Assembly (NCBI GenBank): GCA_048772705.1
Contig: JBLWGC010000043.1
Location: 186,001-250,000, forward strand
Length of the DNA stretch: 64,000 nucleotides
From: Leidyana gryllorum EB-2025a
Lineage: Eukaryota; Protista; Apicomplexa
Direction of reading: 5' to 3'
Part shown: positions 1-64,000 of the stretch, in pieces
Numbering within the stretch: position 1 is the first letter of the stretch
How the letters are laid out: each line of letters opens with the position of its first letter
Made by a program: the position numbers and the translations under genes
The notes under the pieces: generated by a model
The model's input: only the letters and a program-made list of their open reading frames with translations
Told to the model about the DNA's origin: nothing
The model's database searches: none

Positions 1-3000
1 AGACAACTTGGGGAAGGCGTTGTGGCCAATATGTGAATGGCAGACGATCAGGAGTAAGCCAAGATTTAGCGAGGATGCTTTCGTTTGGTAATTTGCCGAA
101 GAACTTGATGTGGTCGAGTTTGGTTGCTCGGCTGGCAGCGACGTAGAGGAAGCGATAATCTTGCTTGGACAGGTCAATCCCATAAGGATGATCGAATGTA
201 CGACCCTGCGCTTTGTGGACAGTTAGGCCCCATGCAAGATCGATAGGGTAGATTCGCTTATTCTTATGTAGCATCGGAGCAACTCGACATAGTTTGTTGC
301 GATTGAGTTTGATCCACAAGTCGTGTTTGAGGGCTTTATGTAAATGGCCAATGCTTCCATTGGTGTAGCCTTTCTTGACGCTTATGTTGGTCGTTATCAT
401 GGTCTTGGCGTTGCGTTTGAGTATGAGTTGCGTCCACTTGTGTATGGTTCGTTTCGAGTTGGTTCTAGTGGATATTGTCTTGATAGTATATGAGGTTGTT
501 ACTTGAATGGGTGTGCCAGGCATATGTTGTACTCTCATCTTGTTATAGCGTGTCCTTTCTTCATTGTGACGGAATAGAACGAAAGGTAAGGTGTTGAGAT
601 CTTTATCAGTGCCTTTGTGAGCATCTACGAACTTGGTGATGGTGGATTTATCGCCGTGTTGAAGAGCTTCGAGGAAGTTAAGGAGATCTGGATCTCGTCC
701 GTGTCGTACGTTATCGATGAGATCGAACCTTGTAAAGAGCTTTGTGAAGGATGGATCTTCATCAAGTGGAGTTGCTCTGACAGGTGGGAGCTGATCGAAG
801 TCACCGAAGGCGATAATAGAGATTCCGCCATATGGTAGGCTCTTGCGAGAATCTGGTTTCGAGTTACCGAGGTTAGTTAACCCTAAGTTTAAGTCGCTTA
901 GAAGCCGTGGCGCCACCATGGATATTTCATCGATAAGGATCAATTCGACGTGTGACGCGTTGTTATGGAGTGTATTCCACGAGCGTGATTGTGTAGTGAG
1001 TACGCTTCCATGGTTCAAGCCAGCAAAATGATGAATGGTTTGGCCCTTGATTAAATAGGCAGCCGTTCCTGTTGGTGCGATGACTTGGCACATGGGCTTG
1101 TCGAGGGTTGTCTTGCCCTCATTGGTATCAATGACTTGGCAGATATGTCGTATCTTGTTGATGAGGAACGATTTTCCAGTGCCTCCTTTACCATGAATGA
1201 GCCATAACAGCTGTGAAGTCCTGCTTGTGTGGATCCACTTGTAGAACTCTATGAGTACTCGAAACTGCGAGGTAGTAACGGTTGAGTTGGGGTCGAAGGA
1301 AAGGGTAGATTGAAGCTGATTTGTTGCGTCATGGTCATCGTCGTCATCATTGTCAGAGTCGTCCGAAGTTGGAATGTCGAATCCAGGATTGTTGAAATCG
1401 TCGTTGACGTGTTCTGGTTCATCATCTTCGTCAGGGGCGTTATCATCGTCGGTATCGTAGCAAATGGAATTTGGTTGCCATCGTGGTTCGTATGGCCGTG
1501 ATTGATGAGCACGTTCAAGGATCTCTTGCTGAGTTTCCGGTGTGTAATCGTTGAAGCACAAGAGTTGATGGACGTCTCTCCAAGGTAAGAAGTAATAGGC
1601 GAGTGATTTGTCGTCGTCAGCTGGGGGTAATGTGGGTGGGTATTGGCCTGCGACAACTACGGGAGCTTGGCGACGTGTGAGATAAAGTTTCTTAGCCGGT
1701 GGAACTGTCATGGGTATGGATCCTGGTTGCCTCTTCGAAACGACATAGTCTCGCGTGAATTCAAATATGCTTAGAGATTCGAGCATGGAAGGACGATTGG
1801 CGTAAATCGTTGGGTATGGTGTAGGTAGTCGAATCTTGGTTGCTTCATCAACAGATTGTGGGCGGTGTATAGCGACCATGAAGTTGAAAGGCTTGAGATA
1901 TACTGTGTTCCATGTGGTCGTTACTGGAAAGCGGCCTTGGCAGGTGAGTGTTGCTTCTTGTAGACTGAGGCGACGTGATAGGTTTAGGTCTTGTGTTTTG
2001 AATAGCGCTTGAGTCATTGTGCGAGTGTTATCGAACGCATCTTCTTTGAGCAATGTGGGTTCGGACTTAGAGACGTACTTGGTGATATATTGGATTGCTT
2101 GGGCGATAGTTGTTACCGGAGAGATGTCCATGTTAGAGTTGGTGTATGGGAAGATGATGGGGTTGAAGTCGTTGATGTTGGCGTCCATAACACGTCTTTG
2201 GGCAAGATAGATAGGGGACGGAAGTGATTGTGCTATCAGGCGATAGTAGGTTTCATGATTTGATATTCCGATGAGGGCGAGCCATTGATCGAATGTAAGT
2301 TGATCGAATTCCATGTGGGTGAACTCCATTGTTTTGTATTGGAGTCTCTTTTGCCAACTGTATACGATTGCTCTCGCAGCTCTTCTATCTTTGCTTTCCG
2401 TATGTGTTGGCAGTAGGAGTTTGCCTATGGGTGTAGGGAGTCGTGGAAAGCGCCATTTGCATGTATTGAGGGGTTTGAGATTCTTCTGACAACGTTGATA
2501 ATGTGTATGGGTTTGAACGCGGCGTATCTCTTCGTCATCTGTCGATGCGAATATGATTTTGTTGAGGAACGTTTCCCATTCGAGAATTCTCCCCGCGCGT
2601 TCGCCCGGCGTGCACAACTCGAGTGGTTTAGGTGTATTTTTACACCATAGAAGGCAATGGGCGTGAGGAGTACCGCGTACTTGATACTCAATCCTCTCGT
2701 AGTGATGGTAGAGGGGGTAGCCGAGCGTAGTGAGATGACGATTAAACTCTTGGAGGAGTAGTGGGAAGAGCTGGCCAGCAAACTCAGCAGTCAGTCCATA
2801 ATCCTTGACGGTTCCGAGAGGAAAATCTTGAAGGCTATAGTAGTATTGAGTTTCTTGTAGGGTTGGATACTTGAAGAACAAATGGGGATCGGATAGTGAG
2901 ATGGTAAGGAAGATTGACGGTACCCCAAATTGCGCAATCATGTTCTGAAGTTGATATCTGGAATTGACGAAATAAGGTGGAAAGGGCGGGATAGTGGCAA

Positions 3001-4468
3001 GAACGGTGCGAATCATCCGATGGTGTGATACATTCTTATTATTGCGAACCATGTCAACGAGTTCTCGTACAATTTCTCGGTCGAGTATCTTGCGAGTGGC
3101 TGTTGTGGACTCTAAGTGAGGTTCTGGGTCTTCAGTGTCAGCTGGTGAAGTGGTTGAGATGTGGCGCTGATGCACTTCTTGATTGATCCAGAATTGCCCT
3201 TTCTTGGATACTGTTTCCTTGAGTTTAGCTGCCAATAGAGTGAAGACGTATAGGTGGTCGCGAATATATTCTAGACGATAACTAGACAGGCGCTGCTTTA
3301 TATATGTTGAGAGGTGAAGATTCTTGGGTATGTGGTGCATCGCGTTATTGGTATTGCGACGCGAAGCGGAAGTTGAGTGCTTGAGCAGTTGTTGATAACT
3401 CGTGTTCCCGTTACATGAGTAGAAGAAGTGTGGAAAGGAGTCGTATTCTATATCGTGAGACGGAGACTTGAAGTAGTATCGTGAAGAAGCGCCAATAGCA
3501 TGATAGTAGATTTTGTCTTCGAACGGATTGGCCTGATAGTTGACTTCCGTAGATCCCATGAGTATAGAGGGAGCTTCAGGCGGGGGTGTAGTCTCGAGTG
3601 TGGAGCGTTCGATCTGTCCTGTATGAGGAGACGTTTCAGTGAGCTCGAGCACTGGGAGGTTGTCGGGAAGATCCTGTTGTATGTGGGAGGTCCCGTAGCG
3701 GGAATCTCGGAGCGATAGTAGGTTGAACGCGTGAATGATGTTTCTACTGTTGAGTTTTCCATAGAAGTGGGGGTGGAAACTGTGTGTGTTGAAGTAAAAC
3801 TTCGCTGGTATGACTTGGGAGCGTTCAGCCAGTGGAATGAGCTCGGAGAAGGCGTATAGATCAGTATACTTGTGGTATACGGCTATAGTTGAGTGAATCC
3901 CTGAGTAATGCTTCAGCCACACGCAAGGTTGTGCAAGGGCGATCGCTCGTTTCTCAATCATGGATAAATTGAGAAGGAAGAGGTTGGGTAGTGGATTGAT
4001 TACGTTGCTTGCACACCGGATGATAGGTTGGGTATAGTCAGAGCACGTGCGACAGATGACGAGGAGCTGGGCAATCAATGGGAGTATTTGGTCGATTGAC
4101 TCTGGTAGTTGATAGGGGAAATGCGGCCGAAGTCTATGTAGTATCATGAACGTGGGTGTGGGATCGAGACGAATTCTGATAGAATCGGGCAGGTTGGTCC
4201 ATTGAACGGGTGTCAAGTCGTCCATAGAACATCGTGAACCGCAATAACTACACGCGAACAACTTGAAAGAGCCGAAATGAAGTGGAGAATCGACTGATTC
4301 AAGGATGCCAGCAGTGACCCATGATTGAAGTAAGGTATTTCTTGCTTGTCGGATTGTGCTCCACGCATGAGCTTGGTCTTGAAGTGTTGGTGGTTGGATG
4401 AGCAATGATTGAACTCTCCAAATGCGTTGTAACTCTTCGAAAGTTTCATCTTGGAGTAGCCGATTCAT
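1..4468 (-). CDS. Helitron RepHel transposase: Cys-pair region, HUH/Y2 Rep endonuclease and PIF1 (SF1B) helicase; 3'-partial, >=1489 aa, intronless
   Basis: Manual translation shows no stop from ATG 4468 to the window edge; the upstream in-frame stop is at 4484-4486. N-terminal CSYC and CRTC. Rep motifs: GVPSIFLT (~2902-2925), EYQVRGTPHAHCLLW (~2645-2690), QTHTH..C..CKWRFP, NMDI and YITKYVSK (~2066-2089). Linker: RRLSLQEA, YANRP..LESLSIFEF, FLPWRD. Helicase: HGKGGTGKS (~1170-1195), APTGTAA, GQTIH, LIDEISM, FGDFDQLPPV, LAWGLTVHKAQG, YVAASR. Confidence 0.95.
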   Translation of the reverse strand, partial: MNRLLQDETFEELQRIWRVQSLLIQPPTLQDQAHAWSTIRQARNTLLQSWVTAGILESVDSPLHFGSFKLFACSYCGSRCSMDDLTPVQWTNLPDSIRIRLDPTPTFMILHRLRPHFPYQLPESIDQILPLIAQLLVICRTCSDYTQPIIRCASNVINPLPNLFLLNLSMIEKRAIALAQPCVWLKHYSGIHSTIAVYHKYTDLYAFSELIPLAERSQVIPAKFYFNTHSFHPHFYGKLNSRNIIHAFNLLSLRDSRYGTSHIQQDLPDNLPVLELTETSPHTGQIERSTLETTPPPEAPSILMGSTEVNYQANPFEDKIYYHAIGASSRYYFKSPSHDIEYDSFPHFFYSCNGNTSYQQLLKHSTSASRRNTNNAMHHIPKNLHLSTYIKQRLSSYRLEYIRDHLYVFTLLAAKLKETVSKKGQFWINQEVHQRHISTTSPADTEDPEPHLESTTATRKILDREIVRELVDMVRNNKNVSHHRMIRTVLATIPPFPPYFVNSRYQLQNMIAQFGVPSIFLTISLSDPHLFFKYPTLQETQYYYSLQDFPLGTVKDYGLTAEFAGQLFPLLLQEFNRHLTTLGYPLYHHYERIEYQVRGTPHAHCLLWCKNTPKPLELCTPGERAGRILEWETFLNKIIFASTDDEEIRRVQTHTHYQRCQKNLKPLNTCKWRFPRLPTPIGKLLLPTHTESKDRRAARAIVYSWQKRLQYKTMEFTHMEFDQLTFDQWLALIGISNHETYYRLIAQSLPSPIYLAQRRVMDANINDFNPIIFPYTNSNMDISPVTTIAQAIQYITKYVSKSEPTLLKEDAFDNTRTMTQALFKTQDLNLSRRLSLQEATLTCQGRFPVTTTWNTVYLKPFNFMVAIHRPQSVDEATKIRLPTPYPTIYANRPSMLESLSIFEFTRDYVVSKRQPGSIPMTVPPAKKLYLTRRQAPVVVAGQYPPTLPPADDDKSLAYYFLPWRDVHQLLCFNDYTPETQQEILERAHQSRPYEPRWQPNSICYDTDDDNAPDEDDEPEHVNDDFNNPGFDIPTSDDSDNDDDDDHDATNQLQSTLSFDPNSTVTTSQFRVLIEFYKWIHTSRTSQLLWLIHGKGGTGKSFLINKIRHICQVIDTNEGKTTLDKPMCQVIAPTGTAAYLIKGQTIHHFAGLNHGSVLTTQSRSWNTLHNNASHVELILIDEISMVAPRLLSDLNLGLTNLGNSKPDSRKSLPYGGISIIAFGDFDQLPPVRATPLDEDPSFTKLFTRFDLIDNVRHGRDPDLLNFLEALQHGDKSTITKFVDAHKGTDKDLNTLPFVLFRHNEERTRYNKMRVQHMPGTPIQVTTSYTIKTISTRTNSKRTIHKWTQLILKRNAKTMITTNISVKKGYTNGSIGHLHKALKHDLWIKLNRNKLCRVAPMLHKNKRIYPIDLAWGLTVHKAQGRTFDHPYGIDLSKQDYRFLYVAASRATKLDHIKFFGKLPNESILAKSWLTPDRLPFTYWPQRLPQVV

Positions 4469-4505
4469 TTGAAGGAACAGTAGTCAAAATTGGGTAAAGA
4501 ATAGG

Positions 4506-5864
4506 ATGAACACGACATTAGACAGAACACTGTGGATTGAAGGACAGCTTTTTTGTCAAATATTGATTGTTGCACTCAAATCATCCACTGTTACACAGAA
4601 GCTTGTTGAGATGGAAAAGAACACATCAAGTTCGGATATTCCGCTGGGTTACCTTGCGTTGGAACGGCTGATGGAGCAACGTCGTCGTCAAACTGGAAGA
4701 GGGAACGCGAGCGACATGTTGATGCAAACAGCCAGTCGCGAGAGTGGAGTGGAGGAGCGCCGAGAGGATAGCGCAGTGGTGACGAGTGAGAAGAAGCAAC
4801 ACATGCAGGAAATGATTAATAAGGTGTTGCAAGACACGATTTACGTTGGTCGCTCACCTGAGTTTGTTGCTCCTGTTGTGATCTCGTGGTTCTCAGACGT
4901 GAGGAAGCACTTATTCTTCGATCAGGGAGATGATGTGAAGTCTAAGTTGCGTGATGGTTGTAGGTATCGTCACTACAACACCTTGGAGCGAGCTCTGGAG
5001 GAGGTGGCGGAAGCAGCTGAAGTGTTCGATGGAGTGAGGGGGCGAGTTAACTTGAGTGCTTGGTACTTAATCTCTTCGTGCCAGTACTTCCAAGGGCCAG
5101 TGATAGTTGGCACTCAAATCGATTTCCAAGCACTGTGCATGAACGTGAATGATGTGTTTAAGCCGCGCACGAGTGTGAGGAAATTCGAGTTGAATGATCT
5201 CGCTGGATTGCGCAATCATTGGGTGTTCGTTCACGTGAGGATCTTGGAGTTCCGGAGAAAGCAGTTAGCCATCAGGATGGGCTTGGATCGACGGCCTGTG
5301 CTCGAACCGATGACGGATCGTGACACGGAAGAGCTAGTTCGGATGGCTGAGGAAGAAGAGAAGAGGGTTGCGAGACGGAGAGCGGAGATGAATGACCGGT
5401 TGCGAGAAATCAATATCAGGGAGTCAGAGCTGGGTCAAGTTGCGAAGCGTGCGAGGACTATAAAGGGGGTGGGGGAAGTTGGTCTTGGACCTTCCGTAGC
5501 AAGTAAGCGAGAGGAAGGACCGAGAATCGAGGCGGCGGATGGGGACTTAAAGGGGGAAATAGAGGAGATGAAGAAAATGATGATGAGTATGGCAAACCGG
5601 TTGGAACGAATGGTGATGAAGGAACCTGATGTCGTTGTTGATCATGAATCATCGATTGAATCAACCCTGATTCAACCGACGTTGCAGCTGGACGATGTTG
5701 CGGGGGGGAACGGCGTGTGGCCTCTTGGGGTTCCTGTGTCAGGTGTGGAAGATCGTCAGATGCCAGAAGGAAAGGTCGGGGCTACTGAGGGAGGTGGAGA
5801 GCAGAGTCCAGTAAGGGAGGATGAAGGAGATACAGATAGAGAGGGCGGAGAAGGTAGCAGTTAG
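4506..5864 (+). CDS. Unknown cargo protein with a coiled-coil segment, divergent from RepHel (start may be ATG 4611)
   Basis: 452-codon intronless ORF with a globular-looking centre, a charged coiled coil (RMAEEEEKRVARRRAEMNDRLREI) and an acidic tail. No recognisable family. Confidence 0.7.
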   Translation: MNTTLDRTLWIEGQLFCQILIVALKSSTVTQKLVEMEKNTSSSDIPLGYLALERLMEQRRRQTGRGNASDMLMQTASRESGVEERREDSAVVTSEKKQHMQEMINKVLQDTIYVGRSPEFVAPVVISWFSDVRKHLFFDQGDDVKSKLRDGCRYRHYNTLERALEEVAEAAEVFDGVRGRVNLSAWYLISSCQYFQGPVIVGTQIDFQALCMNVNDVFKPRTSVRKFELNDLAGLRNHWVFVHVRILEFRRKQLAIRMGLDRRPVLEPMTDRDTEELVRMAEEEEKRVARRRAEMNDRLREINIRESELGQVAKRARTIKGVGEVGLGPSVASKREEGPRIEAADGDLKGEIEEMKKMMMSMANRLERMVMKEPDVVVDHESSIESTLIQPTLQLDDVAGGNGVWPLGVPVSGVEDRQMPEGKVGATEGGGEQSPVREDEGDTDREGGEGSS

Positions 5865-6069
5865 GAGAAGTGTCTTCACGTACCTGATAGGTAGCATGAC
5901 GGACCGATTGCATCAATATTACGAGTGACTGCTTGTGAGTAAGATGTAGGACGACAATGGAATGCGTTAATGCGGGGGAGGAGAGAAGAATTGCAAGTAA
6001 AGTTGAAAGCTTAGTGGAACAGAATGAAAGTAGTATATGGCTTACGAACTACTCGCAGAGTAGTCGCGT

Positions 6070-7260
6070 ACAAGCAGCAAACATCTCGCAAAGAACTGGC
6101 AAACCAGTCGCAAACACGTGTCAAGAAAGTCGCAAACAAGTGGGAAACATGTGGCAGACAAGTTTGAAACAAGTGTCAAGTGAGTGCCAAACATGTGGCA
6201 AACAAGTAGCAAGTGAGTGGCAAACATGTGTCAAACAAGTAGCAAGTGAGTGGCAAAGATGTGGCAAACAAGTAGCAAACATGTGACAAACAAGTGTCAA
6301 GTATGTCGAAAACAAGTGCCAAACATGTTGCAAACAAGTGGCAAACAAATGGCAAACAAGTGGTAAACAAGTCGCAAACAAGTGTCAAGTATGTGGGAAA
6401 CAAGTTTGAAACAAGTAGCAAACATGTTGGAAACAAGTGGCAAACAAGTCGCAAACAAGTGCCAAGTATGTGGCAAACATGTGTGAAAGAAGTATCAAAA
6501 ATGGCACGAACATGTGTCAAACAAGTAGCAAATATGTTGCGAACAAGTGTCAAGTATGTCGGAAACAAGTGACAAACAAGTATCAAACATGTGATAAACA
6601 AGTAGCAAACATGTAGCAAACATGTTGGAAACAAGTGTCAAGTTTGTCGCTCACAAGTGGCAAACATGTGGCAAACAAGTAGCAAATATGTCGCAAACAT
6701 GTTGCAAAGGTGTCGCAACAGTGTCGCAAACATGTGGTAGACAAGTGTCAAACAAGTACCACACATGTCGCAAACATGTGGTAGACAAGTGTGAAAGAGG
6801 TAATAAATATGTGACAAACAAGTGACAAACAAGTATCAAACATGTGACAAACAAGTAGCAAACATGTGACAAACAAGTAGCAAACATGTGACAAACAAGT
6901 AGCAAACATGTTACAAACAAGTGTCAAGTTTGTCGCTCACAACTGCCAAACATGTTGCAAACAGGTGGCAAACAAGTAGCAAACATGTGACAAACAAGTG
7001 ACAAACAAGTAGCAAACATGTGACAAACAAGTAGCAACAAACAAGTAGCAAACATGTTACAAACAAGTAGGAAACATGTTACAAACAAGTGTCAAGTTTG
7101 TCGCTCACAACTGCCAAACATGTTGCAAACAGGTGGCAAACAAGTAGCAAACATGTGACAAACAAGTATCAAACCAGTGGCAAACAAGTAGCAAACATGT
7201 GACAAACAAGTAGGAGACACGTGACAAACAAGTAGCAAACATGTGCCAAACAAGTATTAT
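6070..7260. repeat. Degenerate ~11-bp-period satellite (CAAACAAGTGG / CAAACATGTGA / CAAACAAGTAG variants)
   Basis: Directly visible periodic CAAACA(A/T)GT units over ~1.2 kb, more homogeneous toward 6820-7250. Confidence 0.95.
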
Positions 7261-7439
7261 AGATGTGTAAGACATTAATCATGTCGTACACCGTGTACAA
7301 GGGTGCTACAAGTGTGATAGCATTCTACAGAGATGTGCATCGGGTAGGGAAGAGCCACAGCTTACCGTGTGCGCAGTGTGTGAGGTTTGCGAGGGTTATT
7401 GGTGGCATGTTTAGTATGTATTGGGTTGCTAGAAAAACT

Positions 7440-8537
7440 TTATTGATTGTTTGTTGGGTTCGAAAAAACTTGCTGTCTGTCTCCCTGTTCGTGAGTCGTA
7501 ACCCTTATTCCAGCGCGGGGTGTTGCCCTTGCTTGCGGTGGTGGATTGCTAACAGCCGCAGTGAGAGTGGGAGAGAGAGAAGGGGGAGCAGTAGCCAACG
7601 TAGGGGGGTAAAAAGGGTTCGGACCTCCGTAATACAGCTGAGGAGGTCCGTAAAAGGGGGTAGGAACTCCTGACGGTAGCACAGTGTATGGGGCGAGCTC
7701 GTGGGAGTTGCCGATGCCCATATATGGGTTGTACATGGCTTGTTGATGACGCCATTGGAGGGTTCGCAGTTCCATTTGGAACTGGAGGTGGCGGTCGATG
7801 TTCTGTATGTGGAACATCTCCACCTCCATCGCTTGCTTCAGCTCTTCAATCTTCCTCTTGTGTCGATCCTTGAGCCTCTTAGCCTGCTGAACTGCGGGTT
7901 CACCCCAAATGGGCACGCCATGTGTGGCAATGGGTGCGTCAAGGGCTTGAGAGCGAGCCCGAGCGGAGCTCCCTTGAAGGGGGATGGGTTCCATGTATGC
8001 TTGGTGACCCGGTGGGTGGGAGAGAGGTGTTCGAAGAGGAACAGTGTGATTGTGGATGATATCCTCAACCAACCGTTCGTCTTTGAGTAGGGATGAGGGG
8101 GGAGAAGCTGCCGCAGGGGGAAGAAGGGGGGGGAGTTGGGAGGCGCCGGTGGTAGCCGTCGAGACGGTGGGTGGTCTCTGTCCAAGCCCGAGCGGCTGGG
8201 AGAGCGGAGGGCTTGCTGTCGAGGCGGCTTCGGTGAGGTAGGACCGCGTCGGAGCCCTCACAACCATTGTGGTTGTCGCTTCCACAGGGGCTTCGGGCTC
8301 GGAGGGCTTTGGAGGGGGACTTACCTGTGTCAGAGAAGGGGGCGAACTTTCAGCGGGCTGGGTAGAGGGGGTAGCAGGGCTGTTGGGGGGCGACTCGGGA
8401 GGCGTGGCCTCGATGGTCTCTTCTTCGAGCTCAGTGTTGCTCGAGGCTTCCATGTTGAGCGTCGTTGGTACGCTGGGAAGGGCCAGAGCCTCACCTTGAG
8501 CTTCAGTGGGTGCGTCACAAAGGGCTTTCTGTGCCAT
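7440..8537 (-). CDS. Unknown Pro/Ser/Thr-rich cargo protein with a short central coiled coil (~365 aa)
   Basis: Part of ORF 7440..8684. The likely start is MAQKALC at 8537, because the upstream part overlaps non-coding 43-bp repeats. Coiled coil QQAKRLKDRHKRKIEELKQAMEVEM; YxP-rich C-terminus. Confidence 0.6.
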   Translation of the reverse strand: MAQKALCDAPTEAQGEALALPSVPTTLNMEASSNTELEEETIEATPPESPPNSPATPSTQPAESSPPSLTQVSPPPKPSEPEAPVEATTTMVVRAPTRSYLTEAASTASPPLSQPLGLGQRPPTVSTATTGASQLPPLLPPAAASPPSSLLKDERLVEDIIHNHTVPLRTPLSHPPGHQAYMEPIPLQGSSARARSQALDAPIATHGVPIWGEPAVQQAKRLKDRHKRKIEELKQAMEVEMFHIQNIDRHLQFQMELRTLQWRHQQAMYNPYMGIGNSHELAPYTVLPSGVPTPFYGPPQLYYGGPNPFYPPTLATAPPSLSPTLTAAVSNPPPQARATPRAGIRVTTHEQGDRQQVFSNPTNNQ

Positions 8538-8839
8538 GGTCAATCTTAAGCGATACAAAAAACTGGTGGCAACTTTGTATTTACAAAAAAATTTGTAACG
8601 AGATAAGGGTGACGACATTGGTAGAATCGCGAAAATTTGCGTAAAAATTTCGATGAGACTTGAACGGGTTAAGGATGACGACAAGAAAAAACACGCAAAA
8701 TATTTGCACTGGCAGCGGCAACTGTATGAGGCATTGAAGGTACATAAGGTAAGAGACTCACCTATTACATGTCTTGTTCTCGTACGTGATCACTTCGTGT
8801 ATCTTATGCTACAACGCTGCCGTCTTACCATCTTTTGTT

Positions 8840-9384
8840 TTAGATGATGTTGCCCATCTCAACTTGGAACCCTTTCCCGCAAATCTGACACTTCATGTAT
8901 CCCCGATGTACATGAGGAGGGGTAGGGGGAGCTAGGGGAGGGGTAGGGGCTGCCAGCCTTGGCAATGGCTTCAGGTCCACCGTCGAGGCCAGTGAGTCTC
9001 TGCGAGTGCTCAATAACTCTGTTTGCTCATCTTGAACAACCGTTGAGAGACACCCAATGACCTCAGTAGACGAGACCGAAGCTGAGGGAGACTGAGAATC
9101 ACTCAGTGGCATGCTAACTGGGGGGCCACTGGATGCTGGTTGGGGGAGGGAGCGAATGGGGGAGGGGTTAGCTGGCTGGGGAAAAAACCGAACAACCGGG
9201 GGTTCAGGCTCCATTGGCTGGAGCTCTACTCGCAATTGGGGTCGCGGGGCATCCCAGTTCCTCGCAAAGTGCCGAAGCTCTTCCTCGGCTATGTGAGATG
9301 TGTGGGGATGAGGTGTGGGAACTTACTTGGTGTGGGAACGTGCCAGACCAGTCTGAGTGGCACGAGGTCACGTCTTGGGAACAT
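8840..9384 (-). CDS. Two-exon unknown cargo protein (168 aa, Pro-rich, C-terminal CxxC knuckle)
   Basis: ATG 9384, exon 9384-9327, 38-nt intron GTAAGT...CATAG (9326-9289), exon 9288-8840. The spliced frame is continuous: MFPRRDLVPLRLVWHVPTP-TEEELRHFARNWDAPRPQLRVEL...YMKCQICGKG. Confidence 0.6.
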
Positions 9385-9885
9385 CTGGGGGGGAAGAAAG
9401 CGAGCGCGAGCGAGAAGAGGGCTTTTTGGATCTGAGAACAAAAATAACAGTCCAAGTCCCACGTCTCGCACACCAAATCTTGGGAAAAGTGGCTCGTTTG
9501 GGCTGCTATCTGTTGCTTGCGAGCCGCACGAGAGCTAAATTAAGGAGTCTGACGACCCTTACATCTCGATGGGAGGCTAGTTTGCTGTAGCGAACGAGCC
9601 AATTGAAGTTTGGGAAGTCTCATTTTTGCAAAAATCAGGCCTTCTCGTGTCTCAGAGAGCTCGAGAGAGTCGCCTATCTCCTATTCTAGCGGCGAGATTT
9701 CGCCTAAAATCTGGCTGCCAACTAATCAGGCCACTACTATTCCTAAGGTAAGCGAGAGAGCTAGTCTAGAGCTCCTAATCAAATTCCTATTTCACTAAAA
9801 GTCGTTTCTGGTACCCCCTAAGAACCCCCAAAAAACCTACGGTAATGGTCGGGCTCACCCTTGCGGGTTTCGCCGACCTGCACAA

Positions 9886-10265
9886 CCAGCTGATTGATCA
9901 GGCGAAGGTTCTGTATGATTTCGGTCCTTGAGTAGTTGGCACTGCTACCAGTGTAACCCTGGTCGCGGGTCACGTCTTCGGTAAGTCGGGGTTCGGGAAG
10001 CTTGGCGGGTTCAGTGGGTTCGGTCGTTTCCGTCGGGGGTTCGTCTACTGTCGTTATGGATCTCTTAGTACGTTTCGGGGGCATGTTGTTAGAACAAGCA
10101 GTCACGTAAAAAGGGTCTAACGTTCCTTCCTCCAGTTTCAGTTTCCGTGTGTGTTTGCGTTCCCCCCGTGTCTCCGTGCCGGTGCCGGCCGGCACTCCGA
10201 AGCCGGAGACGCGGTCTTACCTGTGCCGGGGGTCAGTCTAGGAGTGGGTTTGATTCCCTGCTACA
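9886..10265 (-). mobile_element. Captured 380-bp 5' fragment of a TGTA-starting foreign element (LTR-retroelement-like) with ORF start MPPKRTKR; second copy at 12619-12998
   Basis: It replaces the sequence left of AACTCTGC, which reads GACG^AACTCTGC in uninterrupted modules. The minus strand begins TGTAGC, then a GC-rich hairpin region, then ATG at 10085. Truncated at the terminus. Confidence 0.5.
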
Positions 10266-10299
10266 AACTCTGCTTTTTTGAAAATTTGGTAAGGGGGGG

Positions 10300-10470
10300 T
10301 TAAGGATGACGACACGAAAAAATCCGATGAATTAGTAACGGGTTAAGGATGACGACATGAAAAATTCCGATGAATTTGTAACGAGATAAGGATGACGACA
10401 TCAAAAAACACCGATAAACTTGTAACGAGATAAGGGTGACGACATCAAAAAAATGTGATAAATTTCGTTT
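10300..10470. repeat. Four 43-44-bp direct repeats (TAAGG(A/G)TGACGACA...A-run...GTAACG) per module
   Basis: Units start at 10300, 10343, 10386 and 10430. The same block is at ~11668, 13033, 14401, 15769 and 17219. Diverged copies lie at ~8590-8700. Confidence 0.9.
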
Positions 10471-13400
10471 AGAGACACCCAATAAGACGAGAAAGACGGT
10501 AGGGGAGACTGAGAATGACTCAATGAGATGTTAGCTGGGGCGTCACTGGATGCTGGTTGGGGCAGGTAGCGAATGGGGGTCAGTTGGCTGGGATTAAAAC
10601 TGCACAACGGGGAGGTGAGGCTCTGGTCGCAAAGTGCCGAAGCTCTTCCTCGGCTATGTGAGATGTGTGGGGATGAGGTGTGGGAACTTACTTGGTGTGG
10701 GAACGTGCCAGACCAGTCTGAGTGGCAGGAGGTCACGTCTTGGGAACATCTGGGGGGGAAGAAAGCGAGCGCGAGCGAGAAGAGGGCTTTTTGGATCTGA
10801 GAACAAAAATAACAGTCCAAGTCCCACGTCTCGCACACCAAATCTTGGGAAAAGTGGCTCGTTTGGGCTGCTATCTGTTGCTTGCGAGCCGCACGAGAGC
10901 TAAATTAAGGAGTCTGACGACCCTTACATCTCGATGGGAGGCTAGTTTGCTGTAGCGAACGAGCCAATTGAAGTTTGGGAAGTCTCATTTTTGCAAAAAT
11001 CAGGCCTTCTCGTGTCTCAGAGAGCTCGAGAGAGTCGCCTATCTCCTATTCTAGCGGTGAGATTTCGCCTAAAATCTGGCTGCTAACTAATCAGGCCACT
11101 ACTATTCCTAAGGTAAGCGAGAGAGCTAGTCTAGAGCTCCTAATCAAATTCCTATTTCACTAAAAGTCGTTTCTGGTACCCCCTAAGAACCCCCAAAAAA
11201 CCTACGGTAATGGTCGGGCTCACCCTTGCGGGTTTCGCCGACCTGCACAACGACCCTTACATCTCGATGGGAGGCTAGTTTGCTGTAGCGAACGAGCCAA
11301 TTGAAGTTTGGGAAGTCTCATTTTTGCAAAAATCAGGCCTTCTCGTGTCTCAGAGAGCTCGAGACAGTCGCCTATCTCCTATTCTAGCGGTGAGATTTCG
11401 CCTAAAATCTGGCTGCTAACTAATCAGGCCACTACTATTCCTAAGGTAAGCGAGAGAGCTAGTCTAGAGCTCCTAATCAAATTCCTATTTCACTAAAAGT
11501 CGTTTCTGGTACCCCCAAAAAACCTACGGTAATGGTCGGGCTCACCCTTGCGGGTTTCGCCGACCTGCACAAAGGTGCTGCAAAGAGATGTGTAACACAA
11601 GTATCATCTGGTACAAGTTGCACACTGGTGACGAACTCTGCTTTTTTGAAAATTTGGTAAGGGGGGGTTAAGGATGACGACAGGAAAAAACCCGATGAAT
11701 TAGTAACGGGTTAAGGATGACGACATGAAAAATTCCGATGAATTTGTAACGAGATAAGGATGACGACATCAAAAAACACCGATAAACTTGTAACGAGATA
11801 AGGGTGACGACATCAAAAAAATGTGATAAATTTCGTTTAGAGACACCCAATAAGACGAGAAAGACGGTAGGGGAGACTGAGAATGACTCAATGAGATGTT
11901 AGCTGGGGCGTCACTGGATGCTGGTTGGGGCAGGTAGCGAATGGGGGTCAGTTGGCTGGGATTAAAACTGCACAACGGGGAGGTGAGGCTCTGGTCGCAA
12001 AGTGCCGAAGCTCTTCCTCGGCTATGTGAGATGTGTGGGGATGAGGTGTGGGAACTTACTTGGTGTGGGAACGTGCCAGACCAGTCTGAGTGGCAGGAGG
12101 TCACGTCTTGGGAACATCTGGGGGGGAAGAAAGCGAGCGCGAGCGAGAAGAGGGCTTTTTGGATCTGAGAACAAAAATAACAGTCCAAGTCCCACGTCTC
12201 GCACACCAAATCTTGGGAAAAGTGGCTCGTTTGGGCTGCTATCTGTTGCTTGCGAGCCGCACGAGAGCTAAATTAAGGAGTCTGACGACCCTTACATCTC
12301 GATGGGAGGCTAGTTTGCTGTAGCGAACGAGCCAATTGAAGTTTGGGAAGTCTCATTTTTGCAAAAATCAGGCCTTCTCGTGTCTCAGAGAGCTCGAGAG
12401 AGTCGCCTATCTCCTATTCTAGCGGTGAGATTTCGCCTAAAATCTGGCTGCTAACTAATCAGGCCACTACTATTCCTAAGGTAAGCGAGAGAGCTAGTCT
12501 AGAGCTCCTAATCAAATTCCTATTTCACTAAAAGTCGTTTCTGGTACCCCCTAAGAACCCCCAAAAAACCTACGGTAATGGTCGGGCCCACCCTTGCGGG
12601 TTTCGCCGACCTGCACAACCAGCTGATTGATCAGGCGAAGGTTCTGTATGATTTCGGTCCTTGAGTAGTTGGCACTGCTACCAGTGTAACCCTGGTCGCG
12701 GGTCACGTCTTCGGTAAGTCGGGGTTCGGGAAGCTTGGCGGGTTCAGTGGGTTCGGTCGTTTCCGTCGGGGGTTCGTCTACTGTCGTTATGGATCTCTTA
12801 GTACGTTTCGGGGGCATGTTGTTAGAACAAGCAGTCACGTAAAAAGGGTCTAACGTTCCTTCCTCCAGTTTCAGTTTCCGTGTGTGTTTGCGTTCCCCCC
12901 GTGTCTCCGTGCCGGTGCCGGCCGGCACTCCGGAGCCGGAGACGCGGTCTTACCTGTGCCGGGGGTCAGTCTAGGAGTGGGTTTGATTCCCTGCTACAAA
13001 CTCTGCTTTTTTGAAAATTTGGTAAGGGGGGGTTAAGGATGACGACACGAAAAAATCCGATGAATTAGTAACGGGTTAAGGATGACGACATGAAAAATTC
13101 CGATGAATTTGTAACGAGATAAGGATGACGACATCAAAAAACACCGATAAACTTGTAACGAGATAAGGGTGACGACATCAAAAAAATGTGATAAATTTCG
13201 TTTAGAGACACCCAATAAGACGAGAAAGACGGTAGGGGAGACTGAGAATGACTCAATGAGATGTTAGCTGGGGCGTCACTGGATGCTGGTTGGGGCAGGT
13301 AGCGAATGGGGGTCAGTTGGCTGGGATTAAAACTGCACAACGGGGAGGTGAGGCTCTGGTCGCAAAGTGCCGAAGCTCTTCCTCGGCTATGTGAGATGTG

Positions 13401-16400
13401 TGGGGATGAGGTGTGGGAACTTACTTGGTGTGGGAACGTGCCAGACCAGTCTGAGTGGCAGGAGGTCACGTCTTGGGAACATCTGGGGGGGAAGAAAGCG
13501 AGCGCGAGCGAGAAGAGGGCTTTTTGGATCTGAGAACAAAAATAACAGTCCAAGTCCCACGTCTCGCACACCAAATCTTGGGAAAAGTGGCTCGTTTGGG
13601 CTGCTATCTGTTGCTTGCGAGCCGCACGAGAGCTAAATTAAGGAGTCTGACGACCCTTACATCTCGATGGGAGGCTAGTTTGCTGTAGCGAACGAGCCAA
13701 TTGAAGTTTGGGAAGTCTCATTTTTGCAAAAATCAGGCCTTCTCGTGTCTCAGAGAGCTCGAGAGAGTCGCCTATCTCCTATTCTAGCGGTGAGATTTCG
13801 CCTAAAATCTGGCTGCTAACTAATCAGGTCACTACTATTCCTAAGGTAAGCGAGAGAGCTAGTCTAGAGCTCCTAATCAAATTCCTATTTCACTAAAAGT
13901 CGTTTCTGGTACCCCCTAAGAACCCCCAAAAAACCTACGGTAATGGTCGGGCTCACCCTTGCGGGTTTCGCCGACCTGCACAACGACCCTTACATCTCGA
14001 TGGGAGGCTAGTTTGCTGTAGCGAACGAGCCAATTGAAGTTTGGGAAGTCTCATTTTTGCAAAAATCAGGCCTTCTCGTGTCTCAGAGAGCTCGAGACAG
14101 TCGCCTATCTCCTATTCTAGCGGTGAGATTTCGCCTAAAATCTGGCTGCTAACTAATCAGGCCACTACTATTCCTAAGGTAAGCGAGAGAGCTAGTCTAG
14201 AGCTCCTAATCAAATTCCTATTTCACTAAAAGTCGTTTCTGGTACCCCCAAAAAACCTACGGTAATGGTCGGGCTCACCCTTGCGGGTTTCGCCGACCTG
14301 CACAAAGGTGCTGCAAAGAGATGTGTAACACAAGTATCATCTGGTACAAGTTGCACACTGGTGACGAACTCTGCTTTTTTGAAAATTTGGTAAGGGGGGG
14401 TTAAGGATGACGACAGGAAAAAACCCGATGAATTAGTAACGGGTTAAGGATGACGACATGAAAAATTCCGATGAATTTGTAACGAGATAAGGATGACGAC
14501 ATCAAAAAACACCGATAAACTTGTAACGAGATAAGGGTGACGACATCAAAAAAATGTGATAAATTTCGTTTAGAGACACCCAATAAGACGAGAAAGACGG
14601 TAGGGGAGACTGAGAATGACTCAATGAGATGTTAGCTGGGGCGTCACTGGATGCTGGTTGGGGCAGGTAGCGAATGGGGGTCAGTTGGCTGGGATTAAAA
14701 CTGCACAACGGGGAGGTGAGGCTCTGGTCGCAAAGTGCCGAAGCTCTTCCTCGGCTATGTGAGATGTGTGGGGATGAGGTGTGGGAACTTACTTGGTGTG
14801 GGAACGTGCCAGACCAGTCTGAGTGGCAGGAGGTCACGTCTTGGGAACATCTGGGGGGGAAGAAAGCGAGCGCGAGCGAGAAGAGGGCTTTTTGGATCTG
14901 AGAACAAAAATAACAGTCCAAGTCCCACGTCTCGCACACCAAATCTTGGGAAAAGTGGCTCGTTTGGGCTGCTATCTGTTGCTTGCGAGCCGCACGAGAG
15001 CTAAATTAAGGAGTCTGACGACCCTTACATCTCGATGGGAGGCTAGTTTGCTGTAGCGAACGAGCCAATTGAAGTTTGGGAAGTCTCATTTTTGCAAAAA
15101 TCAGGCCTTCTCGTGTCTCAGAGAGCTCGAGAGAGTCGCCTATCTCCTATTCTAGCGGTGAGATTTCGCCTAAAATCTGGCTGCTAACTAATCAGGCCAC
15201 TACTATTCCTAAGGTAAGCGAGAGAGCTAGTCTAGAGCTCCTAATCAAATTCCTATTTCACTAAAAGTCGTTTCTGGTACCCCCTAAGAACCCCCAAAAA
15301 ACCTACGGTAATGGTCGGGCTCACCCTTGCGGGTTTCGCCGACCTGCACAACGACCCTTACATCTCGATGGGAGGCTAGTTTGCTGTAGCGAACGAGCCA
15401 ATTGAAGTTTGGGAAGTCTCATTTTTGCAAAAATCAGGCCTTCTCGTGTCTCAGAGAGCTCGAGACAGTCGCCTATCTCCTATTCTAGCGGTGAGATTTC
15501 GCCTAAAATCTGGCTGCTAACTAATCAGGCCACTACTATTCCTAAGGTAAGCGAGAGAGCTAGTCTAGAGCTCCTAATCAAATTCCTATTTCACTAAAAG
15601 TCGTTTCTGGTACCCCCAAAAAACCTACGGTAATGGTCGGGCTCACCCTTGCGGGTTTCGCCGACCTGCACAAAGGTGCTGCAAAGAGATGTGTAACACA
15701 AGTATCATCTGGTACAAGTTGCACACTGGTGACGAACTCTGCTTTTTTGAAAATTTGGTAAGGGGGGGTTAAGGATGACGACAGGAAAAAACCCGATGAA
15801 TTAGTAACGGGTTAAGGATGACGACATGAAAAATTCCGATGAATTTGTAACGAGATAAGGATGACGACATCAAAAAACACCGATAAACTTGTAACGAGAT
15901 AAGGGTGACGACATCAAAAAAATGTGATAAATTTCGTTTAGAGACACCCAATAAGACGAGAAAGACGGTAGGGGAGACTGAGAATGACTCAATGGTTAGC
16001 TGGGGCGTCACTGGATGCTGGTTGGGGCAGGTAGCGAATGGGGGTCAGTTGGCTGGGATTAAAACTGCACAACGGGGAGGTGAGGCTCTGGTCGCAAAGT
16101 GCCGAAGCTCTTCCTCGGCTATGTGAGATGTGTGGGGATGAGGTGTGGGAACTTACTTGGTGTGGGAACGTGCCAGACCAGTCTGAGTGGCACGAGGTCA
16201 CGTCTTGGGAACATCTGGGGGGGAAGAAAGCGAGCGCGAGCGAGAAGAGGGCTTTTTGGATCTGAGAACAAAAATAACAGTCCAAGTCCCACGTCTCGCA
16301 CACCAAATCTTGGGAAAAGTGGCTCGTTTGGGCTGCTATCTGTTGCTTGCGAGCCGCACGAGAGCTAAATTAAGGAGTCTGACGACCCTTACATCTCGAT

Positions 16401-17680
16401 GGGAGGCTAGTTTGCTGTAGCGAACGAGCCAATTGAAGTTTGGGAAGTCTCATTTTTGCAAAAATCAGGCCTTCTCGTGTCTCAGAGAGCTCGAGAGAGT
16501 CGCCTATCTCCTATTCTAGCGGTGAGATTTCGCCTAAAATCTGGCTGCTAACTAATCAGGCCACTACTATTCCTAAGGTAAGCGAGAGAGCTAGTCTAGA
16601 GCTCCTAATCAAATTCCTATTTCACTAAAAGTCGTTTCTGGTACCCCCTAAGAACCCCCAAAAAACCTACGGTAATGGTCGGGCTCACCCTTGCGGGTTT
16701 CGCCGACCTGCACAACAAGCAAGTGTAAAGCATGTGGCAAACAAGTTTCAAACGAGTGTCAAACAAGTGTGGAACATGTGGGAAAAAAGTGTTAAACATG
16801 TGGCGAACAAGTCTCAACGGAGTTTCAAACAAGTGTTAAACATGTGGCGAAGAAGTGGCAAACACGTGTCAAACGAGTATCAAACAAGTGTGAAATATGT
16901 GGCAGAAAAGTGTTTAACATGTGGCGAACAAGTCTCAACTGAGTGTCAACGAAGTATGAAAGATGTGGCAAAGAAGTGGCAAGCAAGTGTAAAGCAGGTG
17001 GCAAACAAGTTTCAAAGAAGTATCAAACAAGTAGGAAGCAAGTAGGAAATAAGTGTGAAACAGGTAGCAAACAAGTGTCAAACATGTCGCAAACAAGTCT
17101 CGAACATGTTGCAAAGGGGTATTGAAGGTGCTGCAAAGAGATGTGTAACACAAGTATCATCTGGTACAAGTTGCACACTCGTGACGAACTCTGCTTTTTT
17201 GAAAAATTTGGTAAGGGGTTAAGGATGACGACATGAAAAATTCCGATGAATTAGTAACGGGTTAAGGATGACGACATGAAAAATTCCGATGAATTTGTAA
17301 CGAGATAAGGATGACTACATCAAAAAACACCGATAAACTTGTAACGGGATAAGGGTGACGACATCAAAAAAATGTAATAAATTTCGCTTAGAGACACCCA
17401 ATAACCTCAGTAGACGAGAAAGACGGTAGGGGAGAATGAGAATGACTCAATGAGATGTTAGCTGGGGCGTCACTGGATGCTGGTTGGGGCAGGTAGCGAA
17501 TGGGGGTCAGTTGGCTGGGATAAAAAGTGCACAACGGGGAGGTGAGGCTCTGGTCGCAAAGTGGCGAAGCTCCTTGGGGGCTTTCTGGGATGTGTGGGGA
17601 TGAGTTGCGGGAACTTACTTGGTGTGGGAACGTGCCAGACCAGTCTGAGTGGCACGAGGTCACGTCTTGGGAACATCTGC
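10470..17680 (-). pseudogene. Six deleted or diverged copies of the 8840-9384 cargo gene inside the array modules
   Basis: Exon 1 (MFPRRDL..) and the 38-nt intron are retained. Exon 2 is diverged, internally deleted and joined to the 43-bp repeats. Confidence 0.7.
16716..17125. repeat. Diverged copy of the 11-bp CAAACAAGT satellite inside the 1461-bp module
   Basis: Same periodic motif as 6070-7260. Confidence 0.9.
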
Positions 17681-18176
17681 GGGGAAGAAAGCGAGCGCGA
17701 GCGAGAAGAGGGCTTTTTGGATCTGAGAACAAAAATAACAGTACAAGTCCCACGTCTCGCACACCAAATCTTGGGAAAGGTGGCTCGTTTGGGCTGCTAT
17801 CTGTTGCTTGCGAGCCGCACGAGAGCTAAATTAAGGAGTCTGACGACCCTTACATCTCGATGGGAGGCTAGTTTGCTGTAGCGAACGAGCCAATTGAAGT
17901 TTGGGAAGTCTCATTTTTGCAAAAATCAGGCCTTCTCGTGTCTCAGAGAGCTCGAGAGAGTCGCCTATCTCCTATTCTAGCGGTGAGATTTCGCCTAAAA
18001 TCTGGCTGCTAACTAATCAGGCCACTACTATTCCTAAGGTAAGCGAGAGAGCTAGTCTAGAGCTCCTAATCAAATTCCTATTTCACTAAAAGTCGTTTCT
18101 GGTACCCCCTAAGAACCCCCAAAAAACCTACGGTAATGGTCGGGCTCACCCTTGCGGGTTTCGCCGACCTGCACAA

Positions 18177-18267
18177 CACGTGTGTTCATGTAACTAAAAA
18201 GGTCACAGTCTGCTGTAGCTAAAAGGTCACCTCTGCCCAGTGATCTGGCCGCAGTGTAATCCTTACA
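18177..18267 (-). mobile_element. 91-bp TGTAAG-starting foreign fragment between two termini
   Basis: Unique sequence that starts TGTAAGG on the minus strand immediately after the hairpin base. It has an internal direct repeat CTAAAA(A)GGTCAC. Confidence 0.4.
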
Positions 18268-18305
18268 GTCGGGCTCACCCTTGCGGGTTTCGCCGACCTG
18301 CACAA

Positions 18306-18883
18306 TCAGTATCGGTTCTTCCATACTCCGGTCGCCTCGGACTGGAACGGTCGAAGTGTCGGCGGGTTTTTTGACCGTTCGCTTTCCGTTTGCCTTTGTC
18401 AATCGTCGGCCAGTGCGCGTGGTGCCATCGATCTGGGCACTGCTACCAATGTAATCTGTTGGGCCGGCGGCGTCCGAGCCAACTGCGAGTCGGTGGGCCC
18501 GTGGCCTCAAGGTACGTGGAGAAACCATGGTAAGTTTCGTTGGGTTCGGTTGCGTTCGTGCACACGTGTGTGTATATTAAAAATGCCGGTGTCTCCGGGC
18601 ACGGAGACACCGGTTGCATTCTACCTATCTGTGCTTCTGCTGGCTCGACCTTGGTCGATCGGTGACTGTCTTCTGCTACAACGTGTGTCCGTGTCTCCGC
18701 CCGGCCGGCCGGCCGGTCTCCGAGACACAAACAAGCAGGGCGGATTGACCGAGGTCAAGCGCCGTCAGAAATCCGCCTTTGGCGTAGGTGGTGTCCACCG
18801 CAGAGGACTCCGTCTGCTGGATCGAGGAGTGTGGGCCGATCCAGCAGAGCAAGGGGGGTTCGGGGAGGTGTCATTCCGTTACA
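18306..18883 (-). mobile_element. 578-bp TGTAAC-starting foreign 5' fragment with a highly structured leader and ORF start MVSPRTLRPR
   Basis: Starts TGTAACGG inside the hairpin base. Perfect hairpin at 18586-18613 and other stems. ATG at 18528. Shares Y[TI]GSSA and GTGTCTCCG/CCGGCCGG features with the 9886-10265 fragment. Confidence 0.5.
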
Positions 18884-19047
18884 GGGCTCACCCTTGCGGG
18901 TTTCGCCGACCTGCACAACCGTACTTGCGCACGCTACAGCAACCGCAACGTGTACAGAATTGAAAGCTAAACAGTCGCAAACACGCAAACACAGTACAAT
19001 GCAGCGATAAACAACCACATAAACCACATAATCCAAAAGCAAACAGC

Positions 19048-19298
19048 AGTCACAACAGCCATCGAAGCCGACCGAAACGCCGAACCAAAGGTTACAGGCA
19101 AACTAGTCACAACAGCCATCGAAGCCGACCGAAACGCCGAACCAAAGGTTACAGGCAAACTAGTCACAACAGCCATCGAAGCCGACCGAAACGCCGAACC
19201 AAAGGTTACAGGCAACTAGTCCAAAAGCAAACAACAGTTACAACAGCCATCGAAGCCGACCTAAATGCCGAACCAAAGGTTACAGGCAAACTAGTCAC
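19048..19298. repeat. 57-bp tandem repeat (3 near-perfect copies plus 1 diverged copy)
   Basis: AGTCACAACAGCCATCGAAGCCGACCGAAACGCCGAACCAAAGGTTACAGGCAAACT at 19048, 19105, 19162 and ~19236. Confidence 0.95.
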
Positions 19299-19572
19299 TC
19301 CCGTTCTCTTAGTTGTCCGCCTCCCCTCGCCGACGGGACTGTGAGGAGACAGAATCAGCATCACTAACGGCACAAGGGCCGACAATCGTCAAGCTGGAAG
19401 TTTTCTCGTGTTGTAGTCTCCAGCCGTCTCCCACAAGCTTCTGTTGTTGCTAACGGCAGCGGACATCGGAAGCAATTCGATTCCCACAACGAGCGGTATT
19501 GGAGTATGTTCTTTGCGTGTCAGTAGTGTCGTATAGTGCAAAACAATACACGTCTCACTAGCAATCCGCGGC

Positions 19573-22500
19573 ATGTCGTTCCCTCACTCCGATGACCTAG
19601 GTGTCCTCGATTTCCAAGGTGACCGGAGAGTATTGTGCACGCTACTCCATCAGCGTGTTCGACAAGGCATGAACACCGCCTTCATTGATGATTCTACCAG
19701 TCTGGAGCTATTGCCCCAAAACAGACGGGACGCGGCTGAAGACTCCACAGCTTGTCAACTAGGGGAGAGAATCGCTGAACGGGTCAAAGTTGACAGGAAG
19801 AATCAATGCTTACTGTGCGCCTCAGATGCTACTGCTGCTTTCGACAGTTTCTCCCTCCTACCTTACCATATATTGCGACATTTTCAAGGACAAGTTGATG
19901 ACGAGGACCCTCACAACATCACTTTGAGACACCTGTTTGATCAGATTATGTTTTTACTCAAGAGTTTGATATGTGTAAGTGAATGTTTCTCGGCGTATTC
20001 TTCTTCAGTCTGGCAGCGACCCAGAATTGCGACGTTGTCACGTCGGCTTCAGTTTGCAGCTGCGTCTCGCTCCTGCCACCACTTGCATCGACCAATTTCT
20101 GAGAACCTTGGCGGAGCAGCGTGGACAGGATGTTGACGAGCTTGCTCTGAACTATGATTCGTGGCGAGAGCAAGCCGGACGGCTTCTGACTGCGCAGATA
20201 ATTGTGTCTCCTTGGACTGTCGACGCGTGAGTTGCCTTGGATCTTCAACTTTGAGACTGGCTTCAGGTCTTGTGTGATGCGTACATTGAGTAGTGTTATC
20301 AGCGACCCGCGTCGCGCAGGATCTTGCCATGTGCAGGTGACTAACGCTTCGATTTTAGATCCTCCGATGTTTCCGCTGGCGTGGTTCCTGACTTGTTACA
20401 GTGCCCAAACCACAACACAGGGTCTCTGCGCTGTCTTTGAAAACAGCCCCACCAATGGTGTACCAGGACCCTCGCTTCGCCCGTCTGATCTGGCAAAACT
20501 CGTGAGGAAGATGCAAGTCAGTCCTCTCCTCCTATGTGAAGTGGTTCAACACTTGCCTAATACGCCTTTGTGGTCTCAACCTTCCAGAGATACAATGGAT
20601 CCGCACTGGTATGTGCGCCATGTTTATCAAGTAAGTACCTTCCGATGACTCTCCCGATGACTCTGTGGCTTATTAATGCCAGATGTTGCACACATTGGTG
20701 ATGCTGAAATTCACCCCAGAAAGCATTCACAGTCTGTGCGCTCGCAGCTTGGCCCTACTCTTCTTCGGTGCAGCCCTCGGTATGCTGTATGATGTTGTAG
20801 GTGAACCAGTTGGACAAAGTTTCGATCGGATCTCCAGAGCCGTTGATAAAGTGAGTGTAGAAAGCAATAACAAGTTTTCACGTCTCCAGGCGCTGCAACT
20901 GATCGGTCTCACTAATGAGGCACGGCGTCGAGCGATTTGCATCCTGTGCCATCATGAGCCTTCAGTGCTCAACCAACTGGCGGCACTCACGTACCGAACG
21001 ATTATTGCCTCCGTCTGCGCACAGCTCAACTCCTTCGCCACCAACATTCCGCGATGTGTACAAGCATTCAGCGCGGAGTCCACCCAGAGCGAGACATTCA
21101 GGCTATTCAGTTCCGTGCGCAGTAGCAAAATGACTGGCAACACGCAGAAGGTGGATATGTCGAAAAGAACTGCCACACCCAAGAGCAGCCTCAGCACCAC
21201 CAGACAGGTCACATCGCGTTCAGGGGCAGGTACGCACCGCCCCGTTGAAGTACGACCACACATCGCCATGTCAAGCGCTGATCAGATAAATCTCGTCAGC
21301 CACAGAAACCGAGATGACGATGTCATAATCGAGCTGATCCTGCCTTCCGGAAAAGCACGGCCACTGCGATTGGTGTCGACAATCGGTCGAGGCAGCGCCC
21401 TACACTTCCAGGAAGCATCCACTGAAAACGTTTGTGACCTGAGAGTGCTTCTCAGTGACTACAGCGAATGTCAATTCGAACATTTTGTGCGCCGCTTCCT
21501 CTTGGAACGAGACCAGATTCTCCATCAGGTTGAGCACATCCCCGCAGGAACTCGCTCGGAACTCAGCATCACGTACACGGATGTGTTCAATTCATTATGG
21601 CGTGAACGAGACGGATTGTGGGATATTCTCGGGAACAGTGTACTCGATTTGGCCACAACGGAAGCAAGTGCAACGTCTCCTGTATTGAATACAGAGGTCG
21701 CCACCGACACGACGTTGGATCAGACTTTCGATTGGAAGACATATGCTGCTGATAGGCTGTTACGAGCCAAACGCCTGGGTCAGGAGATCTGGAAAGTCCA
21801 GACGAGTCGAAACGACAAACTGCGCATCGCTGCCTACGAATTCTTGAATCCTTCAATAAGCACCTCGTTGATCAATGCCACTGGGATATTCGATCAAAAG
21901 GAAGATGCCATGCGGGACGCCCAATTGCGATTTTTCGCCAAAGAGGGGTGGAGTACCATCGATTTGCGCCTTCTGGCTGATGATATTGCATTTGCCGGGA
22001 GATGTATGATCCGACGGGATCTGTCCAGGGAAGGGGGAGCAGCACCAGTGTCGGACAACTTGCGAGTGGCTATTTCTCCCCGACGAGACGAAATGGCATC
22101 TATTCAGACTCCGTCCAACAATGTCAGTCCACGAACTCAGGGAGACCGCGGTCAGCGTCAGGCCAAACTGAGTTTACCTTTGGCTTGGCTGGAAGAATCC
22201 GCTGACAAGGATTTTGTGGCAGCCATCAAGCATCCTTTGGTACTCAGATTGACGCGAAGTGGGGATCCCAGAGCACCGGTGAAAGTGGGTGACGAATATT
22301 CACATCCTCTTTTCGCGGTCGTCGACGAAGTCGAACGTCTCATTGCCGATCTTACCTCAAAATTGGGATCTTCAGGCAAAGAATCTACAACCGCATGGCG
22401 GTTATGGACCCACCACACATTAACTTACAACACAGACGATGGAGTGGATGCTCTTTATAGTAAGATCACCCGCACCAGCATACCGGTGAGCACAATCTCA

Positions 22501-24007
22501 CTCACTCTATGATCACGCCTTTGATCAGGCTTTGGTTGACGCAGCACAAAGGAACCATCCTATCCGGATAAAATACGAATCTTTCTGCCGTTTGTTCGAA
22601 AAGTTATTGCCACCTACCCACTATCCATCACTACTGCACACCCAGCTCAAGCATCTGTCCACCTTGATACAGTCTGATCAGAAAGTGCACGATGGCGAGT
22701 TCAAATCTGTTCGAACACTCCTTGAAAGTACCAATCACGCTGAACTTCCCCTCCGCCAGGCTCAAACATGGTACATACTCAATTGGTCTTTCGGTATCTG
22801 CAAGAGTGATTACGTGATGGGCAAGCGTCTCCTGTTTGTGCGCCGTCGCACATTCGCCAAACTGCTGAAAATGCGTCAAGAGCTGATAGTTGCGTCCAAC
22901 GCCACTCTGGCATTGCGTGTGAAGAACGCATTCGCATCCATTTTCACACGAAGGAGGTACCTGAAGGCTCGGAACATCATCATCCGGATTCAAAGTTTGT
23001 GGCGAAAGAAAGTGTCGGAGAGGCGGATGACGAATAATCGTATGACGCACATTCCGTTCTTTTATGCAGCCTTATTGGTCTTTGTGTTCACACAAGACTA
23101 CTACGACGCAGGGCGTAAATTACGATCACGCCACCACGAAGCAACGCGCAACTTGGGCACAGCGGAGAACTTCAGAGAAGGAGCGGCTCTGCGGATACAG
23201 AGTTGGTGGAGAGCTACGCGGGCTCAGGCACGTCTCCGGCACATGAAAGAGAAAGTGATCTTCCGACAGCAATCTGCTTATATCCAGGTAAAATGAGTAC
23301 AGTGCTTACACTTCATGCTTCTTGACTTCCCTTCAGCGCTTCGTGAGAATGTTCAACGCCCGAATGGAGATCTACGAGAGAGTCAAAGGAGCTTCCCAAC
23401 CGGGCGACCGGAACGGAAAGGCTTCGTCTACTGGCCGACTGATTGACTTTGACCATCCAGACGTCTTGCAAGCCACGATCACCATACAGCGATTTTGGAA
23501 GGGGCGTCCTCGTGCCATGGCCGCCCGCCGATTCGCCAACGGATTGCGTTCAATGGTATTCCCATTGGTACGGATTGCGAGAACTCTTCAAGTGCTCGAG
23601 TCAATGACTATGCGGCAAGCACTCAGAGACACCAGCCGGAAAGATCAAGATTTCCAACGGTTTAGGGCTAGTGGTCATATGTCACAGCAGGATAGAGCAC
23701 GAAGAAAGGCCATCATGATACAGTCTGCGTGGCGAGGGTACTTTATCAGGCATCAATTCCTCGATCTGAGTCGTACAGCGTGGATGGTCCAGACCTTCCT
23801 CCACACTCAACTGGCAAGGGTAAGTAACTGGTTAAGGTCAGGGGTCGATGCATTCTCATATATCAGGTGCGGCTCATGACGGCTGTGAAAGCCGTGCGGA
23901 CATTGCAACGATGGTGGAGGGCTTTGCGAGCGTGTAGGGCTCCGCTGGAGGGTAATGTGATGCTGCGGGGCCGAGTCCAACCAGTGAGTCGACCAAGGCT
24001 CCTATGA
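19573..24007 (+). CDS. Highly divergent myosin-like protein with multiple IQ motifs (multi-exon)
   Basis: Collinear degenerate motor landmarks: DDLGVL, KNQCLL, LAALTYRTII..LNS, DYSECQF, GIFDQ, HTLTY, HPIRIKYESF, DYVMGKRLLFVR. IQ motifs follow: IQSLWR, IQSWWR, IQRFWKG, IQSAWRG, LQRWWR. The 3' end is approximate. Confidence 0.7.
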
Positions 24008-24031
24008 GTAGCTGAAACAAAGTGAACAACA

Positions 24032-25300
24032 TCACTCCCGTGTGCGTCGAAGAAGGGCACGACCGAGATGTAACCTTTTGGGGAGGGGAGTGTATTTGAG
24101 TGTCGACCCAATACTCAACACAACCAATGACGTCGTCGGTACTTTGACCAAAACATGCAAACCGTAACGAGCAACCTTAGGGGACTCGTCCTCGACGGTT
24201 GGACAAATGATTAGATAATCTTCTAATGCATCGAGATCAAAGCGTGGTCGATCAGAAGGGCACATGGGTTCTGCGTCACCACTGATCCAAACGCCAGGAA
24301 CCAGTGTTCTTTGTCTCAGAAGTTCGCTCATTAACAAACTATCAGGATCACCTTCCGAAGTACGAATACACTCCGGAGGCAGATGCAAAGGTATACTTGT
24401 GGCAACAAGATGGAGCTCCTCATCATTACATAAGAGTCTGGTGGGATCCGCAACGCCCGTTACAACGTGAAGTAATAGGGAAGTTCCTTGAGAAGCGGCA
24501 GCCTCGTCGAGCGCGGCTCGCCTTGTTGAAAAAGAGCAAGCTTGCGGTACCAATAGTAACAAGCAGCTGATATGTTCTTTCAGGTTGGCATCTCTTCGCA
24601 AGATGTCTGGGCGAGAGACAATGTGTCGGCCCTGTGAAGCCCCAATAACTCACCACATAGTTCGTGCACATATTTCGAGTCGTGATTGCGGGCGAGGGTG
24701 GCCAGAGCAATGGATATACCCTCCGGAACTATGTTTTGTTGACGAACACTGGGAATGGTGTCGCCGGATATGATTTGTCCGGTTGAGGAGTGTTGCAGAA
24801 TTTGACCGACATAGAGGACTTGCGGCGCTGGGGAGCCGAGTGAAGCGTCCGACAATACATCAGCAGGTTCGAGCGTGTGGGCTCGCACTGTGGTCACTTC
24901 GCGCCGCCGAGTGTCCACCCCCACCACTCTCAAAAGCTCAGCTTGGGGGTTTCTGCTCCGCAACCGTTCCACTTGATCGCCTACGTCGATTATTATGAAC
25001 ACGTGGTCGTCTCCGTCTCCGCCTACGCAGACTGACGAAAGCATGGCGCTCGTTGTAATCGCAAACTTGTGTTTCAGCATCGACGACGGATGGCGCCCTC
25101 ACAGCGACCTTACAGCGTCTTGTCATTTGGGCAGTGCCGTAAATGTCTTCAAACGCCCCGATCTTAAGTGGCGGGAGATTGGAGTTGAGAATCAAGTCAC
25201 CCTTGAGACAGTTCGCAGTCACTCTGTCAGAGAATACCGAGGGGAGTTTGTCTCTCACTTATTGGCCAACTCCAGTGCGGCCTCGGGGTCACACTGGAAG
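24032..25300 (-). CDS. Hypothetical protein (multi-exon, boundaries uncertain)
   Basis: Chained minus-strand ORFs 24938-25258, 24580-25080 and 24032-24601 with protein-like composition. No motif recognised. Confidence 0.35.
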
Positions 25301-25740
25301 TCGTCATATGATGGCTGACTCTCAGCAGCGAGCGGCTGCACCGCAATGGTCTCTAGAACCCGATTGTAGCGATCTTTCATATTCAGTGGGACAAATGGTT
25401 TCGACTACCTCCCACACTAAATTTGATACACCCGTGCCCACCAGTATCTTACCAGCCAACAGGTGTCACTTTCTAGCCATATACACCAGTGTAGGGGGAG
25501 GTACGAGATGTGAGTAGAAATCCCCTGTCAAATCTGTTGATTCTGTAGTGCAGCCGGCCCCTCTATTGCTTTCTACTGACTGGCTTTCACCTTCTCAAAG
25601 CCATTAACTGAGCAGCGTCGCACTAACTTCCTTCTGATGGTCCTCAGAGGTCCTCGCAATCCTCCAATCCCAATCAGCTGACGAGACGAACCGGCCGAAG
25701 GCTGTGTATCCCACAGCTGGAAAAAGTAGTTTTGAGCACA

Positions 25741-26463
25741 ATGAGGTGGATTACATTATTATTGGCCAGCGGAGCAACGCTCGCTGCTGCCGGTCCCTTC
25801 CGCCTCATTATTGACGAACTTTTGGATGCGGGAGCAGACTTGGTCGACTCAGTGTCAGATCTTTTGGAGGGACCTCACGCTTACGAAGATGACCAAGACA
25901 AGGTAATCGGTTTGGCCGCGGTGTCAGGGTGCGCCAAGTACGATGGCAAATGTAAAGCCTGCGTTAAATCGTCAGTCTGCGTCTACTGCGCTGATACCAG
26001 TAAGAACTCACTTGCCACCAATGCTCTATGTCATTGTCGCGCGGCTCCTCAAGTCGGGTGCAGTCGGGTGCACCCATAAGGGGGAGTCGCAGTACTGCGT
26101 GTTGATCAAAGGGCCGTGAGTTTGGACGAGTTCCGGCTACACCCGCTAGCCCACGCGTGTGCATTGTTCACAACTATCTCCTCGTGCTACATTCTCTGGC
26201 TTCGCACCCATCCTCACCTGTATTATTAAAGACAATCCCTGTGTTTGGCAGAGCGATGCGTTGAATCTAGCAGCGACGAAACTCAGATCAACACGTGTAC
26301 ATGGATAAGCAAGAAGCGGAAATGTCCGGGAGGACTAAACTGGTGGCAAATCCTACTCATTGTGTTGGCATGTATCTGTTTGGCCCCCCTGATTGCTCTC
26401 TGTTGCTTTGTATATGTGATCAAGAAGTTATGTTGTCCAAACGACACGGAGATGGACGACTAA
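25741..26463 (+). CDS. Small type I membrane protein with signal peptide and PSI-like Cys-rich domain
   Basis: Signal peptide MRWITLLLASGATLAAA. Cys pattern CAKY..KCKACV..SVCVYC..KRCV...C..C. Intron 26000-26251 restores the frame. TM WWQILLIVLACICLAPLIALCCFVYVI. Confidence 0.7.
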
Positions 26464-26582
26464 ACTGACAGTTAAGTACCAATTTGATCATCACTTTTTG
26501 GGTGTGTAAGACAAGGGAGGTGCAAACTAGGTTTTTTTGAGTGCGCTTTGCTGTGGTTCCCTCGCTTGGGACCGAGACACTG

Positions 26583-29500
26583 ATGGTGGGGAGGAAGACA
26601 GTCGCACCCCACAACCCGCTCCCCCGCGACCACAAGTATCTGTCTCTTGCGTCGTTGTGCAACACGCTGGTGGTGTTGCATTTCGCCCTTGCAGCTGGGC
26701 AGGTGCTCCTTTCCAATATCTTGGTACCCTTATCCACTGAACTGAAGCGGCAGTCATACCACGCATTGGACGACGAATCTCGTATTCTGGACGCGCTAAA
26801 TGCCACCGGAGATGTCACACCTACAGCGCGCGAGGCGGCGCAAGTCTTAGCTCTCATTTTGCCCCATGGTGCGAACAATCTCCAAGGGAGTACTGTCGGC
26901 CTGGATAAGCTTCTGTTCAATGGGGTTCTAATCAACGTCGCCGCTGCTGCGCTATATATTCTCTGTGGATTACTGCTGCGGTCCAGGACAACGTTTGCGG
27001 CCCGCCTTACATTGAGTTTGCTCTTGGCTACCGACTTGAGTTTGCTATTGCTAGTTCTTTCTGACGTCTTGTATGGGGTGACTGCTAATCTCAAGTTGCC
27101 CTTCTGGCCCCTCAGTGTTTGGAGCGATCTCGTGCTGCAGCAGCTCGCGATTCATCGCCTCTATCCCGTTTCTCCCGAGAAGTACGCGAACTTGAACATT
27201 GCTACAATCGCAAATATGAATGATCTCCTGCACATTGATCGCCTTTGTACCATTCGAGGTCTCAAATTATTGAACAAGATGTTTGAACCGTCGATGAGTT
27301 TCACCCAATTCTTATTCCAATGTCTGGGAGAGGTTTGGAAGAACACTCGTCACGGCATGATCCCGATCATCGCCGTGGGGGCAGGCGCATTCATTCTGGA
27401 TGTGATCCCTCTCTTCTATGTCATCCATCTGAGTCTTAGAGTCTTGCCGAATGTCCTTCGAACAATCCGACCCTACAGACGGGTCCTTATCGGGCCATTG
27501 GTGTATCTGGGCTGCTGTCTTGCACTCGCTCAAGTCTTCCTGTGCCACTACCCGTCTTGTACCATGAATGATCAGATACCATACCAAGCGACAACTCATC
27601 AACGAGATACCCCTCGGTACCTCCTCTTCACTAAATCGTTCCTGACTCGCCCCGGGCAGCCTCGCACGGCCGTCGACATCTTCCTTCCTCCCACCCAGTT
27701 TATGAGGGCTCTGGAGGGTATTGCGGCTCGTGACCCTGGAGGCAAGATCAGCCCACTCCCCCGTGCTCAATGTGTCAATCCCCTCGACAACAGAACTGAT
27801 TCTCTGCCTTGGGGCATCAGTGAACCAATCCCAGACGAAGGGACGGAAATCGGCAAGGGCCCCACTTTCATATCAGCCACACGCTACAATCGAAGAATGG
27901 GTTTGAGATGGCCATTCACCAGCATGAAGGTGTGGGGGCAGGAGGCGGGCGCGGGGAGCGTTGCGATATGGACATGGCCTCTTACACGCGGACTGGTGGA
28001 GCAACAATTCCCCGTCGTAATTCTGGACGCCAGAGGGACCGGAGCCAGCCAGGGTATCAGATTAATCGACCTGGATGAACCCGAAATTGAGGACTTTGAT
28101 TTGGTCGCACAATGGACCAAATCTCGCTTCTGGTCGGATGGTATTCTGGCCGGTGGTGGAGTCAGTTATGACGGCTTGACTGCCTTGAAGTTGGCAGCCC
28201 GGAACAATTCACCGCTGGACATTGTTGTGGCAATGTACTCACCCCTCCACCCCGTTACCGATCTTCTACAAAACAACGGCATGGCGTGCCGCAGCTTCGT
28301 GGATGACTATTCCGGCTTGACAAAAGCCTTTGAGCGCAGGGGGAGTCCCTTATGGCATTGGTTGTCTTCCGATGCTTCCTACATTCCATTCCAGATCAAA
28401 CTCGGGGTAAGTACAGAACCGGGGATAGCTCAACACAATCGTTGCTTTAGTTCCTCTTTACCTTCCGTCTACCCTCTGCTCCGCGGGGATGGGAAGAAGG
28501 CTTTGGAAGAACTTCGCTGCATGGACGAACTGATAACTGGGACATGAAGAGGATAGCTGATACGACCCTCTTCACCGACGATCACATTGTTCTGCCTGGA
28601 GGTCGACGAGTGACCGCTCAGGAAGGAGGCGTCAATGAACTTGACTTCCAGCGCATAATCGACCGCAAAATACCATCATATTGGAGCGCAGGCCTGTGTG
28701 ACTCGACCGCGGTTCGGCGGATGGAGGCCATGTTCCCGCGTCTCAACCACGAAGACTCTTTCCATCGACTGCTGGTTGGTCCATGGGGTCATGGGGGTCG
28801 AAGAGGCTGCGGACATCAGGGTACCTGGGCGTGTGGTGACGACGATGGCTTCCGTGACATGGTTGCATTCGTTCGGAAGTCAGCCAAAGCGTTGAAGAAT
28901 CCACGCGAAACTTCCCCAATCAGTTCTCGTCTCTCATACTTAGACGGAGGAGTGGGCTGGGTGGAACGCCCCTTGAAACCTACACGGCGGAAAGCCGTCC
29001 AATTGACCTTTGGCGATCGCCTCAAGCCTGCTAAGGAGTCCGCGACCAGAGATTTGTCAGCTATCAATCCGAAGCATCTGGTGGCTGTCCCCGATGGATT
29101 GTGGTGGGACCTACGAGAGCACTTGCGACGGAGAGATTGGTCGGGAGTGGGTCACGACTTATCGGAAATAGCGCTGGTGCTGGGGAGCCGTCTGAATCAG
29201 ATACTGTCGTCCATGCAGACTTTGATCAAAGTTCTCTGGCGACAGCTTCTGACCCCGGTAGACCCGCGATTGTCACAATTCGGTTCCCCCGCAGTGGAGA
29301 ATGTGACTTGGGTGGAGTTGTCTTCGTCGTCTGACTTCGCCACCACCGGCAGTTTGTCGCGTTGGTCAATTGTTCAGCATTTGATGCGGATGCCACTTGA
29401 CACAGGTCATGTCCTTCGTTGCTCGCAGAAACTCAGAAGTCTGATCCAACGTGCTCGGCAAATCGTTAACCGTGATTTGCCCGAAACTCTGCTTGAGCTG

Positions 29501-30146
29501 TGGTCAGAACCCTTGTCTCAGCCAGTCATTGCGGAAGGCATCCCAAGGATCCAAGTCCCGTTCTTATTGCTTCGTTCGGACTTGGAAGAACTGCGGGGGG
29601 CCCATCTCGATTGGGCAGTGGTAGCTGTGCTGCAGTCGGACGACAAGTATCTCAGCGAAGGCAGAGCACTGACGTCGTTCGCTTCAAGGGTGGCTGTACC
29701 CCTCTACAACCTCACCAGGTAAGCCTGTGGCTCTGTACCTTCACAAAGGTTTATGCAGTGACCTATCGGCGGCTATCCACGCCGGCAATCCAATTTCACA
29801 CCCTATAGATGATCTCAATCTGAACAGGAGAGAAGATTTCCGACCCATCTCGGACCTCTTCGAGGACGAGCATGTGGAAGGTGTTCTGGTTTTCTTAAGG
29901 TTCCAATTAGAATCTGTATCGACCAAGCTGCCCAAGGGGTCCAAACTCAGATTAACGCTACTTCCCGAAGATTACACAAATTTCCCTTGGAAACGAACGG
30001 CTCATAAGATGCAAATCTATGGAACGGATCCAACCTTTCGTTACAAATCCATCCACCAAGCCCAAAAATGGAGAATCCCAATGTCTGCCAATGCAAGCCG
30101 CGACTTGGGGTGGCTACTGTTGCCATTGGCATCAGACACATTATAG
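26583..30146 (+). CDS. CocE/NonD (peptidase S15-like) serine hydrolase with N-terminal multi-TM region
   Basis: ILDARGTGASQG, nucleophile GGVSYDG (GxSYxG), RLLVGPWGHG, and a C-terminal jelly-roll-like part (YLSEG, LPKGSKLRLTL). Several hydrophobic helices lie upstream. At least 2 introns. Confidence 0.8.
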
Positions 30147-30180
30147 CTAGTAGGATAATTTGATTATGACTTTTGTTCAT

Positions 30181-30594
30181 TTATCTGCGAATGAGTCTCT
30201 TAAGTAAATCCCACACCATGAATCGTGGTTCTTCACAAGCTTCTTCAGAAGCGATGGACACATCATCGAAATCAGTGACCCAATCGGGTTCATCGACTGC
30301 AGTAATAGAGTCGCACTCATTGGCACGTGGGGGTAGCTCGCTGCTGGGCTTGATGGTGTCTGTGATTGTTCCGACTGCTCTGCCTGTGATACGGGCTATG
30401 GAAACTCCTGTTTGCACCAGATTGTAGATGCGCTTCGAGTACTTCAGAGAGGTTATCAAAATCATAGGAATATGACATGAAATGAGCAGCCCTGCGCTGG
30501 GGCGCATCAACCGGCTGAATGATCCTGCAATCATGGGGCACACAACACCATTTCCCTGCACACCATTCAGCACACACCCCCGTGTTTGTGCCAT
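30181..30594 (-). CDS. Small hypothetical protein
   Basis: ORF fills the gap between two + strand genes and has an acidic C-terminal half. The start is uncertain. Confidence 0.3.
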   Translation of the reverse strand: MAQTRGCVLNGVQGNGVVCPMIAGSFSRLMRPSAGLLISCHIPMILITSLKYSKRIYNLVQTGVSIARITGRAVGTITDTIKPSSELPPRANECDSITAVDEPDWVTDFDDVSIASEEACEEPRFMVWDLLKRLIRR

Positions 30595-30640
30595 TGACGT
30601 CAGTAGTTGCTAACCAAAGAACAATGTTGTACAAAAGCGA

Positions 30641-32391
30641 ATGGGCTCTGGGCAATTCCGTTATTTGGCGGTCGGGTTGGTCCTATGCCTTCGAATAACG
30701 GTATTGTCGTTGCTCTGCTTCGCTAGCACGCGCCTGTTGACCAACCTGTCACTATATACGGTTCTGTTCTGGGCGGTGTGTGGTCTTTCGGTCGCTTTCT
30801 ATCTGAAGTGTTCCCTTTCTGATCCGTAAGCCTCCGGCACCCACTTTTATATCGTGCGTAGTGGTGTACAAGTGTGGTGCCCGTCACAATACCTGACCAC
30901 CAGCGATAGGGAAAGAGCTCCCAGCGTGTAAGTCCCTCCAGCTCAAAAGTCGGAAACTTGACATTGGGAACAGTGGGCGCAGATGGATACTGGAAGAGAA
31001 GAGATTGAAGGAGCTGAGTCGTGGTCATCGATCGCGACGCAGCATTCTTCAGAGTGAAAGCAGCGAGTACAGCGCGGACAGCGACTCTGACTCCACCTCC
31101 GAGGCAGGGGGGATCGGTGTGGTAGATTTGGGCACCAGAAATACGATTGAGTACGGGGGCGTTTCGGTGGTTCACAAAGATACTGTATGTATCCAAATGG
31201 AGTTGTCCGCATCGACTGAGACGGCCACCACGGTAAAGCCCAATGACCTACCTCTGGGGCGCCGGCCAGATACTGAGGAAGACCCGTCATTGCATCTGGC
31301 GACTATAGTCGATTCGGTGAGACGGCATGCAAACTCTCAGCTATCTGCAGCTTAGCCGGATAACAGTAAGCTTCGAAGATTCCGGAGGGTCACTTACTGG
31401 CTCTTGTGGACTCGTAATTTGTGCTATGGCTGCTCGGGATGCCTAGCCCACTCTGGATTCGTGCTCAGCAAGCGAGTGGTCAGGGGGTTGAGGCTGCTCT
31501 TCGGACCTTGGTGGGACCTTTTTCGATACCAAGACCCTGGCAGAAGAATCAATGAGGCGCATCCCGTTGATCTATTTCGGTTGGGGACGAGTGCCATGTA
31601 TCAAGGAGCGGAGCGATTGTCCTTCTGTGAGGCATGTAATCAATGGCGTTTGTTGCGGGCGAAGCACTGTCGGTCATGTGGCGTGTGTGTACGACTGTAT
31701 GATCACCACTGTCCGTGGTTAGGGCAGTGCGTGGGAGAGCGTACGCGGCTACATTTCTGTTGGTTTCTATTCATTCAAACGGTGGAGTTGGGCTGGGTTG
31801 TGGGCGAAGCATTCTACGCTGTCTTGGTTGCGGACCACAAGTGGTTGGACGACCCAAGTCAACCCCCGTCTGTCCTCTTTCCTCGTATCGCACTGCTCGT
31901 CATGGTGGTGATTCTGATATGCCTTTGGCTTATGACTTTCGGTCTCTACTTCTACCACGCCTTCCTGGTCCTTACAAATCTCTCCACATGGGAAACGATT
32001 GCTTGGGACAATATTTCGTATCTCAAGCATCGTGAGAAGCTGGCAGGCAGCCCATTTTCGTCCAGATCCGTATGCGAAAATCTAGGTAAGAATCTGCCTG
32101 GAGGGATGTCAAATCGTTGCAGCCATATTCAACCTGCCCTCGTTGTTGGCCACTGGGCAACTTCGCCGAGCCTTGACGATTGCAGGCAGAGTGGGCAAGC
32201 ATTTGAGCTTGGGTCCCTACGGCGAGCTTTTGTGGAGAGCTCGGCCCTGCAGCAGTGAGTGTGCCGTGCCGCCGTTGAGAGTTATGTGCTTGCAGCTTTC
32301 GAGACGAGTGACGCCGATGAGTCACAGGCACCATGTGCAAATCATAGATGCTGCAATATATACGAGTATTGTATCTGAGTATGGCTTATAG
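30641..32391 (+). CDS. DHHC palmitoyl S-acyltransferase (multi-exon)
   Basis: FCEACNQWRLLRAKHCRSCGVCVRLYDHHCPWLGQCVGER, flanking TMs, NLSTWE (TTxE-like), SPF, and N-terminal TMs ending in SDP. Confidence 0.93.
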
Positions 32392-35300
32392 CTCTAGTAG
32401 ATCATCCAATAAATCCATTCTGTTTCGCGCTGGAGAGGCGGCGGCGGCAATCGACTGTTGGACACCAGGTTTCGAAGAAGACGCGTCACCCATGAGGAGA
32501 ACATCATCTGAGATTCCAGCAGGATTGCTATCGGGCTCATCCGGGGCACCCGGCAAGAGATCGGCTCGCGATGGCCAGTGGACTTTCTCGTATATCGTAT
32601 TACCTGCCAGAGATTAGTCATTGTGGTAGTGATCCTACCTATCGGTCTCGTGTTGTCGTTCTTCATTGGCGGGCAGAAGCGGCCCCGTAAAACTTCACGG
32701 CCGCCACATTCAAAAACTTCAGGACTCAGCAGAGCCTTTCGTTCCCAGAGCAGTTGTTCGAAAACAGCGTTGAAACATCGGGATTCCATACTCTCGAGAA
32801 GACTGTATGCTCGTTGTCGCTGTGTCGGAAAGCGACCAGCGATGCGCCCCAGAGCTGTCAGAATGATGTCAGGTAACCGGGAGCTCTTGAGGCTTTCTTG
32901 AACCGCTTTGGGTAACAGCGCTTGCTCCAGACCTTTCACCGGGTGCAGAGCGGATCGAAGTGGAGCACTTTTGACGCATTCTCCCTTGACAGGTCCAAGT
33001 ACACCACTGAGGTTCTCATTCTGGGCCCCCTCCAGAGGAGAAATCTCGCAACCTTCTCGAACTGAGGTGTATCCCAGACTGTACACATTGATCACCCTCT
33101 CAATCAACTCCAGTGCCATAGCTGGAGACAGATTTTCGGTCCCAAAATCAATGTCTTCATCATCTGTCCGCTGGAGCGAAACGTTTTAAAAAGATCAGTT
33201 CAAATGACTTGGCTTACTTTCTTGGACGGGCCATTCAGATCACTGAGTACAAATCCCGCAGCCACGTCGTCGGCTGTGGGGCTGTGCCCTCCTGTGGACT
33301 CTGAGTCCAAATCCAGTAGGTCCCGGGGACCGTCTTCGGTCGTAGACTCAGTCTTGGCGAGGACTGGGAGGCCAGCGAGCTTTTCGACCGTTGCAGCCTC
33401 AGTGACTCCTATCAGATCTCCGAAAGCCCACACTGCAATCTCCACCACGGCCAGTTGATAAATGTTATCCTTCAAGGCAGCGGCAAGTTTCTGCAGTGCC
33501 ACTTGATGGAGCTCTGGCGTAGCCAACAGAGTGTTCATCATGCTCTGCTTTGTCTTAACACTGATGCAGTTGCCCGCCAAACAGCACAGTCGGATGAGTG
33601 AGTCGAGTTGCCACGATCTCGAAGGCGCATATCTTTCAGTAGCTTGCTCGATCTGTGAAACGAGATGAATCTCAAGGAGACCACTTCCAGGCTCACCATG
33701 TCAATTACTGTGTTCATGAGCGCTTTTCGAGCCTCTTCCTCTGCTTTGGTGCCCAATGTACTCGCAGGCGTGTCAGAAACGACGACATGGGTACCATCGG
33801 CAAACGCAATATCCTTTCCAGCGGGAGCTGGAGTCGTCTCATCAGTGGGCATCGGGTCCGCGATCACAAGTAAGAGATTGAGAAACTCCGTTATCATTTC
33901 GACCGCGTTCGATTCGTCAATCAGACCATAGGCCAGATGAACGGCTTTCTTTTGGAGACTGACATCGGTCTGTCGCATTGATGTCAAGACGGTAGTGCGA
34001 TACTGCTGTAGTATGTCCGGCTGAGAGGTTGCGAACTTGGCCAATAACGAGATGGCCAAGTATCTTAGAGTACTGTCCCGCCTTTCCATGAAAGTATCGA
34101 ACCAGGCCAACGCTCGATTCTGTAACGACTCAAAGGGGGTGGGTGTGGCATGGCCACTTCCTGCACAAACGTGATGATGATGATGACTTAGACACAGATA
34201 ATGGCTCACTGCTTTGTTTGCCAGTGGGAAGGGTCAGAGCACCAGCGCTGGCGCTTCGCCCCAGATGCGCCAAAGTCAGTGCAAGCTTACATCCTTCGTA
34301 CTCCACACTTTGACTCCACGGGTTCCGTGTGGCTCCTTCCTGGGCCACGAAGAGGTAATCGAAGATACCCAAAACCTCCGACACTGTGCCTCCGCTCAAC
34401 ATGAGGGTGGGCGCTCTCTTCGCACAGACAATGAAGAGAAAGCTCAACAGCTCTCTTACCTCCAACAAGAGTCTCAGCAGTCCTAGAATATGGATCTGCA
34501 GGAAAGGGTCACACACCCCCTCAAAATCATATTCGTTCGCCAGGGCTGCCTTAATTCCGGACCCCAAACGGGGCGAGGAGCCTCCGATCCCGTATGCTGA
34601 CGACTCTCGCGTACCAGAAGGTGAAGCCGACATTTGAGAATTGGCTATTCTGTGGCCGGGCAGAGAAGTAGACGCCGCCACCAACTCTTTGAGACGCCGA
34701 GTCCAGACGGGTACTCGACTGACTGCTCGCTGCAGTGCCTCGTCCGATCCGGCTTCCACAAGGCTCGTTTCCAGAGCCAAGCTCGCCAACACCACTCCGT
34801 GGACTCGGCTGTCTTCGAAATGAGAGGTTTCGAAGAGTTTGCTCGTATCAGGTTGGTGTCGAGCCATCCTAAAGCCAAATACATTACCATCGAATGTCTT
34901 ACTTGGCACAGAGCATCAGAGCGCGCTTAGAAACTCTACTGTTGCTGCTTTGCGAGTTGTCAACAATCTCTTTCCACAGCGTGGCCAACATCTCCGGGCT
35001 TGCCACATTGCCCAGAGCCCCGAGAGCGGCGCTAACGATGTACTGATTCTGGTGGAGGATTACAGACGGCGTTCGAAATACTTACATTGCTTGCCAAGTC
35101 GTTCTTGATAGTGTTTGTCGCCAGCATGAGTATGTCTGTCTCTGGATCCAAAAGAATGGGAAGGGCTATATACCCGATCCGCTTCTCCAGGAAGTGACTT
35201 GAGGCGATTAGTTTGAGACATTCCAATTGGGCAAATTGAACCGGATAGCTGTCATGATGAGGATATGTGATATAAACAGAGGAGAGGCTAACCCAAGCAT

Positions 35301-35465
35301 AGAGATGAAGATCAATTTGGCGATATTGCGATGCCTATATGGTGAGTTTTCATCCTTGAAGCCATTTCTGATTGCCGCAGACTCTTTCGCTACCAATGCA
35401 CTCTCTTCTGCCTCGTTCTTGCATCGCCGCACAGCCGAAATGAAATCTCGGAGCTTCTGAGACAT
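32386..35465 (-). CDS. AP1G1: AP-1 complex gamma adaptin (trunk plus short hinge; multi-exon)
   Basis: MSQKLRDFISAVRRCKNEAEESALVAKESAAIR, RHRNIAKLIFISMLG, ECLKLIASSHFLEKRIGY, EYDFEGVCDPFLQIHILGLLRLL, LRYLAI, DVSLQKKA. The last exon ends MDLLDDLLEL*. Confidence 0.9.
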
Positions 35466-35487
35466 GGGAACCAATTTTTTCCACGAG

Positions 35488-36825
35488 ATGAGCCTCCATC
35501 ATGACTATCTTGAAGCATGTTTCGAGTTGACTAGACAAACTATACTTGGGAAGCAAGATGATAAATACTGGATGCGTATTAAAGAGATGGGATTGTCTTC
35601 CAATCTGGTGCTGGACGCGCGGGCTCAGTCACTCTCGATGCTGGCGTGGATTGTTCAAGCAATGGCGCTCGCTAAAATGCCGTTGACATCTCGTCACCGA
35701 GCCGCAGTCGTCAGCTGCCTGGAAGCCTGCAACAACTGTCTTCCCAGTCCTGCTGTATTCCGACCGCACCCTACTGAGCCGCCAGATATGTTAGCAATGC
35801 TGGCAGCTGCGATCCTGATGAACGCGCACCCGGACATTCTGCACGCTTACAGTCGACTTGTCTACGAGCACGATAGTAGTGAACTGTTATCGAAAATGCA
35901 AGAGCACGTCAAGTCATCAATGCTTCCCCCAGCTGATTTGGATGGTTACTATGTCGTGCGAGAGGAAATCGACTTTTCGGGTCTGCGGAGAGAGAGCTTT
36001 TCCGCATGCCTCCAGCATTCTGCGTGGAAAGCCGACCTGAAAACCACCGAGGATGTTCAAAGGGTTTCGACAGCTCCTCAATCCACCGCGGCTTGCCATC
36101 GCTGCGTGACAAAGAATGCCGCTGGTGGACTTGAAGACTGCACCTATGATTTCATGTCCGAGGCAATAGATTTACGTATTATATATGCTGCCCTCGCCAC
36201 TTTGTTTCTCACAGACTATCCGCGGTCCCCGGCGTCACACGACCTGTGTCGGTTGGGGGAGTGGAGATACAAGGAATGGTGGAGACGACATTTCAGTCCC
36301 GACGACAGAAAGGCTATTTTGCGCACGGTTAGTGCATGTTGGAGTCCCTATCAAGGAGGATTTGGGATGGAGCCAGAATCTGAAGCCCATACGGGTTATA
36401 CATTTTGCGGAGTCGCCATAATCGGAGTGATGGAGGGTTGGAAAGAGGCCTCCGTCCAAGTGACCGGCCCAGGCCCTAGTTTGGAAAGCTGGTTGAGTAA
36501 TCGCTTTCTACCAGATGGTGGATGTAATGGAAGATCTGGTAAACGGGCTGACGTGTGCTACTCGTTTTGGGCACTGGCTAGCTGGGTTATAGCAGGACTC
36601 CCTGTGGAGCATCAGCGATTACTGCTGGTGGCCATGAAGTATAAAATTGCAGAAGAGTGCGTCAACCAAAGTGTGGGTGGGATCAGCAAAACGGCCGAAG
36701 CGCCACCTGACCCCTTCCATACCTACTTTGGTTTGGCAGCGATGGAGCTCCTTCACAACATCAGCGAACCAGAAGTGGACAGATTTGAGCCGTATTTCGG
36801 TGCATATCTCCCTCAAACAATGTAG
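35488..36825 (+). CDS. Protein prenyltransferase (geranylgeranyltransferase-type) beta subunit
   Basis: GGFGMEPESEAHTGYTFCGVA, GCNGRSGKRADVCYSFW, GGISK..PDPFHTYFGLA. The start is ATG 35488 or 35464. Confidence 0.88.
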   Translation: MSLHHDYLEACFELTRQTILGKQDDKYWMRIKEMGLSSNLVLDARAQSLSMLAWIVQAMALAKMPLTSRHRAAVVSCLEACNNCLPSPAVFRPHPTEPPDMLAMLAAAILMNAHPDILHAYSRLVYEHDSSELLSKMQEHVKSSMLPPADLDGYYVVREEIDFSGLRRESFSACLQHSAWKADLKTTEDVQRVSTAPQSTAACHRCVTKNAAGGLEDCTYDFMSEAIDLRIIYAALATLFLTDYPRSPASHDLCRLGEWRYKEWWRRHFSPDDRKAILRTVSACWSPYQGGFGMEPESEAHTGYTFCGVAIIGVMEGWKEASVQVTGPGPSLESWLSNRFLPDGGCNGRSGKRADVCYSFWALASWVIAGLPVEHQRLLLVAMKYKIAEECVNQSVGGISKTAEAPPDPFHTYFGLAAMELLHNISEPEVDRFEPYFGAYLPQTM

Positions 36826-37814
36826 CGTTCATCAGGTGTCCACCAAGGTAGCAGAGTGCCCACAAACATGCCCAACGATTGATATACAACTCGAACCCAA
36901 CGCCTATCATTTGGCCGAGGGGGAGTTTCATCAACGGCTCCCGACGGACTCAGTGTTGCAGCTCCTGAATTCGCCGCCGCCCCATTCACCTCGGGTTGCG
37001 GCAGCCGTCGGGGGGGAACATGATTAGCATGGTCAGCAGGACGAGCTTGAGCCTGGGGAGCGTTTGCTCTTCGAGGATTGTCTGGTCGGAAGAACCTCAA
37101 TAGGGGCTCGAATACCCCCTGTATGTATAAAGCAAACGCTATTGCAAGCACAGATATTAGAGTCATATCCAAATCGAATATGAGGATGAAGAAGAGTAGC
37201 TTGATGAAGAAAGGCGCATGGAAGCGCTCCGCGAGATCCTCAGTTACCTAATTGAGCAGAAAGTGTAGACACCCACAACGGTGCCTCTATCCGACACTTA
37301 CCTCACTCTCGCCATCGTAGACAGACACACGAGTTCGAACGACATCAGCAAAGTGGACCGCACGGGGCTCGTTTGGTACTTTCCGTCCAGCTGACACTGG
37401 TCGTTTCACTCGTGTCGCGGCGCCTGAGATCAACGAGTTTGATATCGGCACAGGACGAGATCTGTTTGGCCTCAAGTCCTGCGTTTGCACCAGCAGTGGT
37501 TTTGAAGCATTGTTTGTACATATTATCAATGGATTGGTGCTGGTGTGATGGTATTTCAGAGCTCGTGGACTGCTCCCTAACCCTCGCACCGCCACTCGAG
37601 GCACTCTTGATTCAGTGCAGCCGAAACTTGTAGCAGCATTAAGGTAGTTTTGTACGTCTCGCCTGGGGGGAACCGAGGCTGGCCCGGACGGTAATCGCCC
37701 AGCTTCTGCCCAGACCCGGACTACCTTCAGCAGCCTTTCGTGTTGGCGTTGTTGCTCTCTTATAACGAGTCGCAACAACTCCACATCCGAAGACGAGGGG
37801 AAATTGGGTGTCAT
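36813..37814 (-). CDS. Hypothetical membrane protein (HERP-like C-terminus)
   Basis: Two ORF segments joined by an apparent intron at ~37250-37300. TM helices and C-terminal MFVGTLLPWW. Confidence 0.5.
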
Positions 37815-37983
37815 CTAGGTTAGAAAAATATAGGTATTGCTCAAAGTATTGCGTAGGTGAGCTGAGCTACTAAGAAATTAAAGAAGGCGACCTATCCCTC
37901 GCTTTTGTGGATAGGGGTGGAGCGCTATGGGGCTGGCCGAGAAGCCGCGACACGGGGTGAAAAAGCGATGCTAGTCTTCTTCT

Positions 37984-40900
37984 TCAATGAGGTCTAAGGC
38001 CAAACCGGCTCTGGGGGGTGGCTGGATGGAAGCTGACGATTGGGATCCTCCCATGAAGGAGTTCATACTTTTCCGACGCAGACTGAATCTGGTCTCCGAC
38101 TAAAGCAGCAGAGTGTAGAGAGGACAGGTAGCACACTCTATGGAGCTTACAGGAGCGTGGGCAAATCCAAGATGTCGTTGTCGTTGGTGGGTACGGGGCA
38201 CAACTACAGCCAGCTCCCCTCTCCGCCTTGGAGCCACCACCACGTCAAAGACTCCCTTCTTGATCCTTTCCCGGATGACGGTGTCTGGGGTGGGGCGGAA
38301 GAGCACCTGTTTGCACGTTGTCGTCACACTTCAAGAAATCTCTGAGAGGCTTACGGTGTATCGCCACCAAATGAATAGAATACTCATTGAGGCCGTCAGT
38401 GCTGCCATCATCAGCAGGTTATAATTGGCATTCTGGTGTAATATGCTCATGGAGCCTTCCAGTGGGCTCCAACTCATTGCACTCAATATGGCCCACAACA
38501 AATAGCATGATCCAATGCAAATGAGGAAACCGAGCGGGGTGAACCAGAAGATGGTGTGAGTGAAGGGAATGCTCGGAATGGTTGCGCACTGCGATTGGAT
38601 ATTATGTGTGTGTTTGCCTGAGAATGGGTGGATTCTCACCATAACTACTAGAGTGAATATGGTTTGGCCAAAGCTATTCCAATCGAAAGCCGTGCGTCCA
38701 GATTTGTCGTCCGTCGCCCCAACGCTCAACGTCGCCCAACTGAAAAGTGTCAAAATTGCTGCAACGATGATGCCGTAGAGGAACCAAGCAGTGAACCAGC
38801 GTGTGCCAAAGTATCGGGTGCCATCGGGACGCATCGCCATCGGATATAGACTTGCACATTGATACAAGATGCCATATGGCAAAGCTCGATCGAACACGGC
38901 AACTGCACAGATCGGCCACGGCGTCAGCAGCAAGTTGTAAGTCTGCTTCTGATAGGAGTCGAAGTTGTCAGCAGCAGAGAATCCCTGAAGTGGAAGTGAA
39001 AAGAGATGTCATTCGATAACACTGTCCAGAAACGTACTGAGAAGAGGCCAGCGAACCAACATGTCATTGCGAATATAATATTCTTGTAAAGTGTTTGGTA
39101 CATCATGATTGAATGTCGTCGGGTGATGTCGTGTCCGTGAGCGAAAAGAAGATTTCGTAGTATCTTGAACTCTCCAATTGCGATGTCAGCAGATCTAGCC
39201 GCTTGTGAACCTTCTTTTCCCAGAATGCCAATTCCGACGTTCGCGGTAAGGATCATCCCGACATCGTTCGCTCCATCTCCGATTCCGAGGGAGGTGAAAG
39301 AAGGCGCTGGAGTGCAACGGGCGCTCTGTCGCACAACTTCGGCTTTCTGCTTCGGGGTGACGCGACATGCAATAACCTGCAGATGGCCGAGCAATATCAA
39401 GATCTTCAAAAAATCCGATCCTTACCGTGGAACAGAGATGAGCCAATCCGAAAAAGTATCTCTTGGCTTCGTCAGTGCTCAATGCATGTTGCAGAGCGTC
39501 TCCTGTTACGGTAATTGCGACGTTGGTATAGTGTTCGACCCGTTCTGCATCACCGCTCCCATCGCCGTTCTTTTGTCGAGGGGATTGGCCTTGGGACACC
39601 ACCTGATTGATAGTCTCGATATTCTCCTCTCTCTTGCTCGGTGAGGTATTGCTGTTCAACGCTTGACCCCTTTTGGCGCTCGACTGCATCAATTTGACTG
39701 GATTCAGTTTGCTGGCAGCCGATCGTTTCTCCTCCTGATCGCCGAACTGCTGAATATATACATTGATCAGTTGTTCAATTTCTTGAGCGCTTAATTGTTT
39801 CGGCTGGTTGCGACCGTCGACCGGCGCAACTACCTTTGTGTGATGTGCATTCTGTTTGACCACGGAGACAAAGTCATTGAGATTCATAGTAGCGGTGTTA
39901 CTCGTACTACCCAATCGGCGTCGCGACCGTCCCTGCCCGGAGGCGCCTGGGCAACATGCTTTGACATTTGTCAGACACCCTCGGCAGCAGCCCGATCGCG
40001 GGGGGGCATCGTCTTCGGACGAGTCTGTGTGCGTACGCTGCATGGGACCCATGCCGTTCTCGAGCACAGTGACTGTGGCCGAGTTGGCCGAGGTACCCAT
40101 CAATTTCGCGGAGGATTGCATTTGAGCTTGCTGCAGTATAATCTGTTCAAATGATTCCTTCGCTAATTGCGCTCCCACAACGAAGGCCATGTACTCGTAC
40201 ATCTGCTTTTGGACCTCTTGCAACGTGCTGCCGTCGATGATTGCATTGTAAGTGGTATCGGTGAGAAGGTTGCAGCTGTGACCAATGCTTATCGCCGTCT
40301 CCACTTTGTCCCCGGTCAACACCCAAACGCGGATGCCCGCGTCTTTCAGGGCCTCAATTGTCTGGGGGACTTGATCTTGTAGCTTGTCATCAATACCAGT
40401 ACAGCCCACCAAGATCAACTCACATTCTATAGTAGAGTAGATTTCACCATACTTCTCCACATCATCGACACCACTCCCCCGTAAGACATCCAATTTCAAA
40501 CGGAATCGCTCGAATTCAGTCGAAGTCAGATGACGGACTCCGAGCACTAAAGTTCGCAACCCTTCCCGGGCAAAATCAGCCAGACAGTCTTCGCACTCTT
40601 TCCTCTCGGCCTCTTGGCCTCCCGCCAGTACTGGTAGCATACTGGAGTCGGCACCCTTACACAGTAGTTTGATGACACCATCCCGGTCTCTGATGATTAC
40701 GGACATCCTCTTCCGGAAGTTGTCAAAGTCCAACACCTCCAGTATCTCATATCTTAAGCACGCTAGCAGCTCCCCATTAGAGGACGATGGCACGCTCTCG
40801 CTTAGTTCACGCCGTTTCGATCTGATCCACGCGAGCTCAGACGGATTCAAGTACAGCTGCTCTGTTTGACGATCCAATATGGCTACCTCGAGCGAGTTCA

Positions 40901-43900
40901 GATCGGGCCGACGGAGAAACTCAACCCCCATGTGCTTTGCACCTGCCACCAGAGCCAGCTCGTCCGGTGAGCTTGCGTCGAACTGGGCGTCAGGAGTACG
41001 TTTCCACCGCACAACTCCCATCTTCACTTTCGCAGCCGGATCCGGAGCGGCAGCGGCATGCCACTCTTCGTATTGAATCACTCGGGATGGCTCCTCCACC
41101 GGCCATAGAGTGTCTCTCTGTAAGAACTCTGGGTGCGGATGCAGACGTCGAGGCCTCTGACTGGATGACTGGCCGCCCCCCACTGCAAGTGGTGGAGATG
41201 TACTCGGCACTCCCAGCCGTGCCTGGCGAAGCCTTAGCGGAGTCTGATGCATGGGAGGTGGAGGCGGCAGATGTAGCGAGGCTTTGGGTAGGTGCTGGTC
41301 GTATCGAGGGGCTTCACCATACGAGTCGTTGAGAGAAGGGCGGTTGGGCATTTTCAACCAGTACTGACCGTCTTCAGGCTCGTGTTTCGTCGGGGGCGGG
41401 GGATCTGCATACTTATGAGTCTCGTTCGATCGTAAGGTTAGCTGTGTCGAGTCCAGTGTCCCATGTCTCTGAGACCCCAGTCCTGAGCCACCGGTGGTGA
41501 CTGGTCGTTCTGCAATTGACACGGGATTGGAAGGGTAGGAGACAGGATATTGGGCCGCTGCGGTAAGGGGGGACGAAGAGGGAGCTGGTGAAGAATATTC
41601 GGGTTCCAAGCAAGCTTCATCTTTCAGGGTGACCCCGGACTCCGAAGCGTTGAGACGAGCCGACAGCAGTAAGTTTGTAGTGATTTCCCGAGCCCTCGTG
41701 TCGGCACTCATGCTCGACGTCGAAGGCATTCGTGGCATCGATGTGTTGTGATCCATCGATGACTGCATTTCGGCGGCATGGAACTGCCCTTCGTGCAAGG
41801 TATGAGCGGGTGGTTGGGATGTAGTAGAATCTTTGGGTACCATTTGTAGCGGTGGGGTTTCGTTGTATACTTCTTTCCTCCACGAATCACTCCTCACTGC
41901 CCGAGTTTCAGACGTCCGCGGGGGCTCTGCCTTGGGAGTAATTATAGTGGAGTCCCAGGGGCTGTCCTCTGCACCAGTCGGAGTGGTTGCTGCCACCAGA
42001 CCTTCTAGTCTGGTGCGCGGGTCGAAGCGTTGCTCTTTGGCGCCTGTGGTAGCGTCCCTTCCCAAGAGAGATGCTCGGGATGAGAACAGTCTACCCGGTG
42101 AAGATCTCACACTGCTGCACAGCTCAACGGAAGACGTTGGCGAGCCCGGCTCCCAGACCTTCTCCACCTTCACACTCGACTTGGGCAGCACTGAATGGCA
42201 CACGGACAGCACCAGGAGGAAGTCTTTGGCTTTTTGTCGCAAGACAGAGTCTTCACTTTCAGCCAATAGGTGCTCTTTGACCTTCTTTGCATCAAAGTCC
42301 ACATACCGATTACCCTCAGCTTGCGGGTCATCTGAGTCAACATCCGTCTCCGCGTCTTCTGCCACGGGTTTCAGTGGAGGTCGGGGTGGCCCACGAGGTT
42401 TATCTTCCACGGGATCATCGAATCCGAAGACTCGGTTGCCGACCGCGAAAGACCTTATGTGGTGGGCAATTGAGAGAGACGAGAGGATCCGTTCTTACTT
42501 TAGCTGCATGATGTTCTGTGTTAATGTTCCAGTTTTGTCCGAGAAGACATGGGTTATAACTCCCAAGTCCTCCATGATGCTCAGAGTCGATACATTCGGG
42601 AAGGTGTTGGTCACTTTACTATACGAATGGCGATCTGCCCCAATATAGAATCCGTGGAACCAACGGCAGACTTCGATTTGCACCAAGAGAGTGATGGGAA
42701 TGAAGTAGGACATCAAGAGTACCCATCTGCCAAACGACTGGAAGAGACATGTTGGTACGAAGGCACATACGACTCTGAGAGCTTACCACCGCGAATGCGA
42801 TCAGGAAGCCTTGAGCTCCTCCCTTGAGTTCTGAGGTATCCTCCGGTTGTAGGTACCACGCATATTGCTGGTTGTTCCGAACATCAATGGCATAGAGTAA
42901 ACCAGCGAGAATGCAGAAGAAGAGCTGCAGGATTGGGGGATAGCTATCGAGAGAAAGCTCTCACCTGCAGGACGAAGAGAGAGAAGGCATTGTAATTGTA
43001 CGACTTCATGAGGCCCGAATACTTGACTACTCGCGATCTTGTGTTTTGACATATCCTGCTGTAGTGACCCGGGTAAACCACCATTCCCGTGATCCAGGCT
43101 GTATTGGTAAGCTGAGCACCACGCCAGAGGAACTGTCCGAGACTGGCCATGTACTGTTCCTCGACTCCCTCTACGACTCCTCCCGGTGTCAATGATCTGG
43201 GGCGGATGATCGCGGTTGATCCCGCGGTATCTGGAGGAGGGGCAGTCTGAACCCCGGGGTTCACAGCTCCAGGAGATCCAAAGATAGAAGGTTTTCGGCT
43301 CAGACTTGACCTCAATGTCTCATTGACGCGAGTAAAGTCGTAATTAGGTGGATAGATCTTGAGGCCTCCATTGTAATTATACAACTTGGCACTGGGCGGC
43401 CCCTGTGTAATCTGCACTATATGCACAGAGATGGACAAGTATGAGGGAACGGAGGTAATACATACGCGTATGGGAAGCTAAGGCCTTTTCGTCGGCTACG
43501 AAGCGCGAGTGCAACTCAGGTATTGCGGTTTTGGTCTTCATATTGGTCTCGCCATCAAGTTGCACCGTTTCAACATAGCAGCAGCCAATGTCGTCCGAAC
43601 AGGTGAGCATGACCAGGTCAGCAGGAAATATCTCGTCAACTTGGACTTTGACAATGTCACCAGCTTTTAATGCGGCCCAAGTAGTGGTGGTCCATTCTCC
43701 TGAGTCATTTAGCAGCTGTGTCTTCCTATTGTTCTCTTCTCTATCGCTTTGGTGGCGTTTGATGTCCTCCCATCCATCTTTAACCATAGTCACGACGAAA
43801 ACGAATGCCAAAGGCATCAAGTAGGTCGGCACCCCTCCACTGTCGGCTGCACTAGAATCATCGGGAACGACCGGAGGTACTCACATATCTCGGGGATCAG

Positions 43901-44173
43901 CTGGAGAATAGACATGACTAAGAAATAGAAGTTAGCGGGCACCAGAACTTGCTGCCATAGGTTGAGGAAAATGAAGTTCCACCACGTATATTGACTGGTA
44001 GTGACACTATTGGTCCACGCAGGAACATTCCACGTCTTGTTGCCTAGACTGGCCGGGATACGAGCATTCTTGTCTTGCCCAGGGCCACTGCGAATGACCA
44101 GAACATTCTCGGGGCCACTGGTTGCTGCACCTGTTTCGGCATCCGGAGATGCATCGCTGTTCCAGCAGCCCAT
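37984..44173 (-). CDS. P4-ATPase phospholipid flippase (multi-exon)
   Basis: NSVTTSQYTWWNF, ANFYFL, LDGETNMK, YFIPITLLVQIE, FSDKTGTLTQN, ASSPDELALV, FDNFRKRMSV, KGAD, EGLRTL, DKLQ, LTGDKVETA, CRVTPKQKA, IGDGANDV, GKEGSQA. The 3' end is approximate. Confidence 0.95.
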
Positions 44174-44206
44174 CACACTTTTTCACTCATCAAATTTGCT
44201 GGTTAG

Positions 44207-44580
44207 ATGCTCTATTTTGTAGCCATTGATGGGGAAGGAGAGTCAACCTACAGACTCTGCGATGAGCCCTCCTCCCTGTTCCCTCAACTGTGCTCTCTCA
44301 TGCAAGAAACAGCTCACAACGTCCAAGAATATGCAGCGGCTCCCTACACCCATGTGATTGCCATCGTCGACGAGAGCGGACGGCTAATGTCATGCACTCT
44401 GATACATCAGGCTCCCAGCAGCGCGTCCGCCCCGCGAACACCGTGCTGGCAAAGAGTCTGGACAATCTATAAACAGGACCTGGAGTCGCCTGTGATCGAT
44501 CAGAATGGTGAGTTGACAGATTGTTGTATTCACACAAGTTGATTCCCAGCTGGCGTTCTTATGCGAGAAGTTGCGAGATT
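44207..44580 (+). CDS. Small hypothetical protein
   Basis: ORF 44207-44542 lies divergent from the flippase, with a possible GTGAGT donor at ~44508. No family recognised. Confidence 0.4.
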
Positions 44581-44582
44581 AA

Positions 44583-45910
44583 CTATGACAAACTAGCATC
44601 GACTAGACTTTCACACCATATGGGCGTTCCACCTATGTGCAACGAATGCTGCTTGCCCTCGTTGTCCTACAGTATACACAGTATATGGTCACAGCAAACC
44701 GACAACGTACCAAGTAGTATCCTTTACATTTCGAGTCGCTTTTCAAGTGCGGCAGAATTGCAGGCAAAGCTTCCGCTCCCTTCTTGTTGCTCAGAATGGG
44801 CTCAAACTCTCCTTGGAAACCCTCGAATTGCACCAAATCCCCAATCTGAATGACGCCATCCAATTACACACAACAGAAACTCCCACACTTACCTTGGCGT
44901 TTTCGGGTGGATGCATCAGCTCGACTTGAGTGTGATCCGCGTTACTGGCGCACAACACCATGCCATGACTCATGAATCCTCTCAGCGCCCTCGGTTTCAA
45001 GTTGGCGAAAACAATTACCATAGCGTCTTGCATCTTATCCTTGGGGACAAACTTCCGCAGTCCAGAAGCGATCTCTCGGGGCTTCTCTTCTCCAATATCT
45101 ATTCTTTCACAATAGAGACTGCGGGTGAAGAAACGTTTGTGCCAGAGTGCCACTCTCTATGACTCACCCATCTGCCTCAGTGTGTTCCCAAACCTCAACG
45201 ATTTTACCAACCCGAAGCTCCATGCGAGTTGGATCATCCAGAGGGCGGACTGGACCAGCCTCAGGCTTCTGGGCTCCCTTCTTGTCTTTCTTCTTGCCGG
45301 AATCGACATCTTTGGCTGCCGTCTCGCCCTTCTTTTTCTTCTCTTCCTCCTCGGCTTTCGCAGCAACCAAGACACTGCGTAGATTCCTCGAAGTTGGGAA
45401 GTTCTCGGGACCCAGCAATTCGCGCATGTGATCGTGCCAACGGACCAAAGGCGTCAATGTCTGTAGCTGGTCGGCTTTAGCGGTCGCCAAGGTGCTGAGA
45501 AGAGAAGCCCAGCAGACCACATCGGCCAAGGTCATGTGACTCTTGCCCAAAAGGAAGGTCCGGGACAACAATGTGGCAGACAACTTCACCGCCACCTCTG
45601 CTGGCAGCTTGAACGCATTTGTCTCGCACAAAGCAATGTACTCTTCGTTGCCCTCGGCGTCCTCATCGTACATCACTTTCTCGAGACCTCCAGTTTTACA
45701 TAGAGCTCGCAGGATACCCCGCAAGCTTTCGTCTCCAGAAGGTGCCGGTTGGAGAAATGGGGGATGCGCTGATGGATTCAACGCAGCTAACACATCCTGG
45801 TCGAGTTCCGTGAGTTTGACTGCTCCCTTCCGTACAGCTCCCGTTGCAAAGGCTGCAGCACGTACTGCCCAGCTAGCAGGGTCTTCTTTGCTCAACACCA
45901 AGCTGACCAT
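44583..45910 (-). CDS. tRIP/Arc1p/AIMP1-like tRNA-binding protein (GST-like N-terminus plus EMAPII-like OB fold)
   Basis: TFLLGKSHMTLADV..LVRWHDHM (GST-C-like), a Lys-rich linker, and ELRVGKIVEVWEH..LYCERIDIGEEKPREIASGL..FANLKPRALRGFMSHGMVLCAS. Confidence 0.88.
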
Positions 45911-45924
45911 CGCTTTTTTTTAGG

Positions 45925-46426
45925 ATGGCGTCAGACATCACTCGTTTACGTGCCCTCACGGAGCAGTACCAGAAGTTGCACGACAGTAAGAGACCCCCTT
46001 CCCGTTTGTGATATCTAAGATAGCTCTGGACAGCCATGTCCAGGCAAATGCGAAACTGGCCGCTCAGTACACCGAAAATGAAGTGGTGCTCGAGGTGAGT
46101 GAATGCGAGAAGAGAGGGACTCGCTTTCCATCATGGTGCAGGAGCTGAAGAATCTGGAGGCCGATGCTGTGGTTTTCAAGACTCTTGGACCTGTCCTCAA
46201 TCGGGAAGACCGGGAAACAGCAGTCGAAAACGTGGAGAAGAGGCTGGCCTATATCAAAGACGAGCAGTGAGTACCTTCTTTGCCTGATTCTCTCTCACAG
46301 CGCTATTGTAGAGATCGGTTGAATAAGACCTCTCAACAAACGCAAGCTAGCATTGCGCAACTGGCTCGCGACATCCAAATGTTGCAGGCCAAGTTACAGG
46401 CAGTCCAAGGAGCCAAATCTTCATGA
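45925..46426 (+). CDS. PFDN6: Prefoldin subunit 6 (4 exons; not in the ORF track)
   Basis: Spliced translation: MASDITRLRALTEQYQKLHDTLDSHVQANAKLAAQYTENEVVLEELKNLEADAVVFKTLGPVLNREDRETAVENVEKRLAYIKDE...QGAKSS*. Three short GT-AG introns. Confidence 0.85.
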
Positions 46427-46895
46427 TTACCATTATATGTGTTGGATGTGCATGCCGGTCAGCTCAACTCTTCTACCATCGAATCTGTGTATAAGACTTC
46501 GTGCATTGGCGTTGCTTACGTCTGAAGCTTTGGAGAAAATGTTTGATGTCTGCGATCGCAAGTGAATCGTTGACTCTAACAACTTTTATATGGGTGATAT
46601 CCGCAAAAGGTAGCTGGTGATCCCTTTGAGCTGCTATGTCATCAACTCCATTGCCATTAACACAATCACAGGCATCAAACACAACTTGGCTCTGGTGTAC
46701 CAGTGATCACAATCACTGTTGTGTGGACATTTCTATCGCTTCATCGCGCACACAAGCTGGCACCACCTTTCTCTAGCTCGGTCACGTTGGAATCGAGCAG
46801 TTGCATGACTGGCGTGCGAGGTGGGCTCTCGCAAAGTGGTTTCACCTATGTGTCGGTCTTCGAGCATGCGTAAGAGGTGTAGCACATTTTGCTCA

Positions 46896-48055
46896 ATGAT
46901 CTGGGCAGCGTTCTCGGCCACGTTGGGCCTTGTGGCGACATTCGAGGCCCCAACATGCGAAACTTCGCGGCCGATGTACATTGACTTTGCCTTTTCTCGC
47001 CAATTGAATGACTGTTTTGTACCAGAGTCATCGAAGGGATTGGTTGAGTTGGCCAAGGAGATAGAGGCGACGTACCCGCGGAGCAAATTCTCTGTCAGCC
47101 TGTTCGGAGACCATATAGATCGGTTGCTTCATGGATGTTTCACAATGAGCACAAACATGCTCGATTCGGAAGGTCTTGCGGAACAGTTACGAACCCTCCA
47201 ACCAAGTCGACTGTGCAGTACAGGTGAAATACGGAGGGAACAGACCTATCTGGATCACTTCGGAAGCATCGAGAATTTCCAGAATGAATGTAAGGACAAT
47301 AACAGCTCTGGTGACCGACCACTGGTCAATATTGGCCTTCTGCAGACACCTCACTGGCGTTTTGGAATGTAACAGCAATGGGTGATAGCTCAATGACAGC
47401 TATGTCATATCTGGCCAATCACCTGGAGAGATACAGTCCGGACGACGCCATCCGGCTCGCTGTGGTAGCGACTCCAAAGCTGCCACATTATTGGAATGAT
47501 CCCACGAACATACTGTCCTCCTCCAACTTCAACTTGGATTGGACCCCCTCGGCTTTTGGCTCAGATGGAGAGTGTGGTGGATACAACTACCCCCGGTATC
47601 AGATGGCGGCCGCTCGACTTCAAAGTCGAAATGTGATCCCGATCATTCTGCATACCTATGACGATATCAGTATGGGATATAGCAATACCAATTACGGCTG
47701 GCGGCTGATGATGTCCACTATGGGGTGGTCCAAATATGGGAACGTGAGAGCAGTTAATCCGTACGGAGATCGGGTCTCAAAACACCTGAAGGACGCGATA
47801 CTGGAGTTGTGTGCATATTCTGGTGGCAACTCTCCTGCTCCAAGCGAAGACGGTGTCGAGGAGGCCGAAGGATGGAAGGTGACTCCAATGCTGATAGTTA
47901 TGGGCGCAGGAGGCGCTGCAGTGGTGATTGGAGTCGGGGTGATGGCGGTGCTGAAGTCTCTCCAACGAATGAAAGAGGAAGAAGCCTTCGAGTTCGAAAA
48001 CGTGGATGAGAATGTTCCGAGAATCTATGACCGAAATGCTGTGGAGTCATTCTAA
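46896..48055 (+). CDS. Type I membrane protein with a VWA/integrin-beta-like ectodomain and acidic cytoplasmic tail
   Basis: Signal peptide MIWAAFSATLGLVATFEA, then C..PMYIDFAF..KFSVSLFGD..IRLAVVAT..C..YNYP..RLQSRNVIPI. TM LIVMGAGGAAVVIGVGVMAVL, tail EEEAFEFENVDE. One intron at ~47310-47375. Confidence 0.6.
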
Positions 48056-51000
48056 GTATCTCATGGTCAAATCGATCATGCGGTGGAGTATGACGGACTC
48101 ATCCTTGTCGTAGAGCATGATCTTCAGCTTGCCCCGCATGTCGGAACACTCACTACCACGGGAGGAGAAGCGAAAAGGTATTTCGAGTGAGTCTTCTTGC
48201 CCCGCCCACTGTACTACTGACGCGCCTGATCCTCTGTTTTCGACTGCGGTTTGAACTATGGGATGACCCTGGACGACCCGTTCCAGAACGACCATTTGTT
48301 CAGGGTCCAGATGCTTTATGTCCAACGACACGGAGTCCGACCCGTGTTTGAGCCCGATCTGAAAAAATAGTCAGCTCTGATTGACCAACGCTATCACTCA
48401 CGTTCAACTTTCGTGGATCCTCCTCTACGGGATACAGTGTTTTATACGCGAAGTAAACATGACCCTGTCGGGTCACTTGAGTTTGAAATGTGAAGTCGGC
48501 TTGCGGATGTCCATATTGGCTCATATGATTCCATTGCACGATGAGACGGTCGTCTGAGTCATACACATATACTTGCGACTCCAGATTTTGGGGCGCAGAT
48601 AGAAGATCAGCCCAGTATGGACCAATCGCCTGCCGAGCATTCAAACTCCAGCTGCTGAGTGTGTCTCACCTCTGACGGTTCACCTCGGACAGGGGCGTCA
48701 ATCGCGGGAGTCCAGTCATTATTCGTTCGCCAATTGGAGAAGCTTAAAACCCCATTGATAGACACGTATATATGATCTATGGGCATATCATCTTGTTCAA
48801 ACCAATTTAGAAGTTTGAAGAATTTGAGAGCAAAGGGTTTGTGCGCATCATCAAGACCATGCAAGACCGTCATCTCGGTCACGTTGGCCTGTCCGCTACC
48901 GTATAGTTCCGCCAAGTCGACAAATCCAGCTTGCTTTGTTTGGTGAACCGTATACTGTTTGAACGGAGGGATGTTGTCTGGACAACTGGACGAATCCAAT
49001 TCATAGTTGTAGAAAACCGAGAATTGGGTTGGCGAGTCTTTAGTCAATCGGACTGTAGCCCACTCGGAAGTGTGTTCCGCTGAGAAAGCGATATCTAAGT
49101 ATTGAGGGTCTATCTCAAGGGATACGGCTTGACACTTAAACGCCAATCTGCACCAAACAACGTGGTAAGCAACTGGCTCCATATTACTTACTCGTAATCA
49201 TTCAAGTCCCCGTCCAATCCTTCCGGGGCCGTAATAGTCAGCCTTCCGGTAGTGATCTCTGCTTCCGTGTCCACTTCATTTTCTAGCAGGGCACACGTGA
49301 GCGTAACGTTGACCGTGTCTCCGTCCCCGTCCAACTCAATCATTTCCCCAGCCAGATCAGCGCTCAGCAGCCCAGTGCCCTGGTTGTCTATGTCTATCTC
49401 GCTGATGGCGATAGAAATGCCATTGTCTCCCTCGCATCTCTGCGCCAACGGAATACTGTATCGTCGAGGCAGTCCGGGGTAGGCTCTCAGGACGACCGTT
49501 TCGTGCAAAGGCAGCAAATCAAAGTTGAGGTGTGGCACATCGATTGCTTCCACTTCCACCGGGATGCTCTGTGTGTCAATGACCTCATGTTTGCGCATCC
49601 GCCGTATAATTAGAGTGCCCTTGTGCTGACCAGCTACCTCGGAGGTGAAGACTATGGGAATCCGAGCTGCTGAGTGCGGAGCTATGATGGTTTTGGCAAT
49701 ACGCCAAGGCCTCCATCCACCAGTGGGGAAGAAGAACGGCGGTCCTGCGGTCTCCGTCAGCAGCCTTGCTGCGTTCGGTGTTCCGCCCCATGCGAATTTC
49801 GGCTTCAAGAAGTCTTTCCGGTCCAACGTGTTGCGCAACAACCACCGGACGTCATGTATCGTAAGGCTTGGATTAATGGCCATCATCAGAGCAATGAGAC
49901 CTGTCACGATTGGGGCGGCCATGGAGGTACCCGAGAAGTAAGCGTAAGTCCCATTAGGAGTGGTAGAAAGGATGCTGGTACCCGGTGCTGCGAGATCCAC
50001 AGAGCGGCGACCATAATTTGAGTAGTCAGCTATGCCATGCTGGTACACGAGCAATATTCGCGAGCTTCCATTCTGTGCGTCCTTACCTCATCCACTGCTC
50101 CCACCGTTACCGAGTTAGGTAACCTATATGACGCAGGATATACGGGAGTTTCGTCTAGATCTTTGCCTGCGTTTCCGGCACTGATTACGAACATCACATT
50201 CTGCTTCGCTGCTCGCTCGATGGCAGCTTTCAAAATCGCGCTTTCCGGCCCACCGCCCCAACTGTTGCTGATTATGTCGGCACCCATCTTCATCGCATAG
50301 TCGATACATTTGATCGCGTCACCATATGTGCCCTACAAATCGCTTTGTGCTTCACTGTGCCGCACTTTTCTCACCGAATCCTTGACTATAAACTTGCAAG
50401 CCATGATCTTGGGTGCCCAATGCAAGCCCGTGACACCTAAGGTGTTGTTGCCTACAGCTCCAATGGATCCAGCGCAATGCGTTCCGTGTCCATCGTCGTC
50501 CATGGGATCGCCGGTGTTTTCATGGCTGTTTATCCCGTAGATGTCATCAACATATCCATTCCCTGATCATCACGTCTCAGGTCCGGACGGCACACAATTG
50601 CGCGTGTTCGTGTGGACACCCTACCATCGTCATCGACTCCTTCTTCACCGTTCAGTTCCTTCTCGTTCACCCACATGTTGGGCTTGAGATCAGGGTGATT
50701 GTAGTCTACGCCCGTGTCAATGACCATTATGGTAGGGTGATGAGAGGCATTCTTGCCAGAAAAGATCCTCCAAGCTGTTGGTGCGTCAATATAAGGCAAA
50801 CTCCACTGATGAGGGAAGAAAGGGTCGTTTGGCAGGACGGCTGAAGACTTCCAAGTTGTTTTTGCAGGCCTGATCTGAATTCTGAGAGACGATGGAGTAT
50901 ATATAACTCACGTGCCATGCAAAGAAACAAGTCCATCGACTTCCAGAAAATCGACATGTGGGTTGGCGGTCAGCAGCTCTAGCACAAAGACAATGTCTTC

Positions 51001-51492
51001 TAGTGAGCAAGTTTGGTGCTCAAATGCTATGCTGAACATGTGCAAATGTTCAGAGGCAAAGAGTTGCGACTTGCACTTGGTAGTCAGATGCTTCATTGAG
51101 CATAGAGGACCGCAACTCTTCTTCGGTTCCTCCTGTCCTCTGAGAGCAGCCATTTCGTTGTCAGCCAGTCGCGCCAGGACACCTACTGCACGTCCGGCTT
51201 TGATCTGGCGGGCAATTTCCTCTATGGACTGTCGGTGGTGTTCACCTTCGAGAGCAGCATTGCCTTCACAGGTGTCACAACTCAGAAGCGAGCGACCCGG
51301 GTCCGTCGTGAATGGTATATCAGCGAAAGAATTATTGCCCGTTAGGGTGATAACCAGATCGCTGGAGGCATCGCTGTTACCAATCGCCAGATGATCCATC
51401 ACACTCGAGAACGTCGCGATCTTCTTTCGAAACATGTGCGGCTCTACATGGAAGCCAACCACCGAGTACAAACACAACGACAGCCATAGCAT
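48047..51492 (-). CDS. Secreted subtilisin-like serine protease (S8) with prodomain and long C-terminal extension
   Basis: Signal peptide, VIDTGVDYNHPDL (Asp), HGTHCAG (His), ISAGN (oxyanion) and SGTSMAAP (Ser). Many short introns. Confidence 0.93.
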
Positions 51493-51583
51493 CTGAGCGA
51501 GATCTCGATTGTATGGTGCAAGCTCCTACTTGGGGGTCAGCCTTCGGTCACGCTTACTCTGTCTGGAAAACCCCGATCCTGTG

Positions 51584-53364
51584 CTAAGCTGGTCTCAATT
51601 CGCGAGCCGCTCTGGCTGCCGGCGCCACCGCGGAGACGCTCTCGAGGCTCGCAGATTGTTGGGCGCTCGATGCACCGCGGGCGGCTTGTTCGCCAAATAC
51701 AGTGTCTTGCAGTCTATGGTAACGTTCCACAACCTTTCGCTTACTGTTGTATGGTCTGCGTTTGTGCGGACTTTCTGCTCCCTTCTGGTTGGGGAGTTTA
51801 ATCCATTGCGTTGGTCGATGTCCTATGGTTACGAAGTAGGCTTCCATAGGTATCTCTGGTGGGTGCCGTTTGCGAGGACGGCGATATTGCCCTTCAGGGC
51901 TGAATGGCAGTAGCCACTGAAACTCCTCCATGACAGCAGAGTTGGGAAAGTCCATAAACGTCAATATAGTCGATATGGAGGCTTGAGGCTAAAACGGAGA
52001 TTGTGTTGAGACACAGATGAGATGGTGTCACCACTCACGACATCAGCTAGGACCAGGTGGCTTGCTTCAGGAAAGACAATTAAATGACCATTGTTGAAAC
52101 ACTCCAGCACAGCCTGCAGTGAGGGGGAGGCTTCACCAGTCTTCTCATTCCAAACCTTACGGTAGCAATGTTAACTGGGCACACCGCATCCTGTCCACCC
52201 CACAGAATTAATGTCGGCGTTTGACTTTTGCCAACAGCACAGAACATTTCCTTTGCTGACCACATTGGGAGGCGTGAGACGCATCCAATGAGGGCCGGAA
52301 TTACACCTTTCTTTACAAAGAGCTGCCACATCAAGCGATCCCACAGAATCTGAGCGGCCCCGCTCTCCCGCTCCTCTTTGGAGAAATTCTGTTGAGGAAC
52401 CATTGACTCCAGCAGATTGCTTCACTCACCTTGAGAAAGCGTTTTCGATTGAAGCAGCAATGACATACGCAAAATGGTACACAAGGCACATAGCATTGGC
52501 AACCCTTCACCAATCTTAAAGGAGCGGTGAGCAGAGATGCTTGAAGATATACTCACTGAACAGCGAAGGGTCGCTTTTCTAACATTCCAGCGGGCGAAAC
52601 TAGACTAATTTTGATTATCCGTTCAGGGTGACGTTGCGCCCAGCCAGCAGCAATTAGACAGCCTGAGGATGAGAAGAGAGTCGCAGCTTGTCTTCAACAT
52701 ACACATCATCATCATAAGCGACATCAACAAGAGATGTGTCATAAAGAGAGCACCATTATAACGTGTGCATAGCGAGCGACTGACCCATTGAGAAGCCGAT
52801 CACGCTGGCCGCTTCAGAACCAAGCCCCAAGTGATCGAGAAGCTCATCAGTCTGATCCACGAAGAAATCTACATTGTAATTATCGGAACAAACGCCGAAT
52901 GGCGGACAAGCGGACAAGCCGTGTCCGTATAAATCTGTAGACCGATATGGTCACACTTCACAGCATATAGATTCCAACCCACTGACTCGCAGAAGAGTAA
53001 TTAAAAACCATCGTCAAGACAGCTGTACTTACCCAAAGGTTAGTACACGATAGCCGAAACGTCTGAGAACTTCTGCACTGTCCTGGAAAGTCATACGTGT
53101 CCCATTCAGGCCATGGAACGTCAAGACCTGAGCAGCACTCATCATGGCCGCCACCCTATTCTCTCTCGAACTCACTAAGGGTCCGGCATCGCCGAGCAGG
53201 AGGTAATTTACAGAACCACGGCTGGCATTGAACGAGTCCGCAGGTTGATAAGGGCAGGGGGGCGTCTTGGAGTCTAGCTGCCTCCCGAACGATTCCGCGG
53301 GCTGATATGCACCAGGCGGTGTCTTGGTGTCGATGGGGCTCTCGATGTTCAAGTCACCAGCCAT
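51584..53364 (-). CDS. Alpha/beta-fold hydrolase (multi-exon)
   Basis: VLTFHGLNG, YRVLTFDLYGHGLS, VIGFSMG (nucleophile, ~52785-52805), LVSPAG, PTLILWGGQDAVCP, EASHLV. Confidence 0.85.
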
Positions 53365-53419
53365 GATGATTTTTTGGGGAGATTGTGATCGGCAGACATC
53401 CCCCTTAGTGTATTTTTTG

Positions 53420-56400
53420 ATGAATATGAGGCAGAGAGAGCAGCGGGTGGCGTTGTTGGTGTCGTGCCTGGGCGCGATTGATGCACAACTCCAACGACGT
53501 CCCCGAGCAACGGGATTATTGCCCTTGTTACGAGCTTTACGTAACTTGCTCCAGGCCGTGAGTGATTCGGAAGAAGTGTGAGCGAAGGTAATGTAGAGTT
53601 CGGCTGACGAGGTGCTGCTCTTCTCCGCCCATCATGAAGTGCGAGTTCCTGTGTATGTATACCTCCATGACTGTCGGCGGCGAGGATTGCTATCGTGGAT
53701 CATGTACTGCGTTCGGGCACCACTCTTTGAACAAATGACGGAGGAGGCTGAAATGTCATTGAGTTGTCTAGCGCGACTTTGGTCCCGAGACTTCTTGCGA
53801 AACACAAAGTCGCTCGCGCTGGAGATCTATCGACATTATAATATGGCACGGCTGCTAGTATTCAGGATAGAATGTGTGTTGGTCAATGCGCAAGTCCTTT
53901 CCCAACGAGACGCGGCCGCTTTCTACGCCTATCTTTCCATAAACCGTTCAATGATGCGCGCCTTCTTGCAGCAATCTTACCAAACTACATTTGAGGCACT
54001 CGTTGGCCAAAATGATCCAACGAAGCATGACGACACACGTGGAAGGCTTTTGCGGTCTCCGCATTCTATGGCCCCAGAACGGTCAAGCGACTTGCATGAA
54101 ACCTGTGCAAGACCGCAAAGCGCGCCCTCTCGGTGCAACCAAAAGCAATGGCCCGTCGAAAATGTTGGTTTCGGTTTGATCGTATTGTCGCTCTATCGAA
54201 TAGCGGACTTTGCTGCTCGAGTATCAAGATCCCCTCAACCTGTCACTCCGTTGAGAAGATTCGACTCGCGGGGTGGTCCACGGAAGTGTTGTGCAATTGA
54301 AGATCCACAGTACGCTCACCCCTACTGGATTCTTTGGGCTATTGTGGCGTATCTCTTAACCAATTTCTTGGACCACCTGTCTGACTTGTGTGTCAGTCAA
54401 GCCTTCGGATCTCAACTCAATTTGCATCCTCATATGGACAAAGTTTCGGTATGTCTCCGGTGTTACGGAACGCACACAAACGAGACCATCAGAACTTCGT
54501 GCGCGAGCATGTCTATGTGCAGGGCATCTTGAAGAAATTAGCGTCGCTGTACCATCACGCCCAAGGACTTCGATCAGCATGTATTGCAGAGAGGTATTTG
54601 CGGCTGAAGGTAAATAATTATTACCAAAAAGATCGTCTTCATTTCGCGATATAGTTGGAACCGCGGATTGCAAATACACTGCGCCGATGTGTCGATCTTG
54701 GATTCCACGTTGATCAGCAGATAATTCATCCTATCACCCCCTGTCCGCCGTGGGAGTCACAAATATTATCGCTGTGTGCTTTCATGTTCGAAGATAGTTT
54801 GCAAACGACGCATTCAAGGCGTCCCGAATGTCGTGATCCACTGACAGAGTGGCGACATTGCAGTTTTCTGTGGCTAGAACTAGTCAAGTCTCCCACTTGG
54901 CTGGCCAATGAGTTACAAAATCCGGAGAATGGGTCTCTCACCAAAGTTGCATCAGCGATTGCATGTACTCATTCTCATTTGATGCTTCTGAAGCTGATCC
55001 GGTTACTCTTGTCGGGCATCTCTACCGCATTTGGGATGATCGGTTTCTGTCCCGACACTGCCCGAGCTTTCCAGAGTCTTCGACACCGACTACAGGGGAT
55101 AAGATACATCTCCGGTCGGAATCTAGTAGTGGGTGATATTGCTGGGCTTCGGTTCTGTTATGCAGTAGCGAAAGCCGGAATTCACATCAGCTTACGCGGT
55201 GAGGGGAGAGTGATGAAAGTTGTGATTTGGTGGTATAACAGATCGATCTGCGTTTCTTTGCGGTCGCCCGGACGACTTGCAGATTCCAGACTTTACCTGT
55301 CTCAAGTTGATTCAAAAACTCGTAAACTTCGGTAGCTACACAATGAAGACCTGTCTTTCCGGACGGGTGTGGCTGGCGCGCGAGGGTGGTCTACCTCCGC
55401 ACGGAGTCGTAGAGGATATTCTGTCTCGCAGCCGGAACTTCCCTCGCTTGGGCAATTATGTGGCGCACAGCAAAGCAGATTGGCTTCTCACCGATGTTGC
55501 ACATGACTCGCACGCTAGCCGCCCGAGATTGCTCAGAGGTGCGGCCACAGCGACTGGGTTGGAAGAGGTGCCAATGATCAGGCCCTGCCATACTGCAGCC
55601 GGTGCTGATTGTGGATCTGTGGACTCTACGTTTCAGGCGAGTAGTCTGTCCTTGGCTTCCATTGTACAGTACTGTGCTCGCCTGGAACTGGAGCTGTTAC
55701 TGAGCTTCATCATGGAGGGTGCAGCATACTACGCGGCGATATGGCGAGTTGAACGCATTCCGGCAGCATCTGGAAAGTGGACTGCTGTGAGGCGGTATCC
55801 GACCAACACTGTGGGGTTTTACATCTTGCCTCTTTCCGACCCTAATTGGGCACCCATTGCCGTCAATCAGCATATCCGAGCGGAGTCCACTCGAGTTGTG
55901 CAACGACCGGCCCCCTCTTCTCCTCGCAGTCAAGAACTTGGCGGTGGGTTGAGTCACTTGGGGTCAGCGGGTGCTGTGTCGTCCATCCAACGGATGCCGT
56001 CTCCACCAGGAGAGTGGGAGATGAATAACCTTGTTGCGCCGGCGTTGATCCATTATTTGCTCTGGAATGCACTGGTGTGGCATTCCGTTAGTAATATGAC
56101 GATAACGGTCGAGAATGTTGATAATTTGCCACCTTCGTGGACCAAATCTTCCTTCGCCGTAGATCGCCTGCAGACTGAGCTTGTCGACGCCCCAACCTCG
56201 TGTGAGAAATTGTGATACGCATATTATTCCTTCACCATTGTTCAAGCTCGGTGCCGAATGCCATATTATTGTCCCTTGCAGATCGCAACTCTATGGATTG
56301 TAGTAGTTCCGATGTGCGGTACGGCCATGACATGGCAGCGCAAAGTGTGTTCCGAGACATCGAGAGCTGCTCAAGCTCAGCCACCTTATCGTCCTCGCAT

Positions 56401-59400
56401 AGCTCGATGCAACACAAGGAAAGTCGGAAGGGTCCGATAGCCATACGCTCCTGTGTTTCTCCAACACCCAGAAGACGGGGCATACGACCCCCCTCAGACT
56501 TTGCGGAGTGTCTCGACACCCAAAACCCATTCTCCTCCTTTCTCTTCTGGCTGGCGCTTTGTGGCGGCTTCTCACGACGCATGGTGAGTGGCTTAGCGGC
56601 GCAGTCTCCAATATTGAGTGATCGTTCCCAGTTCGCCCTCGCCATTAAGAGGGAAGAGGCTATGTGGTCTGGACGCTTCCATCCGTTGATGAGTCTTCTG
56701 AGTCCTGAGTTGGGGAGACAGTACCTTGACACCCGGCTTCATGGGGGACTAGAGCAGGCGGACTTGAAGATTGAAATATCGGCTGTACTGCACGATCTAA
56801 TCTTAAGAAGTCATGTGGTCGCTCGGTCTCGGAAGTCTGCAGGAGATTATCAGTGGTCGATCAACTCACATAGGCCAGAGTACTGGGACTGGATGGTCAT
56901 CTACAAGATTGTGGCGATCGTCATGCTGACGTCCTTAGCTCACGTCCAGGACAGCGACGTATTATTGCTCTTCATTCAAGGGATTGCTGAGTGAGTTGTT
57001 TCTTTTGTGATGAGTTGTGTGTTCGAGCACATTGGGTGGTGGTCCCTTGATCGACGGGGCTGTGTGTTTATTCAATTTTTGGTCCCTTGCAGCTACTGCT
57101 GGCCTTCGCAGGTGTCGCACCAGTCGCCAAAAGCCCGGAAGGAGGTCTTGTCGTCCACTGATGCGGTCTTTGCCTTCCCTGCAGTGGTCAGTATCCTTCT
57201 AATGCGGATGGCGCAACATCATGTGGGCCAAGAGAAAGGATTTCCCTCAAAACTAGACGACTTCCATACAACTTTCATCCGAAGAATTCGAACGTCCACC
57301 ACCAAACGTCTGGCGAATATGGTAGACGCCCAGGAGCTGAACCATCGGGGTCTCGAGTCTGTGCTGAGTGTTCTTATTCACCTATTGAATGGTGGCGAAT
57401 CTGAACAGTGAGTAGAAGCCTTTTGCGAGGGCCGCGGTCTATATAGTCTCTCCAGAAACGTGTTGGTTCTCAAGCATCTCAAGCGTCTGGTACACGATCG
57501 CAGCGATGAACTGTCGTTGTTCGAAATTCGGTTGCTAACTATCGCCCTGTCGCCTTGCGTAGAGCGAGGGCACTTTGAGTTGCTCGTGCTGGTAGGGAGG
57601 GATTGTCCGGCGACCTAATCATTCTCCACCCACCCCTCTGTGTTTGGCTCAGATGCTTGACGTGCTTCGTGACCCCCTTAAGACATACAGTGTTCTGTGC
57701 ATCGTCCGGGACCAATACCTGGACACTAATGTGGAACGAGGCGGCTGGGGCACACAAGTTGGCAAAGAACTGGAGCAGTTCTTGCGTCTACTACTCAAGT
57801 TGCATAGAAGGTTCACCCTCGCTCTCAGTTCGGAGGAATCCAGGAAAAACGCCATTGCTCGCCCACATCTGCCGCTGGCGTACCGGATGGCGCTATCTGT
57901 CACCGAGTGGCACCTCTATCGGTTGTCGAATGCGTGCCGGATGCTCCCTGTGATCGATATCGTAACACACCCTGTGACGGGGAATATGTTCTCTTTCGGA
58001 GAGCTGTGGAACGGTCAAGTGCTACCCTGGAGTCTAAGGTGGGATTGAGGTTCATGTGGCTTCATAGTGTATACAGACGCGCTCTCATGTCGAAACTCGA
58101 CATATTCCCACAAGGAGAGGTCGTTGAGGGCTTGCGAGCTTGGTTACAGCACTATGCTCTCGGGTCACTTCCGCCGACGGCCCCCCTCAGTCTTCGCGCT
58201 GAATGCTACTCCGTCTTTGTGAAGATGGCCCTCGAGTGGCTCAACAAGGTGCCTATGATTGATCTGGATTACCAAGTGGGCGTCTCCCCTTACAGTATGG
58301 ACAATTTCTCCTTTGGGAAACGAGTAGTCTTGGCCACTGTGAACACACGGGACCGATCTTTCAGCATCTCGAGCAGTCGCCCACAAGTAACTTCAAATCT
58401 GAACCGTCGCAGTCTGCGGGTCCCAATGCAAACCTGGTCGTCGAGTATGGGTAGCTCGAGCTCTGGTTCCTCCAGCCGGGTTCGTCTGAGAGTGCGAGTG
58501 AAGCGTTCACGGGTAGACGGAGTGAATCGGCGGCTTTGGTCCTGCTCCGATGTGCTGGATAGCTCCCCCAGTGGACTGCCCTATCACCTCCACGTCCAAC
58601 TGGGGCCAGATAGAGATGTGGAGCAAATACCAGTATTGATGCGCACCATGGCTGTTCCTGGCGACACTTTAGTTGAATTCCTGCAAGAAATCAATCCTTT
58701 ACCATTGAACGAAAGACATCAACACTGGCCGACTATCAATCTGCCAGAATACGACTTTTTGTGCCCGGGGTTCCCCTCCAAGTTGCGAAGACATCTGACA
58801 CTCTCCTCGTGGTTCCATTGGCTCCGTATCCCAAACTTTATCAACGGGGCCACGACCTCGACTTTGTCCAATTGGAGTACAGATATGAATATATCGTATC
58901 TGGACTCCAACTCTGCCTGGTATATTGGCTGCGTCATCTTCCCAGAACCACTGCGCTATATGGTGACTGAGCAAGCGCAAGACCACACCGTGAGGTGTTG
59001 TTTGGCAGTACATTCAATGACCTATTTCCGGCCTGAAGGCCTGGACCCCGACGGTCCTTCGAGCCGATTGTTCTTCAATCAGTTCGGAGAACTTGGCCAG
59101 AAACCGCTATGGCACGTGGAGTATGTTGGAGTAAGCTGAGCGGGGAAGGACACACACCACACTTATAATTTTACGTCAGAGCATCGTGAAGAACTTTGGC
59201 AATGCGGAAAGTCTTCCAGGCAACTATCGCGTCGTCAACCGCGAAGGATCACGTAAGTTCGGGCCATAGATCGATTGGACGGAGAGAACAATTGACTATT
59301 GATCATAGAATTCAACTGGATCTGTGTTGAGGCGGAAGACATGCCGGGAGACTTCCATTTAGTTGGATGCACTTACATGTACCGAATAATGTTGCTCCAG

Positions 59401-60528
59401 ACTGATGAAGAGATTCAGTGGCACTGGTCGAGGCTGAACAAATTGAAACGAAAACTAAATCGCCGTCGCGAGACAGCGTTCAATGAAAGGTGGATGGGCG
59501 AAGTTCAGGAGAAGCTCGTTACCACCCATCCTCGTTTCATAGAATTACTGGATTCTTTACATAAGATTGGGATTTCGTGGAACAGGCCGCCCAATGCATG
59601 GGCTCCGGCTTCACGTAACTTTGGCGTGGGCCAGAATGGTAGTGTACTGGCCGCTCTGGCTGAGTCGGGCGTTGGGCGAGACTTCATAGTGCAAGATCTC
59701 AACTGTCTTGTTGGGACCGACCTTCTGAACCATCCTGGTGTGCTGACAAGGTTATTCGGCTTGGCTGCCGAGATTGGAGGGTGCTGGAATCCGCGAACCC
59801 GCGAGATTACCATATTAGGGTCAACACTGGGCCCGGTGGGTCATTGTTCGAATGCAAGTGTAGTGATGGCCATGCTCCATTTAGGCGACGTAAGTCTACG
59901 CAATATGATGTCGGGACCGATTTGTGACGTGTCTCCTCTGGGACCACTACCTCGACCGCCCCCCCACTAATCTTTGTTGCAGGGCGCGGTGACCCCACCT
60001 GATCACCGTAATCGCACCTACACGGCGATATCGGACGTTTGTGGACTTTCGGATCCGTTTGGCGGAGTGGACCAGCAGCAAGGGGCGCTGCTGCAGGAGT
60101 GCCCAAGTAGTCTGCTACAGAGTTCGGAGTCTCTGTTGAGTACTTGGGTTGACAGTAGGAAGGTGTGGCGTCGCAGACACAGTGCCAGCAGCACATGGTC
60201 TGCAGAAGACGTATGTTTGGGCGGCGAGGAAGAGGATTTTGAATCTTGTGAGAGTGAGTCGGATGATACGAATCGGGCGGATGTGCTTCCACACTTGTCT
60301 TGTGCTACGCTCTTTGCGGAAGAGGCATATATCGCGCAAGAGATATATGGGAGACCGTGGACATACTGGTCGATTTATGAAGGAGGACGGCGATGGAGGC
60401 AATCACGAGTGAAGAGGTGTCTGGTGAGGATGCTACCAGGGGTTGTCGACCGCTTGACATGTCCTTGCTTGGCCTTCAACACCCAACATCAACTTGTCTT
60501 ACAGCTCGTGAGTTTGGCCGCTGCGTAA
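53420..60528 (+). CDS. Very large hypothetical protein (multi-exon; could be more than one gene), paralog A
   Basis: Contiguous chain of + strand ORFs separated by intron-sized gaps. The N-terminal blocks match the gene at 60967. Confidence 0.55.
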
Positions 60529-60966
60529 TTATCCTGTGTCGTGAACTCATCTCAGATCGGTATATTGCCCAACGGGGTTCTCAGTCGTAGCAGAAATGTA
60601 CTGGCAAGACTGAGGCACTTGGCGTGAGTTAACCATTGTGTGTTGGGCTTCCCAAGTCTTCCCAGTGATGAGCATCCGGAGGTTTTTGCCTCTGCAGAAA
60701 TGTGGTGGAAATGTCTGAAGCTCATGGAAGTGGCTGAATGGAATGTGGACTACATGTAAGGGTCTTGGGGGTTGTTAGGCTTGCACAAGTTTGCAGACAT
60801 TCTTTCATCCAAATGATCACGTCAATCCAAGGGCAATCAGAAATACACCAACGGATAAGTGTGGTGGAAGTCATGGGTGTGTGGGATACGTTGGACCTAG
60901 CTTGGAGATCTATTCGAGCTGAACAGTAGAAGTGGTTTTGTTGTTGTTTTTCTTGCTGGGGAGGGG

Positions 60967-63900
60967 ATGAAACGGCGCAATGTAGTAGTTTCGTTACTAG
61001 CATCTTGTCTAGAGCTGATAAACGTCAAGCTGGAGCGGTGGGGCCAGGACGATGGTCGTGAGGTATCATACTCGGAGAATGTTGCTCCCCTTTATAGGGC
61101 CCTCAGAGCAATACTGCACCATGTGAGATGGCGTGTTCAAACAACCACACAGTAAGCAGGTGACAGCGACGGACATAATACTGGCGACTAATGCTCTGCG
61201 ACTGGAACTGGAGGTGCCTCGACAGGTCTACCTCCGCGACAGCCCAAAGCGCTTATTGAGTTGGCTCGTGTACATTTTGCGAGCACCACTGATCATAGAC
61301 GATCCTGATCTCTCGCGCATTTCGCTTCAATGCATGGCTCGTTTGTGGAGCGCAACATTCTTGGAACAAGCGGAAGAGATTGTGTATTGCATTTGCCGAG
61401 CTTACAATCTGCGCTCCGTCCTTTATTCGGGCCGTCTGAACTCTTACGCTTCCACGTCCACAGGATTTCCTGACAGCTATACGACATCCCTTCTTTATGC
61501 TCAACTGGCTCTTAACCGGGCGTTCCTGAGGCAATACCTCTATCGTCTGGACGATTTCAGCAGAGCCATTTCTGTTCTGCCTTCGTCTGACAAAAACCCT
61601 CCAACTCTCACTTTCACCTCTTCCTTACTGACGACCCCGACGCCGGAAACGCAGGCCAGCACGCCGCAAGCACCGGATTGCCTCTCTGAGCAGGGGGCAG
61701 ATGCTGAGATCTGGGTAGAATTTGTGAGCTCATGCCACAGAAAGCGGCCTCGCACGAGCAAGCGAAGCGACACCCTGTTGAAACGAACTCGAACCGATGA
61801 GGCCGCCTTCCGATCAGCGTTGAGCTACGACTCGTGGCTGGATGCCGATCCCAGAGATTCCGAGAACACCAGCGACTGGGGGGAAAATGACAGTGAAGCT
61901 TACAACCCCTTGAAGATACCTCGCATCGGCCACATGGCCTCCACGAGTAATTTATTATTGGTTTATCTCCATAGGCTTGCCGGACAACTGATAGCCTCAG
62001 TACCCGATAATGATTGTAATCCTTCTGATTGGGAGAATGAACAGCAGACAAACTTTGCTGCTTCTAATTCGGGAGGTGACTCCGACTCGCTGTTGAGCGA
62101 TTTCGGAGTAAGCGAGTCGCATCAGCACGTCCGCCACGCCCGATGGTTGATGTGGCTGATCTGCGTACTCCTGATATGCGATTTTGTTATTGCTCTCACT
62201 GACTTGAGCGTTTCTACTCGTCTGGTTGACGGAAATGCGCATTATCATTTCGGGGTAGGTGACAAAGAGCCGCATTGCCCTCAGTGCACCCCATGTCTCC
62301 CCTGCGTGAGAGCCCACTGCGCCGTTTTAACCGCCAAACCTTCGACTTTATGACTCATCGACTTTTCACAATTGCTGCAGCACGTACTTTTGACACACGT
62401 TCACGATCACCGCTTGTTATCGAGAGCTTGTAGCCTAACCTACCAAGCAGCAGAGCTGGACGGCGCTTGCCCTGTGGAAAGATCCCTAGCACAGGCTGTA
62501 AGTCCGAAGTGGTCGATTGGTTATAACGTAGATTTCAGCTTCGCAGTCGATTGGGCACGCTGCTCAGGCGGTCGTTGGAGCTGGGATCTTATACCGAAAA
62601 GATTTCGGAGAAGCGGTGGGGTGTCTCGGGGTTGTGGCTGTCGCAAGTCACCCACTTGTGCTCGTTCCTGTTCCTGGATGACACTATGACTCGATGCAAG
62701 CGCATGGTACGAGCTCCACAGCAGATCAGTATTCCTCAAGCTCAAACCATCACAATGGACTGGCGACAGTCGTGTCGAGTGTGGTTGGAATTGGTACGAT
62801 GTCCACTGTGGTTGGGTGCAGAGCTGGAGGGACGGTTTCCGGCTTTTCGGCGTTTGGCCGACGCGCTGAGCTCTGCAACAACGCAACTTACATTGTTGAG
62901 ATTAATTCGATTGTCTTTCTCTACCATCTCTGCCGCGTTTGGGCTTCCCGGATTGCCCAGCAAGGGAGCTCAACTTCTCCTCAAGTTCCGCCGGTCGATG
63001 CAGAGTGTTGGTGAGATATCGGCCCGCGACTTACTGACCGGGGATGTACTCGGATTGCAGTGCTGTTATGCACTGGCGCGCGCAGGCGTTCATTTGGCAT
63101 TGCGTGAGAAGAGTTTTAAGCTTAACACGTTGTTCGCGGAAGAGTCAGATGACTCTCTTCGTTTCCGATCACTGAGATGTGTACAGCGTTTAGCTCGCAT
63201 GGGAAAGCGGATTGCAGAGAGCGGTTTGGGATTCCAAACCTGTGATGTGGAAGCGCTGAGGAGCAGGCGAGGGAAGATTCCAAGAATGACACTGTACTTG
63301 TCCGACACTATTGATGAGTGGTTATTATACGACACCATCACGCGAGGAGCCGCTTTACCCACTTTGATGGACGCTACCAGCGCCAAGAAGACGGTGATGG
63401 CTCGGTCGCGACCTCGGTCCCGGGGGCTTCAATTGGACGACGAAGTGCTCGTGGCGGTGGCTCGGCAAGCTGATCGCCAAGCCTCGGAAATACCATTGAG
63501 TCAAGCGCTGCAGCATTGTCTGCAGCTGGAGTTGGAGTCTCTCATAGCCTCCATCCAAGAAGGTGCTTCGTATTATTCAGCCGTGTGGCGAGCACCGCGT
63601 GCCAATTGCACATATGTGAAACGTGATCGATATGTGATCAACACCGTTGGCTATTATCTCCTACCCTTGTGTGTAGTCCCTCACCAACACGGGTTTCCGC
63701 CCCGCAGCTGTTGGGCGAGTCACTTGTATGACCAAATAGGTCCAGCAGCGAATGAAATCGCTATGTCAAGCGGCGGCTTTTATCGTGGGCTTTCCACACT
63801 TTCAGTAAAATTAGATCCATCTGCGAATGATGAGACAGACCAAGATCGCCGGACCCTTAGCCGGAGTTCTGCTGACATGGATGCTGCCTCTCTCGACTCT

Positions 63901-64000
63901 CTTTCCTCGCTGGGCAACTCGCGAAGTGTGGCATCGCGAGCTTTCACTGAACTACTGCAACGATCCAAACGCCCCTCGACCTTGAGCGATGTGCGGGGAC
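60967..64000 (+). CDS. Large hypothetical protein, tandem paralog B (3'-partial)
   Basis: VPRQVYLRDSPKRLLSWLVYILRAPL matches VPVYVYLHDCRRRGLLSWIMYCVRAPL. EGASYYSAVWR..RYVINTVGYYLLPL matches EGAAYYAAIWR..RYPTNTVGFYILPL. Confidence 0.6.

Follow-up and report, generated by a model that had tools for sequence, protein, structure and literature searches.

A stack of twelve hairpin ends was found upstream of an intact Helitron-type RepHel gene in a 64,000-nucleotide stretch of Leidyana gryllorum EB-2025a DNA (contig JBLWGC010000043.1, positions 186,001 to 250,000; the window), and we consider it best explained, with a probability of about 0.5, by nesting through self-insertion, the hairpin end acting as 5′ origin and composites being moved by Rep, followed by unequal crossing-over. 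Multiple 5′ termini produced by self-insertion have already been published for FoHeli1, with up to five in one copy, and for maize Helitrons, and the present stack is a larger example; what is new is the host group, together with a hotspot for insertion within the hairpin stem. Literature searching turned up no account of this transposon class from apicomplexans, and a 2022 survey of 64 apicomplexan genomes recorded no class II transposons, Helitrons included (PMC9141347). That generalisation is contradicted by the gregarine Helitron family, which is apparently active and has a relative in another dataset.

The autonomous element and its class

Positions 1 to 9884 of the window (minus strand) belong to an 11,308-bp autonomous element. 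The CTAGT 3′ end of this element, which the original prediction had proposed to seek to the left, was located at L001:8477 (C43:184577), 1,424 bp outside the window. The RepHel transposase is encoded by an intronless minus-strand ORF of 1631 aa (1 to 4468, extending 428 bp beyond the left window edge) with HUH (HAH), YxxKY (YITKY) and Walker A motifs all present and a Pif1 helicase, and a domain scan returned Helitron_like_N (E 1e-9) and PIF1 (E 3e-17), as is characteristic of the Helitron superfamily. The C-terminal AP endonuclease of a strict Helentron was not detected in RepHel by Pfam scan, a tail of about 140 aa being without match in the scanned part, and the protein was too distant from PDB chains (Helraiser) to be matched by phmmer. 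A divergent cargo ORF of 452 aa (4506 to 5864, plus strand) had no Pfam or Atlas match and is kept in a related element (33% over 150 aa, E 1e-26), and a proline-rich cargo ORF of 414 aa from TTG (7440 to 8684, minus strand) had no Pfam match. The 11-bp-based satellite between them (6070 to 7255) is common to a 3.2-kb non-autonomous derivative.

The 5′ terminus (9847 to 9884, minus strand) consists of TGTGCA and a hairpin with a GCAA loop (-9.1 kcal/mol), whose folding energy is modest (z about -1.9 to -2.4 for the 39-40-mer). The asymmetric inverted repeat GGTCGGC, 7 bp in length, has one arm 6 nt inside the 5′ end and the other 34 nt inside the 3′ end. At the 3′ end, CTAGT follows a small, weak hairpin (-4.7 kcal/mol, no better than shuffles), and a relative of 60% identity has kept the CTAGT end. 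The 5′ hairpin, 6-7 nt from the sharp end, also resembles a terminator on the other strand, which would speak against origin polarity.

Placed by features, not by tree, the family appears to be Helitron2-like. With respect to the canonical HLE1 rule (5′ TC, hairpin-CTRR, A^T), only the CTAG end fits, the element having (T)TG and inserting at (G/T)^TC or T^C. The target, T^C on the RepHel strand, agrees with the T^T or T^C of HLE2/Helitron2, as do hairpins at both ends, the 3′ one being weak. The asymmetric inverted repeat has the right geometry at only 7 bp, where about 11-17 bp is expected, and of the HLE2 signature in Rep motif 2 (F/Y-x-R before the motif; S between G and P) we found Y-E-R, with G-T-P instead of G-S-P or G-L-P. 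DUF6570 is a marker of HLE2/Helitron2 elements and is not obligatory; neither a Pfam scan at E 5 nor comparison with a DUF6570 protein found it in the element, and the domain is present in the next distant relative.

Among known systems, FoHeli1 and FoHeli2 of Fusarium oxysporum (PMC5148889, PMC13342296) likewise have a 5′ hairpin holding an inverted repeat whose partner lies some 35-50 nt before the 3′ end, insert without duplicating the target, lack an endonuclease domain, and carry multiple 5′ termini ascribed to self-insertion. Their inverted repeat is 12 bp and their modules are typically under 200 bp, whereas the gregarine family has 7 bp, TGTGCA and CTAGT ends, a T^C target, and modules of up to 1.5-1.8 kb interleaved with LTR fragments. 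The proto-Helentron of Phytophthora and HLE2-reverse elements (PMC4067079, PMC11417382) share 5′ TT and 3′ CTAG in shifted register, a 5′ stem-loop and a Helentron-type Rep signature without endonuclease, but insert at A^T rather than (G/T)^TC and carry other cargo. Maize Helitrons (PMC3288121) also acquire multiple termini by nested insertion near or inside relatives, although they are canonical HLE1 elements (TC ... CTRR, A^T). Helraiser (HLE1; PMC4778049, PMC5876387) has a comparable HUH Y2 Rep with Pif1 helicase, a CTAG^T end and a likely circle intermediate. Its left end was shown by experiment to be essential and its right-end hairpin to be a bypassable terminator, whereas roles here are assigned by analogy, and no self preference has been reported for it.

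The array of hairpin ends

All twelve hairpin copies are on the plus strand, and a search of the window found none on the minus strand. They end at 9885, 11250, 11572, 12618, 13983, 14305, 15351, 15673, 16715, 18176, 18305 and 18918, with successive spacings of 1365, 322, 1046, 1365, 322, 1046, 322, 1042, 1461, 129 and 613. As had been predicted, the ends share one orientation, lie 129-1461 apart, and have no opposite terminus between them. The claim of one 39-nt motif ending at one base stood for nine perfect copies; another has one substitution, and copies 11 and 12 are cut by an LTR end to 37 and 34 nt, copy 12 having lost its outer stem. The final A of CTGCACAA comes from the G^A target and is not assignable to the element.

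The right-hand junctions fall into seven distinct types. The array had been read as a logbook of twelve insertions, of which the seven separate junctions survive; twelve independent landings were ruled out, five ends being duplicates within two near-identical tandem duplications. As assembled, these occupy 12618 to 16714 (a 2733-bp unit, X+N1+B+D, and a 1368-bp unit, B+D), and their modules are 99.5-100% identical, differing per module by 0-2 substitutions or one 4-bp indel. Alleles across the duplicated modules show a recombinant pattern, which fits unequal crossing-over between repeated ends as the probable source of the five extra ends.

Outwards from the element, module X (9885 to 10262, plus strand) is the 3′ end of a gypsy-type retrotransposon with its LTR (9952-10262), 98-99% identical to the C78 element, and is followed by a 987-bp 5′ fragment of a non-autonomous copy (10263 to 11249, minus strand), cut by LTR X and terminating with hairpin end 2. 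Modules B (11250 to 11571), D (11572 to 12617) and E (16715 to 18175), all on the minus strand, are 5′ fragments of family copies. B was entered at a G^A 333 nt from the end and has an internal 11-bp deletion, D was entered about 1051 nt from the end, and E in the satellite about 1462 nt from the end. Module F (18176 to 18304, plus strand) joins a 92-bp LTR 3′ fragment, identical to L008, to the terminal 37 nt of a family copy, and is the probable outer limit of the composite. It is followed by G1 (18305 to 18680, plus strand), a single-copy gypsy 3′ end with its LTR from 18450, and by a 203-bp LTR 3′ fragment with the terminal 34 nt of a family copy, its hairpin broken (18681 to 18917, plus strand); identical copies of this LTR fragment occur on C43, C96 and C170. 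The landing sites had been taken for relatives, which holds for modules such as B, D and E; three modules begin with pieces of LTR retrotransposons. Array order is polar as foreseen, inner modules being the younger. Of the seven junctions once assigned to one element, all are distinct and probably six belong to one unit, the twelfth hairpin end probably lying outside it. Directly after copy 12 an inverted stack of four CTAGT 3′ termini was observed (18918 to 19295, plus strand; ends at about 19107, 19164, 19220 and 19295), including a 57-bp tandem repeat. CTAG ends stack too, an observation that runs against a hairpin-origin model.

The left halves of all insertion targets are missing at this locus, and gypsy Y, the retrotransposon flanking the CTAG end, has no continuation in X, the first right flank. 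That the autonomous element had simply inserted in place into a single retrotransposon was attractive at first, the frame running 14 codons into X, and was rejected because X is of the C78 family and C78 has no left-flank match in DNA or protein. By elimination, G1 likely continues gypsy Y; protein similarity to relatives gave no significant signal for G1 as its right half.

The family across the genome and its targets

Mapping of the motif through the 15.5-Mb genome yielded 62 hairpin ends; the opposite CTAGT end occurs 40 times. A reversed control pattern had no matches, and the hairpin array is therefore not a product of chance. Sequence reading covered 40 of the 62 hairpin ends, and C201, C208, C230 and C78 were placed by coordinates only. 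Members include 11.3-kb autonomous and about 3.2-kb non-autonomous elements, and the motif is a non-canonical Helitron terminus tied to RepHel copies. The family is young, with near-identical copies inserting in transposon islands of the gregarine genome.

Insertion takes place at T^C on the RepHel strand, mostly GT^C. On the plus strand, all 14 CTAG-end flanks finish with G and all 32 hairpin-end flanks start with A, and empty sites for paired ends rebuild as G^A joins without duplication. Precise ends, a dinucleotide target and no target-site duplication are as expected of the Helitron superfamily, and the strict G^A rule with absent duplication ruled out a TIR or LTR end. Hairpin and CTAG ends stand at 62:40, or 56:39 without tandem duplicates (p 0.10). 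One CTAG end with many hairpin ends was also seen on C208 and C230. Sharing of inner modules with other copies, which had been proposed as a check, was borne out by coordinates only: one 678-bp module with one rare hairpin allele is on both C208 and C230, and the 333-nt junction of module B is present on C43 and C208. Shared junctions on different contigs could be hotspot recurrences. The mosaic make-up of family copies shows that recombination is active; as a further sign of it, chimerism of the autonomous copy's CTAG end was considered and set aside, the copies being too mosaic to read.

The element often lands in relatives, as had been claimed: about 20 of 45 distinct sampled insertions fall in family copies, in the same orientation 16 times and the opposite 4 times (p about 0.01). 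Intact nested intermediates were found on C180 (insertions 859 and 2380 nt from the end), at C43:77385-80592 within RepHel, and on C201 in inverted orientation, and together with stacks having one opposite end they show that multiple termini arise by self-insertion. Self-insertion, mostly in the same orientation, with LTR retrotransposons landing in family copies in turn (more than ten times in sampled DNA), has produced Russian-doll nests. LTR elements and family copies are hit at about the same frequency, and self-insertion is therefore partly a transposon-island effect; the strong, specific self-targeting of the original prediction is confounded by it. The hairpin stem, in which the preferred target GGT^CGG occurs on both strands, is an insertion hotspot, taking 4 of 20 self-insertions. 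That the transposase homes to its own terminal hairpin, through its structure or bound Rep, is a doubtful proposition; if true, the family would self-target, sheltering in its own copies within a compact genome and building ordered stacks moved as units.

Formation of the stack

In a register moved by the shared T, the ends become 5′ TT ... CTAG 3′ into ^T, like those of canonical Helitrons and the proto-Helentron. Under this canonical polarity on the RepHel strand, assigned by analogy, the hairpin end would be the origin, and stacking would need no read-through. Rep would nick any intact origin within a nest, and the strand would be displaced past inner origins, halting at the first CTAGT. 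A unit that carries several 5′ ends and a single 3′ end would then move to a new site, six such steps giving a unit from L001:8477 to window position 18304, and unequal crossing-over would add five copies. The internal hairpin ends here are intact, as are internal 5′ ends in maize, where 99% of internal 3′ ends are mutated (PMC3288121). This polarity is also favoured by the small hairpin before CTAGT, by conservation of the CTAGT end in the relative, and by the surplus of hairpin over CTAG ends, which shrinks once tandem duplicates are removed. The 678-bp module and the 333-nt junction shared between contigs, and the lack of continuation of gypsy Y into X, likewise favour the model. The same model has been published for FoHeli. 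We found no copy of the whole stack elsewhere in the genome. To our knowledge the origin end of a Helitron2-type element has never been measured, and this family, whose RepHel is intact, whose copies are young and near-identical, and whose ends of both kinds form stacks, would provide a test bed.

A possible but less probable course is that the stack formed in place, same-orientation nesting having produced long direct repeats and homologous recombination between inner and outer left parts having deleted all the left halves. Like solo-LTR formation, this leaves one CTAG end, many hairpin ends and precise junctions; Rep would never have moved a composite, and apparent self-targeting would be survival in transposon islands. 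Later mobilisation had been predicted, and the missing left halves do need a later step, for which collapse would serve equally. The recombinant alleles and mosaic copies favour recombination in place, as do an LTR pair left of the element with non-matching target duplications, stacks of both end types, and the frequency of LTR elements both as targets and as insertions in family copies; recombination between FoHeli1 copies has been proposed as a cause of deletions in Fusarium. However, it needs six successive insertions at one locus, and alone it leaves unexplained the same module and rare allele on two contigs, the orientation bias and the four hairpin-stem insertions.

Under the original prediction of a leaky terminator at the hairpin end, the plus strand would move from the CTAG end as origin, a polarity that is IS91-like with respect to the transposase gene. 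All junctions here agree with it equally well, the hairpin near the sharp end resembles the Helraiser terminator, whose read-through is shown, HLE2-reverse elements carry a stem-loop upstream of RepHel, and element start and target both begin with AC on the plus strand. We nevertheless judge this polarity unlikely: a leaky terminator is not required if the hairpin end is the origin, up to five intact terminators would have been bypassed in one event, and a working terminator there would by default give an excess of CTAG ends, opposite to 62:40. Bypassed 3′ ends are mutated in maize while all here are intact, and no read-through capture of host flank was found in sampled loci.

An origin of the array chiefly as assembly artefact or rolling-circle concatemer is highly improbable, even if the near-identity of the duplicated modules makes it conceivable, though not probable, that the five duplicated ends are artefactual; a concatemer was ruled out by the lack of any head-to-tail element junction in the window or sampled loci, and the seven unique junctions all obey G^A and lie at real sites in family copies or LTRs, with similar stacks on other contigs.

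Hairpin ends, RepHel and host

All 12 copies of the 39-nt hairpin motif on the + strand between window positions 9847 and 18918 were reproduced, with their common end base and their spacings. Nine of these copies were perfect and one carried a substitution; the two outermost were shortened by LTR ends to 37 and 34 nt, and the last (12th) was without the outer stem. Genome-wide mapping of the motif gave 62 matches in the 15.5-Mb genome, compared with none for the reversed control pattern. The RepHel ORF to the left of the array was intact (1631 aa, minus strand), and a second intact copy was carried by contig C201. A cargo ORF at window 4506-5864 (+), whose start lies on the other strand, 37 bp away from the start codon of RepHel, was conserved in a related element and had no match in Pfam or Atlas.

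The other terminus, which the original prediction placed left of the window, was located 1,424 bp beyond the window edge (L001:8477), where it starts with ACTAG on the + strand. This CTAG end was present in 40 copies genome-wide, and the autonomous element measured 11,308 bp, with a common derivative of approximately 3.2 kb. G was the last base in 14/14 distinct flanks of CTAG ends and A the first in 32/32 distinct flanks of hairpin ends (mostly AC), and where both ends of one insertion could be read the flanks rejoined to an intact target with no target duplication. The element on the RepHel strand therefore reads 5' TGTGCA-hairpin ... CTAGT 3' in T^C or, in the alternative register with the shared T shifted, 5' TT ... 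CTAG 3' ahead of TC. Of the matching inverted repeat also proposed, a short asymmetric version of 7 bp pairs the 5' hairpin with a position 34 nt inside the 3' end. A relative with 60% Rep identity had the same 3' end with C likewise next. Together, these ends, target and repeat are a better fit to Helitron2/HLE2 and proto-Helentrons than to canonical Helitrons.

Judged by sequence the host is a gregarine, since Blabericola migrator and Gregarina sp. supplied the best named relatives of the window flippase. For such a host to carry an intact, young Helitron family is more surprising than the stack of ends, as neither Helitrons nor any other class II transposons were reported in a 2022 survey that covered 64 genomes of apicomplexans (PMC9141347), and no later report of apicomplexan Helitrons was found in the literature searched. 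A RepHel with 60% identity was present in run ERR10900114, and a run with a neighbouring accession, ERR10900107, contained a copy of the flippase of the host at 77% identity.

Target choice

The proposed self-insertion was borne out: of 45 distinct insertions tallied over the sampled loci, about 20 had landed in family copies, a 20- to 40-fold enrichment over the family's share of the genome (roughly 1-2%, estimated from end counts). Strong self-targeting was tempered in that LTR retrotransposons were targeted in similar number (tRNA clusters in a few events, unassigned DNA in about three) and that enrichment against repeat-rich islands alone may be only two- to three-fold. In the same sample LTR elements had in turn inserted into family copies more than 10 times. 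Self-insertions were in the same orientation in 16 cases and opposite in 4, the density of targets being near equal (p about 0.01). Of these 20, 4 had struck the symmetric pair of sites in the hairpin stem (p about 6e-5 assuming independence). Events may share descent, so both p-values are optimistic. This bias and the stem hits are signs of an effect exceeding that of transposon islands. Complete nested intermediates were observed on C180, on C43 (the window's contig) and, by coordinates only, on C201.

The four stem insertions (L003:5053-5071, L018:1240-1258, L017:1149 and 4660) resulted in 9-nt end duplications, and three separate LTR insertions were found 34, 37 and 46 nt from a hairpin end, at the hairpin foot (window 18268 and 18884; L008:1816). 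Very dense mixed-isotype tRNA gene clusters (L012:1-9999, L013, L004:165-1343, L005:353-1546; 38 genes within 10 kb on C66) received family insertions, one apparently within a tRNA gene, and the end of the related element also adjoined tRNA-like sequence. A 640-bp LTR with internal tRNA-like fragments (L001:3186-3830, L001:5993-6634, L002:7487-8125) was present in at least 14 copies at 96-98%; target duplications of one pair did not match, a sign of recombination.

Layout and duplications of the array

Read from the left, the array comprised the autonomous element's hairpin end; a gypsy 3' end with its LTR (X), followed by 987 bp from the 5' part of a family copy; family pieces whose G^A entry sites lie 333 nt (B) and about 1051 nt (D) from the end of the piece; a pair of tandem duplications, 2733 and 1368 bp long; a family fragment entered at about 1462 nt from its end (E); an LTR piece with 37 nt of family copy (F); and two further LTR-element pieces with 34 nt of family copy (G). 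Rightmost were four inverted CTAGT 3' termini, stacked as a 57-bp tandem repeat (window 18918-19295), the insertions having hit relatives at 57 and 76 nt from their end. While all 12 ends previously read as an insertion log were present, 5/12 were supplied by the two tandem duplications. Between duplicated modules there were no more than two substitutions or one 4-bp indel. One allele occurred in the module of the first type and in two of the D copies and was absent from the third D copy, a pattern that unequal crossing-over would give. The five duplicated copies, as read in the assembly, may instead be a misassembly.

Origin of the stacked 5' ends

The same structure is given by transposition from an outer 5' origin, by homologous recombination between direct repeats of a nest, and by the read-through of a leaky terminator at the hairpin end originally predicted. 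On the available comparisons we favour the first, probably mixed with recombination. A nick at an outer 5' origin with a halt at the first CTAGT would stack 5' ends, as in the model published for FoHeli (PMC5148889, PMC13342296), and no leaky terminator is required. This route is favoured because of the canonical register, which places the origin at the hairpin end; Helraiser, which cannot do without its left end and has CTAG on the terminator side (PMC4778049, PMC5876387); maize, in which internal 5' ends are intact and bypassed 3' ends 99% mutated (PMC3288121); and the excess of hairpin over CTAG ends (62:40; 56:39 without duplicates, p 0.10). Read-through is kept alive by HLE2-reverse elements (PMC4067079, PMC11417382), but a terminator at the hairpin end would by default yield an excess of CTAG ends rather than of hairpin ends, and in contrast to the mutated bypassed 3' ends of maize all internal ends of this array were intact.

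Multiple 5' termini have likewise been ascribed to self-insertion in Fusarium, where one FoHeli1 copy carries five, and in maize; unlike those cases, the present locus has six or seven separate ends, longer modules and interposed LTR pieces, and so extends an already published phenomenon.

In-place nesting would leave the left half of each target beside a CTAG end, whereas C43 had one forward CTAG end against 16 forward hairpin ends. The same excess was observed on contigs C208 and C230, where, by coordinates only, stacks of six (C208:1109-9121) and three (C230:20685-26661) hairpin ends each follow one CTAG end. The left flank of the CTAG end was a single-copy gypsy (Y) which did not run on into X, the retrotransposon pieces having been described and searched piece by piece. 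By elimination its likeliest continuation is G1 (gypsy 3' end and LTR, window 18305-18680), in which case L001:8477 to window 18304 would form a single unit carrying six distinct hairpin ends, with the 12th lying outside. C208 and C230 have in common a 678-bp module that carries the same rare allele (coordinates only), and the 333-site junction recurs on C43 and C208 (the latter by coordinates only). Both suggest that multi-end units have moved, although both could be hotspot recurrences. The nest may have as its outermost shell an older autonomous copy, inverted and broken (L002:1859-4931, 92-95% identity), which lies 15 kb to the left of the window and shares the orientation of the inverted CTAG stack.
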